A stretch of DNA of 63,454 bases, filler included, from Licmophora abbreviata (lineage: Eukaryota): NCBI GenBank assembly GCA_900291995.1. It is 14 parts of 14 records of this genome, joined end to end, with 100 filler letters (N's around TTAATTAATTAA, not from the genome) between each part and the next. Parts side by side here need not be neighbours in the genome. Positions count along the whole stretch, not along the records: positions 47,736 to 50,260 come from OLMU01005910.1; positions 50,361 to 55,833 come from OLMU01005911.1; positions 55,934 to 57,023 come from OLMU01005912.1; 11 more parts are not named here. One strand, written 5' to 3'. Below the pieces are notes generated by a model. It was given only the letters and a program-made list of their open reading frames with translations. It did no database searches and had not been told where the DNA came from. A program made the translations under genes and the position numbers. Below are positions 1 through 63,454 of this stretch, in pieces. The stretch's first letter is position 1. Every line of letters begins with the position of its first letter.

Positions 1-727
1 TTACCTTTTGTTGAAGATCCTTGACCACCGACAGATCCTTCAGGGCGAGCCGTTCTGCCTTGAGCAACTCGGCATTCTCTGCGTCGATTCCCTTGGCGTG
101 AGCCTCGTCCCCATCACTTTCGAGGTGTTCCACTTCTTCCTCCAACTCAATTACTTCTTCCTCCAACGGATCTTCCGAGTCGGTCGTTTCGGACACGGAG
201 TCAGATCCTTCATCCTGCTTTTCCCCACCCAAAAACACCAGCTCCTCCGTCAGTTGGACTGCCTCATGTCCCGTCGCCCACCCCGCCCACACCTTGATGA
301 CACCCTGAGAGCGATCATCAATGACCAATTGTACTCCTGGATCGTTGTGAATGTGACTCGACGCCCGCTTTTGATCGTCGCATCCGCCATGGACAAAATG
401 TGCCCCTTGGGTCGTTTCAATCGCATACTCCGCGTGTTGAACCTGGCGGTCGTTGGACGGATCGATGAGTTTGATTCTAAACGCGCTCATACTACTATGA
501 GATACGTCAATGGGCCCCTTCACGAGCGTCCCTTCTTCCATTTCGACTGCGAGATAGAGTTCGGGATGAGTCGATTCCTCGTAGGCCACGACTTGGTTGT
601 TCATAATGACTTCGTCGGTACTCAAATCAACCATACAGCCACTGCCACTGCTGACAAGATGATCGGCAAAGCCAGAAATACGAGCTGGAAGACAGAGGCT
701 CAGTAAAAGCGGAACGAAAAGAGACAT
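1..727 (-). CDS. Putative secreted protein (signal peptide, globular domain, acidic coiled region); 3' end runs off the window
   Basis: Manual translation from ATG 727 gives MSLFVPLLLSLCLPARISGFADHLVSSGSGCMVDLSTDEVIMNN...VWAGWATGHEAVQLTEEL...EEEVIELEEEVEHLE..., open to position 1. It is absent from the ORF track because it has no stop in the window. The + strand ORF 8..706 is its antisense shadow. Confidence 0.75.
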   Translation of the reverse strand, partial: MSLFVPLLLSLCLPARISGFADHLVSSGSGCMVDLSTDEVIMNNQVVAYEESTHPELYLAVEMEEGTLVKGPIDVSHSSMSAFRIKLIDPSNDRQVQHAEYAIETTQGAHFVHGGCDDQKRASSHIHNDPGVQLVIDDRSQGVIKVWAGWATGHEAVQLTEELVFLGGEKQDEGSDSVSETTDSEDPLEEEVIELEEEVEHLESDGDEAHAKGIDAENAELLKAERLALKDLSVVKDLQQKV

Positions 728-1292
728 TTTTGGCGTGAATGACTGGCGACGCGATGATGCTGAATTCAGTAGGGACAAGCAAAGTTGGAAGAACTTTTAG
801 CTATGTAGATCAAAGTAGACTAGTTCGCGTCCTTGAAAGGCGCCGCCACTTCACGACTGCAAGCCTTCCGTCGAAGTGCATGGACCAAAGCAAGAAGTGG
901 TCAGGCGGTCATCGCCAACGCCTCTCTCGCGTTCGGAATGCGATACCTTTTCGACTCCTTCGACCGAATACAAACTTCAACCAAAAGTTTGGTCGCCCAC
1001 AAGATTCGATTCCCTTTCAAGGCAACCTAGTCTTGCTGCTCGAAGTAGTCTAGGCATTGCTCCGAAGGGGTTGTCAAACATTCTCATGTAACATGCTACA
1101 TACATAGATGAGGACACGAGTTGGCGTTCAATGTCGGACCGGGAGACTGCTTGCCTGATTCGACTCCTTCGACCACCATGATTATTGGAACCAGGAATCT
1201 GTATGGTTTCGATATGAAGAATGAATCTCGCCAACTCGCCGAAATGAGACGCGTAGAGGACCGTGATTCGATTCATTGAGTCGAGTCGCACC

Positions 1293-4200
1293 ATGGCGTT
1301 CCTGATACCGGCGCTTTGTGCCGTCTCTTCTGATGTATTCCTGCTTTATTTAAATCGCCAGTACAGTCTAGATGCCGAAAATGAAGAACGAGCCGATGGA
1401 GAGACGCCTTGTGAGTCGAGAGATACAAATTTCGGTGAAATCTGCGATAAGTTTGGAAACAAGCTTGAAACTCAGCAAAAGCCGCTCGTGTCGTCTCTCA
1501 CGCTTTCATCTCCGCTTGGTTTGCCTTGAATTTATCTCCGTATTGCAGCATATATAGTGCATGTGCGCTACTTGGCCCCGTTGGCCGTGATTCGGCTGCT
1601 CTTAGTATTCTTCCCGCTTGCCTATCACTCGTACACTGGCACGGCAGTCAAGTTTCCTAGTCTTTATCACTTTCTCTACATTTCCAGCATCGTGGTAGTG
1701 TTGGGACACTCACTCAGTATCATCATGTTGGACCCCAAATCGATCACGAGCTTTATGCCATATCCGAATGATCGAAGAATACGACACTTGGACGCGACGG
1801 CTGCAGAGGTGGCTTCCCTTCACGCCGCCACAATGCGGCATGTCTGGATTGAGCTGTCTCTCACCATGTGGTCCACGTTGTGGCACTGTGTACTCTTGTG
1901 GCATGTCCGATCGACAGCGCCACACGAGTATAGACGAAAAAGAGCACTCGCTCTCCAGTCGAGATCACGTGCGTCTCGACCGGGGCATGTGTTATACTAC
2001 TATGCGGCGCAACAGCAGGCAGAGGAAGACGAGAGCGACGACGACGGCAATTTTGCTAGGGAAGAAGCGTCGTTGTTGGCTATGCAGCCGTCTCCACGAA
2101 GGAATACAGCGCAGCAAAAACGTGATTTGATAGAGCAAATGAAGGCTCTGCCCGAAAACTACGATGGTGAGTACCTTACAACTAGGAGCCATGCTCAACT
2201 AGAGTGTGGTGCTTGTTTCATTTGCTTACCTGCGCTCCATACTCCTTTCATTGATGTACCCTAGATTTTGTGACGGATCTACAAAAGCGGTTGAAAGCGA
2301 CCAAACAGCAGTGGACGGAGCGACTGGAGGAAGTCACCAGTCGAATGTCGATGTCCACTGGTCAACCGCATCGTAGTGCCTCGACTGCTTCCGCCACTGG
2401 ACAGTCATCGACGGCGACGACAACGTTTCCGTTGAGTTCTACCATGACACCATTTCGGGTGCTGCTACAGCTTTTTGCATATGAAGAGGTCTTGTCGAAC
2501 CATCGATTGGACACCGTATTTGAAATGGATGGAGGCGCTGCAATGACCTTTTACGTGCCTCAGCTCTTGTCGTTCTTGTTGTATGGAGCCTACCACAACT
2601 CCCCCACGCTGGAACAGTGGGTTCTAGAAAAGTGCAAGCAAAACGTACATTTTGCCCATCGATGTTATTGGTTTCTGCGAGCTTGGTGTCTGCAGCAGCC
2701 CCCACAGCGAGATGTAGGCAGCATGAGTCGAAATGGAAGCCATGGTAGTTTACAGTATCGAAACCCAGCTGATGCGGCTAGCAATACAAGTCTATCTTCT
2801 CGGGCGAGCGATGTCGAGCCAGAGTCATCCAAACTGCTTCCGGAAGAGCGATTGTTGATTGAGGCTCTTTTGCTACGCGTTACTGAGTTTGGCGAGTCGT
2901 CTGCCGCTGACCTGCAGTACGGTCCAGACCATCCGGAAGACGAAGAGCCGGTAGTCGATCACGTGCTGGAGGAACACGCTGGCTCGCCGTCAGCGCTCAT
3001 GTCGGCAACTGAATCGGGATTGATTCCTGTGGAACCAAGCACTGGCTTTCCATCGGTCGCACACATGGACAGCGTCGCTGCACAGCGCAAGTACGGCTTT
3101 GTACCCAGGGAAAGGCACGACCTTGAAAATGGAGACTCCAGAGATCCGTTGCGGTCCGAAGCACAATGGTTCATGTCAACACCGCGCTTCTTAGACGCTT
3201 TAACGACCATCGCGGACAACCTATTTCTTCTCCCTAGAGAACATCGGATTGGGGAACTTAGGAGGCAGCTTCGCTCCTTGGAGATTGAATTTTTGCCGTC
3301 GAACTCTGTGTATCTACCTGTAAATGATGTGCATCATCGGGTATGGAGGATTGTGGCAGACGAAAGTATCGCAATCAGCACCAAGGAGCGTGTGCCATGT
3401 ATCATTTACTTGGAAGTTGTCGACTACGAGGCTGCGAAGCCAGCACGAAAGCCCAATTTTCTGGAAACGGCCCTCAGGCGATCACTTCCTGAGCCCGAGA
3501 CAGTGCCTTCCCGCTCGTCTACTGGGTCAATGGAGTCGACCACGACAGTCAAGCAGGCACGTAACTTTTTGAATCTCGCAACTTTCTCCGAGCGTGACGT
3601 TATCGATGGGTGGCGGCACAGCTCGCGTGATCCGCAGCGACATAACTCGTTGTTTGACAAGGTCAGCAATTTCACTCAGAAAGGCCTGAAGCGCTTGCGC
3701 CCCACCAGTAATCATGCCGATGTTTTGCTGTGGAACGACGCTCCAGAGGCATCAGATCACAATGCCCTTGATATCGAAATAGGAACAGGCGAGAACGAAG
3801 CTACTTCAGGGACAGACGACGTAGGCAGAAGACCTCCATTGGTGCCCCCACCAACTGGTAAACCTAGGCGTGCCGTGAGCGACCCTCTGGTTGGCTCTCC
3901 CCCTGGCCAGAACCTGCTTCCTGAGTCTGGAATGGGACAGTGGTCGTCTCCAACATCAATCTCAAGTGTCCAGAGGCGTCGAGCGGAGCGGAGCTCGTCG
4001 CAAGGTATCGCCGAAGATGACCCGGTTGATGTCATGGGAGCTCTTGTTGGCATTCGGAATCGAATGGAAAAAAGAGATGGTGGTGAGAGCCCATCGTTGA
4101 GTGACTCCGGTGGTCCACAGTATGGTACTGCGCGGAAAAGTGCACTTGATGAGCCCTCGAGTGCCCATAAAAGATCAAGGCCTCCCCCGGTAGTGTTTAG

Positions 4201-5068
4201 AGAGTCCTTTTCTGCCAAAGAGGAGCGCGTTCGGTCGAGATCGGCCTACGGGTCACATCCTGGCTGGCGCTTACTGCCGATTCTGATCAAGTCAAACGAC
4301 GACCTTCGCCAAGAGCAGCTTGCCTCCCAGCTAATTTATCGCATGGCAAGTGTCTTGGCGCGTGAGAAGGTCCCGGTGTGGCTCTGCGCCTACGAGATTG
4401 TCGCCATGACGGATCGCGGCGGGATCATCGAGGCTATTCCAGACACTATATCGCTAGACTCGCTCAAGCGGAACGATCCTAACTTTACAAGTCTAAGCGA
4501 CTTCTTCCGTCGACATTTCGGAGAGCCAGGGAGCGACGATCATGCCGACGCAAAAGCGAGCTTTGTGGAGAGTCTCGCAGCGTATTCGATGGTTTGCTAT
4601 CTGCTTCAAATAAAGGATCGCCACAACGGAAATATTCTCGTCGATAACCATGGCCATCTGATTCACATTGACTTCGGATTCTTCTTCTTGTCTTCGCCGG
4701 GCAAAAACTCTGGCTTCGAAAGTGCCCCATTCAAATTGACCCGTGACTTTGTCGATCTCATGGATGGGCCTGACAGCCGCACCTTTCGTACCTTTCGGGA
4801 GCTGTGCTGTCGAAGTTTCTTGTCGCTTCGTCGACACTGGTATGAAATAATCATTCTGGTGGAGATGCTCATGGTCGGCAATGAAGACCTACCGTGCTTC
4901 CGCGGGCGTCCAGAAGACGCCGTCAAAGGCCTTCGGGAGCGGTTCCGACTGGACTTGAATGATCGCGCTTGCACTGAATATGTTAACGCGTTGGTGGACG
5001 ACAGTCTAGAGAACTGGAGGACTCGATGGTACGATCGATACCAGAGGTACTGTGTGGGCGTTCTCTAA
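1293..5068 (+). CDS. PI4KB: Phosphatidylinositol 4-kinase beta (type III) with hydrophobic N-terminal extension; exons ~1293-1410, 1549-2166, 2265-5068
   Basis: Motifs FYVPQL (helical domain), STKERVP, IKSNDDLRQEQLA, YLLQIKDRHNGNIL, HIDFGF and FESAPFKLT. GT-AG introns 1411-1548 and 2167-2264 join the three ORFs in frame. Confidence 0.9.
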
Positions 5069-5332
5069 GTTGGTCGCTAGGTATGGCTTGGACGCTTTGT
5101 GGAGGCATATTGCGCTAAGCATTTATTCTGTACAATAGCTGCTAGTCAAATCTCATGGTTGTCGACGTACCAGTACCTGGTGCCGCAAACTCAAAGGCGT
5201 TGCCCCCCAACAAACTCTGAAATGCAAGTGTAGCCAAGTCCCTCGTTCTTGTGACGCTGCTGCTCGTCACCACAGCTCTGACTAACAAAACGAGACGATA
5301 GTAGAAAGTACTTTGATACGCGAAGTCAAGCG

Positions 5333-6906
5333 TCAAACCTTGTGTCTACTTGTGACAGGCGCGGTTGGATATCCAAGATACTTGATGGCTTCAGCGATCG
5401 CTGTGCCGAGACAAATGGGAACTGCGTTGCCAATCTGCTTTCGTTTCTCTGTCATGCTTCCACAAAGTACGAACGAATCGGGAAACGACTGGATCCTGGC
5501 TAGTTCTCGCACAGTAACGTTTCTCTGACGAGAGTAGTGTGTCACACCCTTTGCAGTCCGTACCGTACGTGCTGGCACGTTTCGCGAGAGGACGTCGCTG
5601 CCGCCTTTTAGGCCTGCTGCGTCTATACCATGATCCTCGATAAGCACATCTCCCAAACACACAAGCCCGCTTCCAGTTTCAGGCTCAACGTCCTCAAGGT
5701 CACGGAGAGCAGCCTCGGGGGTGACGTACGGCTTGAGTCCTTCTCCATGGGTCGCCTTGGGAAATTCGGGCAGCTGTATCCCGGGCTTGGCGAGCAGCAG
5801 GAAAACACGCGGTCTATGCTGAGGGTCACCAAGGTCCGAGGCTCTGAGAATGCCAGCGCGAGCTTGATAGCCGGCTTCCATAACTATTCTTGCAATAAGC
5901 TTGTCAAAGTAGTTTACATGTTGATCTCGCAACATCTGAATTATCAAGCGCGCACGAGCGACAAGGAGTGAGCAAGGTTAGCCATGTAGCGTCTATGTTT
6001 TTTGTGTCGACGTACCCCGGTAACGTTCTCGAACGACGCTGTGAGTGGATTGAAAAACTTGATGTACTCGATCAAGACGAAACACAACATGTTGTTCGTT
6101 TCATCATTTGCTCCTCCGCTAATATTCGCATCCGAGAAGCCTTGCGAAAGAGATCCGCAAAGGTGGAGTGAACGGGGGTGTATCAGACAATATGCGACTT
6201 GAGAGAGAGACGTACCGTTACAAGGTGATGATGAATGGATGTGATCGATATCGCCGGGCTTTGGATACATGCCATACCTTGGGTCGCCCGCGTAGCCGAG
6301 TTTGCATTTGGCAAGGAAATCCCACACATCGTCTTCAAACACCTGTGTATGCATGTGTCCCTTTTTCAACAAATTCAATCTATGCGAGTCCGCCGCGTGG
6401 CGGTTCTTCTCAACTATCCACTTGACGTTGAAGTAGTTCGACTGAGCGAACGCATGTGAGATTCCTTCGCAGCCCGCAAATATGTCGAGCATAGTCGGTT
6501 GTCGGTGGTCGGGAGTCTTTTCCTTGGGCTCTCGAATCTTGTAGGACGCCTCCCATCCGACGGCGCTCTTGCCCTTCTTGGATCCTGTCTCCCACATGAT
6601 GGGTCGTTCCAACATCGCCGGCGGCTCCGTTCGGTTGTCAAGATCACTGAGCCTGATCTCCTCTGTATGACGCAAAAACACATAGAAGTCGACACCTTCT
6701 CGTTTGATACCACTCTTCACCTTTGTGTCGAAGAGCGTGTCGCTGAATGGAATAGCAACTTCACACTCCGCAGTCTTTTTCTTTCTGTTTCTCAAGAGCT
6801 TTCGAATAACATAACTCGCCTTGTTCTCGACATGTGCGGGAACGATATTCTGCTTGCACAACTTCCAGGCACGCTTCCGGGAGGTATACGCCTCGCCCAG
6901 ACAGAA
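5333..6906 (-). CDS. C5-cytosine DNA methyltransferase, RID/DNMT4-like; 5' end truncated by gap; introns 6141-6215 and 5936-6015
   Basis: After splicing the motifs fall in canonical order: I LDIFAGCEG, IV HIHSSSPCNGFS, VI FENVTG, VIII QHRPRVF, IX RELARIQSFPD, X QIGNAVP. The frame is open up to the gap. Confidence 0.88.
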
Positions 6907-7006
6907 NNNNNNNNNNNNNNNNNNNNNNNNNNNNNNNNNNNNNNNNNNNNTTAATTAATTAANNNNNNNNNNNNNNNNNNNNNNNNNNNNNNNNNNNNNN
7001 NNNNNN

Positions 7007-7247
7007 CGACGCGCGGGGTTCGAGCCATGACCTGGCGCACGACCTCAATTTGCTCCTCCGGGTCGGGATCGACAGGTCCGATGTAGTCACAGGTCACGTT
7101 TTCTCCCATCTGCTTCGTCAACTGGTGTGCCTGATAAATGCACCCCTCCCTTGACAAGTCGAAGAACGGATTATTCTCCTGCTTGGGAATGACAACGAAA
7201 GTCTTGCCCGAGTTTCCGCCTGTTCCGGCATCTGTCGCGGTCGCCAT
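7007..7247 (-). CDS. N-terminal fragment with a periplasmic sugar-binding-protein-like (Peripla_BP_4-type) domain; truncated by gap
   Basis: TFVVIPKQENNPFFDLSREGC...CDYIGPVDPDPEEQIEVVRQVM resembles the 'vpK..nPFf.....G' start of bacterial ABC sugar-binding proteins. Confidence 0.65.
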
Positions 7248-7707
7248 TGCGGGGGAGCCAAATTAGGAGATCGTGGGCGTTGCGGGTCGCCCTTGGGAGC
7301 GTAATTTGTGGGATTTCGAAGAGTAAGTCGGTTTGGAACGACTGGAAGGTACGTTCCGGCCCCGGCCCCGATTGTTGGTTTTGTTCGCAACTGATGCGTC
7401 GGCACAGGCGGGGGCGGGAATTTGTGACTGTGGTACGTACCGGTAGTACTGAAATCTGTGTAGACAGACAGCTGGCACGCGCGCAAAACACGCCCAAACT
7501 CAAAACTGCTTACAGGCGGGTTAGACCTTACTCACTTGTACCTAGGTACCACCTTCCTACCTGGTATGATACCATTACCGCGTATCTGATTTACCCCCGA
7601 CGGTCGTATGATGCCACCCTTCCACTGGTATCTGGTGCCTAGTTCCTGGTGCTAGCTGTAGCTACATGGGATCAAATTTCATCTATGGTCATGTTAGAAC
7701 TCAAACG

Positions 7708-10700
7708 CTACAGCTCGTCCTCCCCTGCTTCTCCAGGTGGTTGCGTGTTCTCGGTGGCTTCACTCTTAGAGTCTCCCTCCGTTGCATCGCCTTCCGTTGA
7801 GGTGTCATTCTGGGCATCTGTCGCATTCACTTCTGTAATAGTCTCGTTCCCTTCGGCCGACGTCTCGTTCTTCTTTTCCTTTTTCGGCTTGGGCTTGCGA
7901 CTCAGTCGCGTAATCAAGACCTCCAGACTCTTGCCCTGAGCAGGAATCTCAGTCGACAAGAAGATCGGATCCTCGGTTGGCTCCGCCAAGTCTTGCGCTT
8001 CTTGCTTCTCAGAGATCCAAGCGCGAACTTCTTCTACCTTGTCCAACACGTCCTTGCGTTCCTCTTCGGTCACTTGTGGCATGGTCGTCTCCCATTTCGT
8101 CATGAGATCCTCCACAAGTTTGAGCTTTTCCAGCATGGCCTTGACGCTCTCCGGGCGTGCCTTCATTTCGACAACGCGCAACATGAGTTTCTCCATAGGC
8201 GTCGAAAGCTCAACGTACTTGTCTTCCATAGTCGCCAAATCGGCATTGTACCCGTCGTCGTACATCCACTCTTCGGCGTCTTCAGATAGCTTGGACAGTT
8301 CAGCCCGCTGGGCTTCCGTGGAAACAGCGGCAATCGCCTCTTCGTCATCAACCAACTTATTCTTGATCTTGTAAATATAGCTCTCAACCTTGTTACGAGC
8401 CTCCTCGAGCATCATTCGCTCTTTATCTTTCCTCGCCAGCTCGGCGAGCTTGGCCTTGGATTCTTCCATCAGAACCGAAGAGTAAGGTTGGACGGGACCG
8501 ACGTGGTAAGTTTCAACATCGAGAGTCTTTTTGTGAACCTTTGTCTTCTCCTGTGTTACAAAGGGAGACATTGGGGCGTGAATGGCAACAGAATGAAAAG
8601 TCTTGAGAGCAGGGGTGTTTGAATGCGCAACTAGTACTTTGCCGAGTGCCGATGCTCACCTTGTCCACCATTTTCGTCTTGCGAACTTTTGGGGCCGCCT
8701 CGGCCGTCGCGTTCGCTTCAGTTTTGTTGGAAGTCGCTTCCGTTTCTGCTTCCGCCCCCGCCCCGGAGTCAGACTCCTTTGCATCGGACGATTCACTTTC
8801 GTCGCCGCTTGGCTCTTCCTTTTCGGCCGTGGCGGCCTTATCATCCTCCTCGACAGTGGGATTCTTCTCGTCTTCGTCGTCCTCGACTTCAACTTCTTCC
8901 TGCACAATGACTATCTCCTCGACAGCAGCTTCGGCCTTGACGAGCTTTGTGATGCCACTCGTGCTCAATTCGAACTGGAGCGAAATCTTAGGCTTTCCGA
9001 GCCCCTTTGCCTCCATCTCTGCTGAAAACGCTTCCACGCCCGTAATGTTGTATTGCTCAATGGCGGTGCTGTTACGCGGCAATGAAGCGACAGCGATTTA
9101 AGTCAGCAATTAAGGAGCAAATGCACACCATAGATCCAACAGCCACGGTAATACACTCACTTGGTTCCCGTCGGAAGTAGATCGTCCTCGGCGTAGCTGA
9201 TCTCGCAGTGTACGTCCTTATCGTGGGTGAATGCAATCGTCTTTTTGACACCGACCTTGCCGAAACTCTTGAACATGGTCGCCTGCTTGGACCACGGTTC
9301 CTCCTCATCATTTTCGCTCTTTTTCTTTTTCTTCTTCTTTTTGTCACCTCCTTCTCATGATCTTCCAGTGACACACTAATGGCAAACGGGTTGACGTCGG
9401 TCAAACCAACATGTCGCACTCGGAATGCGGTACTAATGTTGGCACCGTGAAACGCAGCACCGAGAGCCATACTCTCGTCGCTGTTAATGTGCATTCCAAG
9501 TTCCGTCACGTGCTCTCCGAGATATTGCTGGAGCGTTTCCTGAATCTTGGGTACGCGCATACCACCACCAATCAGTTCAATACCATGGACTTGTTCGAGT
9601 GTGACATTCGCCGCTGCCAGCGCAGTATCAATCGGTGCCACCGCACGCGTCAACAGATCATGAGCCAGATTCTCCAAATGAGCGCGAGTGAGATGCGTGT
9701 TCAAGGGTGTATCATCGAACAAGGCGTCAATGTAAATGGGGATTTCCGAATTGGCACTCAGCACATGCTTGACCTTGTTGGCTTGGAGTCGCAACTTGGT
9801 CATGCTGCGCATGTTACTTCGCACATCGCCCTTGGATCCCTTGTAATTCTCATTGAACTCATCTGCAAGGTACTCCACAATAACATGGTCCAACGCGTTA
9901 CCACCGAGCGTATTGTCCCAAGCCTTACCCAAGACTTCAATACCGGCAACAGTCTTTTCTTTTCCATATTTTCCTTCCTTGTGAGGGTACGAAAAGAACT
10001 TGACAACGCTGACTTGCAAGGCACTCCCACCAAGGTTGTAAAATATCAAAATCTGCGGTTCCTCGGGGAGCTTGTCCATGCCGTAGTGCAATGCAGCTGC
10101 CGTCGTTTCGTCAATCAGCGCCAGTACACTCAAGTCGGCCAACTTGGCCGCATCCAAGAGAGCACGACGTTCGTGTTGTGTCGCAAAGGATGGTACAGTG
10201 AGGACACAGTCTTTGACATTACTGAGCGTTCCTTCTTTGCCCTGTTCTTCACCAAAGGCGGCAGTAATGTCCCGGGCATGCGTCAAGACCATGGCCACGA
10301 GTTCTTCCGGCGTAAATTCAATGTTATCGACCGTCAAACAGACACCGGAACGAGTTTCGTTGTACGAAGGAGTCAGAGGATAATGGCGTTCCGCAAGGAC
10401 CTACGAAAAAAGGAGGAAAAGATGTGGTTGTGAGAGTCGTGAGTGCATTTTAGTATTGGGTTCTGGCGAGAGCCATCGTTTCTGACAATGACCGTAGAGG
10501 AGTGATCATTTCGATCGTGTGCCGCTACAGGAGTGGGACCTGGACTTCCCCCGTCAGTAAATTACAGTCGCAACTCACCTCTACAGTCGGATGGGTCTGC
10601 TCCTTTCCAAGAAGAACCGACATGGCAGTGGGCGTCTTGAGGGGTTTACGCGCCAGCAGACTGCTGGCATCGGCTCCGTAGAAACGCGTATTTTGGTCAA

Positions 10701-10929
10701 AGAGAATCATATTTTCCGTCTTTCGCTTGGAATGAAGGTTCGTAACGATCTCCAGCGGCGCCCCTCGTTGCACCAAGGCCACCTTCATGTACAAACTGCC
10801 CAAGTCGACTCCCAAAATTGCTTTACTCGACACGAGCGGAAGCAAACACGCGGCTAGTAGAAGACTACAGCAGGCAGCCAAAAGAAACGAGCTTTTCCTC
10901 CTCCTCCTCATCATCGTCGTCGTCGTCAT
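7708..10929 (-). CDS. HYOU1: ER-lumenal HSP70-family nucleotide exchange factor (HYOU1/GRP170); exons ~10929-10579, 10400-9161, 9068-8660, 8550-7708; one apparent frameshift near 9350
   Basis: Signal peptide, then ILGVDLGS, IVTNLHSKRKT, VLTVPSF, ELIGGGMRVPKIQ, INSDESMALGA and EARNKVESYIY. C-terminal EDEL retention signal. Confidence 0.92.
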
Positions 10930-11077
10930 GGTGCTGCTACTTTCAAAACTTCTTGGAGGCTATCCGCACTGTAATTTNNNNNNNNNNNNNNNNNNNNNNN
11001 NNNNNNNNNNNNNNNNNNNNNTTAATTAATTAANNNNNNNNNNNNNNNNNNNNNNNNNNNNNNNNNNNNNNNNNNNN

Positions 11078-11338
11078 CAGAGAGAACGGCAGCGTGAGTT
11101 CAACTTGGTGGGGAACTTTGAAAGTACTCTCCGGATTCAAGCCGCAGTTGTTGCCTTGTCTTTGGCCTTCGTCTTGTATATAGGGGCCTCTGGGGGTATA
11201 ACGAGTGGGTCGGAACGAGACTTTGGAGGATACGATGAAATCGGTGCTGTCAACCAGGTTTACTTTTACGACGACAAAGATCCAGTACCATCGCAGCAAC
11301 AAACGACTCCAAGTGATAGTGCTGGCGTGTGGCTTTAG
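11078..11338 (+). CDS. 3' fragment of a small membrane protein (copy 1); 5' truncated by gap
   Basis: Open frame from the contig edge: QRERQREFNLVGNFESTLRIQAAVVALSLAFVLYIGASGG...AGVWL*. One hydrophobic helix; near-identical in copy 2. Confidence 0.55.
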   Translation, partial: QRERQREFNLVGNFESTLRIQAAVVALSLAFVLYIGASGGITSGSERDFGGYDEIGAVNQVYFYDDKDPVPSQQQTTPSDSAGVWL

Positions 11339-11773
11339 AAGATCCCACGCCAATAACACCTTGTTGTATACTCTCACAGATTGAACATGCATTCCCTGAC
11401 CATGCTACACCCGATACTCATACATAGCTATGAGATGAGACATCACAACTAGAAACACGACACTGCCCGCGCTCAGCTGTCAATGTATTTCTTAGCTAAG
11501 TTGACGATCGATTGCGCTCCTCCAACCATTACACTGATGCGTCCAGCAACTCTGACTTGTTATAGCGGTACCGTATGGTAGCGGCGTTGAAGCCTAGAGC
11601 GACACATTGTCGTTCTAACATAGATTTGTAATTGCTGCTCAGCCTTCATTCTTGAATTGTCTATATGCATTGTCCTTGCGTCGCATGGTCTCGAATGCCT
11701 GACATATCTTAACTAAAAAACTCTAGAGGGTTGCTTAGCCTATCGCACCATCAACATGCCAGCAAGCAAAGAG

Positions 11774-13179
11774 TCAGCGCAATTCCTTCTCTGCAGCCAT
11801 CCGTGGGGAAAGATGACACCGAATGTGCCCCCCTCCGTCCATCGGGTAGGTGATCTTCATGGGGAAGCCACGCTGCATTCCAATTGTTACAACACTACTC
11901 ACAGGGACGGCCTTGGCACATTCCAACAAGTCCTCCGGGGAAAATGTCTGAGAAAACTTGGGGGCATTCGGGTTCTTAGATTCAATTTCAATGCGGCCCC
12001 CCACACGGAAGAGAACTCCACCTCGTACTACATCACAAGGATCCATATATCCACTGTTTTCCACGTCGAATCGAACCCCTTCGTGGGATAGTGTGATCGA
12101 AATCCAGCTGTACTTGATTGTTTGATGCAAATCCCTCGAAGTCTTTCGAAACAAGGATGAGGGCATTTTAGCAACAATGGTACTGTCACCATGGAGTTCA
12201 ATTTCATTGATACCCTGCAAATTATAAGGGTAGGCGAGAACCAACGCAAAACTAGCCGGTACTTTGTCTGGAAATCTGGTATTCTCAAACTCAACCTTCA
12301 GAATTTTTTTCGAAGCTCTCGCTGTCATCGTATCTGTCTTTCTCGCCGTTTTTGTTTGAAATGATAGACTTTCCAAGTCTTCCGACGACAGGGATAGAAA
12401 CACTGGCTTAGAGCTTGGCGATTCCACAGCATAGTGATCAAACATACTCCGTGGTAGGTTATACTCAAGAGTTCCGAGCGTGTGCGTCTCTTGGACGGTG
12501 ATTCCAGTCTGCTCGCATCGAAAGACGCAGCTCTCCAAGAACATGTCCATCAAGTACGCCATGACATGGAACCTTCTAGGATCCTTCAGTCGAAATTCCA
12601 CACGAGTGTCTCCAACCCTCGACTTAAGACGCTCCCGCTGTCGTCTCCAATACGACGACTTGTCGGTAGCCTGGCAGTGCTCCTCCCACTTCTTGCAGTC
12701 TCGCACAGGCACATCGCATACGTAGCAGTAGCAAAGGTGACAAGTCTGGAGGTGTTTTAATGCTTGCTCTTGCCGCTGTCTTGTTTGTCATCGTCATCGT
12801 CAAGACAAATCTCTTCGGGGCCATAAGGATGGACAGTGCAGTGCTGTCGCATATGCGGCAGTTCGTAGGCTCCCCGAGTTCCCACCACTTGGACCGCATC
12901 GGGATCAGTCGTTGTGCTACTAGTTGTAGTTTCTTGGGCGTTGTGTTTCGAAGCCTTCTCCACGTTTTCAGGGCTGGCTACTACTAGCGAAGACGACTCC
13001 CCACCAGGGACAATCTCAACATCGCTGTCGTTTCCGTCGGCGCTCGTCTTATCCATTCCGGCCATGTCACTGCTGCTTCTGTTCGTAGTGGAAAGCGGCG
13101 ACACCGCCGCTGGAGCGCCGCCATTCAGCTCTAATTTGATCTTCTTCGACGCCGTTTCCTCCGTACCACTGTTCATCAT
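11774..13179 (-). pseudogene. Cys/His-cluster-PCNA-like fusion gene, copy 1; frame broken at ~12752-12759
   Basis: Colinear with the intact copy 2. CAT-CAAAAT-CTC in copy 2 is CAT-TAAAACAC-CTC here, an in-frame TAA plus a +2 shift, giving ORFs of 140 and 312 aa. Confidence 0.75.
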
Positions 13180-13480
13180 GCTAATAGAAGGCTGAATTCT
13201 TATTGAGGCGATGATAAAAGACGAAAGAGCGCCTCAACAAGGTGGGCGACTCGACAGCATCCCCGTGAACATGATCACCGTCATCGCGTTGTCGTATCGA
13301 AATGGGAAACGTAAGTTTGGAATTTGTAATGTTCCCAACTTTTCTCATGTGATCTGTCCCAAAGACTGCTACGAGTAACGGTTTTTTGTTGTTTTACTTT
13401 TTCCCACAGTCTCTCATCACACACATTGCACACACATCACATGCCAGGCGATTGCATTCAAAATCTTTTCATTTTCATTC

Positions 13481-14004
13481 ATGTCGGAAACAGCGGAAGA
13501 TAAGGAGAAGAGGCTTGCGCTAAACCTCAGAAAGAAGCGAGAACGGCAACGGAGAGAAGCAGCAAAGAAAGAGCGACTGCTGGAAAAGAAAAAGAAAACC
13601 AACCGGCAAGCAGCCATTCGTATGCGTCGATATCGGCTCAACAAGAAAGCCCAGGGCGCAATACTGTCAGATGAAACACCTTCTAGTACAGACGCCCCGA
13701 CGACAACTCCATCCTCTACCACCTCACCTTGGCCGACTTGCAGGGTGCCATGGCCGGACTCGCGACCGCCTCTCCCACGCCAACATCGGGCCCGCCCTTG
13801 AGTGACGTTGTCACGCCGGCAAGTATCACCGAACTGCTTGAAAGCGATAGTATCAAGTCCCGATTGATGCAGTTGCTGCCTCCGGACAACAGACCGAAGA
13901 GTACTTGGAAGAAAACTTGAGATCGCCTCAGATTCAATCTACGCTTCGAACGCTCACGCAGATTCTGCTTCCGGACGATGCGGGGTCGCTGGAAGGCTAT
14001 CATT
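13481..14004 (+). pseudogene. RPN13: Frameshifted fragment of the proteasome subunit Rpn13/ADRM1 C-terminal (UCH37-binding) region, preceded by a K/R-rich ORF
   Basis: LADLQGAM...PPLSDVVTPASITELLESDSIKSRLMQLLPP, then a frameshift near 13887, then QQTEEYLEENLRSPQIQSTLRTLTQIL. No N-terminal Pru domain. A second shift lies near 13722. Confidence 0.6.
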
Positions 14005-14104
14005 NNNNNNNNNNNNNNNNNNNNNNNNNNNNNNNNNNNNNNNNNNNNTTAATTAATTAANNNNNNNNNNNNNNNNNNNNNNNNNNNNNNNNNNNNNNNN
14101 NNNN

Positions 14105-14365
14105 AAGAGAGAACGGCAGCGTGAGTTCAACTTGGTGGGGAACTTTGAAAGTACTCTCCGGATTCAAGCCGCAGTTGTTGCCGTGTCTTTGGCCTTCGTC
14201 TTGTATATAGGGGCCTCTGGGGGTATAACGAGTGGGTCGGAACGAGACTTTGGAGGATACGATGAAATCGGTGCTGTCAACCAGGTTTACTTTTACGACG
14301 ACAAAGATCCAGTACCATCGCAGCAACAAACGACTCCAAGTGATAGTGCGGGCGTGTGGTTATAG
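14105..14365 (+). CDS. 3' fragment of a small membrane protein (copy 2); 5' truncated by gap
   Basis: Near-identical to 11078-11338. Confidence 0.55.
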   Translation, partial: KRERQREFNLVGNFESTLRIQAAVVAVSLAFVLYIGASGGITSGSERDFGGYDEIGAVNQVYFYDDKDPVPSQQQTTPSDSAGVWL

Positions 14366-14661
14366 AACAAGATCCCACGCCAGCCGTAAACACCTTGTTG
14401 TATACTCTCACAGATTGAACATGCAGTCTCTGACCATGCTGAACCCGATACTCATACATGGCATGACGTGAGACATCACAACTAAGAATACGACACTGCC
14501 CGCGCTCAGTTGTCAATGGATATCTTATCCAAGTTGACGATCGCTTGCGCTCCTCCCACCGTTACACTGATGCGTCCAGCAACTCTGACGTGTCATAGTG
14601 GTACCGTATTTAACTCTAAGGTTGATTAGACTCTTGTACCGGCATGCCAGCAAACAAAGAG

Positions 14662-16056
14662 TCATTGCAATTCCTTCTCTGGAGACATCCGTAGGGAAAG
14701 ATGACACCGAATGCGCCCCCCTCCGTCCATCGGGTAGGTGATCTTCATTGGGAAACCACGTTGCATTCCAATTGTTACAACACTACTCACAGGGAAGGCC
14801 TTGGCACAATCCAACAAGTCCTCCGGGGAAAATGTCTGAGAAAACTTGGGCGCATTCGAGTCCTTAGATTCAATTTCGATGTGGCCCCCTACACGGAAGA
14901 GAACTCCACCTCGTATTACATCGTAAGGATCGACATGTCCACAGTTTTTCACGTCGAATCGAATCCCTTCGCTGGATAATGTGATCGAAATCCAGCTGTA
15001 CTTGATTGTTTGATGCAAATCCCTCAACGTCTTTCGAAACAAGGATGACGGCATTTTAGCAACAATGGTACAGTCACCATGCAGTTCAATTTCATTGATA
15101 TCTTTCAAAGAAGGGTCGTCGAGAAGTATCGCAAAACTAGCCGGTACTTTGTCGGGAAATCTGGTATTCTCAAAGTTAACCTCCAGAATATTGTTCGAAG
15201 CTCTCGCTGCCATCATATCTGTCTTTCTCGCCGTTTTTGTTTGAAATGATAGACTTTCCAAATCGTCCGATGACAGGCATAGTTGTACCGGCCTAGAGCT
15301 TGGCGATTCCACAAGATAGTGATGAAACATGCTCCGTGGTAGGTCATATTCCAGAATTCCGAGCGTGTGCGTCTCTTGGATGGTGATTCCAGTCTGCTGG
15401 CAGCGCATGACGCAGCTCTCCAAGAAGGTGTCCATCAAGTACGCCATGATATGGAACCTTCTGGGATCCTTCAATCGAAACTCCACACGAGTGTCCCCGC
15501 CCCATGACTTGAGACGCTGCCGCTGTCGTCTCCAATACGACGACTTGTCGGTAGCCTGGCAGTGCTCGGGCCACTCCTTGCAGTCTCGTACAGGCACGTC
15601 GCACACGTAGCAGTAGCAAAGGTGACAAGTCTGGAGATTTTGATGCTTGCTCTTGCCGCTGTCTTGTATGTCGTCATCAAGACAAATCTCCTCGGGGCGA
15701 TAAGGATGGACAGCGCAGTGCTGTCGCATATGCGGCAGTTCGTAGGCTCCCCGAGTCCCCACCACTTGGACCGCATCTGGATCACTGGTGCCACCACTAG
15801 TAGTACCTTGGGCGTTGTATTTCAAAGCCTCCTCCACGTTTTCAGGGCTGGCGACTACTAGCGAAGACGACTCGCCTCCAGTGACAATCTCAACATCGCT
15901 GTCGTTTCCGTCAGCGCTTGTCTTATTCATTCCGGCCAAGACACTGCTGCTTCTGTTCGTAGTGGACAGCGGCGACACCATCACCGATGGAGCGCCGCCA
16001 TTCGGCTCTAATTTGATCTTCTTCGACGTCCTTTCCTCCGCACCAGTGCTCATCAT
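14662..16056 (-). CDS. Intronless 464-aa fusion: NLS/SIM-like N-terminus, Cys/His-rich cluster and divergent PCNA sliding-clamp domain
   Basis: LPHMRQHC...CHLCYCYVCDVPVRDCKEWPEHCQA, then VEFRLKD...KMPSSLFRKTLRDL...EGIRF...KAFPVSSVVTIGMQRGFPMKITY...GRIRCHLS. This is colinear with PCNA ([52 protein letters not shown]). Start set at ATG 16056 by comparison with copy 1. Confidence 0.85.
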   Translation of the reverse strand: MMSTGAEERTSKKIKLEPNGGAPSVMVSPLSTTNRSSSVLAGMNKTSADGNDSDVEIVTGGESSSLVVASPENVEEALKYNAQGTTSGGTSDPDAVQVVGTRGAYELPHMRQHCAVHPYRPEEICLDDDIQDSGKSKHQNLQTCHLCYCYVCDVPVRDCKEWPEHCQATDKSSYWRRQRQRLKSWGGDTRVEFRLKDPRRFHIMAYLMDTFLESCVMRCQQTGITIQETHTLGILEYDLPRSMFHHYLVESPSSRPVQLCLSSDDLESLSFQTKTARKTDMMAARASNNILEVNFENTRFPDKVPASFAILLDDPSLKDINEIELHGDCTIVAKMPSSLFRKTLRDLHQTIKYSWISITLSSEGIRFDVKNCGHVDPYDVIRGGVLFRVGGHIEIESKDSNAPKFSQTFSPEDLLDCAKAFPVSSVVTIGMQRGFPMKITYPMDGGGRIRCHLSLRMSPEKELQ

Positions 16057-17207
16057 GCTACTAGAAGGCTGAGTTCCTATTGAGGATGTGATGAAAGACG
16101 AAAGAGTGTCTCGACAAGGTGGAAAACTCGACAGCGTCCCCTTGAACATGACCACCGTCGTAACGTCGTATCGAAATGGGAAATAGGAAATGGGAAATGC
16201 AGTTTGGAATTTGGAATGTTCCAAACTTTTTCATCTTCCCGAGAGACTGCCAGGACCACCGGTTAGCTCGAAGGTATAGAAGAAGCGGTATCGTAATACG
16301 CAGACGCCACTCTTCCAAGATACGTCGTCTGTTTGAAGATACAAAGGCTTCCACTAACCAGGACTAGCTCGTAACATAGAAAACTGCGTACTATCACATA
16401 TTCACCGTAGCTAGCAAAAGGTCGATATTGATCCTCCCCCGCCCGGTGCAAAGCACCCATGCAGCCCATGCGGGATATGCGTCTTGATTCAGATTTTGCA
16501 TACAGGTCCCTCTTTTAGTTTTTTCCAAACCAGTAGACATCGACATCCGTATTCGCCTCTCCTTGCTTGAGTTCCACCGTACTTGTATCTTGAACGCGTA
16601 TTCGTACGTATCTGTTGGGCGGCGACAAGTCGCCCACGACATTGGAAGCAACAGCATAGACATGCTGTGCTTGCTTCGTAGCGAACTGCGGGTGCACGAC
16701 GCAGTGGCTGCTTCAAACACACATTCGATGCACCCGGTGCAATGGTCGAAGCTAGAGGCGACGTGCGTCGAGTCCTAGAGCAAGTCGATACACTTCTTGT
16801 TTCTACATAGTAATCTTCCGTCACACCTTGCGCCAGTCTTCGATGGACTTGTGCACAATATGACTTTTTTTTTGTTGGTTAGGTACGGCCGGTTGAAAAG
16901 GCCACTAGAGAACGAGTTGATGGCTAGTGCCGTTGCCAAGGAGTTGGATGGCGTGTGCCAGCGTACATTCCGGCATAAGGCGAACACCGAGTGTATAGAT
17001 TTCGCTAAAGGAACAGAGTGGTCGTGAAGTTTTTATTGATATATAAATACCAATATGGAAAGTCATATTGAATATAGAGAGCCAATCATCTCAGACTGAC
17101 TCGACTCNNNNNNNNNNNNNNNNNNNNNNNNNNNNNNNNNNNNNNNNNNNNTTAATTAATTAANNNNNNNNNNNNNNNNNNNNNNNNNNNNNNNNNNNNN
17201 NNNNNNN

Positions 17208-18250
17208 TAGACGTCGGGGGTCGTCTCTTTTACTGTCACTTGTCGACGTTGACCAACGCGGACACCTCCTACTTTTCTGCTCGCTTTGGAGAGGAGACCC
17301 TGCTGTCTCCCGGCGATGCGTATCAAGACGAGCGAGGACGGAACGTCTACTTTATTGATCGAGATGGCAGGCTGTTCCAGTACATTCTTCAGTATCTACG
17401 AACCAACGGGCTGCTGGGTCTGCCGACCTTTCAGAAGAACCCTGAGCTGTGGAGGGAGCTTCGGCAGGAAGCTGAATTTTACTCGCTGCGAGGAATGATG
17501 TCTCTGCTGCACGTGACGTTCTCATGCACGCCGCAAGAAGGGGAAGACAAAGGCATCCTGTATTGGCTGGGGACAGAGCATGGTTCATTGCAAGAGTACC
17601 AAAACCCATTCGAGGCGGGAGAAGTGGACGTCCGTCCCTGCGTGGAAAACCCCGACCTAGACAGTGAACAGCAAAACGAGAGATCGCTGAGGGGATCGCC
17701 TGATGATGCGCAAGCGCAGTCTCTCACCGTCCAATATCGACCTCTTGCCGACGGGGTCGAGCAGGCTTCTGTTGGCCATATGACTCTATCGTTGGACTCC
17801 ACATATCCATCCTGCATTGACTGGTGTAATAACCTTCCAGGACAACCGAAAAGAATGGTGAATGTGAAGTTTAGAACGGTGCTTGTGCGACCCACTCACT
17901 ACTCCCTGCGGCACTCTCATTTTCATGGTATGAACACACCCTGGTCGTTTGATGCTTCCATGGATGGGATCAACTGGGATACTCTGCATGAGGCTGGAAC
18001 AGAGTGTTTTGTCCAGACACCATCGGAAGAAGTTCACATCGATCTGTGTAACCTCATACAGGCGAGAAACCTGGAGGATCAAAGCGCCGTGAACTTTGTC
18101 ACCTCGTACGTCGAACGAAAACTCCGTCGAACTTGGGCTCTGCCGGTCTCTGTAAAACCATTCTATCGTTATTTTCGGATCCACAAGGTTGGACACAACT
18201 GCATGCATGCAACTGGGCTCGAAATCTTTGGGGATGTGCATGAACACTGA
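17208..18250 (+). CDS. BTB/POZ (KCTD/T1-type) protein with C-terminal discoidin/galactose-binding-like domain, paralog 1; 5' truncated
   Basis: DVGG.LF...STLT...SYFSARF...YFIDRDGRLFQYILQYLR, then GILYWLGT, VRPTHYSLRH, W.FDASMDG.NW, YRYFRI and GLEIFG. Confidence 0.85.
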
Positions 18251-18890
18251 ATTTATTACGTAGGATACGAGAGTGGGCTCACGACGCACCGCATCTGCGC
18301 TGCGCCTGCTACAAAAAATAGGAAAACTGAAACGGGACATCCAAAAACTGAATGGAACGGCGATCAAAGGGGAAAACTGCTGTATTGAATTTAAAAATTA
18401 AACCGAGCTACCATACGCTGCTTGGACTATTTGATAATAACTTATCTCTTCTGTACACCATTATCGAACACCACCAAATCGAACGCATAGACGAACGTCG
18501 ATCCACGTCGCCATCCCAATGCAGAAGGACTGGCTTCCCGTTGTTCTCCCGCGAAGAAAACGTCTTCACCTGCAGCCATGTCACCATCTCCTCTAAAGGC
18601 TTCGAACTTTTGCAGTAGCGTTCGTCTGTGAGATGATAGACTGCAATATGAAAACGCTATGCAGCGTTCGGTGTTCGGAGAAGGAGAACCCCGCATTGAT
18701 TGCCAGCGCGCGGCAGCCGGCTGGATCGGATGCCAGATTTCAGCGAAGAGTTCGTTGCCTCACAAATTGAAAATTGCACAAATGTCGTTGTTGTGTAAGT
18801 ATTGTCCGCACATTGTCTAAGTAAGCACCATATCGGGAGGGACTTGCGCCCCTGGAGCCATCCACCTTGTCCACTTTTCAATCAGAAGAT

Positions 18891-20042
18891 ATGACGACGG
18901 CAACGAAGCACGAAACGATTCACCACGGCGATCGAAAGGACGAGGGGGGTTCGTCGTCTTCTATTCGCCATCCAATCAGCCGACGCGACCCCGTGATTGG
19001 TCTCGACGTCGGGGGTAGCTTATTTTACTGTCATCTCTCAACGTTGACGAATGCGAACGACTCATATTTTTCTGCCCGATTTGGAGTAGACAACATGATC
19101 CCAGCTGGTGATACCTATCGGGACGATCGCGGGCGAGACGTGTACTTTGTCGACCGGGACGGCGACGCCTTCCGATACGTGCTACAGTACCTTCGGACCA
19201 ACAGCCTCCAGGGCCTCTCTGACTTCCAGGAGAATCCACAGCTATGGCGAGTACTTCGCCAGGAAGCTGACTTTTACTTGCTACAGGGAATGGTGTCTCT
19301 TTTGCACGTGACGTTTTCATGCTCGCCTCAGGAAGGGGAAGACCGAGGAATACTCTATTGGATCGGAACACAGTATGGTGTTTCGCAGGAGTACCGCAAC
19401 CCATGTGAGACCGGGGACGTCGACGTTCGTCCCTGCATTGAAAGATCTGAGCTGAAGAATGATCAACTTGACGAGAAGGCACTACGGGGATCCGCTGACT
19501 TTCTCCCAGCGAGATCTGCCATGGTTCAATACCGACCAAAAGCACGCGGCACAGAGCAGGCGTACGGCGGCCAACTCAGTCTATCACTAGACTCTCAGCA
19601 CACGCCGTGCGTTGATTGGTGTAGCAATCTCCCAGGACAGCCGAACAGGATTGTGGTTGTCAAGTTTAAAACAGTGCTTGTACGACCGACACATTACTCC
19701 TTGCGGCATGCGCATTTCCATGGCATGAACACGCCCTGGACATTTGACGCTTCTATCGATGGTGTCAACTGGGAGACTCTTCACAAGGCGGGACAGGAAT
19801 GCTTCATCCAGAAGCCGTCGCAAGAAGTTCACGTTGAGCTGTGCAACGTCATACATGCAAGAAATATGGAGGACAAAGGGGCCGTGGATTTCGTCACCTC
19901 GTACGTTGAGCGAAAGCTTCGTCGAACTTGGGCTTTGCCGGTGGTGACCTCCTTCTATCGCTACTTTCGAATTCGTAAGGTTGGCCAAAAGTGCATGCAT
20001 GCAACTGGACTAGAAATCTTTGGAGATGCGCATGAAAGCTGA
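18891..20042 (+). CDS. BTB/POZ plus discoidin-like protein, paralog 2
   Basis: VIGLDVGGSLF, FVDRDGDAFRYVLQYLR and the same C-terminal motifs as paralog 1. First ATG at 18891. Confidence 0.87.
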   Translation: MTTATKHETIHHGDRKDEGGSSSSIRHPISRRDPVIGLDVGGSLFYCHLSTLTNANDSYFSARFGVDNMIPAGDTYRDDRGRDVYFVDRDGDAFRYVLQYLRTNSLQGLSDFQENPQLWRVLRQEADFYLLQGMVSLLHVTFSCSPQEGEDRGILYWIGTQYGVSQEYRNPCETGDVDVRPCIERSELKNDQLDEKALRGSADFLPARSAMVQYRPKARGTEQAYGGQLSLSLDSQHTPCVDWCSNLPGQPNRIVVVKFKTVLVRPTHYSLRHAHFHGMNTPWTFDASIDGVNWETLHKAGQECFIQKPSQEVHVELCNVIHARNMEDKGAVDFVTSYVERKLRRTWALPVVTSFYRYFRIRKVGQKCMHATGLEIFGDAHES

Positions 20043-20313
20043 ACGTAATATATGCATACTATAGAGGCGGCGAGCGCATGATACGACAAGTGTCGGTACT
20101 CATCACATAATCTAGAGTCGCGNNNNNNNNNNNNNNNNNNNNNNNNNNNNNNNNNNNNNNNNNNNNTTAATTAATTAANNNNNNNNNNNNNNNNNNNNNN
20201 NNNNNNNNNNNNNNNNNNNNNNTCGAAACAGGAAACAACATACAACTTCTCATGAGCGTTGCGTTGATGTCGGCGGCCATAACATTGAAGATTTCAACAG
20301 TATTCCGTGCATC

Positions 20314-21147
20314 ATGAACGTCTACGTACCGCCACAAGCTTCTTCTGCAACAAATGCGACTTCTCCAAGAGCCACTTCGACCATGAGAGACGCCGCTGCG
20401 GAACTCATGTCGAAAGAGGCTCGCCAAGAAGCGGGAGTATTCGCCAATGACCGATACTCTGAATTCAAAGAAAGTGTAGACGATGGAAGCTGCTCGCTAC
20501 GAGTTCTCGCTTTGTTGGGAAGTCTCGCACTCGTGGTCGTTGCCATTCTCGGATTTGTGGGGCACATTCTGTATTTTCAGTGGCTCCACGCGGTCTTTGA
20601 CGTTTACATCTTTGTCTTGGGTATGCTGATGTTACTGCTGGAATATGCCAAGCAGCTGTCATGTTTTGGAAGACTCTTTGACGAAACGGCGCTCTATGAG
20701 AACGCAAGGTTCTTGAAATTTGTCTGGGGGCGTGGGATACTCTATTTTGTAGCAGGAACATTGTGCATCTCGCAAAAGTCCATTCTCAACATTGCTGTAG
20801 GCAGCTTTGTCTGCGTGACGGGTATCATCTTTGTCTTGGCGGGTCGGTCTGCTGCGAAGAAATTGCGGGAACACTCGAGTTCTGTCGAACCGAATATGTT
20901 GCAGGAAGAGTTCTCCCGACAGGATACCGACGGTGTTGGGACTCTCACAAGACGCCAGTTTCAGGGATTCATCCAAGCCCTGGGTCTTCCGCTTACAAAG
21001 CATGAAATGGAGAGTGCTTTTCTTCAACTCGATACGAACGATACAGGCCGTATCTCGTATGATGCTGTGCAGCTGTGGTGGAGTAAGGAAACCAAGACGA
21101 GAGAGTTGGCGGACGGGTTGTTGCATGCGAATGCGGCTAGAGTGTAG
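20314..21147 (+). CDS. COPI-associated/TVP15-like multi-pass membrane protein with C-terminal EF-hand pair
   Basis: About four TM segments with ARFLKFVWGRGILYFVAG. EF-hand loops DTDGVGTLTRRQF and DTNDTGRISYDAV. Confidence 0.78.
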   Translation: MNVYVPPQASSATNATSPRATSTMRDAAAELMSKEARQEAGVFANDRYSEFKESVDDGSCSLRVLALLGSLALVVVAILGFVGHILYFQWLHAVFDVYIFVLGMLMLLLEYAKQLSCFGRLFDETALYENARFLKFVWGRGILYFVAGTLCISQKSILNIAVGSFVCVTGIIFVLAGRSAAKKLREHSSSVEPNMLQEEFSRQDTDGVGTLTRRQFQGFIQALGLPLTKHEMESAFLQLDTNDTGRISYDAVQLWWSKETKTRELADGLLHANAARV

Positions 21148-22800
21148 ACTCGGCCTGTCAGGACACTACCGTGCCTATTTGGCTTCGTAGCAGCTTATGA
21201 ATTTTTAATAAGTGTAAACGGTAGGCACAGAAAATACCCGAGAGAGTTCGGTGACGAAAGATAAAAAGTCATCCTTGCATCGATGGCTCGTAAACAGTGT
21301 GCTGTGCCCTAGCTGGCTGACTATGTGCCTCGTCTCGTGGTCGGCGTTTCAGGTGCGGCTAAAGATGCGTCTGCTGGCGTTTCGGTTGGTACAGCTGAAG
21401 GCCTACTCATCGGCATCCCTGTAGGCTTGTTTCGGTTGGGTGTGTGCTGAAGTAGGACCTACCGGTATAATAAGCGTGAAGCTCTGTAATTTTTGGGCGC
21501 TCGTTTTTCAAACACGCTCGTGACTCGACTCAGTTTTTTTTGAAAATTTGAAGGTTTCCACGATCTACACACGACCCACAACGGAGATTGGAGGCCCCGA
21601 CGATTGACTCACTCGACTCGACTCCGCTCAAGGCTGCGTCAACCACACGAAACGAATAGAATCGAAATCCTTGAGACGACTTGGCCTTTCCTGTCACGTC
21701 ACCGCTCAACAATATTTAGTATTTGGCCATAAACGTCGACCGTAGTAGTCAACACATATTACCTTACTGTTCATGACAAGATGACTCTAGAGATTGCTGC
21801 CATTGCCCTTGTGCTTCTTTTGGCTTCTTCTGTTCCCCTGACCAGCGTGGGGGATCATTTGCTTCGAGGCTGCAGCTCGTGCTCCTCTCCGAAACTCAAA
21901 GATTGAAACATGAAGAAGACAGACGGGACTGCTCGACAAAATCTCATGTGTCGGGGGCAGAAGAAAGCGATGCCTTTGTCGGTGGGGAAAATTACAGTGT
22001 ACGGTGTGTCTTCTGTGGGGATAGACCGTATATTCTTGTGGCGTGTCAGTCACACACTTTTGAAATATGGTTTCTTCCAGTTGCTTGGAGGGAAGGTGGA
22101 CCATTCCAAGATGAGGGTATCTTGGTCGACGGGGCTACCACTACTGGGATGGGACCTACGTCGGGGATCGCGACTGGATCTCCATCCGCAATTCTAAGTA
22201 TGATGCGCGTAGCCTTCATAGTGATCTATTCGGGAACGTTTCTGGGGGTGACGCTCGCTGAGGTAGTCACAGTGCTGGGCTTTGAGTAGGAGGAGAGACG
22301 CTGGTGACGCTATACGGAAACATTAATGGGGGTGACGCGTGACGCTCCCTGAGCTAATCACAGATCACAGCGCTGACCTTTGAGTAGGACGAGAAACGCT
22401 CCTACCATACGTGGATTCATTTTTCAACATAAGCTATCAACAACAACTACTTATACAGAACCGCCAGCGAGTAGTAGTTAGACTAGGCCTGCAGTAGCTA
22501 TTAACAGTACATATCCCATTGTGGCTTTGTTTGCTCGATTCATTCTTGCGTCTACGTCTGCGGTTGGCCCAGAATCATCAATCGGAATGTCAAAGTGAGA
22601 TACCATACTGAGACCGGTGTGATGACGCTCTACTCGTGACTCAACAAGAATGTGATGATGCCGCGTAGGTCTAGTCTAGGTAGATGCGGCGGTGCCGCGA
22701 CGTTCCACCATGGCGACCACGGAAGCGCACAGTTTGTTGCAGTAGCAGTGTTGGATTCTCGGCGTGGGGACTCCCACTCAGAAGAACGTTTCTGAGACTG

Positions 22801-23577
22801 ATGGAGGTCGTACTTCGTGGTGTCTCATTGTCGGCACGTGTGAAAAGAACGTCGACACTTCTCTCGAACCGTATTGGAAACATTCGCTTGGAGCGCTTGC
22901 TAGGGGACCTTCGCTTGGAGCGGTCTGTCTGTGAACGAACGTTCGGAAGCACTGCTGTCGACTCGTCGAAAGACAGACTAGTTTCAACTACAAGAAGATG
23001 GGTGGAATCGATCGTAATTGCCGAAAAGCTCTGCCCATTCGCTCCGCCGCTGTTGCAGAACGATAGTCTACGAATCGTCTCATCCCAGTCGACCGACGAA
23101 ACGCAAGCTGTCGAGGAAGTGGCAGCCGAAGCGAATCTTCTCGTGGGAGAGGGGTGGGATTCTCAAACTAATGCACAGCGTCCAGAAACTACGCTGTTGG
23201 TTATAGATGCTCCTTTCGTACGGGATTTCCATGATTTTGTCCGCCTTTCCTGGACGCTTCAGTCGGATGCTGTGTTGGCGAATGGACACGCCGACAGACT
23301 GCAGCTGGTACTGTTTCATCCTCTGGCCACTCATCAAACATATTCTTCATTTTTAGAGGACAGCCCGGGAGATTACACCATACGCGCACCGTTTCCAACT
23401 GTACATTTGCTGCGTCAAGAGGATGTAACGAGAGCCGTAGCAAGCGGATACGCGAATCTGGAGAGTCTTCCGGCACGAAACCAGGCAAAACTCATCTCGC
23501 AAGGGCTGAACGTTTGCAAGTCGAGGTTAGATCGATGCTATTACGAGGCACATGACACCGAATGGATTTCAAGATGA
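22801..23577 (+). CDS. DUF1415-family protein with Arg/Ser-rich putative transit peptide
   Basis: TRRWVESIVIAEKLCPFA, ETTLLV, QLVLFHP, YTIRAPFPTVHLLRQEDV and N-terminal basic extension. Start uncertain (22684 or 22801). Confidence 0.8.
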   Translation: MEVVLRGVSLSARVKRTSTLLSNRIGNIRLERLLGDLRLERSVCERTFGSTAVDSSKDRLVSTTRRWVESIVIAEKLCPFAPPLLQNDSLRIVSSQSTDETQAVEEVAAEANLLVGEGWDSQTNAQRPETTLLVIDAPFVRDFHDFVRLSWTLQSDAVLANGHADRLQLVLFHPLATHQTYSSFLEDSPGDYTIRAPFPTVHLLRQEDVTRAVASGYANLESLPARNQAKLISQGLNVCKSRLDRCYYEAHDTEWISR

Positions 23578-23934
23578 CAATCGAGGCCTCCGTGTGTGTC
23601 TCTGTGACGCGAACACAGTGCGCGGTCAAGACGTATCTTTGTGACAACGGAAGCTAACTTATGTTCCGTATATGGCAAAATGAGAAAGCCTACGACGCAC
23701 ACTTCAAAAATGAATCTAGAAAGCAGTTTTCGATACTCTGAATGTCGACCATGATGGAATAGCCTTGTCGACGTTACGGTATAAGCAATTCTATCAAGCG
23801 GCGTCGCTCGACTCGGTGTCTCACTGATCGACTTGCATTTGGGCTACGAAATGCTGCGCGGTAGTCGTTGTACTTCGTACTGAGCCACAGGGCCCGTCCA
23901 CAACTTCAATGACTCTGCAATTTCGTGATTCCAT

Positions 23935-25284
23935 TTACCGTATGCGTCTCTTTCTCCTGGTACCGGGCTTGTCCCACGGGGCGGGGCCAAAATTGAGGGA
24001 CGCGAGCCATTTCTTGATCTTGCCCCACTTGCTATCAAAGTCGGGGCAACCCTCGCAGACCTTCGTCTGGAGGTTCTTAAGCTCCATGTGGCCATCATAC
24101 TTGACTTCTAAGGCATCCACAGGACCTGAGCAATCATTGATTAAATCGTCTTTCAGTCGGGTCCCGATGTATTCATCCAGCAACGTTTGGTACGCAACTG
24201 CTTCACTGTAGACAATCTCAGTGTTCTTGTACTTGCCACTGTCACTCTTCCTTCTCAGATGACGACGGGATCTAGCTGAAGGAACTGTGCCCAATGTGTA
24301 CGTGTTGGATTTCTGGTAGGACGCGCCCTCGTTTGTTGTGTAGAAGGCCTTGCCGGATGTCCCGAGCCGCGTCGATTTAACACCCGGAAAGTCACCTTCT
24401 GCAACTGTAATGGTCAATTTGAAGGACAAAAACTGGTCGACATTCCCATTGCTATTCACCAGCATCACGCCATCATTCTCGTTCATATTACTCCAGGAAG
24501 TCGTTCTGGCCTTGTTCAGCAGGTATACATCGTAGGGGGGGTCCATTTGGTATATGGTCCCTAGCGAGTACTGGTCGTCTATCTTGCCGTCACTACCAAA
24601 GATGATCACAGAGAAGCTAGACACATCCTGACCCTGTGGGACTGCTATCTCGATGAAATTGTCATCCCTGTACTCGATTTCAGAGAAAAATCCGATCGGA
24701 GTACTCTCAAAATAGTCGGAAGCACTGATTGCCCCGGGAATTCTCGCTGTTCTTGTGTGGTAGGAAGCCCCATCGTTAGTGGTGTAATGTACATCTTTAT
24801 CCTCGCCCAATACCAGGGTTGAGGTTTGACCATTGGCTGGGCCTGCTAAAGCGGTAATGGCTGACTTGAAAGCGATGAACTGCTCTACGTCATTGGCACC
24901 ATTAATCAAGGCAATTCCATCATATTTGTCAATATCAACAAAGCCGCTTGTCCTTTCCTCACTAAGGAGATAGATGTCCTTCCCCTGGACGGTTCGGACA
25001 ACCGGTCCAAGACTCAACACGCCATTGACTTGTCCCGCGCTGTCGTATATTAGCACCATGTTTGCGGAAGTGTCTGTACCTGCCGGGTACATGATTTCGA
25101 TGAAGTCGACTCCGTCGTAGACCGTCTCGGACACAAACCCAGTTTGGCTGGAACTCGACTGTCCGGATATAAGCGCCGAGCCGAAAGCCAAGTCCTGTGT
25201 CGCCTGGTATGTTTGACCTTCGTTCGCCGTATACCAGGCGATCTCGGATACGCCTGATGATGAATCTCCGCTGTCGCTTCCGCT
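23935..25284 (-). CDS. Protein with tandem lamin-tail-domain-like repeats (two complete, end of a third); 5' truncated by gap
   Basis: Repeat units GF.SE..Y....FIEI..P.G.D.S...V.I....G...DG..L.N....V.QF..FK..IT...G...G..ST.L....YTTN.GASY. The frame is open to the gap. Confidence 0.75.
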   Translation of the reverse strand, partial: SGSDSGDSSSGVSEIAWYTANEGQTYQATQDLAFGSALISGQSSSSQTGFVSETVYDGVDFIEIMYPAGTDTSANMVLIYDSAGQVNGVLSLGPVVRTVQGKDIYLLSEERTSGFVDIDKYDGIALINGANDVEQFIAFKSAITALAGPANGQTSTLVLGEDKDVHYTTNDGASYHTRTARIPGAISASDYFESTPIGFFSEIEYRDDNFIEIAVPQGQDVSSFSVIIFGSDGKIDDQYSLGTIYQMDPPYDVYLLNKARTTSWSNMNENDGVMLVNSNGNVDQFLSFKLTITVAEGDFPGVKSTRLGTSGKAFYTTNEGASYQKSNTYTLGTVPSARSRRHLRRKSDSGKYKNTEIVYSEAVAYQTLLDEYIGTRLKDDLINDCSGPVDALEVKYDGHMELKNLQTKVCEGCPDFDSKWGKIKKWLASLNFGPAPWDKPGTRRKRRIR

Positions 25285-25384
25285 NNNNNNNNNNNNNNNN
25301 NNNNNNNNNNNNNNNNNNNNNNNNNNNNTTAATTAATTAANNNNNNNNNNNNNNNNNNNNNNNNNNNNNNNNNNNNNNNNNNNN

Positions 25385-25982
25385 CCGTTGTGGGGATGGG
25401 CGTCGGCGCAGGAGTCGGACTTGGCGTAGGTTCCCGAGAGGGACTCTGCGTCGGTAACGCATCTTCATTCTCCAACGCATAGCTGCAATATTGACAAGAG
25501 CAGTATGTACTCTTGCAGTACGATGTGAAGAACAGAGTGATGTGCATGTTGGAATCACTTGTGCGACGATTGCCAGGATTGAATGGCTGAGGAATTGATA
25601 GATGGGATCCTTCCAACCAATCTTCGGTATCGACATCGATATGGTGTCTCCTCAGAAAGACAGTACCATGCGTCGCGAGTCTGTCCATGAGGTAGGTGGA
25701 AAAGTCGGGACCAGGACAAGAGAAATCAGCGGTTGTCTTCATGGGCTTTGGTAGCTCAAGAGCAATGACGTACACGACCGAGTCCTCGGGCATGTCTTGC
25801 CACTGAAACGCTCGTCGTTGGGTGTTTGTCGCGTTTTGGTCGACCACAATGCTTTTCGACGGTCGTCCTTCAGCCCAGTGTTCATTGTCCATCTCGCCCT
25901 GACGAGCAGCAACCAATGCATTCGCACTTGAGAAAAGTAAAAGGAGAAACAAAGGAAGCATGCGTGCTGTAGATCGGAACAT
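25385..25982 (-). CDS. Secreted protein N-terminus with Cys-containing domain and Pro/Thr linker; 3' truncated (possibly the 5' part of the 23935-25284 gene)
   Basis: Signal peptide MFRSTARMLPLFLLLLFSSANA; CKSTYCSCQYC; PTQSPSREPTPSPTPAPTPIPT at the contig edge. Confidence 0.68.
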
Positions 25983-26226
25983 TGTGATCGAAGAGAAGCA
26001 TAAACTAGTATGTAGTGGGTGGAGAGCGTTCATGCGTTCATGCGGAAAATGTGAGGGGCGTTGTAGTGGAAGTGCTCTGTGGGTGTATCAGAAAGGACCA
26101 AAGTACAGTTGACACTTGGGTTTTATTTATTGTTGGTCATGTGTTCGGCGACAATGCCAGCTGAAAGTGTCATTTTGAATGACCCATGACCGATCTGAGC
26201 GATGTTGAGATGATGAATCAATCTTC

Positions 26227-26254
26227 TTCCAAATTCCAAATTCCAAATTCCAAA
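26227..26254 (+). repeat. (TTCCAAA)4 tandem array in the divergent intergenic region upstream of TOP6A
   Basis: Direct reading: ttccaaattccaaattccaaattccaaa. Confidence 0.85.
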
Positions 26255-26454
26255 TCTTGAAATCTTGACCATTGTGGATCATACTCGTATTCAATTTGTG
26301 GGGCGACGGCAGCAAAACACTGTCGAAAGTCGGAAATGAAGAGGGAAGCGCCGTCTGTGAGCCTTGCTCTGTCCCTTTCGTGACACAGTAGAAAGTGTTG
26401 GTTCAGGCGGACTATCCGTCGCTCATTGTAAACAGAACTAAGGCCTTCTAAACC

Positions 26455-27971
26455 ATGTCCGGAAAGAAACGAGGCAGAACGACGACGGCCGCCTTGCCGG
26501 CTGCCCCCGCGGCTCGCAAGAAGAAAGCGGTCGTCCAAAAGGCCGACGATGCGGAGCAGGTCTTGGCCAAGTGTCGAACGTTCCGAAAGAAATTGCAAGA
26601 AAAGGCCGAAAGCCGAGAAGGGGCGACTTCCCAAAGAAGCAGAAGCAGTACTGCTTCGAGTACTCCAACTTCTTCTACGATCCCAAAGAACATTGTCGAA
26701 GTGGCGGAACTCCCGGAAGAGCACGTACTGGAGGGCATGGAAAGTATTGCCCTGAGGATTGCACGCCAAGTATTGAACAAGCAAAATATCACCATGGAAG
26801 TCCCGTCTCGTGCGGCGTCGAATCAAATATACGTCAAGGAATGGGACCGCATCGTGCTAGGCGACAAGCGATCGAGTCGAAGCTACATGAATGTCAAGGT
26901 ATGCATACAACGGCATGACTGGGCGTTTAATTGAAGTTCTTGTGCAACTTCTTCGTACCAACCCTCTTTTTCCTTCCTGCAGGAATCACGCAAGAGCGCC
27001 ATTACCCTCCGTGCTCTACAGCTGCTCCACGCTGTCTTGATGAAACGCATTCACATTACCAAGCGCGATTTGTTTTACACGGACGTCAAATTATTCGTCG
27101 ACCAGAGTGAAAGCGACGGTGTTCTGGACGATGTCGCGTGCATGATAGGCTGTACGCGAAGTAATTTGCATGTCGTGGCATCCGACAAGGGACTTGTCGT
27201 GGGACGGATCCAGTTTGAAGAAGATGGAGACTTTATTGATTGCACCAAAATGGGTGTGGGTGGAAAGGCGATCCCGCCGTATATCGACAAGATTGAAAAC
27301 ATTCAGAGCGATGCCGAGTTTGTGCTCTTGGTGGAAAAGGAAGCTGCGTACATGCGCATGGCGGTGAGTGCGTAGAAGGCTCAAGGCGAATTGAATGGCT
27401 ACCATGGCAGTGGCGGTAGCCACGTCGAAGGTCTCGCTGACATTGCTTCGTATCGATCGTTTCACACCTCGTTCTCTCGCAGGAGGATCGTTTTTATCAC
27501 AAGTACCCTTGCATTGTCATTACCGCCAAGGGACAGCCCGACGTGGCGACGCGAATGTTCCTGTCGCGTCTTACGGCGGAACTTAAAATTCCGGTCCTCG
27601 GACTCGTCGACTCTGATCCGTACGGACTCAAGATTCTCTCCGTTTACATGAGTGGATCGAAAAACATGAGCTACGACAGCGCCAGTTTGACGACTCCCGA
27701 CATTCAGTGGTTGGGATTGCGTCCCAGCGATCTCGACAGATACAATCTTCCCGAGCAGTGTCGGTTGGACATGACAGAGAATGATATCAAGACTGGAAAG
27801 GAGCTATTGAAGGAAGATTTCATCATGAAGAATCCACAGTGGATGAAGGAACTACAGATCATGGTCAAGACGAAAAAGAAGGCCGAGATTCAGGCGTTGT
27901 CATCGTTTGGGTTTCAGTACATTACGGAAGAGTATTTGCCCCGAAAGTTGCGAGAGGGAGATTGGATCTAA
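26455..27971 (+). CDS. SPO11-3: DNA topoisomerase VI subunit A (SPO11-3 type); exons 26455-26898, 26983-27363, 27483-27971
   Basis: [21 protein letters not shown] (catalytic Tyr), [26 protein letters not shown] (Toprim DxD) and [11 protein letters not shown]. Introns splice in frame. Confidence 0.95.
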
Positions 27972-28334
27972 ACATTGAAGGAGATTGCGCATGAGGCGAT
28001 ACTCGGCAATCTGCTGGATTCAAGCAAGTCGTTCGCACCCAACGCGACTAGACTAGTACGATGTAAATACTGGTAATGGCTACTTTGGGCTTTCCTTCCA
28101 ATTGTGAGGATCGTGGCGCGAGATTGTGTTTTAAACGGTGGCCCATGACCAGTGTGACGTGTTCGCGTGAGCCCGCGCTGATGTTCGCGGGGAAACCTTT
28201 AGAGAGAGAACGCGAAGGCGACAGTGTAGACAGTCAGCGCATGCCATCATTGCCGTCATCCTTGCAAGCATCTGCACTCTAGTGTCTACCGTAGCAACCT
28301 TACAGTTCCTCTTCCCTTCTCCGATCACTCCGCC

Positions 28335-28691
28335 ATGAAGATCCTTTTCGCCCGCTGCCTGTTGCTTCTGCTCGCTTGCTCAACCGCCGCTGCGTTCACG
28401 TCGTCGTCGACGTTTGCAGGGAGCCGCTTGTCCACCCGCACGACCAATGTATCCGGGCTACAAATGTTCTTTGGCCCCAAGGACGACGGATCTCCTGGGG
28501 ACTACCTTTGCCTGGACTGCGGCTACGTCTTTACCAAAGGCCCCGAAGCGTGGGCGAAGCTTCCGGACAACTGGTCGTGCCCTCCGTGTGGGTCGATCAA
28601 GAGACGTTTCAAGAAGGTGCCAAAGGGAAGTGAAAGTGGCAAGGTTACGACGAAAAAGTCCGAAAAGAAAAGTGGGGGATGGTTTAGTTAG
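28335..28691 (+). CDS. Plastid-targeted rubredoxin-like protein
   Basis: Signal peptide ending AAAF plus transit peptide; Y.CLDCGYVF...W..LPDNWSCPPCG..K.RF. Confidence 0.88.
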   Translation: MKILFARCLLLLLACSTAAAFTSSSTFAGSRLSTRTTNVSGLQMFFGPKDDGSPGDYLCLDCGYVFTKGPEAWAKLPDNWSCPPCGSIKRRFKKVPKGSESGKVTTKKSEKKSGGWFS

Positions 28692-28928
28692 ACATGGGCC
28701 GGGCATTGTCGCGTTTGAACCGAGTGCTAGAGGCGAACGCATCTACTTTTTCCTGTAAGACACGTGAGCTGCTCGGAGGCTTGTGGTCGAGATACGGGTA
28801 CAGAAACGGAACCTGTCAGAACAGAACGATGTCAAAAGCGAGCTAATGACTACCTCAATAATTAATTGCAATCTTCCATCAGTCTTCGTTCTGCAATACA
28901 GCTCTACGTCACGCTCCCTCCGATTCGA

Positions 28929-31900
28929 CTACACCTCTTGTTCCAGATCCTTCGCTCCGCCGGCTCTCAACTTGTTGGTCATCTTTTCAACACTGGCTCT
29001 GAGATTTCCAGCCGTGCGCTTGCGTCGACTGTTCGCCAGGGCGTCCTTCATGACAAGATCCAATCGCAGTCCTCGGTCGGTTGTTCGTTCGTCAACGTGA
29101 TCTTGCCCCTTTGGAGCCAAGTCCTTGAGCGTCTTGAGCATGTCGGGGTCGTCAATCAGCTCGTAAATCTTGGACTCGTCCTTGGGGTTCATCGTGTGGA
29201 ATAGGTTTCCAACCATGGCTTTCGTGACATCCGTGTCCTTGATGCGCTTCTGGAATTCCCATATCAACTCAGTGGGATCCGTGTCCTTCATACCACAAGC
29301 GACGGCCATAAACTTAAGGATAAGGGTCATGATGCTAAATTCTGCTTCCACGACACGGGAGAGTGCAGGAAAAGTACCAACGAGGCCTGCAAAGTAGTCG
29401 TGAAATACAGCAACGTCTGCGGTTATTCTCTGGTGTGCCTTGACCGGATCCTTGAAAGACGACTCTTTTTGACTCTTCTTTTCTGCCTTGAGCACAAGTC
29501 TGCGAATGTAAAAGTTGAGCGTCGAAATAACAAGCGCGTCTACCACCTTGCGCACCATGAGATCCTCAAGCCATACTTCCAAGTCGCTCATATAGTCCTC
29601 TAGAGTTCGAACAATGGTCAAGGCAAGTTCATTGTGCGTCAAAGTGTCTTCCCACTCTTCGCCGAAGAGCGCGTCGCCAACTTCCTCTTCAATCGGCTCA
29701 AAGACGAAAAAGTGGACACGCTGCGCCGCAAAAACTGCATCTGTACTATACAGCTGCAGCAAGCTGTTGGACTGCTCGTACAAGTCATCAATGCTTTGGT
29801 CCGACAAGTTCGTGGCATCTCGCAGTTCTGCAAGAATGTCTTCGCATGAATCGCTCATGCGCAAAAAATCATTCGCCGCAGCACAGCACGTCTCCAAGTC
29901 GACAAGAAACTTGTCGCGGTGCATGCGCTGCTGTAGCGTTAGACTGTTGAAGATAATATTGACCGCCAGCACCATCACATCGGAACGCTTGGTAAGGCGT
30001 TCGCGAATGGTCCGCAACTGTACGCCCGCGAGCGAGTAAACGTCTTCGCACAAGGATGTAATAAGACGACCCTCCTCCGTCTGTGTCTTGGCATGTTCCG
30101 CTCTGTGTGTAAGAAAAACGGGTGTTAATATCGAAGTTAGTGACCCAGGGACAATTGCGTACTGAAGATTCAATAGCATCGCAATAAAAAACACGTACTT
30201 GTAAACGTTCACGAGCCACTCCTCAGTCTGAAGCTGAGTACGCGCAATGAATTCCGTTTGTGCGAGCTGCTTGACTTCCACCATGGCGCCGCTCACCGAC
30301 ACAACACTGTCCTTGGCGCGTTCTACATCGATTTCCTTTCCATCACCATGAAGCAAGTTCGCTCCCGACGCATCGTACGATGTGCTTGTCAAAATCATGC
30401 TGCTCGTCCGGGCCAGGTCAACGTCAGGAAAGGCATCTTGGATTCTCTCAAAGAAATTCTCGATCCATGCCACAAGGTCGAGCAGTTGTGTGACGGTAAG
30501 AGTATGTAGGCGACGGCCATCTCGTCCCCCAATCTGTTGAAACAAGTTCTGCGAGCTGACGCGCGCCACGACGCTGGTCCACAAAGCCTCGACAGCCCAG
30601 TCCACGGGGAAGCAGGGAGCCATCTGCCGATGGACAAAGTCCATTTCGTTGGTAAGCTCATTCGACGCTTTGAGGACGGCATTGAACGCAGCCGTTGCGG
30701 CATCTTCACCTGCCTCGTCGGCAGCCTGAAAGCAACGAAGGAAAATTCGCAGATATGATGTTAGCAAACTAATGCCAATCAAGGCAAATCACAAACGTCG
30801 CAAGCCAACTCTCTCATCATCGACCAAACGCACCATTTGTTGTGTTTCCTGAAAGACCTGCAAGCCACGCTCTTCAAAATCTTCACATATCTTTTCCAGC
30901 GCCGACCTTCGCATCTCCGTAAAGTACAGTCGTTGTGAACTACTCAATTCCCCGTGCAGCTCCTTGAACTCGCCAGCTTTGGCTTCGTACAGCTCAATCG
31001 CTTCCACCAAGGCCACCATACCCGCTCGATTGTTCATGGCCAAATCAAACGTTGTTCCAACACCGCTCAGCACACGCAATTTAATTTCATCCCCTAACTC
31101 CCACACGTTGGCCGCATGTTCTTCCAAGAAGCGATCGACCGAATCATGCGTCTTGCCTCCATAGAGCGATGTCGATGGCGTATCGCGTCGCCTATTCCGT
31201 CCCAGATTCGCATGACGATACGATCGATCATCCGTGTCGTCGATACGCTTCTTCATTCCCGCTTCCGCTTCCACCAAGAAGACTTCCAACTCGACATGTT
31301 CTCGACACACACTACGCAGGGTCTGCCATTCGTTCTCTTGCCATTCCGAATTGTGCATATCCTCTCGCAGCCGATCGCACGTTGCCGGAATCTGAGCAAA
31401 GAAATCGAGTTCCCGAAAGCACCTTGCCAAATTGCGTCTCGCATGAATGGCCGTCTTCAACTTGGGGTAGTTCGCCAGCAACGCCGTCGCACCTTCGTCC
31501 ATGCCGGAGTGATTCTGCGTGAGGTACGTGGTAAGATCCCTCAATTTCCCCAAATCACCCTTGGTCTTGGTGACGGCATGGACCAATTCTTGTACTTCAC
31601 TTCCCGACGCAGCCACACCATCGTTTAATCGCGCATTGATGAGCGCGAGTTCTCGGGACGTCGACTCGCGCAACTTCATAATTTCCTTGTCCATCTTCAA
31701 GTCCGCAATCGGAAATCCTCCCGCGCTTATTTCGACACCTTCACTGCTCTTGACGGACTGATCATCGGCACTACCAGTATTGGCAGTAGCAAGAATATTG
31801 GCAGGCTGGACCCACAGTTCGTCCATGAGCGCTTCATCATAGATCCACGTCGATACGATCCCGATCGCTCGGTCGTCTGCCTTGCGTTCAAAGTCAATCA

Positions 31901-32699
31901 AGGGAAGGTTCTGTACCGCAGTAGGGATATCAGGCAGTTCTGCAGGCCGCGTCACTGGTGTCGATTGGGAAGGAGTATTATTAGTATTGTTGTAATTGGC
32001 ACTGCCGTTGGCGTCTTCCAACTCTCTCTGATCAATGGTTTCATAATAGACTTGTTGCACTTGATGATAGGAATCAAAAGGCCACTGTGGAATCTTGGCC
32101 ACTTTCTTTTTTCGTAGAGTCGTCGTCCGTGGAGGTGTAAAGGTGGTAGTGGTGGACTGAGTCAAAAGGGTGGGCACTGCACTGCCGCTTCCATTGGGAG
32201 CGTGGTCCGCTTCCGATACACCCCGCAACCACTGATTCGTCACTTGCCCCGCACGTCGCAAGGCTTCCGCTGTGGCCGAGGGTCGTGGTGGGTTATTGAG
32301 TTGCTGTTTGGCGGCAGATCCAAAGCTGGTTGTGGCATCCATCCCAGCCAGTATAGGCGCGTCACTGCTGTCGGTACTCTTGCTGAATCCAGCATCAAAT
32401 TCAAAGGGATTGGTCGCCGCCCGTCCTCGCTGTGTGGAAGTAGTAGCTTCAAAGGGATCCAGTGGTCCACTATTGGCAGAAGTAGTAGTAGTAGTAGTAG
32501 TAGGTTGTCCAGTCGTACGAGCGCGGCGCGTGGGATTGGCGGAGAGCGACGAGGGACGTCGGAGTCCTTCCTCCTTGGCTGCAGCATCCTGTTGATCCCA
32601 AGAAGCACTGTTGCTCGCAAAGGGATTGGTTTTGGGATGAGTCTGAGCTCTTCGGCCACCGTCATCGTCCGATGAGTCGTCGGCAAAGGGATTTGTCAT
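28929..32699 (-). CDS. SEC6: Exocyst component Sec6/EXOC3-like protein; introns ~30726-30833 and 30103-30198
   Basis: Long helical protein with MAPCFPVDW, LLDLVAWI, GRLIT...EDVYS, CCAAANDF, LF..EW and IVRTLEDYMSD. Low-complexity N-terminus with NPF motifs. Confidence 0.7.
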
Positions 32700-33191
32700 G
32701 GTGAGCAGGCTGGAAATGAAAGCAAAACACAAGAAGTAGGGGAATGTGAATACTGTAGCAACAACAAAGCAAACAACGCTTCTCAATTCTACTCAATTCG
32801 ACACGAAGGATTGATTTCCAAAGTTGCCAAGTATTGCGCGCCTGCCTCGTCATGTTGGCCTGCGTTGGAATTCAACGGAGTTCGCTTCAAGAGAACTGTA
32901 CGAAATCTCCATCCTTGTCGAGCTCCCAAGTGTCAAACGAGCTCTCGTCCTGGAATGAATCAATCCATCGCCCAAACGGCGGGATCCTCAAACGGTCATT
33001 TGCCCAGTCCCCTTTCTACGTAGATTCCGTACCACGGTGTACAGGCACGCGCGAATCTAGAAGAGAGCTGTATCGCTGTATCGTCGTCCACGACCACAAC
33101 AACAGCACACGCACCAAACGAGCGGTCTCTTGCCGGCTTGTAGTTCGAAGTAGCAGTTGTGTGCGTCTTCTAGTCTACTCTTTTCATCCTC

Positions 33192-34970
33192 ATGACGTCT
33201 ACTACCTCTGCTACCAACGGAAGCAACGGCAATCACGCTGGTGCCGTCACAGCCACGACAAAGGACGTGATTCTGTGGGACGCCGACATGCTCATGGGCA
33301 AGACGGCCTATCCGCACGACCATGCCGGGCTTCCCACCAGTCCCAACACCAAGCGACGCTTGCTGGGGGGACGTCGTGCCAGTGCCAAGCACCAGCAACA
33401 AGCTACTGACAAGCCAGACCCGCACATGTGGGGGATTCCAGGACACATGACGCAAGAAGAGACGGCTGTCTTTGTAAGTTTTGGCTAGACCAGACTAGAC
33501 TCGACTAGACTAGACTAGATTCACTACCAAGTGAGACTAGACTAGATTCACACGTTCACACGCTCTTCTCACTGAATACTACTTCTTTCTTTCTTTCTCT
33601 CTCTCTCTAGATGAAATTCCGCGACGAAATGGAGAAACGAGGCGGCGAGTTCCGAAAGACCATTTTTTCCTTTGGCGAAATGGAAGACGAAGCCTTCACG
33701 CTCTCTCGATGGCTCCGCGCACGCAAGTTTGTCCTCGACGATGTCCTTCAGATGGTCCAAGAGGCCACGGAATGTCGCGACACACCGCGTCAGCATGACT
33801 TTTATCCCGATTGTACGCAGGCGCTCGGCTGCGACAGTGCGCTCTACTACTCCCTCTACCCCCAGGTCTACACGGGATGGGCCAAGAATGGAGCACCCTT
33901 GTTTATTAGCAAGCCGGGCATCTTGAATGTCGACGGGATGGATTGTATCACCACACTGGATGGAATTATCAAGTTTCATTGGCACATTATGATTCATGAC
34001 TTTGCCAAAAAGTTGAAAAAGTGTCAAGAGGAGGATCCGACCTTTAAACGGTGAGCTCTATCATAGTACAAGTCTGGCCTTTCTCAAATTTTCAAAGGGC
34101 GTACCTGGTACTAACGAGTCTCTCTCACACTCACACACACACACACACACAGCTTTGAATGCTTTTGTGTCTTGGATCTCGCGCACTTGACTACGACCCA
34201 GCTTGGAAGTCGCGCGCTCGCCATCATCAAGGAACAGTCCTTTATCGATTCTCTCTGCTTCCCCGAAACGCTCTCCAAAATGATGGTCGTCAATGCGCCT
34301 CGCTTCTTTGCAGCCTCCTGGCGCCTCATTCGCGGATGGCTCGACCCTCGGACGGCGGGAAAAGTCGAAGTGCTCAGCGGACGTGGCTCGTGGGAGAAAC
34401 GCTTGAAGGAATTGGTCGATGCCGATAAGCTGCCGAGTGACTATGGTGGGACGGGACTTAGTACTGATAATATCATTGAATCGTCGTATGAAGGAGGCAT
34501 GACACGACTCGACACGGACATGTTGTATCTTCGGTGCGTGCCCGTATGAGAATCAGAGTGTGTGTATAGTGGTTGTTGTCGTCGCTACTACTGTTGGATG
34601 TTATTTTTTCATCAACATTATCATCTCACGACGCCCTTTGTGTGCTCGTATTGTGTGTGACAGCGGCCATGGCTCGTCGACAGCCGACGTCAAAGCCGAC
34701 GAGGAGGTGGAGATTGAAGTCTGGACACGCAACACATCCGGCGCTGCCTTTTCCGTCACGCATCCCCATTCCAAGGACAAGCCCTTTATCGAAGGCGTGG
34801 AAGTCAAACATGGTGGCACGTCGGATGTCAAGGAGTATCCGACCAAGGTACCCATTACCACCACGCGTATTGCCGGTCCGTGCAAGATCAAGGTCAAGGG
34901 CGATTCCCATGCGGGAAGATTCTCTACGGCCAATTTTTTCGTGGCGTATCGGTACTACAAGAAGAACTAG
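33192..34970 (+). CDS. Sec14/CRAL-TRIO lipid-binding protein with C-terminal beta domain; exons 33192-33473, 33611-34050, 34153-34533, 34664-34970
   Basis: PGHMTQEE, RWLRARKF, FPETLSKMMVVNAPRFF..W.LIRGWLDPRT..K and LPSDYGG. Splice phases are consistent. Confidence 0.9.
33485..33547 (+). repeat. Imperfect (TAGAC)n intronic microsatellite
   Basis: ctagaccagactagactcgactagactagactagat...gactagactagat in Sec14 intron 1. Confidence 0.75.
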
Positions 34971-35214
34971 AGGAGAGCGAGAGGAACGACTTGTAGACGA
35001 ACCTTTTGAAGTATGAAACGACTTTGCGATAGTCGTCGTTGCGTAAGAGCTTGAGTCGATGATACGGACGAGGAGAACGCACAAGCGTCTCGTTGACCTT
35101 GCATATACGATAGACCCTACTCTAGCAGCGTAACGCATGTTTAGTTTTCGTGTGGCGGAACTGCGTTCAACCTAGGAGTGTGAGTAGTAATTCTGTGGCT
35201 ACCTTTCAAAATCA

Positions 35215-37383
35215 TCAACCATTGCAAAACGGATCCGATGTGTCAATGCCGCGATAGCCCAATGAGTCAAGCACGAACTTGGCAGAACGTTCGCCTGAAC
35301 CCCAAGCGCCTTGAACGGATTCCCATTGATCGAGACAAGCACAAGCTCCGCTCACATGCAGAATCCATTCTCCATTTTGGTTGCATCCATTGTGCTCGCA
35401 ATACGCAGTGAGGGTGGGGAATCCGCCAAAGAAGTTAGCATAGTCCTGCAGCGACGACCCAATCTTCCAGTATGCGAGTGCTCCATATCCAAAGTCGATA
35501 TCCTTATTCAGGGCCACGTACTGCATGTCAATTGGATCGACAAACTTGTTTTGATAGATAGTTCGAAGTGGATCAAGTAACGCGTCAAGGGTGTCCGACG
35601 TGAGCGTCCCTGAAGCGTCAGCTACCTCTTCAAAGGCTTCGGTCATGAGAAAGCAGACCAAGATCTTGCTGTTCTTATGAAAGCTGTCGTGGTTCAGGTT
35701 TAGCCACTGTTGGCATCTACCTCGGTTCGCGAGGTCCTGGACAGCTACAAGATATTCAGTGCTATCCCAGAAAGCTGTATCAAACTGATAGAACACCTTG
35801 ACAGACTGTGCCATCTCGAAAGGGGAGTGTGTTTCGTGGGGATACGCGAGGGGCGGCGAAAACGAAACCAAGTCGTTGTTGATCACACCAGTGCTCACAG
35901 TGAGGATGGTGCGCAAAGCAAAATAGTCGACGCAACCCGATGATGTCTCGGCCACAATCCGCGCCTTGTAGTCTTTACCGTCGTGAAGGAGATCAATGTC
36001 GTATTCAATCTCGGTAACTCGCATGTTAGTAACCAAAGATCCCACCCGAACGTGATTGTCATGATATGTTTGGATCAACGACTCGAAGCCTCGTTGATCT
36101 AGCACGAGCTGATTCGCATTGGCGTAAGGAAACGACAAAGCCGATACATCTGCCTTTGCCATAAACCAGTCAATGTAGATCCATTCCATGGCGTATTCGA
36201 GATTATCGCTCAGTGTGTCCCCTTTTCCGACCTTGAAGCCGTTGTCGGCGAACACCTTGACGATACCATTGTCAGGTGGCGGGTTGTCGCCCCAGTAAGC
36301 CTCCATATCCTGGACGGCCCCGTCCCACGCGTTGTCCAAGCTTTCTAGAACTTCCGATACCTTGCTCTCCTTGACAGCAGCGCCTGTTTTCATATTATAC
36401 AGACTCCAGTCGTACCAGTCATTCTCGACGAAATCCAGTCCCATCGCATTCGCCTCATTCCATACTGGGTTTGTCGTATCAGGCCACATCCAGTTGGCGC
36501 CTTCTTCAACGGTATAACCTCCAAACTGCGTTGACCGGACGCGCCCCCCAATACGGTCTGTACTTTCAAGAATTTTGATATCCAAGTTGGGGTCGATCGC
36601 ATGCAATCTCGCGGCAGCTGCAATACCCGCTGCACCGGCTCCAACAATGACCACATCTGCGTAAACTGCACTAGAACAAGACTTGGAATCGATCCGAGTT
36701 GGACGAAGCGATGGAGCCTCGCTTGAACTAGAACTTGGGACTGACGTTGGCTCCGCGGAAGGAGATGATGATCGCCGCATACTTGGACGAACAGTTGGGA
36801 AAGACGATGATTCCGTTGAAGGATCAGTCGACGGGCTTGCAGTTGGATTTGTACTTGGATACGTGGATGGTCCTGTCGTTGGTGCCAATGAGGGACCTTC
36901 GCTGGGACGTTCACTTGGATAGTTTGTGGGAATTTTGGAAGAAAGTGTCGACGGTAATGAGCTCGGCTCTATCGAGGACTCACGGCTGGGACGAAAGCTT
37001 GGCACCATCGAAGGCCTTGTACTTGGCCTACCGGACAGTGGAAGACTCGGCGCACCGGACGGGGCGTCCGTCGGCCGAGTTGCGGTTCTCTTTCTCAATC
37101 CTGCAGATCGCGGACTTGACGTGGTCGAGTCCTGTATCCGAAAGTTTTGCAAGAAAGAGTTCCGATTTGATGCCGCTTCCCCCGATCGCTTTCGTTCCAG
37201 CCATCCCTCTAGGCCGTCACCACGTCCTCGAAGTCGATCGAGTTCAAAATTGGATTGATTGACCACCTCTCGAAATGGTTCTGATTGCTTCTCATCGTTC
37301 AGGAGGCTGCCTTGCGCCCTAAGGATACTGATAAACGACAAGAGCGTGAGGGATTTTCCATAGGCCTTCATTGCAGAAGTCAT
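35215..37383 (-). CDS. Secreted flavin-containing amine oxidase (polyamine oxidase-like) with Pro/Ser/Thr-rich stalk
   Basis: Signal peptide; PSxxPS repeats; VVIVGAGAAGIAAA, ILESTDRIGGRV, EEGANW, FSPPL, KVFYQFDTAFW and VQGAWGSGERSA. Start is ATG 37383 or 37371. Confidence 0.87.
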   Translation of the reverse strand: MTSAMKAYGKSLTLLSFISILRAQGSLLNDEKQSEPFREVVNQSNFELDRLRGRGDGLEGWLERKRSGEAASNRNSFLQNFRIQDSTTSSPRSAGLRKRTATRPTDAPSGAPSLPLSGRPSTRPSMVPSFRPSRESSIEPSSLPSTLSSKIPTNYPSERPSEGPSLAPTTGPSTYPSTNPTASPSTDPSTESSSFPTVRPSMRRSSSPSAEPTSVPSSSSSEAPSLRPTRIDSKSCSSAVYADVVIVGAGAAGIAAAARLHAIDPNLDIKILESTDRIGGRVRSTQFGGYTVEEGANWMWPDTTNPVWNEANAMGLDFVENDWYDWSLYNMKTGAAVKESKVSEVLESLDNAWDGAVQDMEAYWGDNPPPDNGIVKVFADNGFKVGKGDTLSDNLEYAMEWIYIDWFMAKADVSALSFPYANANQLVLDQRGFESLIQTYHDNHVRVGSLVTNMRVTEIEYDIDLLHDGKDYKARIVAETSSGCVDYFALRTILTVSTGVINNDLVSFSPPLAYPHETHSPFEMAQSVKVFYQFDTAFWDSTEYLVAVQDLANRGRCQQWLNLNHDSFHKNSKILVCFLMTEAFEEVADASGTLTSDTLDALLDPLRTIYQNKFVDPIDMQYVALNKDIDFGYGALAYWKIGSSLQDYANFFGGFPTLTAYCEHNGCNQNGEWILHVSGACACLDQWESVQGAWGSGERSAKFVLDSLGYRGIDTSDPFCNG

Positions 37384-37663
37384 AGTCTTGTGCAACACAT
37401 CCGGGAAAAAGTGCCGACTTCGTCATATCGTGGTTTGTGTGAGGCGTCTGTCTCAAGGCTCGTCCAGTTGTGCCGATAAATGCCAAGCAAGAGTACAAAG
37501 TATCGTAATGACCTTGATACAATGAATAAGGACGCACGGTACTGCAATGACGTATAAATAAGTNNNNNNNNNNNNNNNNNNNNNNNNNNNNNNNNNNNNN
37601 NNNNNNNTTAATTAATTAANNNNNNNNNNNNNNNNNNNNNNNNNNNNNNNNNNNNNNNNNNNN

Positions 37664-39111
37664 CTCCGGAGGGAATCTTTCTTGGTCGTTCTGTTGAAGA
37701 CGTGGACGTGTGCGTGATCGGTGCGGGTGTGAGTGGCCTCGTGGCGGCCATTACAGCTGCAAACGAAACTGACACAGGTGCGAAGATTGTCGTACTGGAA
37801 GGGTCAGCGACTGTTGGAGGGCGAGTACAGTCGGATTCGACGACCGACGGGTACGTTTTGGATCGAGGATTTGCCGTCTTTATTGAAGAGTACCCCGCTG
37901 CCAAAATTCTCTTGAATTACACAACACTAGCACTGGGAAAGTTTCAGCCGGGAGCCTTGGTGAAACTTAAGGGTGAAACGTCGCTGGCGCGAGTAGCAGA
38001 TCCGCTGCGTCAACCTTGGACAATTTTTGAGGGTATCGTCGCACCGGTGGGTACTCTGCTCGATAAGATCAAAGTTCTACCACTGATCTATCACGTCATG
38101 TCGCAATCGATTGAGCAGCTGTTTGACGAGCCCGAAACCGATACACTAACTTGCCTGAAGGAACGATGGGGCTTTTCCGACGCAATTGTCGATCGCTTCT
38201 TCAAACCCTTTCTAGAAGGCATCTATCTCGCTCCATTGGAAGAGCAGAGCTCCCGTATGTTCCATTTCGTCTTCAAAATGTTCTCCGAAGGTGCCGCTAC
38301 TTTACCCAAGGGGGGTATCGGGGAGGTCGCAGCGCAATTGGAAAAGCAAGCCTTGGACAAGGGCGTAGAAATTCGTACCGGTCAGCCCGTCGGCGCAATC
38401 GTCACCGACGACAACAATGAAGAAAGGATCCGAGTCAATCTGAGGGACGAGCGAAGGACGATTCGCGCCAGGAGTGTTATTCTAGCGACAGAGGGTCCGG
38501 CAGCGAGGGATCTACTGGGCGGAATGGAGGCCTTGCGTTCGCTGGAAACGGTTGAGCAAAATCCTCAACGCGAAGTCGGATGCTTGTACTATGGATTCAA
38601 TACGACAGTTCCCGTTTCGGATCCGATTCTTGTTCTCAGCGGGTACTGTGAAGATCGTGGGTCGGAGGCAAGTCCCATCAACAATATTTGCTTTCCGTCG
38701 GTCGTTAGCGAGGGATACGCACCAGAGGGGTGCAACTTGTGCAGCGTCACGGTATTGAAGGGCGCAATGAAGGCTTACGATGGACAAATCGACGATCTGG
38801 ATCAGGCCGTAAGGAAGGAGCTGTGCGGCTGGTTCCCTTCAGAGAAAGACAACATTCAAGACAAATGGGAACTTAAGGGCACATACCATATCCGCAATGC
38901 CCAACCGGCCCAGATGGGCAACCCCACATCCGCCAACATTAACGGCGGGAGAGACTGTACGTCATTCGGAGGTAAGAATCTCCCCGACGGGTTGCTGGTT
39001 TGCGGCGATCACATGGCCACAGCAACGCTCAACGGTGCACTCGAGAGTGGAGCGAACGCGGGAAGAGAAGCAGCGAAGGTGGTTCAAGAAGTAGCGAAAA
39101 TAGATTGCTAA
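37664..39111 (+). CDS. Flavin-dependent oxidoreductase (amine oxidase/protoporphyrinogen-oxidase-like family); 5' truncated
   Basis: VIGAGVSGL, VGGRVQSD..DGYVLDRGF, FFKPFLEGIYL, SSRMF.FVFKMF and CGDH..T.TLNGALESG. Confidence 0.87.
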
Positions 39112-39398
39112 GGCCGTAACATGTGAAGTCAGATGATGTTAAAGATTCTTGGAATATACTCATACTGTTCTAGCGAGCGAAACACGTGACAATCTACTCG
39201 CCGGAACGGAACCCACCCTCCCAAAAGTCCACAGAACCGCCCTACACCTAGCGTATGACAAGTCTGATTGCTATCAACTAATTCGTGAATTGACTTACTC
39301 GAGTTAAAACTAACAGGCCACATTCCAAAGCGACACACCAATACTCTACTAGACTACTCCGCACGCTCCATCACCCCGAGTCTTCATCGAGCACTGTA

Positions 39399-40932
39399 CT
39401 ACTTGCCATGTTCCTCCAAAATATCCGTAGTCAAGACAAAGTTCGTTTTTTGCTTTCCCAGNNNNNNNNNNNNNNNNNNNNNNNNNNNNNNNNNNNNNNN
39501 NNNNNTTAATTAATTAANNNNNNNNNNNNNNNNNNNNNNNNNNNNNNNNNNNNNNNNNNNNACCATATCCACCAAGTCTTTCACAAATCCCAGTAAATGT
39601 TCCTTGAATTCATCCTGCACTGTACTCTCCGGTGGCGCCTGCGGATGAACATTAACTTCCAACAGGTACAATCGTCCTTCTTGTGTCACCATGATATCAA
39701 GCGCCGCCAGACTGAATTTTCGAATTTCGACAGGACTCGGTTCATCATGCTGCACACTGTACGCAACGCGCCGTCTCATGTCAGGAAGTAAATGCCGAAA
39801 GGTAGTGGCACAGAAGAGTTCAATGTGTTTTTGTTTGGAAGCGAGTTCAGGGACATTGTGCAACAAGACCCTCTCGTTCAATTGACTGAGCGATCCGTTC
39901 GTAATGTGTGCGGCTGGATCACGATTGAGAGGATCGTTGGTACTGACAGGTGTATTGGCAATGCGTACTTCATGACGATTGAAGACAAAGACGTCAATGA
40001 GGTCTTCATGAAAGAGTTTTCCAAGACGGCAACGTAAGAGCGAATGTGAAACTTGTGCTGCTTGTTGCGAATCAACAGCGGCGGATAAACTTCTGCCTGA
40101 AGGACTGGAGTATAGTGAAAGGATGCAGAGATTTATAGAGGTGAGTAGAAGGGGTCAGTACAGACGAATTGTGAGCGATCGCAGTGCATCTCTCGCGTGG
40201 TCGATTCGATTCGATTCGATTCCTCGCTAATTTTCCTTTCTAAAACTCACCCCAAGCTGGCATTCTGCCCTTTTTAGTAATGATGGTATCGAGAAAATCG
40301 GGATCTTCCAAAGCCCGCTTCCGATGTCGTTCGACAATTTCATACATTTCTTCCGCATCTTGTACAAAGAAAATGCCGTCGCCGGAGGATCCCATGGGCT
40401 CCTTCAAGACTGCGACCGTATGAGACAACGAGTCGGAGTCGTTCTCATTGCCAGGCAAAAGAGGAAGTTTGGGCACGACCTTTTTGCATTCGTCTCGCGT
40501 GACATCCCACTTGATCAAGACGGAGGGTGGTGATATGTTGAGATGATCGGCACGACATCGCTGCAGCGTCCGGACGAGTTCGTCCTTGTCTTCCAGTCCA
40601 TCCAGGGCAGCCGATGTCCCGTGAACGGCATAGACGACCTCGTCGTCGGGGTTGGTAATATCGATCCGCATGGTGCAAGGCTGAGGGAGTCCCTTTTTGA
40701 GCATACTGCGCCGTCTGGAAGTGTTGGGTGTGGCTGTGACGGAGGATTTGGCCTTGAGGAGGCCCGTGGGAAGTAAATTGGGAGTTTCGACTCGCTTCAT
40801 GTCCATCATGTCGCGGCTGTGGTCGCCAGTAGCCACAGAGTTCATGACCCACGCCCAGGGCTCTCGCACTGTATACGTGATCTTGTCGTCATGATGTTGT
40901 TGTTGTTGTTGTTGTTGTTGTGGTGACGGCAT
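39399..40932 (-). CDS. Tubulin-tyrosine ligase (TTL/TTLL, ATP-grasp) family protein; intron ~40100-40250, apparent frameshift ~40018, last codons beyond the gap at 39462-39561
   Basis: VLKEPMGSSGDGIFFV, PLLI....KFHIRSYV, HITN and ALDIMV....LYLLEVN.HP. N-terminal poly-Q. Confidence 0.8.
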
Positions 40933-41050
40933 GGTGAGTTGGTTNNNNNNNNNNNNNNNNNNNNNNNNNNNNNNNNNNNNNNNNNNNNTTAATTAATTAA
41001 NNNNNNNNNNNNNNNNNNNNNNNNNNNNNNNNNNNNNNNNNNNNTCATGA

Positions 41051-41083
<33 letters not shown>

Positions 41084-41639
41084 GGTGACGGCATGGTGAG
41101 TTGGTTACACAAGACTACTAGTATATAGTCATCGTCGCGACGATAGCGCCTAGTTATCCGGAACGTTGAAAATGGACGGCGAAGAGAGCGGAAGTTTGGA
41201 ACGTTGGTGTGTTGTTGGGCGCGCGCAAACTGGAACCAAATTGATGCAAGTCACCCGGATTGATTCCATTACGTCTCATCGCGTGCATTTGGGTGTCATC
41301 AGACGGGAATATATGGTATTCATGGAGGGATATAAAAATAAAATCTTTACTTATAACATGCGAGCTCTAAAGCCACTGCGTCAGTGGCTGGAGGCAGTAC
41401 GGAACTGTACGTGAAGGCAACGTGACGTGCCGGGTGTCAGGTGCGAACACCCGTTTGTGAAAGTTCGAGTTGTTGCGTTTCGATTGTCGACGTCTTTCTC
41501 GATCCGAGTGAGTCTCAGTGTGTGTACTACGAGTATTATACAAGTTTGAGTAGTATACCTGGTATCATACCGTAGCAGAAGACCGAGACTCTCTCTATCC
41601 TAGATTACACTCGCGTGACCCCTGACCAGACCCTCCATT

Positions 41640-43174
41640 ATGGCTCCTTCCACCACCCTGACTTGCTCTTCGTGCTGTCTCATGCTGGCGTCCGTCGTGT
41701 CGGCCTTTGCCCCGAGCGTCTCTCGCGGTGCCGTCACTTCGACAAGTTTCTCTACGACGCCTCCTGTAGCAGCTGCAGTAGCACGAACAAAAGCGACGAC
41801 GGCACTCTTGGCCACGGTCGATCCTTCCGTCGTGACAAAGCAGGAGTACAAGGATATCTGTGGAGTTCAGTTCGACGATGAGTCTCTCGAGCAACGTCTG
41901 AAACGTACTTCCTTCTTGTACCCCAAGCACGTCGAAGTGATTGAAGACCTGGCGCCGATTGCCGATGACATGGTCGACTCTGTGGTGAGTGCTGTGGGCA
42001 CTACAGTGTACTGTATGCTGTAGGCTCAGATGGGTCAGTCTGTGTCTATACATGTGCTTGCTTTTTCTTTGGAGAAAGGCTAGTTTCTACTTTTGGCACG
42101 TAGCCAGTGACACCATCACTCTCTGTGTGTCAGGCTTGAAATCTGGACGCTCCGTTACCGCTCTTGCCTATTCACTATTCACTCACTCACAAACATTTCT
42201 TTACTACTACCACCACCACCACCACCATACAGCTCCTCGAAACGGGCGACCGCGCATGGCAGCCTCAAGACTACCTCCCCGATCTCACCAACGACAACTG
42301 GTACGACGCCATCAAGGACATGCGCGCCGAAGCCGACAACATCCCTGACGACTTGCTCGTTGTCCTCATTGGCGACATGGTCACAGAAGAAGCGCTTCCC
42401 ACCTACCAAACACTCCTCAATACCTTTGAAGGCTGCGACGACCCCACCGGAACCACCGACTCGGCATGGGCTCGTTGGAGTCGCGGATGGACCTCCGAAG
42501 AGAACCGCCATGGCGATCTTCTCAACAAGTACTTGTACTTGGGTGGACGCTGTGACATGCGCAGCATCGAAGTTACCATTCAGCATCTAATTACCACTGG
42601 ATTCAATCCCGGGGCGCAGAAAGACCCCTACCGTGGCTTTGTCTACACTTCCTTCCAAGAGCGCGCCACCAAGATCTCCCATGGCAATGTCGGCAAGCTC
42701 GCGCGGGACTACGGCGACAAGAACTTGGGACGCATCTGTGCCAAAATTGCAGGAGACGAAGGTCGTCACGAGAAGGCCTACCAAACCTTTGTGACGGAAA
42801 TATTGAAGCGTGATCCGGAGGGACTCTTGCATGTCTTTGGTGACATCATGCGTGGACAGATCGCCATGCCGGCGGAACTCATGACGGATGGACAAGACCC
42901 AGACTTGTATGAAAACTTTTCCGCGGTCGCTCAGAGACTAGGTGTCTATACGGCCATTGATTATGCCGAAATCATCAAGCATTTGGTGGACACGTGGGAC
43001 TTGGAAACCCTGGAGGGACTCTCGGGCGAGGCGGAGAAGGAGCGAGAGTTCATTTGCCGATTGCCGGAACGCTATCGCAAGTTGGCAGAGCGTTCCATGA
43101 ACAAGAAAAAGAAAGCGACGGAAGACGAAATTCCGATGAAGACCTTCAACTGGATCTATGGACGACAGGCTTAG
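41640..43174 (+). CDS. SAD: Plastid acyl-ACP (stearoyl/palmitoyl-ACP) delta-9 desaturase; intron 41985-42232
   Basis: VSAFAP bipartite presequence; WQPQDYLPD, GDMVTEEALPTY, WTSEENRHG, YTSFQERAT and IAGDEGRHE diiron motifs. Confidence 0.95.
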
Positions 43175-43689
43175 TGTCTTTGTGGCTGTGTCTCGTTATG
43201 GTAGACCGCTACTTCTGCCTTTTCTAACAACTGAAGCTTGGGAATGAGAGGAGAGAGACCGTCCCAAGTTGCATCAGCTTGCACGACAGAATTTACTCTA
43301 GAAATCAATCCTTGTGCCTCTGAAGTCGTCGATGAAAATGTATCATTCTTATCTCTGTAGCTAGAGCGTATTGTGCTGTTGGTACCGACGAGGTAAAAAG
43401 CAATCAAGATGTGACGACGCTTGGTCACGTCAAATTTCCGAAAGGTGGAAGAGGCCACTCGTGTGCTTGTAGCGGCCACTTCGCTGTCGATGTGATGCGA
43501 GTGTCGTTGGCTCCTTAACACTGTAACCAACAGATACGAATAGTGGAGATGGGCCTACAACTATTTCTGAGAAGAGCCTGGCACACTTTCCAGATGAGCT
43601 TCAGTGATGGACAAGAGGGACTATACAACTCTGCTTAGTCTAACACTTCCATCAAGTGCGCACTGCAACGGTTTTTCCCCATGCTTCCT

Positions 43690-46600
43690 CTATTTCGCAT
43701 CGTACCATGTCTTGTGAGCCCATGATCCGTCCACAAGCAAAGGTACTTTGGTCGGTTCAAGCCCAAAAGTCCATGGTTCTTGCATGCAATCGACTACCAC
43801 CTCAAACGCTTCTTCCGCAGTCTCTTCAGGTCCTTCCAAGATGACTTCATCATGAATTTGCATCAGTAATATCCAACCGAGACGTTTCAGCTTGTCGTTG
43901 TCGTTGATCTTATTCATAGCCATCATGGCGACGTCCGCGGCCCCGCCTTGAATCGGAGTGTTGATGCTTGCGCGTTCCGCACCCGCAATCATTCTGCGGG
44001 TAGTCGGTGGCACAGCATCGGGAAGTTGACGATACCGCCCCATGAGCGTACGAGTTATCCCATATCTGCGCGCATATGCTTTGGTGTCTTTCTGCCACTT
44101 TTCGACTTCCGGACGCGCGTCGTACCACGCCTGCAACATTGCCTCCGCCTCTTCCCGCGACACACCCCAGTCCAGGCTCAACCCATGAGCCGTCTTTCCG
44201 TACGCAATGGAAAAGTTCAGCGTCTTGGCTTTGCGTCGCTCTGATGCAAACTCATCCTTCAAGAGTGGCTTGGGTGGATCGCCGTTGGTGTAGTCCCACT
44301 CCAGCAGACACTCCCCAGCATCGACCTTCTCCTTTACATAACCAAACATGTCGAGGGCGGTTCTCGAGTGAAAGTCCCCTCCGGCTGCGAAGGCATCAAT
44401 CATGGACTTGCACCCTGTCATACTTGCCAAGAGCCGCAGTTCAAGCTGCCCGTAATCGGCCACAATCAGATTGTTTCCAGGCGACGCCTGAAACGCCTGT
44501 CGGATCTTGTACTTGTCCTTCTCGAGAGCTGGCTGGTTTTGTAGGTTTGGTCGACGCGATGACAGCCGACCCGTCTCAGTGTTGAGGTTTAATGAGCAAT
44601 GGACTCGGCTTTGTTCATCCGCGAGCGACTGAAGACTCGTGATGAAGCTGCCAATCATTGTATCAATGGAGCCGACAGAACAAAGGCTGAACAATGCCTC
44701 GCAAGCCTTGCGGCCTCGCTCTCCCCCACCGAAGAATTCGTAAGCCTAAGCGTGGGCGGCAGAAGATAAGCAGACGCTAGTTAGTGATGCGACCCTGATC
44801 GGTGCGTCACATCTCAAGCACCATTCAACAGTGTACGTACCGTTCCGTATTTTGGATCGTCCCCCAGCGGATCACCTGCCAGCTTCCTGATCACGTCGGC
44901 CGTCACGCTGGCTGCACCACCCGCCGTGTACTTTTCTGGTGTCATACCGATGCTTCGGATAGTGACTTCGACATATTTTGGCTTGGCTTCAGCCTTCTCC
45001 TTGAGTTCCGCTAGGATCTCGGAGATTGCTCCACCGTCGCTTTTGGCAGCGGCCTCGAGCGCTTCGCTGATCGTCTTGTAGCCGTCGCTGTCTCTCGGCG
45101 ACGACACAGACAGCAACTCGCATGCGTAAGCACTGTCTTCCCTCAGACGATCTAAAAGCTGTTTTCGCTTGCCAGTGTCCTTGAGGCCTCTAGCCTTACA
45201 AGAATCTCGCAGGTCTTCTTCGCTCATGGCCTCGTAGTCGTCCTGCGGCGTGCCATCCTCAGCGCTGACATTGCTTGCCAAAAAGTGCCCCCGCAATCGT
45301 TCTTGCAACTCTGCTTTCTTCCCCGACATCTTGAGTCCCCTCTGTTTGCAGAGCGCCTTTAACTGCGATGCTTTCATATGGTCAAAATCGTCCGTCTCAG
45401 TTTCGACTGGAGGAAATGAATCAACGAGGGAAGACAGGAGACGCGAGTCAGCTTGTGCGGGTGAAACAACAACGGACCTTCCTACACCCCCAAAAGGGCG
45501 GTCTTTTTACCTGACTTGGCATCCGGGTTTGCTTGATGCTGTTCATCTCGCTGTCGATACGCTTCAATAGCTTCATCAGGGATCTCTTCTCTTGGCACCT
45601 TTAATACTCTCTCCTTTTCGGTCGGTTCTTTCGTCTTCGCATTCTCTGCCCCTCCAAATAGAAAGGTAGTCAACTGAAGCGAGCTTGCCGGATTTAATGC
45701 CAGTCCATCTGGGCCGATCATAGTCTGCGCCCACTCCCGAAATACTCGCACATGATGTGCTCGATCTTCACGCGCTTGCACCTCGACATTGGCCAAGTAG
45801 TTTCGCGCATCGACACGAATCCCCCGTCGCTCCATATCCGTCAAGACTTCCCCAAACTTGCGCATGTGCATATCATAATAGTCAAAGAGGTTCTTTCCAG
45901 GCTTCCAGGGCATACGTTCCAGTCGTCTCTGTAGCTCTTCTCGCAACAACCATGTCCCTTCGGCGTCGTAGCATGAGTACATGATCCAATTCTTTCGATG
46001 CTTAGGATCGCGTTGCATGACTTCGATGGCAGGAAGATCCACCAAACTACCAGCGGTCCCGTCCTTTCGCAATCGGGGCACACCGAACAATTCCTTCATG
46101 GGCTTCTTGCGACGTTCTAGCAAATCATCTGTCAGCGCCTCCAAGGAATACCCCATGGCTGTAGTCCGTTTCAATCTCGATGTATCTTGCAGTCTTGCCA
46201 TGTGCATGGTATCTCCCGCAAAGCCCCGTACATTGATCCCTTCATTCCACATGACATGTCGATCAAAGCCATAATTGTGCCACACTTTAAGAAATTTCTC
46301 ATTTTCGAACCACTCCTTGAACTCATTGAGAACACCAAAGGCATCGTCCAGATTGTCAATCCACAAAGTCATCCCCGGCCCGTCCCCATAATCAAAGTCT
46401 GGTCCACTGTAGATACTAGCACACGTGACATAGCCATTGCCCACGGGACCGAGGTTCTTCAAGTCAATCTCCATGACTTCAGTATCACAGGCATGAATAG
46501 TCTCCGGCGGAGCTTGGTTCAACAATTCGATGACCTTGCGCGCATGTTCGCGAGTGCGCACCTGGGTGACGCGGGGAATGGGCGTGGCGTCCACTTCAAA

Positions 46601-47227
46601 GTATCCCTCATCACCAGGCTTGAGCTGGAGGAGAGGTTTGAGGTGTTCCCACATGGCGTCGCTGCGCCGACCAAAGGACTCGGCCCACTGGAGTGGATTG
46701 CGAACGTTCCAGTTCTTCTTGGGTCGACTCTTGAGGCCTTTTAGAAGAAGTTCATCGTCGTTGTCGTCATTTGCGTTACCATCGACATTGACTTGGCGAC
46801 TTGCCGATTTCGGTGTTGTAGTGTCGCTCTCTTCGTAATAGAGAGCAGCGGTAGTTGTGTCGTCAGTGTGCATGATATCTGTGTCATTGTGGGCGACTGC
46901 CGCAGCCGCTGCATCCGAAAGGGCGGAACGAACCTGCAGCGCATGATACGGATGCCAGGAACGTGATGGTGACTCCCGTCGACGTAGTAGTGACAGTGAT
47001 GAAGGATAAAATCCTGGACGGGCTTGACCGTACTGTTGTCGTTGTTGCTGCTGCAGTGTTCGGGCGGCAACAGCCGCGGTACTGCGGCGAAGCATTGCTG
47101 TGTTGCTTGTGGTAGTTCTGTAGGTAGACGTAAAGCCACTTGTCGTTTTAAAACAAACACTACAGATCAACAGTACAGAGGACAACCAAGAGGATAGTAG
47201 GAGTCGGGACGACGACGTCGTCGTCAT
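43690..47227 (-). CDS. POP: Organellar family-A DNA polymerase (POP) with 3'-5' exonuclease and two inserted SAP domains; introns 45407-45510 and 44746-44840
   Basis: Exonuclease motifs HACDTEV, VWHNYGFDRH and YSCYDAE. Polymerase motifs TETGRLSSRRPNLQNQP, ADYGQLELR, ERRKAKTLNFSIAYG, NTPIQGGAAD and QIHDE. Confidence 0.93.
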
Positions 47228-47520
47228 TCAAGCCTAGAGAAGAAGAAGAAGAAGTAGAATTTCTACGGTATTTTGCTTGGACGGGGGCCGAGGTGCTTGA
47301 TTTTAGGCGTTGTGTTCTGTTCAGACTCCAGTTTTGACTGCACAGGATGGATCTGGGAGGTTCGAAAGCTGTAATTCGGTGCTTGAAACAGCAATGAAGC
47401 CCACGGAGCAAGCAGAAACACAACACGAGAGAAGACAATGCCGTGTCTAATATGCAGGGAATGCAATGGCCTGAAATTGACGCCGCTGCTCTCGTTTCAG
47501 AGTTCGGCGCGGGCTGGCTC

Positions 47521-47536
47521 TTTGGGCGCGCCAAAA
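47521..47536 (-). promoter_or_regulatory. Candidate E2F-type site (TTTTGGCGCGCCCAAA) ~295 bp upstream of POP
   Basis: Contains TTTGGCGC, matching the E2F consensus TTTSSCGS, in a near-palindrome. Confidence 0.4.
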
Positions 47537-47812
47537 TTTAGCTCCGATAGAGAGAGCTCGTGAGAAGTCTGTAAGTCGTACGATCATCCTGAAACTCAAA
47601 ACAGAACGACTTCGAACTTTGAACTTTCCAAACATNNNNNNNNNNNNNNNNNNNNNNNNNNNNNNNNNNNNNNNNNNNNTTAATTAATTAANNNNNNNNN
47701 NNNNNNNNNNNNNNNNNNNNNNNNNNNNNNNNNNNACTGCGGGCATTAATCAGCACATCAACACCATCATCAGTGTCTTGAAACAAGGAGTAGGTCGATC
47801 AAACACACATAC

Positions 47813-48766
47813 ATGCTCAGTAGTACTGTACAGGCATCGCTTACTGAAGACAAAATGTCAGCGCAACGAACAGAAACAATTGATTTTTGGAACGACTATC
47901 ATCGCGCACCGACGACAACACAGTCCGTGGAATGGCTGGTGCATCCGACAGCGTATGTCTTGGAGAGAATACTCCGACATGTAAGCGACTGCAACACTAG
48001 GACGATAGAAAAGAGTGTGCTGGAGATTGGATGTGGAACGTCTTGTTTTTCCAGAGAACTCTTTTGTTTTCATCGACGACGCGAACTGTCCTCCGCGCCA
48101 CTGTCCATTGTGGCGACGGACGCCAGTGAAGCCTGCATTCAGTCCAACCGAGAGCGTGACAAAGAACTTACTAGGAGCTGCAGTAGCAGTAGTAAAGAGA
48201 GATTTCAGTATCAGGTTTTGAACGTGGTTGATCCCACAATCGACGATAAGATCCACCATCGAAACAAGTACGGCATTGTCTTGGACAAGGCCTGTCTCGA
48301 CACGCTCCTGTATCGAAGCAAGCAGCAGGCGGAGGCGACTCTGATGCGAGAACTACTCAACAATGTACACTCCTGGCTAGCGGATGATGGCCTTTATATT
48401 GTCATTACTCCGAGAAGAAAAGTACGGTGGTTGCGAGACTTTCGAGGGTTTCGACATGTGGAGCGACACAAGCTGAACGAGGCAGAACCTGGGTTGCTTG
48501 ACGGAAAGCTCGCATCGTCTAACGTCTCCGCTACTATGTTCATGTTTGTCTGTCAAGGAAACAACGAGTACCGTCACAATGGAACGGGAGACGACAATAC
48601 TCGTACTTGCTTTCGTAACACGACCTTGACGCAACCATCCGAAGACTCGTTGTGTGGCGGATGCGGCCTTACTTTTGCAGATCTTCGAAACGGCGAGGAT
48701 ATCCAGGGCAAAGGAAGCAAGTATTGGACTCGTCGCTGGAGAGGGCACTGTCGTCACTGTACGTAA
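47813..48766 (+). CDS. Class I SAM-dependent methyltransferase (METTL13/EEF1A-KMT-like) with C-terminal Cys/His cluster
   Basis: FWNDYH, VEW, VLEIGCGTS, IVATDAS and IVLDKACLDTL. C-terminal CGGC...HCRHC. Confidence 0.8.
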   Translation: MLSSTVQASLTEDKMSAQRTETIDFWNDYHRAPTTTQSVEWLVHPTAYVLERILRHVSDCNTRTIEKSVLEIGCGTSCFSRELFCFHRRRELSSAPLSIVATDASEACIQSNRERDKELTRSCSSSSKERFQYQVLNVVDPTIDDKIHHRNKYGIVLDKACLDTLLYRSKQQAEATLMRELLNNVHSWLADDGLYIVITPRRKVRWLRDFRGFRHVERHKLNEAEPGLLDGKLASSNVSATMFMFVCQGNNEYRHNGTGDDNTRTCFRNTTLTQPSEDSLCGGCGLTFADLRNGEDIQGKGSKYWTRRWRGHCRHCT

Positions 48767-49014
48767 TTCTACTTGGAATGATCATCTTGGTCTGATGGTC
48801 TAGATCTTTCGTTGTGGCATTGTTGAGATCAGAACACGCGTTTGACGATCTACAGTGATCCGAGTCGATGGATTGCTATGTCAAAAACTGTACCTGAGCT
48901 ATTTTTTAGGGCAATCGCGAATTCTGAGCAGTACTCGTACCGGGTACCGTACTGCTTTGCTTTTGGAGTGAAGTCAACGGATAAATTTAGATAATTATCT
49001 GCACTGACTCTTTC

Positions 49015-52000
49015 TCAATGCGGCGACGAGAAGTCAAGCATAGTGGCTCGTAGAAGGTGCCACGGAAACTCCGGGAAGAATTCATTCATCACGCCCACAA
49101 TCTGGTGCCAATAGCTGATCTGGCAGGCATGGTGCTGCTCAAAGAAGACGTACACGGCTTCCTTTGACCAATTGGTGTGATAATCGCAAACAATCATGCC
49201 ATACTGCTCCAAGGCGCGAAACACTGTTGTTACCTCAGACGGTGCGTCTTCGGTGAGCGGGCTATTGGTAAGGAACTGGAAGTGCATGCCGCGAGGCAGC
49301 TCTCCCGCCTTGTCTTTATGCACGCTCAAGCAAATCGCATGCTGCACAGCAGCATAGTTGTTGAGCTCTTCGAGCTGAATCATACCGACCGGGGAGAGTT
49401 GAGGAGCTACGTCTTCGACGTGACCAATAGTCTCACTTTGCTTCTCCACAATCAACGCCTCCTCTGCTTGCCAGCTCGTCACACCGCGACTTTGCCTCAG
49501 CGGGCGAATGTTGTGGAATGCCCACAATGTATCTGTGTGTTTCTCTAGCACAACAAGACGAGGGACAACGATGTGTGACTCTACCTTGCCCGCTACGGGT
49601 GGCAGGGGTGCCAAAACGACGCTCTCATTGTGTTTGCCGTCACTGCGAACAAACACACGTGATAGCTCCGCATCAGAGTCGGCGGATACAATCTCGACTC
49701 CGTAGAAATCTGACTCGAATCTGAAGTTCCACGGTCTATCTGATGGATGATCTTGATTGAGCTCCGCGGATTTCGTGAGCTGGCTTAGTAGCGTGCGAAC
49801 TAGTAGGGGTGACTGAGGATGTATGAGTGCATCATCCTCCGAAAGCGTGCGATTTTCAAAGAACCGAGACAAGGGCGAGAGGAACGGATAGGTGGAGCTA
49901 GAGAAGTGATGCGTGTGGACATGTACGACCTCGCCTGTCCAATCCACGACGCGCAACTCGAGCACGTGATCGCCCGGCAAAAAGTCCTGGGGAATCAGAC
50001 GCATGGGGAATGGCACTTCCCACAAGAGAGTCAGCAGATGACCATCAAGATAGGCCTCAACAAGCATTGGATTACGTGGTTCGATCGTCGCGAATAATGT
50101 AGCGGGCTCCGTCAGCACTGACATTGATGGCGTCAGATGCAAACTCCACTCTGACGCCACGTCGTCTGCAATGAGCCCCGCCTTTTTTGCGACCTTCATC
50201 GCATTGGAGCTCAAGGTCATGTTCTTATTCACGACATTTCCATCTCTGGGATGAATCCTTNNNNNNNNNNNNNNNNNNNNNNNNNNNNNNNNNNNNNNNN
50301 NNNNTTAATTAATTAANNNNNNNNNNNNNNNNNNNNNNNNNNNNNNNNNNNNNNNNNNNNATTTCCATCTCTGGGATGAATCCTTCCTTCGTTTTGATTT
50401 AACGCTCTGGTGCTGCCTGCGCTCTTTTGCTCCTGTAACGATCGGAGGACACGATTGAGATCCAAAGAGAGACGTCTCACTTCCGTTTGCTGAATAAGTG
50501 GCGCAAAGTCTTCGGCTCGGTGCACCAACGACCGCACCGTCTCAGCAAAGTCGCACGGGTCGTCACAAACCACGATATCCAAAAGCTCTGTGGCGGGACC
50601 AAATTCTTGATTGAGGGCATGTACACCAGAGGAAGTGCTCACCATAGGCAAGCCAGAGCCACTCATTGCCACATTCATCGCCAATTGAAACACACTCGCT
50701 GACGCGTGTACTGGCATTGGGTTAATGAACACCAGTGGACTGCCTGTGCTATTCTGCACCAATGCAGCGAGATCTGCATCCAACACTGGAATAAGACCAG
50801 CTTTAGAAGCCATGTCCGCAATGATACTCTCCAAGTTGTCATGTGTTTCATTGCCAACGAGAAATAACTGTGTCGGTTGACGCGCAGTTGTACCAGAGCG
50901 GCTGTCGACGTGGAGTGGGCACGACTGCCAAGCCTTGGTGAACCAACGCATCGACTCTATATCAGATCCGGCGTAAACGATGCCTTCTGCCTCAGCTGCC
51001 GGAAGGTCCTGCTTTTTCAGAAGAGACAGTGTGACGTTGGACACTGACGACCGGGGAGTGCCAGCAAGCGCCGCCGTAAGTTCCATCGCCACAACACCCA
51101 TGTCTCCTACATGGCACAAATGATCGACTTGGAGAATCGCGAGACGACGACTTGCGTCCCATTCTTCGGAAAGGAGCCAGCTGTCATCATACATCACCAA
51201 CACGAAGTCGACACTGGGGCCCAACAGGTACCGTAGACGCTCGGCCAGCAGCGGCAAGCCTACACATCGTGGCTGCATAGAGTGGGTGGAGAGCGTGGCG
51301 AACACGAGATCGACCTGCTCAAACATTTGTCTCGGTATGTCCACAAGCTCCACAAAGACAATGCCTAGTCGACCATCCCGACCAGCCGTGTTGGCGACAG
51401 TTTCTGTCACGTATACGACGTCGATCCCGAGATCGAGCAACGCCTGGCTTTCGTCCACACCAGTGCACGCATTCAGACGGCCAAACACTGGCAGGATTTG
51501 GTGCCCAGCCTCACGCAATGCCACCATTATCCCGTAAACGTGCAAGTCTTCCGCAGAATCAAAGATGCACGGGAAGTGCTCATGGGCTACAATAGTAAAG
51601 CCCTCTCGTTGAATAGGCAAGAACGTATCCAAGCGCTGGCTCAGAGCCGAGCTAGCAATCATTGGAGGATGATACTGCCCAAGCCAAGTTGCCTCTCTGC
51701 TGACGTCCGTTTTCTTCATACCATGCATTTCTTCGGCCGCCTCCGTTCTGATCATATCGCGCATCTCCCCCGTCATCTGCTTACGCCAACGATCCGAATC
51801 TTCCATCTGCGAGACGAATCTCAAGGCGCTCGTGTCAAACACGCCCCCGGCACATCTAGGAGTGTTGAAAAGCATGCACTCACTCAGAGACTGCCTCCAA
51901 GCATCTTCCGGGTGCGCCATCGCCGAGACAGCGAATGACCTCGACTGGCGCTGCCGCAGCTCGTGATACTCTGGACAAGAGCGCGTCACATAATGTCCAA

Positions 52001-55000
52001 CATGCATCTGATTGAAGGAGATACGATCGATCTTGTTAGCGCCGTGTTGTTCATCGAAATTCTCCATCGTGACGACGGTACCGGGAGAGCGCGAGAAACA
52101 GTTCATCGCCACTTCATACTCGCTGTAGAATCGACAGGCCTCTAGCGGCGCCGTTGCAGTCTGGATGAGCAATACAAACGAGGAGTCGACTGCCATTCCT
52201 GCCGCCATTGTATAGTCAACTAGGAAGCTACCAGCTGACGCAGGCGGCCGCTTGTTAACCCAGCCGTTGGGACCGAATGGTAAAACACTCGCCACCACAG
52301 CGACATGCTCTTGGTACGATTCAAGCGTCGACACCATTGTCCTATCCCATCGAGATGTCAGATAGTGGTCCAACCCAGGCATAAACGCAACCCAATCAGC
52401 AGTCTTGTTGTGATCACTCAAGCACGTTTGATAAAGGTGCGCACGAACGCTCTCTTGGGTCATATTTTGCGCATCTACGCGATTCTGATCCCCAGCCTCG
52501 TACAGCGTCAGCATTCCCTGCGCTACAAATGGTGCAGCGACGCTGCGCCAAGGCTTCTCACGCATGGGCTCTGCTTTCGGATCTTCGTAGAGAAACGCGT
52601 GACCTACGCCTTGCGACGAGTGGAAATCAAGCCACTCAGAAAGTTGGTCAAACTGAGCTGGTTCGAAAATGCCACAGACAGCAAGAGGCACGTGTGACCT
52701 TAAGGCTGAATCGCGCTCAAGGACATAACTCGTAGTGACCTTTGACTCAAGCGGGGGTGGGGCTTCACTGAATCGATAGTGAAGCATTGCACCTTCATGG
52801 CTGACAAACGAACCACCGCACTCTTCGATCAATGTCCGGTTGCAGAAATCATGACAAAGATCGTGCACAAACACATCTAGGGGCTTACGGTAGCGTCTTT
52901 GTTTGTACAGCTCCCGTAGAACCAGCGCATAGGCGTTAGCTTGGTGCTCAAGATGCTGAAAGCGTCCCGTAAAGTCCATGATTAGAACATCCCATGGTGC
53001 ATTTGTCACGGCGCTAGGCACACTGATTTGACTCGGCCAAGAGTCTAAAGAGGTCGGATGGTTTGGGAACCACACCGGAAGGACGAGGTCAGATCGAACG
53101 AGGTGCGATGGCAGGCCGAGGAAGACAAACCAAAACGAGACCGTCGACAAAACACGCGTTTCTCCCAGGCGATTTATGGAGAGCAGGAGTGGCACGTACT
53201 GCGGCGGATCGCCAGCAATAAGAACGCGTGGTCCCTCGGACCCGCGTCCAAGCTTCTTTGCCTTTTTGCGCGCAGCTTTCGTCAACAGCGCGCTATCCGC
53301 AGGTTGCCATCTCTCAAGCATTCCTTCCATATTATCATGAAGAGATTGAAGCCAATCGGCCACATAGCGAACGCCATCCTTCATCTTCTGACCTAGTCGT
53401 CGTTCGATTCCCTCCAACTGGCGCGTGACGTGGAGATCACGGTGCTGCTCTAGCGTGCGTGGGGGTGTCGAATTGGAGGCCCGCGCAGCTAGTCGAGCGC
53501 GAACACTTGGAGCCCACTTTTCCAGAGTCCCATCGAAAGCAGTGGCGCGTTCCTCCATTATATGACACGCATCTGCGCCGATACGTTGAGCGATCCACTT
53601 CGTCCCCTGTGTCGTCTTCCGAGTCGCTTCTTCTACGAGCTCTTCGCCCGTTGCAGAAACAATCCATGCCCTACGCTGATGTGTTCGTTCCGCATATTCT
53701 TCACAAGAGCGCATAAGGAAGTGCCCAACATAGGCAACATCATACGGTGGTGGCGGGTCAGTGTGCCATGACTGTGTTACCGTACGGAAGCTTGTATCAA
53801 CAGCCACGATATCAGGGCGTTCGCATTTAGCGAACTTAGGATCACCAACTGGGAACCAGGTGGAGTCCTTTTGATGCACCATATTGAAGCCTTGACAATA
53901 CGACCCAAGAGGATTGTGCGCGTATCCACCTCCGTAATCGACAGTGAAGCCACAGTATTCCAAGGCTACCACGTTCAAATTAAGAATAGTCTTTCCGTCA
54001 ATCTGAGCCTCAGTCACACCTTCTGGGGTGTCGCAATGACGACAGTCCTTGTAGCGTGTGTAGCTTGCAATGGAGATGTCCCCCGACCGGTTCATGTGCC
54101 CGCTTGGCCCAAACGCCTTCGACGCGAGAAATAGCCCCGCGTGATTCTTGTAACGAGCCACCAACTCAGTCAGCGACTGCAGTGGTGGTACAATGGCAAT
54201 GTATTCGTCAATGTCCATAAACGCAATCCAGTCCGCATCAAACTGGTGTTGAGCAAGACAATGCTCCAGCGTGGCTGCCTGTGCATATCGCGACAGAAAC
54301 TGACGATCGACTGTTACTAAGTTCTCGTTGACGTAGGGCTCTAGTACCTCGGCCCAGTTGTCGCTGGAGCCGTCCTCGTACAGCCAAAAATGATCGACGC
54401 CGAGCATGTGATGGTACTCGATCCACTCCGCAAGGTAAGGCCCCTCGTTCTGCATAGCGGCACACATGGCCATGTGGAAAGGACGCTTGCTACCACGCGA
54501 AGTATTGGACAGCAGTACGGAACGTGGTGAACGCATTTCGCCAAACCGCTCTTTCCACCTGACAGTGTTGTTCGTCTCTACGACTGACTCATTCACATAA
54601 ACATGATGTTTGGTATTGTCTACCAGACAAAACTCCGTCGCGTCGTCAGCGGCCATCCCCGTGGGTTCCAGCTGAACGTACTGCGTGTAGGGATGATCGC
54701 CATAGCCACGGCGGACAAAAAGTACCGCATCATTCTGATCAAGTGGATTTTCAGTTACCATGTTTGGTCCCGAGTCCGGCAATAAAGGCTCAAAGCTATG
54801 CAACCAGTAGCGCCGAGACATGTGCACAACGTCGTGTGGACACATGCTGGAGCAATCCTTTTGACCAGCGCCTGTTGCCCAACCATCTAGCGCCGAGCAT
54901 CTCTCGGCAGAATTGGCGCGGCGGATCGGGTTAGAGCTACGAAGGTATTCAGCAAGGCCTCCAGGACGAAACGCCACCACGTTCAGCATCGTCTGGTCTT

Positions 55001-55833
55001 GCAGATAGTTCGCTCGCGTTAGATGTGGCATCGGAAGAAGGCAGGTCTCATTCAACGAGCAGTCGAGCCACGGCTCAAGCACGAGGCGGGCGCCGGGCCC
55101 CGTCCGCGCCATTCCAAGGAAGGTCGCGCATACCTCAACATACTTGAAAGGCAGGAATCTATCGAATGTCACATTGTCGCCTAAGCTCTGCAATGCAACC
55201 AAGGGTGTAAACCTTGGCACCGGGTACACGTCAGGGGAGTAGTAGCCATTGGCTGAAAGCCAGTATCCGTCGCGATCAAGATCGTGGCGAATGTCCGAGA
55301 TGCTACGACGTAGCTCCATACCAGAGTCCAGCCACATGACACAGGCATGACGACGCAAGCCATCTCGCACCACCAATGACTTCCATGCGTACGAGCCGAG
55401 ATCCGCGCGATGAGGATGGTTCTCCGCGTCAATGTCGCTCGCAGGAAGACTGACAACCATTACGTTTGCAGTTGCGTTCAACAAGCACAGCTGCGTTTCA
55501 TTAAGACCAAAGTCGTAGATCTCAATGCGCCTATGTGGCTCCCACACATGGATAGACCCAATCAAGTTGTGGAGACGAGGAAACCAGTTTGCACTGGCTC
55601 CACTCATAACTACAAAATCATCGTCTGGGCAGTGGCCTCCACCAAAATCAGCCGGATCTCCTGGTGTCACCGGTTCGGTCACCAGCGCAGGTTTCGCACG
55701 TCCGTATGCACAGTCGGGCATTGCTGAATCAAAGATTGCACCCGTGACCGACATGGAGGAGGAGGTGTCGAGAGGACGCCCTGGCAGCGGCTGCTCGATG
55801 AAGGGCTCACAGAGAGAGCGGCCAATGATGCCA
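49015..55833 (-). CDS. Giant multi-domain glycosyltransferase-like protein (>2,200 aa), continuous across the linker at 50261-50360; 5' truncated
   Basis: The 25-nt overlap atttccatctctgggatgaatcctt flanks the linker and joins the 1813-aa and 405-aa ORFs in frame (RIHPRDGN-V-VNKNM). It contains a GT92/GT2-like module NEGPYLAEWIEYH..LGVDHF.LYED...WIAFMDIDEY and further modules. Confidence 0.82.
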
Positions 55834-55933
55834 NNNNNNNNNNNNNNNNNNNNNNNNNNNNNNNNNNNNNNNNNNNNTTAATTAATTAANNNNNNNNNNN
55901 NNNNNNNNNNNNNNNNNNNNNNNNNNNNNNNNN

Positions 55934-56571
55934 AGTTCGTCCAGGACGAGTGTGCCGTTGACGGGGCCGTACTCAAAGTCAAAGAAAAGAGCGCCACCAT
56001 CTGTGTCGGCATAGCCCTCGAACCCACGGAAGCCGGGAAGTGCATGATGTTCGGGCACGAACCACCCATATGGGAAGCTGAGTAAGACGACGTCGTTTTG
56101 TTCGCCATGCTTCTTGGCGCGAACCCCCACCTCGACCAGGTGGTTGCTCTCCTCTGACTGATCGGTGGTGAACCAGGACAGGCGGCCATTGATAAGCAAC
56201 GATTCATCGGAGTAGAGCGCGACCACGCTCCCGGGTTTGCCAGTGATTGTCTCAGACTTTCCATCGAAGCCACGAAACGAAAATTGAGCAGTAGGATGTT
56301 CAAACACTTCATCATCGCCGGTATCGAATGTTGCTTGGAGACGTCCTAGTGACGTGTTGAGGTAAGGCCTGCTTGCCTCTTGCGGTGGCTTCTTCTTGAG
56401 CTCACGGTCGATATCCCATATCGAGCCAATTTGGCAACCTGAACTCTGCAAGCTCCAATCCTGCCTCTCCTTCAGGCCTGCATCATTGAAGAATGAATCC
56501 CCCTCCACTATCTGGATCAATCCTGAGAGGAGCAGACCAGAGGCGAGTGCATTTTGCAGCCAGCGCATCAT
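55934..56571 (-). CDS. Signal-peptide-bearing N-terminal fragment; 3' truncated (possibly the start of the giant glycosyltransferase)
   Basis: MMRWLQNALASGLLLSGLIQIVEG; open to the gap; same strand as the ORF beyond the gap. Confidence 0.62.
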
Positions 56572-57123
56572 CTCCCAGGCTCCAATGCCTACTCAATCCC
56601 CTCGGGGCGACAAGAAGACTATGGCTCTGAGATCCAAACTTTCAGATACCGACCCTCCATTCATCTGAGGCTGAGGTAGACTATCGGCATGTACCTGGTT
56701 CCAGGTACCGCACGTCAAAGATACCGCGGCGGGTTGGTCTGCACCGGTCAGTACGCGAAAAGAGAAAAGAGAGTTGCGCGCCTTTTTTCAGAGCGCCCGG
56801 CAAGCTCTCCACGTACGTACTGTTGTCGTTACAGTAAAACCCAACATAAGAGTCGAAGCTTTTATTAAGGAAATTTTATCATACAAATCGTTGGAGTGAA
56901 TAGAAGTTCAATTAGTATACAAAAACATTCATGTAGGTATACATTATAAACTGTAATAAACTACATCTCTGATGGGCGTCGGGCGTCCGGCCTCCGCCCT
57001 GTCACCCAACACGCGCCTGCACTNNNNNNNNNNNNNNNNNNNNNNNNNNNNNNNNNNNNNNNNNNNNTTAATTAATTAANNNNNNNNNNNNNNNNNNNNN
57101 NNNNNNNNNNNNNNNNNNNNNNN

Positions 57124-60100
57124 GACATGGCCCCGGTACAGAAACGGCGCATAATCTCGGATGCCGGCTCGACCTCTTCAATGGGGATGCTGCTGCGATC
57201 TGAATCCAAGTCCAGAAGGTCGCGAATATTCGCAAGTGGAGCAGTTTCAAGACTTTTCTGGAAAATCTCATAGTTGGCGACGCTCTTTGGCAGAACTCCG
57301 TCATTTTCTAGCTCGTCACGGTTTGTTGCAGCGCTAACTTTCTTGTCGAGACCAATCGCGTTGTGAAGAAGCTTGGCGAGATCGGAGGAGTTGATATGGT
57401 ATTCGCCAAGCGCAGGAACAGGCTTGTAGTAGCCGTAGTTGATCAGCTTCATCTTCGCATCTGCCACTTCGGGGCGCATCATGACCGTCTCAGAGGCAAT
57501 GTCTTCCAACGACATACCACCAATACGGCTGGTAGTTCCCTTGAAGCTCTTCTTGATCACCTCCTCGCCCATTCCGATAGCCTCGAAAATCTGCGCCCCG
57601 GAGTACGATGTCATCAACGAAATGCCCATCTTGGAAAGGATCTTCAGGAGACCGGCCTCAACAGCAGATCTGTAGTTCTCCTGCGCTTCTACCACAGTCG
57701 CCTTCTTGAGTTTACCTGCGTCCATCGCTTTTTGCGTCTTCGGTTGCTCGCGCCACTGCTTCACGGTTTCGAGAGCAAGGTAGGGGTGGACGGCGTTCGC
57801 TCCATAGCCCACTAAGCATGCAAAGTGATGCGTTGACCATGCCGATCCCGTTTCCACTATGATTCCAACGTCCATACGGAGTCCTTCGTCGATAAGACGG
57901 TGGTGAACCGCGCCAACACCAAGAAGAGGTGGGACGTACGTCGTCTCGTCAAGCTCGGCCTGGTCAGCGGCGAAATCGGTTAGAACGAGAACTTCTGCAC
58001 CGTTGCGAACTTCTTCCACCGCCTTGTCACAGAGCACCTCCATAGCGCCGCGAATGGCAGACGGACCGTCTGCGAGACTGTAGCGCGTGGATAGTTTGGC
58101 CTGCTTGAATCCACCGTTCTCCGACTTTCCATAGTCTGCAATACGGTCCATCTCAGCCCCATTCAGGACGGGCGACTCCAAATGAATCAATCGGGCGCCG
58201 ACCTCTGACACTTTGTAGATGCTCTCCTTCTTCCCAAGAGTCATTCCAAGGGACATGACGACTCCCTCACGAAGTGGGTCGATCGGAGGATTAGTCACCT
58301 GAGCGAAGCGCTGCTTGAAGTAGTTGTAAAGCGGATGAGGTCGCTCAGATAACACTGCGATTGGAGCATCGTCTCCCATTGAATAAGTAGTCTCCTTGGC
58401 AGCTCCAGCCATGTCTGCGATCTGCATACCAATATCTTCCAGCCCCCACCCGAAGGTAGCTTGTGCAAAGGTCGTTGTGGGATTATCGTAAAGCCTGTCA
58501 ACCGGAGCATCCTCCTTTGCGATGTCCTTTCGCTGGTTGGCAATCCATTCACCATACGGATGACCTGTGTAAACAAAGAAAACGGACGAAGGCTGAGTAT
58601 TCCGCCTAGCCGCAGACTCTTTCATTCGTGGAGCACCGCGTGGATCACACTTACGGGACGCAATCTCGCTCTTGATACGAATGTTGTCTTTAAATTCGCC
58701 ACTTTCCAAGTCAACGTTAATCATCTGTCCAGGACCCAAGCGTCCTTTTTCCACAATGTCGGCTTCGTTCAAGTTCGGAATCACACCCGTTTCACTCATC
58801 ATGTAGACGGTCCCATCCTTGGTAATACTGTACCGCCCCGGACGAAGTCCATTTCGATCCAACGACGCTCCAATCGACTTGCCGTCGCTAAAAACCAGCA
58901 ATGCGGGGCCGTCCCAAGCCTCCAAAAGACCTCCATGGAACTTGTAAAAGTCAACAATCTCTGGATTGTTCGCCAAATCGGGTGAGTTCTCGTAAGCCGT
59001 TGGCACCAGCGCCATCAAGGCACATGGTGCGCGATGGCGCGACTGACACATCAGTTCAAAGACGGAATCAAGATTGGCCGAATCAGAGCGTCCCAAATCG
59101 ACGACAGGCTCCAAGACGGACGGAATGTCTTGCGTATTGCACATGGTAACAATATTTTCGGTGGAATCGTAGTCTACCAAGTCTCGGACCTCCCCTGACT
59201 TGGACGCCTCACGGGCCTTGATCCAATTGACATTGCCCAACAGCGTATTGATTTCTCCATTGTGTCCTACAACACGCATTGGCTGTGCCAGGGGCCAACG
59301 GGGATTGGTATTGGTGGAGAAGCGACGATGATAAATGACAAACTTGGTGGTGTAATCCTCGTTCGTCAAATCCTTGTAAAAGAGTGGCAAAACGTGGGAC
59401 TGCACCATGCCCTTGTACACTAGGGTTCGGCTGCTAAAGGACGCAACGTAGACTTCACCCTCATCGTCGTCCCATACCAATCCACGATCGCGAAGCTCGA
59501 CACTAAAACGCCGTCGCACCAAATACAGCGTGCGCTCAAATCCATCACGTGTGTCGTCATCGTTATCGAGTCGGTCCGGTGACTTGACAAAGAGTTGCCA
59601 GATACTAGGCATGGCAGCTCTTGCAGTCTCACCGAGTACATCCGGATCAACCGGCACTTCTCTCCAGCCCAGTACGTCCAGTTCGTTTGCGCGACACACA
59701 TCTTCAATGAGTGCCTTCACTTGCTCTCGTCGGTCGGCATCACGAGGCAGAAACATCATACCAACACCGGGCTGAGGGCAGTCCTTGGAGCGGAAATCAT
59801 CAAACATGTTCCAAGGGATCTGAGTCATGATCCCAGCACCGTCACCGCTGACACCGTCTCCACCACAGGCACCACGATGTTCCATACAAGTCAACGCGGA
59901 GAGACCCTCTTGCAGAACCATGTGAGTGCCAAATTCCTCTGGAGATATGAAAAGAAAAAGACGTAAGGAAAACGCTCATTCAGCTCGACTCTACACACAA
60001 AACACATTCGTCGTACCTCCACTTTGCGTATTGGCAATGAATCCGACTCCACAGGCATCACGTTCCTTGGTCAGAGCCAAGGGGCCATCAAACATGTTGC

Positions 60101-60311
60101 TCGCCTGGGACGTATCGAACGCCATGTTGAGTCTCGTAGAAGAGGGCGACCACGAATCGACCACGTTCTGCCGCGATACTGGACTACGAAGTCCCAAGGA
60201 AGTCTTCTGTTCTTGTTGCAGAGAAGCGGGCAGGAAGGCCACGGCCGGCGTCGCAGCGAGACACACGCCGAGTACCGGTAGCAACACTTGGATCGGTATT
60301 GCTCGTCGCAT
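57124..60311 (-). CDS. gltS: Plastid ferredoxin-dependent glutamate synthase (Fd-GOGAT); 3' truncated; introns 59939-60016 and 58565-58654
   Basis: Presequence ...AVAFLP; ERDA-CGVGFIA Ntn start; HRGACGGDG..GDGAG, HRRFSTNT, HNGEINT, WDGPA, LDRNGLRP, FAQVTNPPIDPLRE and WSTHHFACL. Confidence 0.94.
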
Positions 60312-60892
60312 ATTGGGGGTTTCTGTTGGAAATTTGTCTCGCTGGCCGTTCTCACTCCTCGACACTCTCGAAAAGGACCCGTTCGACAAGTGAACCACGT
60401 GAAATAGTATTGAGATGAGCCTTTCGTCTGCCAATACGGATGATGTGTGATGCCGAAAGATCTTTTTCTATTTTTTGTGTGGCCTCCAGTGGCGTTGAAT
60501 TTTCATCCATCAAAACTTCAAAACATGGTTCCAAATTTCGGGGGGAGGCAAGACGGATAAAAATATCAGCGCGTATCAAATGTACTGGAATGTACAGGCG
60601 GGAATATGCGCGTCTGCCGGGCGGGCGCCACGTCATTTTGTGTAACCCGGACATGTCGGTGAAGTGTCTGCTCGTCTTCCGATTACTTGAAACTGGACAA
60701 CTTGAGAGTGAGGAAGCTAGACGAAGCAAGTTATACCTTAGGAACTAGCCAGGCCTTGGATACGCGCTACCAAAACGATTCCTGCCTAGTTTGTGACGAT
60801 CTGCTAACCATACACCAATGGACTTGGCAGTACCACGCAGGAGATAAGTGTATACAAGCTGCTAAGCAGTTGCAGTAGATATTACTTTTGTC

Positions 60893-63034
60893 TTACTTCT
60901 GAGTCTTGTCGACAGTAGAGATCGTCTGCCATGTGCATTGAATACCCTGTCCCTCCAGCCGGTCGCCCAAATATGATCGCTTATGTTGCTTAGTTCCAGC
61001 GTCGATCCAATCGAGATAGTGAATGTTGATCACTTTCCATCCGAGTTTCTTGAGGAAGCGACGCTTGGCTTGAGTCGGACCATTTTCTTGCCTCATCACC
61101 GTCCCTGTCTGTAGCGCTCGCAGAAAATGCGTAGGCCCGTCGAACTCAATCGCCACCATATGATGTTGAGAGGCGACATCAATAGACAGCATATCCTTGA
61201 GAAGATCCTTTGTACCAGACAAAGGCGGAAGCTCAACCTCGTGGTCGAAGCCTAGCTCATTGAGCAGAAGTGATACTTCCCTCTGAGATGTGGAGCTGCG
61301 AGCGTCGCCTGAGACGACACGCTGCATCCTTCTTAGTAGTGATTCCGGTGGTCTCGTTAGTCCGATACCGTCCACCATCGCAAATGAAAAGACCAAGGCG
61401 AGTTGGCGTAAATCTTCCACTGAAAACGCATCTGGGTCTTGGGTCATGACACTTTTCCATAGTAGAGACAGCGTACTCTGATGTTTCTGACCAAGGTCCA
61501 ACACGACCAAGGCGTAGCAAATGCTCGCAATATCCTGCGGGATCCCTTTCTCAGTCAGCTTACTGGCTCGCTTCTTGATCTCAGTGAATAACTTCGGAGA
61601 CTCGATGCCAAGTTTCGCGCAAGCCCACGCAGTGTTCGCGATGTTTCGTGGCTTCCCAGTCTCCACCAACTCAACCGAGCGTTGTTCGATTGCGGCGAAG
61701 AGTTTTGGCAGCCTTACCCCTTGAATGGCACAGGCCCAAGCCATGGCTTCGATGTTTTGTGGGTTCCCCGTTATCACCAGCTTGCTGGCATGCTTGTCAA
61801 TCTGGGCGAAGAGTCTGGGTGCTTGAACGCCAAGCGTAGAGAAAGCCCATGCAGTGTTCGCTATCTCTTGCGGTTTGCCTGTCTCTACAAGCGTTTCAGC
61901 TCGTTTTTCAATCTCGGTAAAAAGCTTCGGCGCCCGGGTGCCAATGGTCGCAAAGGCCAGAGCAATATTCGAAATGTCTTGCGGTACGCTTTTCGCCACC
62001 AGCTCGACAGCAAACTTCTCCGCATGTTTCAGAATTCGTTTCGCATTTGCCGTGCTCAATCCCATCTTTCCAAGAGCATGCACTATGTTTGATATTCCAC
62101 GTGCACCCATCCACTTGATACCTTTGCTCTCAAGTAAGCCAGCGATCTCGTCGAGAAGCGCGACAAATGACGGATCTGAATGATCGACATCACGTAACTT
62201 CCCTAACTGATTCATCATGGTCGCGTAATTTACATTGTCGAACTCGTCTCTCTCCCTTTCGTGAAAAAGAAGAATACCCTTCCAGTCGTGACGGCTCCCA
62301 AGTTCTAGGATCTGCCTATTCCGCCTGATGCTCCCCTTCACCGAAAGTGTCCTGCTCTTGTAGTTTCGAACACCCACATTCGAAGTCGATGTTTTGCTCT
62401 TGGTCTGATGGCACATCGCACGAGGCGAGCGATGAGTCGCCTTGCTATTCTGAGTGGCTTGGGGAATATTTTCCAAATCGACAGTCTGGGGAATACCACC
62501 CTCCGATATTTGGTTCTTTGCATGCGTCAGAATAAGTTTCGCACTTTCGGTTCTCAATCCCATCTTGCGAACTGCATGCACTATATTTTCGGTTCCACGT
62601 ATACCCATCCACTGCAGCCCCCTGTGCTCGAGAACGGTCGAGACTTCACCCAGAAAGGCTATCAGTATGGGATCGTCATGGTTGATACCCCGGATTTTTC
62701 CAAGCTGACTCATCGTTGTTGCAAAGTTGATATTGTCAAACTCGCCTTCTTTCGTTTTATCATATAGCTTGAGAATGCCCCTCCAGTCTTGACGATTCCC
62801 CAGCTCTAGGATCTGTCTGTTGCGACTGATTGCTCCCTCGTCAGCCAAAACTCTGAAGTCGCTGGTGGTCCTTCCATCTTCGGTACCTTGTCTCACAGTC
62901 GAGCGTTTTTTCTCCGCCCGTTTCTTTCCAGCGGCAGAGGTGGAACCTGCACTGCCGCTCCACGAACCACGACGCTTGCAACGAGCTGTCGTCTTGCTGC
63001 TTTCATTTTGAGTACGAATCTTGGTCGAAGGCAT
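60893..63034 (-). CDS. RAP-domain helical-repeat RNA-binding protein (FASTK/OPR-like)
   Basis: ~38-aa repeats PQ.IAN.AWA.A; C-terminal IDVA...VAIEFDGPTHF...T..KRRFL..LGW.VI.I.Y.DW. Confidence 0.88.
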   Translation of the reverse strand: MPSTKIRTQNESSKTTARCKRRGSWSGSAGSTSAAGKKRAEKKRSTVRQGTEDGRTTSDFRVLADEGAISRNRQILELGNRQDWRGILKLYDKTKEGEFDNINFATTMSQLGKIRGINHDDPILIAFLGEVSTVLEHRGLQWMGIRGTENIVHAVRKMGLRTESAKLILTHAKNQISEGGIPQTVDLENIPQATQNSKATHRSPRAMCHQTKSKTSTSNVGVRNYKSRTLSVKGSIRRNRQILELGSRHDWKGILLFHERERDEFDNVNYATMMNQLGKLRDVDHSDPSFVALLDEIAGLLESKGIKWMGARGISNIVHALGKMGLSTANAKRILKHAEKFAVELVAKSVPQDISNIALAFATIGTRAPKLFTEIEKRAETLVETGKPQEIANTAWAFSTLGVQAPRLFAQIDKHASKLVITGNPQNIEAMAWACAIQGVRLPKLFAAIEQRSVELVETGKPRNIANTAWACAKLGIESPKLFTEIKKRASKLTEKGIPQDIASICYALVVLDLGQKHQSTLSLLWKSVMTQDPDAFSVEDLRQLALVFSFAMVDGIGLTRPPESLLRRMQRVVSGDARSSTSQREVSLLLNELGFDHEVELPPLSGTKDLLKDMLSIDVASQHHMVAIEFDGPTHFLRALQTGTVMRQENGPTQAKRRFLKKLGWKVINIHYLDWIDAGTKQHKRSYLGDRLEGQGIQCTWQTISTVDKTQK

Positions 63035-63454
63035 TTTTGACTAGGGAGAGGCTCGTGTGAAGTCTGCTACAACATTGACTGCGATATGTGTTCTCTCGTC
63101 GTCAAGTCTGTGGAGAGTCTCCGGCATTCACGCGTGATTCGTGAATCGAATCGCTATGATACATGATGGATCGTGCTTCGAGATGCCATCCGGATCAATC
63201 TCGAGCGTGACTGCATAAAAAGAGTCGAGTAAGTCGATTTGAGTCACAGAGTGCACCAGCTTTGTAATTCGCTTTTCACTCGGTCGAAGCAAATAGTGGT
63301 TCTACTGGATACTACAATGCCAGTAGGGAGAAGAATTTAGTCGGGCAGTCGGTAATTTTAATCTGAACGAAGCAGAGGCGAAGAAGTGCTTGAATCAAAA
63401 TGTTGCCATACGGGAGAAAGATGCTACCGGGTTGACTCTCGGGCTTTATCAAGG

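Follow-up and report, generated by a model that had tools for sequence, protein, structure and literature searches.

A predicted RIN13_N-PCNA fusion protein from a marine microbial eukaryote bin: a candidate clamp-like adaptor with a targeting head

The window considered here, meaning the whole stretch of DNA that was analyzed, comprises 63,454 nucleotides, filler included, from the Licmophora abbreviata assembly GCA_900291995.1 and consists of 14 contigs, separated by spacers of the form N44-TTAATTAATTAA-N44. The focal gene, P0001, is found on the contig at 14105-17107, which is only 3 kb long, derives from a low-coverage metagenome bin and harbors no other complete gene. The ORF listing and the translation both give a minus-strand reading frame that is unbroken over 464 codons, as originally predicted. 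An alternative upstream ATG at 16149 would generate a product of 495 amino acids; the 464-aa start is favored because the extension is stopped in the second copy and is without a counterpart in homologues. This second copy, referred to as copy 1, lies on the contig at 11078-14004, and a tblastn search of the window with P0001 returned these two copies only. The features of the two loci, among them the sequence motifs quoted in the original prediction, all of which lie at the coordinates checked, are as follows.

14662..16056, minus strand: P0001 coding sequence, complete, 464 aa plus stop, with a RIN13_N head and a PCNA-like body
16006..16026, minus strand: SKKIKLE, NLS-like basic patch, aa 11-17 (alignment A2), a putative nuclear import signal
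15883..15903, minus strand: SIM-like motif 1, DSDVEIV, aa 52-58; family consensus DDDEVxIVxxPP
15757..15777, minus strand: SIM-like motif 2, DAVQVVG, aa 94-100, preceding LPHxR at a constant spacing
15517..15744, minus strand: RIN13_N-type Cys/His module, aa 105-180 (alignments, Atlas, precomputed PF27679 in homologues)
15124..15489, minus strand: PCNA-like domain 1, aa 190-311 (phmmer, AF2, Foldseek, alignment)
15067..15123, minus strand: interdomain connector, aa 312-330, diverged from the canonical loop (AF2, alignment)
14698..15066, minus strand: PCNA-like domain 2, aa 331-453 (Pfam PCNA_C, AF2, Foldseek)
14971..14973, minus strand: Ser362, aligned to PCNA Lys164 (alignments)
11774..13179, minus strand: copy 1, broken by a TAA and a 2-nt insertion, on the separate contig 11078-14004

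The two copies that had been reported are present, with the qualification that each has its own contig in a metagenome bin, and that one of them is broken. As spacers separate these contigs, neither adjacency nor a shared genome is established for P0001 and copy 1, and an early reading of the two as a tandem duplication was rejected. A look-up of sequencing runs for the focal locus listed no RNA run, giving instead seven low-share DNA-type runs from three studies, one of them guessed to be RNA. Four runs placed on 14105-17107 assembled into short contigs with a depth of about 2-7, and this same-locus placement provided neither joints nor transcript evidence.

The C-terminal half of the protein is related to PCNA. 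A Pfam scan of P0001 detects PCNA_C over aa 328-453 (E 2.6e-8; 34.5 bits, with the cut-off at 23), and PCNA_N, which is recognized in relatives, gives no match even at E<=10. Against the PDB, phmmer finds 74 distinct sequences at E<=10, the best being 6qh1 (5.8e-7); among the 60 matches listed, 59 are eukaryotic PCNAs and one is an archaeal sliding clamp. These alignments bring aa 209-461 of P0001 into register with PCNA residues 21-258. An AF2 model of aa 186-464 has a pLDDT of 87 and a pTM of 0.86, and its top Foldseek matches in the PDB are all PCNA, led by human PCNA (4d2g, E 6.1e-20, TM 0.80/0.86). Sequence and model together indicate that the region from about residue 186 to residue 464 adopts the two-domain fold of a PCNA clamp protomer, bearing out the prediction of a divergent PCNA behind an N-terminal Cys/His module. 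We also considered whether the body could instead be a subunit of a 9-1-1-type checkpoint clamp, akin to Rad9, Hus1 or Rad1, rather than a PCNA derivative. One relative, P0006, does have a marginal Rad9 match in Pfam (25.4 bits against a cut-off of 25), but the same protein matches PCNA_N (64 bits) and PCNA_C (48 bits) much better, the Rad9, Hus1 and Rad1 models find no match in P0001, where PCNA_C is the only clamp family matched, and the Foldseek list contains PCNAs throughout. This origin is consequently regarded as very improbable.

The N-terminal half encompasses a cysteine- and histidine-rich module, LPHMRQHC...CHLCYCYVCDVPVRDCKEWPEHCQATD, within aa 105-180. Its invariant or nearly invariant residues are P108, H109, R111, H113, C114, C144, C147, C149, C152, D153, C159, W162, H165 and C166. 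Across 143 aligned sequences C147, C152 and H165 are invariant, and P108, H109, R111, C114, C144, C149, D153, C159, W162 and C166 are at least 90% conserved. Homologues of P0001, with E values down to 1e-32, carry precomputed matches to PF27679.1 together with PF00705 and/or PF02747. PF27679, a family of Pfam 38.1, is named RIN13_N by the Atlas, and the Atlas clusters nearest to the head are likewise RIN13_N (0.85, 0.79 and 0.77), the best of these falling below the tool's 0.9 mark; an Atlas search with the whole protein gave no usable match. This indirect evidence places the head in the RIN13_N family, in agreement with the resemblance to plant RIN13-like proteins that had been proposed at first. 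In a full-length AF2 model built from the 143-row alignment, pLDDT reaches 88-98 over aa ~100-185; the body is poor in this model, with a mean pLDDT of 52. Searches for the RIN13_N fold among solved structures, VIA-wide and by Foldseek with the full-length model, returned noise only (best Z 3.6, best E 0.58). ZMAT2, which appeared when an A3 profile was run against the PDB (E 0.016, YCxVCD stretch only), was dismissed as chance or low complexity. No RING family is found in P0001 by the Pfam scan at E<=10, and on our reading the Cys/His spacing of the module is not that of a RING. A biochemical function for the RIN13_N domain was not found in the literature searched.

Upstream of the module lie shorter motifs. 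A K[KR]xK-type patch occupies the place of SKKIKLE in about 12 of the 19 rows of alignment A2. P0001 has two SIM-like motifs, both acidic-flanked, and its relatives have 2-4. Counted per protein, 16 of the 19 A2 rows have 2-4 such motifs, where shuffled sequences have 0.4-1.2; of the remaining three rows, one is without the LPHxR anchor and two are N-terminally truncated. Their positions are conserved across the fusion family. Many family members also contain a VIDLT motif, which P0001 does not. SIM-like motif 2 is conserved across the wider RIN13_N set at a constant spacing from LPHxR, and it may be a structural strand of the RIN13_N domain rather than a SUMO-binding motif.

The combination of this head with PCNA is not confined to one contig. 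Of the 714 matches, the best 150, taken as cluster representatives, were all Pfam-scanned, and 17 are head-PCNA fusions: 15 have PCNA_N and/or PCNA_C, and P0003 and P0011 were added because they align into the PCNA half. The other domains found with the head in this best 150 are SNF2 (13), PDZ (2), HMG box (1), WW (1) and RanBP zinc finger (1). The head thereby also occurs on DNA-acting effectors, namely Rad5-like SNF2 ATPases and an HMG-box protein. One of the SNF2 proteins, P0045, is from the diatom Cylindrotheca closterium and has RAD5 as its best PDB match (3.8e-43; the next match is at 2.2e-28). Each of the 18 fusion clusters whose source was traced (P0001 and 16 of the 17 representatives) comes from a metagenome or transcriptome assembly, and P0152 is an MMETSP transcript that carries the fusion. 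The architecture clearly recurs in independent assemblies and in one transcriptome. Two word-index searches for relatives gave 5 and 8 matches, all of them fusions, and another led to two canonical PCNAs. Among the fusions, mean identity is 52% in the head core and 19% in the PCNA half; by this measure the head is more strongly conserved than the body. A maximum-likelihood tree, composed of 19 fusion rows and 2 canonical PCNAs, is star-like, with 8 of its 18 inner branches unresolved; in it P0007 is joined by P0001 and copy 1 (support 99/98), and the two canonical PCNAs fall together.

It had been suggested that no described protein has this architecture. No paper on a RIN13_N-PCNA fusion was found in the literature searched, so that part of the claim stands, but at least 17 cluster representatives were already in the databases, some of the family's entries being auto-named 'PCNA'. 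The fusion is accordingly known to databases and common to a small family of uncultured protists, and is apparently not yet studied. The description of the locus as a candidate new system is not supported: P0001 is one gene, made up of two Pfam families that are already known, and not a multi-gene system. A further possibility is that the gene is not cellular at all but belongs to a giant virus, or is a virus-derived PCNA, caught in the bin. The short contig, with no other complete gene, is compatible with this, some viral PCNAs are long, and viral PCNAs are nearly as close in structure as cellular ones (BFVD best 2.3e-18, PDB best 6.1e-20). Against it, none of 33 pattern matches among 2.9 million viral contigs was confirmed as a relative, an ORF for a eukaryotic AGC-type kinase adjoins the locus of one relative, and the fusion and its head are found in the MMETSP transcript and the diatom nuclear protein, respectively. 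A viral source is thus highly unlikely.

Several of the residues through which canonical PCNA operates are altered in P0001. The position of the acceptor lysine, K164, is taken by Ser362, and by His in copy 1, as had been proposed, and the alignments agree that divergence extends to the interdomain loop and to the YLAPK motif at the C-terminus, a [YH]L[AS]P-like motif being partly kept. Lysine is nonetheless retained at this position in 7 of 19 aligned rows, and the term 'non-ubiquitylatable' therefore fails for the family as a whole. A rough tally that uses no coordinates gives the four predicted inner helices of P0001 a net charge of -3, as compared with +3 and +1 in two canonical PCNAs and -1 to +6 in the other fusions; the value for copy 1 is -5, and for the nearest relative, P0007, +6. 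The loss of Lys164 and of net positive inner-helix charge is, on these alignments and counts, evident in P0001 specifically. Its pI is 6.5, against 4.5-4.8 for canonical PCNA, and its identity with one canonical PCNA is about 21%. At the alignment columns assigned to the PIP-box pocket, P234 and L250 are kept and M40 and Y133 are replaced by Thr.

These residues bear on whether the protein could be a true alternative clamp, loaded onto DNA as a homotrimer or as a mixed ring with canonical PCNA, with the head directing it to SUMO-marked sites or holding it there. The complete two-domain fold would allow this, most fusions have net positive inner helices, and the family keeps basic residues at DNA-facing positions 13 (K/R/H in 16 of 19 rows) and 217 (18 of 19). 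However, the inner helices of P0001 itself are net negative, and the canonical subunit-interface strands are altered in the family, with E113 changed to Pro in 12 of 19 rows and S177 to Arg or Lys in 17 of 19. A homotrimer prediction with three copies of aa 186-464 scored 0.00 and, having been run without an alignment or controls, weighs neither way on ring formation. An encircling clamp appears, from these models and alignments, to be quite unlikely.

Copy 1 allows the selection on the gene to be estimated. It is interrupted by a TAA at 12757-12759 and, shortly after it in the direction of the gene, by a 2-nt insertion that parts the two halves of the Cys/His module; these lesions leave ORFs of 140 aa and 262 aa. 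The X3 contig, from an independent run, matches copy 1 across the insertion, its 13-letter loose end being identical to a copy-1-specific string. Between P0001 and copy 1 the dN/dS ratio over the whole gene is 0.47 (Fisher p 6e-5); the zinc module alone gives 0.20 (p 4e-4) and the PCNA half 0.54 (p 0.011). With a ratio as high as 0.54 for the PCNA half, copy 1 broken, Ser at K164 (His in copy 1) and the positive inner-helix charge lost, the PCNA body could be decaying in the P0001 lineage rather than doing something new. The fusion family would then be real and P0001 a paralogue that is losing its function on the way to a pseudogene. Such an outcome is possible but improbable, since the ORF of P0001 is whole over all its 464 codons, dN is significantly below dS both overall and in the zinc module, and AF2 predicts a confident PCNA fold for the body.

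The explanation that we prefer, with a rough probability of 55%, is that P0001 is a real gene from the nucleus of a marine microbial eukaryote and encodes a protein of a small family, so far unstudied, whose members join a targeting head to a complete but fast-evolving PCNA-fold body to give a clamp-like adaptor. The targeting head would be made up of a basic, NLS-like patch, from two to four SIM-like motifs with acidic flanks, and a zinc-binding RIN13_N module, and would bring the protein to chromatin or to repair proteins, most plausibly ones that are SUMO-modified. The PCNA-like body would then not be a replicative, ubiquitin-regulated sliding clamp but an adaptor or platform on which other proteins dock, and we infer a function that is SUMO-directed and non-replicative.

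A bolder and distinctly tentative reading is that the RIN13_N head and its SIMs form a portable module for reading chromatin that bears SUMO or some other mark, a module which marine protists would place on varied DNA-acting effectors and which, on a PCNA body, would give a 'reader clamp'. Such a protein could join canonical PCNA in mixed rings, or compete for PIP-box clients where forks have stalled, and the rapid divergence of its body might stem from co-evolution with these clients or from a conflict with viruses or transposons. If true, this would turn the established relation around, since there it is PCNA that bears the SUMO mark and its partner that carries the SIM.

To our knowledge, PCNA is among the most conserved of eukaryotic proteins and as a rule carries no additional domains. 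Its repeated fusion to a SIM-bearing zinc module, the latter also heading Rad5-like ATPases, in a family found in ecologically important marine algae, would offer a handle on what the widespread and uncharacterized RIN13_N module binds. It would also offer one on whether non-model eukaryotes use specialized, targeted clamp-like platforms in DNA-damage or SUMO signaling. As a named diatom has a head-SNF2 protein in the databases, experiments look feasible.

Among known systems, eukaryotic PCNA (PF00705/PF02747) shares with P0001 the two-domain beta-clamp fold of ~270 aa, colinear over residues 21-258, and the fusion family partly keeps some of its DNA-facing basic positions and its C-terminal motif. 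P0001 differs in its 185-aa N-terminal head, its Ser at K164, its diverged loop and its acidic inner helices, and its family differs in evolving fast, as the low mean identity of the PCNA half reflects. RNF4 and Slx5 are poly-SIM proteins, and the SIM of PIAS is VIDLT; they have in common with the head the acidic-flanked V/I-x-V/I-V/I motifs and, in many family members, VIDLT itself. P0001, unlike RNF4 and Slx5, has no RING, and ubiquitin-ligase activity is therefore not expected. RIN13 is RPM1-interacting protein 13, an interactor of a plant resistance protein. It and other RIN13_N proteins exhibit the same LPHxRxHC...CxxCYCYVCD...C..W..HC.A[TS]D module with a preceding acidic V-x-V-V motif, but RIN13 is without a PCNA domain. 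Finally, the Rad5/Ris1(Uls1)-type SNF2 ATPases include proteins that bear the same SIM-like and RIN13_N head (the 13 noted among the best 150 of 714 matches), whereas the effector of P0001 is a clamp fold and not an ATPase. Uls1/Ris1 carries SIMs and Rad5 ubiquitylates K164 of PCNA, and the presence of the head on Rad5-like ATPases links it, by association, to DNA damage tolerance and SUMO-related machinery.

The focal gene encodes P0001, a 464-residue protein in which a Cys/His head of the RIN13_N type precedes a PCNA-like body. It is established that the gene is real, that its product is a RIN13_N-PCNA fusion, and that this fusion belongs to a protist family. An ATG located farther upstream, at 16149, would add 31 residues; the added stretch meets a stop in the sequence of the second copy, a broken homologue also termed copy 1, and the homologues start near the shorter site in a 19-row alignment, so the 464-residue form is preferred. 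The motifs quoted in the original prediction are all present, and their coordinates were verified by translation. The relevant features are as follows.

Features of the focal gene, its second copy and the remaining pieces of the window
14662..16056, minus strand: P0001 open reading frame, 464 codons, no interruption
Residues 11-17 of P0001: SKKIKLE, NLS-like
Residues 52-58 of P0001: DSDVEIV, SIM-like
Residues 94-100 of P0001: DAVQVVG, SIM-like
Within residues 105-180 of P0001: Cys/His cluster
11777-13179, on a different contig from the P0001 gene: second copy, located by tblastn
14105-14365 and 11078-11338, plus strand: final 86 codons of a convergent ORF that has a hydrophobic, TM-like stretch
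13481-13801, plus strand: 106-aa ORF, upstream of the broken copy only
Other window pieces: PI4-kinase, Hsp70, Sec6, GOGAT and a RAP domain protein, as long single ORFs

The window contains 13 identical spacers at sites 6907 to 57123, each composed of 44 N, TTAATTAATTAA and 44 N, with the central string providing stops in all six frames; splitting at the spacers yields 14 pieces of 1.1-12.2 kb. Since, in addition, marine metagenomes were the only sequencing runs in which a search placed the P0001 stretch, the window is made up of concatenated contigs from one bin and is not a single molecule, and gene adjacency across the spacers is therefore uninformative. The other pieces carry ordinary eukaryotic genes. 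A string of about 25 letters ends one contig and begins the next on either side of the spacer at 50261-50390, and from this overlap the two could probably be merged. A single contig harbors, at 43690-47227 on the minus strand, one ORF with a family-A DNA polymerase domain and another with a 3'-5' exonuclease domain, which may be an organellar POP-type polymerase interrupted by an intron or a frameshift.

The head had been likened to plant RIN13, and this link is correct as far as the Pfam family goes. Precomputed matches to PF27679.1, which the Atlas names RIN13_N, are found on both close and distant homologues of P0001, and the Cys/His pattern is conserved. For residues 85-190 the three nearest Atlas clusters are also RIN13_N, with scores of 0.85, 0.79 and 0.77, which all lie under the tool's 0.9 mark and so constitute a lead rather than proof. 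Across a 143-sequence alignment C147, C152 and H165 are invariant, and P108, H109, R111, C114, C144, C149, V151, D153, C159, W162, C166, A168 and R179 are at least 90% conserved. AF2 models residues ~100-185 with a pLDDT of 88-98. No solved relative of the head emerged: the best VIA-wide match had a Z of 3.6 and fell on unrelated helices, the best Foldseek E was 0.58, and a profile search of the PDB gave ZMAT2 alone, at E 0.016; these misses say nothing firm about the RIN13_N fold.

The C-terminal half was predicted to adopt a clamp fold, and its fold is that of PCNA. Pfam PCNA_C matches residues 328-453 (E 2.6e-8, 34.5 bits against a cut-off of 23), while the same scan reports no PCNA_N match for P0001. 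A phmmer search of PDB sequences gave 74 distinct sequences at E<=10, and the 60 matches listed comprise 59 eukaryotic PCNAs and one archaeal sliding clamp; the best has an E-value of 5.8e-7, and the alignments extend from residue 209 to 461 against PCNA residues 21-258. With the 19-row family alignment as input, AF2 modelled residues 186-464 at a pLDDT of 87 and a pTM of 0.86, with the expected strand/helix pattern seen twice. Foldseek of this model against the PDB listed PCNA in all rows, led by human PCNA 4d2g (E 6.1e-20, TM 0.80/0.86, rmsd 2.5). That P0001 is a 9-1-1-type subunit is highly improbable, all listed Foldseek matches being PCNA. Viral PCNAs in BFVD match the model nearly equally well (best 2.3e-18), so the fold by itself cannot separate a cellular from a viral origin; none of 33 pattern matches in a scan of viral contigs was confirmed as a relative, and a viral source for the gene appears very remote.

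Database searches show that the architecture recurs in a family. Searched exhaustively with phmmer, 1.84 billion representatives yielded 714 matches at E<=1e-3, 117 of them at E<=1e-10, and the best 150 of the 714 were all Pfam-scanned. Within these 150, PCNA_N and/or PCNA_C lies behind the head in 15, and P0003 and P0011, two further relatives with no Pfam match, align with P0001 deep into the PCNA half, giving 17 fusions. The head is joined to SNF2 ATPase domains in 13 of the same 150, to PDZ in two, and to an HMG box, a WW domain and a RanBP-type zinc finger in one each; the remainder have no other Pfam domain. One head-SNF2 protein, P0045, belongs to the diatom Cylindrotheca closterium; among solved structures it is closest to RAD5 (3.8e-43, with the following match at 2.2e-28). 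Eighteen fusion clusters were looked up, namely 16 of the 17 representatives together with P0001, which is itself absent from the collection; their sources are only metagenome, Logan, ENA or MMETSP, and some bear the automatic name 'proliferating cell nuclear antigen'. P0152, an MMETSP transcript, covers both head and body, and so supports the junction at the transcript level for a relative but not for the organism of P0001. In metagenome contigs, 43 loci with the head were found, two of which continue into the PCNA half. At one of these, L001, a 788-aa ORF that we read from its sequence as an AGC-type protein kinase adjoins the fusion gene, which is split at 4621-5939 into ORFs of 314 and 125 aa; an intact 440-aa form, P0005, occurs in another assembly, and the split is thus a broken variant of a second family member or an assembly error.

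The 19-row alignment gives a consensus that runs from a basic K[KR]xK patch through VIDLT, DDDEVxIVxxPP, DDVQVVGTxNxxxLPHMRxHC and CxLCYCYVCDVPxKDCxxWxxHCxATD to the PCNA body. In the 16 scorable rows each protein has 2-4 acidic-flanked SIM-like cores, against 0.4-1.2 in shuffles; P0001 has two and lacks VIDLT. A V-x-V-V motif directly upstream of LPHxR is conserved throughout the 143-sequence RIN13_N set, and may belong to the domain itself instead of being a free SIM. The fusions share, as a pairwise mean, 52% identity over the head core and 19% over the PCNA half, so that constraint falls mainly on the head and the body diverges fast with its fold kept.

The contigs of the two copies are colinear over ~2.2 kb, with 88% identity across the gene and 93% downstream, where both carry the end of the convergent ORF with two residue differences, far better conserved than the adjacent fusion gene. 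They share a homologous first base and diverge ~170 nt upstream of the ATG. These are therefore homologous loci, and may be alleles, strains in one bin or paralogues. The 106-aa ORF, whose N-terminal half is very basic and Lys/Arg/Glu-rich, has no Pfam match at E<=1e-4 and does not align to the equivalent flank of the intact copy. Copy 1 bears a CAA to TAA change as well as an insertion of 2 nt that falls between the halves of the Cys/His module. In another study, one contig terminates in a 13-letter string exclusive to the copy-1 form, which hints weakly at a genuine lesion. Gene decay in this lineage would account for such damage but is unlikely. Between the copies, dN/dS (Nei-Gojobori, one-sided Fisher) is 0.47 overall (p 6e-5), 0.20 in the zinc module (p 4e-4), 0.65 in the first 95 residues (p 0.17) and 0.54 in the PCNA half (p 0.011). 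Neutral evolution of the pair is ruled out, and constraint on the body is modest.

The family, as 19 rows made up of 18 fusions and the C-terminal ORF of copy 1, was compared with two canonical PCNAs, P0159 and P0160, the latter matching human PCNA at ~1e-103 and colinear with yeast PCNA residues 1-258. P0001 is ~21% identical to P0160, and its body has a pI of 6.5 as opposed to 4.5-4.8 for canonical PCNA. As predicted, Lys164 aligns to Ser (Ser362) in P0001 and to His in the second copy; Lys occupies this position in 7 of 19 rows. The DNA-facing basic positions are unevenly kept, with K/R/H at position 217 in 18 of 19 rows, 13 in 16, 80 in 12, 146 and 210 in 10 each, and 149 in 3. On strands that we take to be the subunit interface of canonical PCNA, E113 is replaced by Pro in 12 of 19 rows and S177 by Arg/Lys in 17. 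The four predicted inner helices carry a net charge of -3 in P0001 and -5 in the second copy, as against -1 to +6 in other fusions and +3 and +1 in the canonical pair. P0001 is thus a derived member of the family that lacks two hallmarks of the working clamp, both of which its nearest relative, P0007, possesses. A true alternative ring on DNA would fit the retained fold and position 217, and is improbable given the inner-helix charge of P0001; the body in its lineage probably does not work as a ubiquitin-regulated, DNA-sliding clamp.

We favor, with a probability of about 0.55, a targeted docking platform linked to DNA damage tolerance and SUMO, in which the head would act as a portable targeting module and the PCNA body as the platform. 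The head looks portable because it is the conserved part, includes SIM-like motifs together with a basic patch, and recurs with DNA-acting partners, especially Rad5-like ATPases. Since Rad5 polyubiquitylates PCNA at K164 and SIMs are present in its relative Uls1/Ris1, the pairing with such ATPases suggests a link to DNA damage tolerance and SUMO signalling. That SUMO is the head's actual ligand is a tentative suggestion. The full-text literature, as distinct from subscription journals and database architecture pages, yielded no papers on RIN13_N biochemistry or the RIN13_N-PCNA fusion. Both halves are known Pfam families, and fusion proteins already reside unnamed in databases, so P0001 represents a new combination of familiar parts, not a system of a new kind.

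Follow-up and report, generated by a model that had tools for sequence, protein, structure and literature searches.

The locus raises the question of whether the minus strand at positions 49015–56571 of the window (the whole stretch of DNA analysed, 63,454 nucleotides from the Licmophora abbreviata assembly) encodes one giant glycan-synthesis protein whose gene is hidden by scaffold linkers. The window consists of 14 contigs joined by spacers that are 100-nt linkers of the form N44-TTAATTAATTAA-N44. On the minus strand, the ORF at 50313–55754 encodes 1813 aa, of which 15 codons come from the N linker, leaving 1,798 aa between Met 55754 and the real contig end; the ORF at 49015–50232 on the same strand encodes 405 aa. 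We consider it likely that the two are parts of a single nuclear gene that was split by the assembler and whose product is a glycan-synthesis protein, at least 2,204 aa long, with one intact GT92 domain (module b) and one probably non-catalytic GT92 domain (module d).

Comparison of the contig ends showed that only one of the 13 junctions, 50260/50361, has a terminal overlap. This overlap is exact over 25 nt: the letters at 50236–50260 (strand given as '.') are the same as those at 50361–50385, the two contigs are joined in frame, and RIHPRDGN is encoded in frame by both contig ends. One outside homolog, P0002, a protein of 1,513 aa that is 51% identical, was found to be collinear with residues 460–1601 of the N-terminal piece (P0001) and with residues 33–410 of the C-terminal piece; the 3′ contig part is 46–50% identical to P0002 residues 1133–1495. 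Because the 25-nt overlap is in frame and P0002 is collinear on both sides of it, the 1813-aa and 405-aa ORFs were taken to be one gene, which bears out the single frame proposed in the sequence-only reading. P0002 lacks the regions corresponding to P0001 about 1601–1824 and to residues 1–32 of the C-terminal piece, so it does not span the junction itself, and the join therefore rests on the 25-nt overlap and the flanking collinearity. The merged translation also agrees with the earlier count of 2,204 aa from Met 55754 in a frame open upstream: 26 open codons (55755–55833, minus strand) precede this Met up to the contig end, and the true N-terminus probably lies upstream of them. A search for complementary domain halves at contig ends, using Pfam fragments on the window contigs, found none. 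In addition, short contigs of four public runs from four studies (two labelled marine metagenome, two under coded organism names, none listed as RNA) matched the middle contig at ≥99%, the middle-contig pieces at this level being 5 of 9 in X1, 6 of 16 in X2, 2 of 3 in X3 and 3 of 5 in X4; the runs contain only 0.06–0.12 of the window's words, and window parts left uncovered by them carry no meaning. An X4 contig (record 20) extends 126 letters past 50361, and an X1 contig extends 53 letters past 55833.

It might be argued that the join is an artefact, that is, that the contigs are not neighbours, that the 25-mer is a shared repeat or a graph-branch k-mer, and that the pieces derive from a pair of paralogous genes or alleles. 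Contigs ending in a common k-mer are indeed what a branching de Bruijn graph typically produces, and a glutamate synthase gene cut at 57124 has no continuation on the next contig. However, the overlap keeps frame, strand and orientation, the 25-mer is absent elsewhere in the window (two exact copies, both at contig ends; none expected in 100 shuffles), counterparts of the two pieces follow each other in the same order within P0002, a single protein from one contig, and GC3 is 0.566 in one piece and 0.600 in the other, all of which makes such an artefact very unlikely. An origin from a bacterial or viral contaminant contig, instead of a eukaryotic gene, is hardly credible. The window holds eukaryotic genes (PI4K, Sec6, RAP, PCNA and BTB), and the GC (0.537) and GC3 (0.566) of the gene are inside the range of the other window genes, with a codon-use correlation of r 0.68; this agreement with clearly eukaryotic neighbours has to be set against the absence of an intron from a gene of 6.6 kb and against the existence on record of comparable giants with several GT domains and no assigned origin. 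Most distant GT92/GT2_4 relatives from metagenomes lay on contigs that look bacterial from their neighbour genes and from the Treponema and Spirochaetaceae labels of related genome contigs, but the best bacterial-type matches, among the phmmer matches listed, were 22–38% identical and covered a single domain, and among viral contigs neither module a nor module e had a relative. The window contains no match to rRNA or to any other Rfam family.

A search for relatives of full length yielded one of 7,996 scored candidates, P0002. All modules are 41–66% identical to P0002 or to a second homolog, the fragment P0003. A scan of metagenome contigs with the P0002/P0001 alignment gave 257 pattern matches, 44 of which encoded relatives, corresponding to 43 loci; these are distant relatives that match parts of the GT92/GT2_4 domains only. 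The architecture was shared by none of the 43 loci, in a scan from which P0002's own contig was also absent.

The sequence-only reading divided the protein into six units, here modules a to f, and all the motifs it quoted were found in the translations (IYDFGL, YAWK, WLDSG, QDQ, DIDE, WDVLIMD, DVFVHD, LREAGH, LPMVST, VVCDDPCDFAE and YLDG...GDHVLELRVVD). Module b (residues 446–760; 53553–54497, minus strand), which had been described as an intact GT92/GT2-like unit with DIDE, agreed with that description. Pfam returned PF01697 (E 1.1e-24) and PF13704 (E 3.9e-19), the former scoring 87.9 bits with the whole protein and 72.8 bits with the segment alone, where the cutoff is 23. Alignment by hhalign to a 67-sequence GT92 profile gave a probability of 100% (E 5.9e-45), and a sequence match was found to the galactan synthase structure PDB 8d3t (E 0.0013). 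Compared with other family members the module is longer by an insertion of about 60 aa, and it keeps D540-I-D542-E543, K614, H639, H704, S489, E469, W470 and H474; these residues fall in columns conserved in 60–67 of the 67 family members, and all the invariant columns are retained. The data suggest that module b is a GT92/DUF23 GT-A glycosyltransferase predicted to be catalytically intact, and by analogy with the family it would be a metal-dependent inverting transferase, most likely of the beta-1,4-galactosyl type.

Module d (residues 1041–1335; 51828–52712, minus strand) had been read as a second GT92 unit without the DxD, and this also held. Its PF01697 score (22.8 bits) is just below the cutoff of 23, and hhalign placed it in the same 67-sequence profile with a probability of 99.9% (E 2.5e-32, 219 columns). 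It scored 116 bits against the 67-sequence family HMM, which was built from matches picked with module d itself; among the phmmer matches listed, 149 of 150 fall on this module. Module d is 26% identical to module b. In place of DxD(E) it has G1153-L-D1155-H1156, and the column table for this degenerate GT92/DUF23 fold showed five replacements: G1153 for D (invariant in 67/67), H1156 for E (66/67), Q1224 for K (66/67), N1244 for H (60/67) and K1086 for S (66/67). Module d has thus lost five invariant residues, among them the first Asp of the DxD. All five replacements are common to P0002, implying that module d is an old, conserved and probably non-catalytic GT92 copy. Since these residues are lost yet the module is 59% conserved with P0002, it most likely serves, without catalysis, in acceptor or product binding or as a scaffold.

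Module a (residues 27–445; 54498–55754, minus strand) had been called a GT-A/DUF1647-like unit, a claim that found weak support. PF07801 matched residues 71–155 (55368–55622) over profile positions 60–140 of 141 with an E value of 0.0015, but the score of 18.7 bits is under the 25.7-bit cutoff. DUF1647 belongs to the GT-A clan. Module a may represent a second, different transferase. A search of 8,000 candidates for shorter relatives of the module yielded one, P0003, which is 63–66% identical over residues 117–336; this fragment does not include the part matching PF07801 and had no Pfam match. Against the 43-sequence GT4 and 67-sequence GT92 profiles, module a did no better than reversed controls in hhalign and hmmsearch.

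The hydropathy scan found no hydrophobic segment in residues 1–893, the sole stretch being 894–912 in module c, and no signal peptide or membrane anchor was found in the available sequence, whose N-terminus is open to the contig end. For this reason, it is only from the usual Golgi or secretory residence of GT92 enzymes, as given in PMC3355507, that we infer a Golgi or secretory location for the present protein. The real N-terminus and the targeting signal would then lie outside the contig. A signal-peptide ORF had been noticed beyond the next gap on the same strand, and it was recovered at 55934–56571 (minus strand): it starts with the signal-peptide-like MMRWLQNALASGLLLSGLIQIVEG, is open into the linker, and is a candidate N-terminal exon or a separate gene. 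Contig ends 55833 and 55934 show no overlap, and the ORF has no Pfam match and no similarity to P0003.

Modules c, e and f, about 1,100 residues together, are the part of the protein on which the findings and the sequence-only reading diverge most. Module c (residues 866–1025; 52758–53237, minus strand) had been likened to DUF579 polysaccharide methyltransferases, module e (P0001 residues 1395–1824; 50361–51650, minus strand) to a degenerate GT-B/GT4 unit, and a stretch of module f to an Ig-like unit. The last of these, an orphan of about 406 aa, lies in the 3′ contig part (49015–50260, minus strand), whose translation gives 414 C-terminal codons and a stop at 49015–49017. None of the three had a Pfam, NCBIfam or PHROGs match at E≤10 (residues 801–1010 being searched in Pfam for module c). 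Module f had no PDB match either, and a PDB sequence search with the module c alignment gave nothing new. Exhaustive phmmer returned no relative of c or e among the matches listed, and none of 8,000 candidates was a shorter relative of e. Modules c and f did no better than reversed controls against the GT4 and GT92 profiles, and the same was true of module e against the GT92 profile. The domain parsing by AlphaFold that had been proposed did yield models for e (AF2, single sequence) and c (AF2, 2-row alignment with P0002), but mean pLDDT values of 34.5 and 38.8 made both unusable. The proposed methyltransferase, GT-B and Ig-like identities were therefore not upheld. Module c is 61% identical to P0002, and c, e and f are likely to be conserved lineage-specific domains of unknown fold.

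These results bear directly on the proposal that the protein is a full assembly line, in which at least three catalytic transferases (DUF1647-like GT-A, GT92 and GT-B), a DUF579-type methyltransferase and an Ig-like unit on one polypeptide of the secretory pathway would make a methylated extracellular polysaccharide. Two GT92 domains are present, b intact and d degenerate, but module d lacks the catalytic residues and the methyltransferase, GT-B and Ig-like parts found no support. Module c has three stretches that recall, in collinear order, the DUF579 signature, yet the second of its motifs, DVFVHD, is not conserved and reads EVFVQA in P0002. For module e, hhalign aligned its residues 257–405 collinearly with GT4 columns 204–373, the C-terminal Rossmann half, at a score of 19.8 and a probability of 0.9% against the 43-sequence GT4 profile; the reversed control, however, scored 22.7, and hmmsearch with the 43-sequence GT4 HMM gave E 2. 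By Atlas features module e scores 0.90 with a few GT1/GT4 clusters, which is no more than a lead; its shared-feature counts (146–165) are below the 170 typical of true family matches, and 23 of the 30 Atlas matches of e have no family. Likewise, the best Atlas score of module f, 0.83 to a Y_Y_Y cluster, is a lead only. The second half of module e (about 1601–1824), the half that would bind the donor sugar, is moreover missing in P0002. Although the quoted motifs are present and PBCV-1 A064R and A111/114R offer precedents (PMC7826918), the full assembly line is thus unlikely. A bolder version is decidedly doubtful, namely a eukaryotic single-polypeptide line in which a DUF1647-type transferase, an active GT92, a cryptic DUF579-like methyltransferase, a GT92-derived glycan-binding pseudo-enzyme, a highly diverged GT-B and a beta-sandwich would act sequentially on one growing extracellular or scale polysaccharide of a marine protist; if true, such a line would be the cellular equivalent of chlorovirus A064R and A111/114R.

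The proposed split gene for a protein of one intact and one probably non-catalytic GT92 domain is of interest in several respects. For marine protists, few genes have been linked to the synthesis of glycans, whether of scales, mucilage and adhesives or of the exopolymers that feed the marine carbon cycle. The pairing of a GT92 domain predicted to be active with a conserved one predicted to be inactive makes the protein a candidate in which to study the part of pseudo-glycosyltransferase domains in processive or templated glycan synthesis, and the roughly 1,100 conserved orphan residues may include new carbohydrate-active folds. For annotation, the locus indicates that long genes can be hidden in linker-joined drafts and that checking contig ends for overlaps recovers such genes.

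Comparison with known systems places the protein among GT92 enzymes and multidomain glycan-building proteins. Module b resembles the GT92/DUF23 (PF01697) enzymes C. elegans GALT-1 and the plant beta-1,4-galactan synthase GALS1 (PDB 8d3t) in matching above threshold and keeping the DxD and the invariant residues, although its identity to GALS1 is very low (the match at E 0.0013). According to PMC11062476 and PMC3355507, GALS1 is itself built of modules, namely CBM95, a stem and a GT92 domain. GALT-1 and GALS1 are, however, single-GT type II proteins of about 400–500 aa, whereas the present protein has at least 2,204 aa, two GT92 domains, a DUF1647-like module and about 1,100 orphan residues. 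As to module a, its residues 71–155 align with the C-terminal portion of the DUF1647 (PF07801) profile, a family with members in Caenorhabditis, at a score below the cutoff; C. elegans DUF1647 genes cluster with putative Golgi glycosyltransferases, as stated in PMC7614267. The same concept of consecutive glycan-building activities on one polypeptide is described in PMC7826918 for two PBCV-1 enzymes, A064R, which at 638 aa is far smaller and combines two rhamnosyltransferases with a methyltransferase, and A111/114R, which has three GTs, but no sequence relation to these enzymes was found, and their activities are experimental, while those given here derive from sequence. Also comparable are P0004 (2,411 aa; three GT92 and four GT2), P0007 (2,155 aa; two GT92, RgpF and GT2s) and P0031 (GT1, GT92 and EGF), which are likewise very long polypeptides with repeated GT92 fused to other domains of glycan synthesis. 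Their partner domains are recognisable, intact GT2, GT1 and RgpF, whereas the present protein joins orphan partners to its GT92 domains, one of which is degenerate; among the phmmer matches listed, they are 22–26% identical to the present protein, in module d only. The protein is thus a real fusion enzyme that is unusual only to a moderate degree, and, because tandem-GT92 giants are already in the databases and multi-GT fusions are already known, it is a lineage-restricted variant of them.

The 1,813-aa ORF at 50313..55754 (minus strand; 15 codons of this count come from the linker) and the 405-aa ORF at 49015..50232 (minus strand) are both present in the window and lie on contigs whose ends share an exact 25-nt overlap. 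Terminal overlap was found at only one of the 13 contig junctions, 50260/50361; the 25-mer is absent elsewhere in the window and shuffles gave an expectation of 0. The peptide RIHPRDGN is translated in the same frame from both pieces, and the merged protein from Met 55754 comprises 2,204 aa, with 26 more open codons upstream reaching the contig end. The proposal of the sequence-only reading that the two ORFs form one frame was thereby confirmed, and all the motifs that it quoted were found in the two translations. When 5.8 billion clustered proteins were searched for long relatives, one of 7,996 scored candidates matched, P0002 (1,513 aa, 51% identity). This protein is collinear with residues 460-1601 of P0001 (the giant protein as read from the middle contig) and with residues 33-410 of the C-piece (the part on the 3′ contig), showing that both halves occur elsewhere in the same order on one protein and one contig. 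The junction itself is not covered by P0002, in which about 250 residues (P0001 ~1601-1824 plus C-piece 1-32) are swapped for about 60; for the precise point of joining, the overlap is thus the evidence. These results indicate that the assembly conceals a genuine gene encoding at least 2,204 aa.

The linkers between the 14 contigs of the 63,454-base window are 100 nt long, of the form N44-TTAATTAATTAA-N44. The window carries eukaryotic genes (PI 4-kinase, exocyst Sec6, a RAP-domain protein, PCNA, BTB proteins and glutamate synthase) and gave no matches to Rfam families. Both pieces of the giant gene are similar to these other genes in GC, GC3 and codon use, which argues against contamination. 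Short contigs in four public runs, each from a different study, matched the middle contig at ≥99% (5 of 9 aligned pieces in X1, 6 of 16 in X2, 2 of 3 in X3 and 3 of 5 in X4), implying that the organism or close strains are present in marine samples; two of the runs are labelled marine metagenome and two carry coded organism names. One X2 contig omits 158 bases at 53231-53390, in the linker region between modules b and c; with 85% likeness and 12 differing letters among 81 aligned, it probably comes from a related organism or variant.

Several other features of the window were observed. The glutamate synthase gene at 57124-59921 (minus strand; GATase_2, central domain and start of the FMN domain) is truncated by the contig end at 57124 with no continuation on the neighbouring 1.1-kb contig, indicating that gap sizes or contig order of the pseudo-molecule are uncertain. 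An Hsp70 ORF at 9072-10337 (minus strand) spans only profile positions 106-403 of 599, pointing to introns or to fragmentation of the gene. The giant ORF, in contrast, runs for 6.6 kb without an intron. Two flavin amine-oxidase genes, at 35215-37398 (minus strand, with a PT-repeat N-terminal extension) and 37702-39111 (plus strand), flank the linker 37564-37663 head to head. The ORF at 5947-6906 (minus strand), whose frame is still open where its contig ends, encodes a domain of the C-5 cytosine DNA methylase type (E 3.3e-11). Convergent to the 3′ end of the giant gene on the same contig is a 317-aa ORF (47813-48766, plus strand) that weakly resembles SAM-methyltransferases (below cutoff, Methyltransf_23 at E 2.2e-5); a functional tie to glycan methylation would be pure speculation.

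Module b (residues 446-760) scored 87.9 bits against GT92 (PF01697) and 69.4 bits against Glyco_tranf_2_4 in Pfam; in a PDB sequence search it reached E 0.0013 with galactan synthase 8d3t, a solved structure. Its hhalign probability against a 67-sequence GT92 family profile was 100%, and every column conserved in 60-67 of the 67 members is retained (D540, D542, E543, K614, H639, H704 and S489), so that its reading as an intact GT92 was borne out. Relative to the family alignment it contains an insertion of about 60 residues (P0001 ~620-680, window ~53793-53975), shared only in part by P0002. Module d (1041-1335) is 26% identical to module b and scored 22.8 bits in Pfam against a cutoff of 23. 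Comparison by hhalign with the GT92 profile gave a probability of 99.9% (E 2.5e-32, 219 columns), with five of the most conserved positions substituted (G1153, H1156, Q1224, N1244 and K1086), in agreement with the proposed degenerate unit. An exhaustive phmmer search with residues 801-1824 against 1.84 billion representatives found 219 proteins at E≤0.001; of the 150 matches listed, 149 fall on module d and one is P0002. The identical five substitutions in P0002, together with 59% identity over the module, indicate that module d is an old, maintained and probably non-catalytic GT92 copy.

The remaining modules fared differently. Module a, read as DUF1647-like, did match DUF1647 (E 0.0015), but at 18.7 bits, under the 25.7-bit cutoff; a 237-aa fragment, P0003, is 63-66% identical to it. 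Modules c, e and f gave no matches in Pfam (E≤10), NCBIfam or PHROGs and nothing further in PDB sequence searches, and for c and e the 150 phmmer matches listed from the 1.84 billion representatives held no relative beyond P0002. Module c has stretches that recall the DUF579 family signature; one of its two DUF579-like motifs is not kept in P0002, and the family searches lent this assignment no support. AlphaFold2 models of module c with P0002 (pLDDT 38.8) and of module e alone (34.5) were too low for use. Against 43 GT4 proteins taken from bacterial loci, module e gave E 2 in hmmsearch. By hhalign, it aligned collinearly to GT4 through 149 columns, within the C-terminal half as expected, yet the score of 19.8 lay below the 22.7 of the reversed control. 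In the Atlas, a feature-based protein-cluster comparison, module e scored 0.90 near a few GT1/GT4 clusters, with 23 of 30 matches lacking a family and shared-feature counts below the level typical of true matches. The GT-B/GT4-like reading of module e thus found no support, nor did the Ig-like reading of module f, whose top Atlas score was 0.83.

Neither signal peptide nor anchor was found in the available sequence of the giant protein, whose frame is open to the contig end upstream; its sole hydrophobic stretch is residues 894-912. The upstream ORF at 55934-56571, on the same strand, has a signal-peptide-like start, is open into the linker and has no family match, and the two contigs do not overlap. 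The contig carrying this ORF is also the one on which the truncated glutamate synthase gene fails to continue, and Pfam fragments at contig ends elsewhere in the window gave no confirmation of contig order. A secretory location of the giant protein may be proposed by analogy with what GT92 enzymes usually are (PMC3355507).

The giant protein thus combines one intact GT92, one degenerate GT92 and a sub-threshold DUF1647-like domain. More than one module matches glycosyltransferases, so the refuting outcome named in the sequence-only reading, a glycosyltransferase match from a single module, did not occur. Of the matching modules, just one seems equipped for catalysis. The evidence thus bears out the 'assembly line' reading in part.

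GT92 members include C. elegans GALT-1 and plant GALS1, the latter also modular (CBM95, stem and GT92 domain) (PMC3355507, PMC11062476), and DUF1647 genes of C. elegans are clustered with genes putatively involved in Golgi glycosylation (PMC7614267). Chloroviruses provide examples of single polypeptides with several activities: A064R comprises two rhamnosyltransferases and a methyltransferase and A111/114R three GTs (PMC7826918). On metagenome contigs with GT92-like genes, fused cytidylyltransferase-PEP mutase proteins were observed (L003:8329-9630, L005:7025-8320 and L016:13799-15100), which hints at phosphonate-decorated glycan clusters. The phmmer matches listed also include unnamed giants with tandem GT92 domains: P0004 (2,411 aa; three GT92 and four GT2), P0007 (2,155 aa; two GT92, RgpF and GT2) and P0031 (GT1, GT92 and EGF). 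Proteins of this kind thus already exist. For the architecture seen here, one degenerate GT92 together with some 1,100 orphan residues, just one relative is known.
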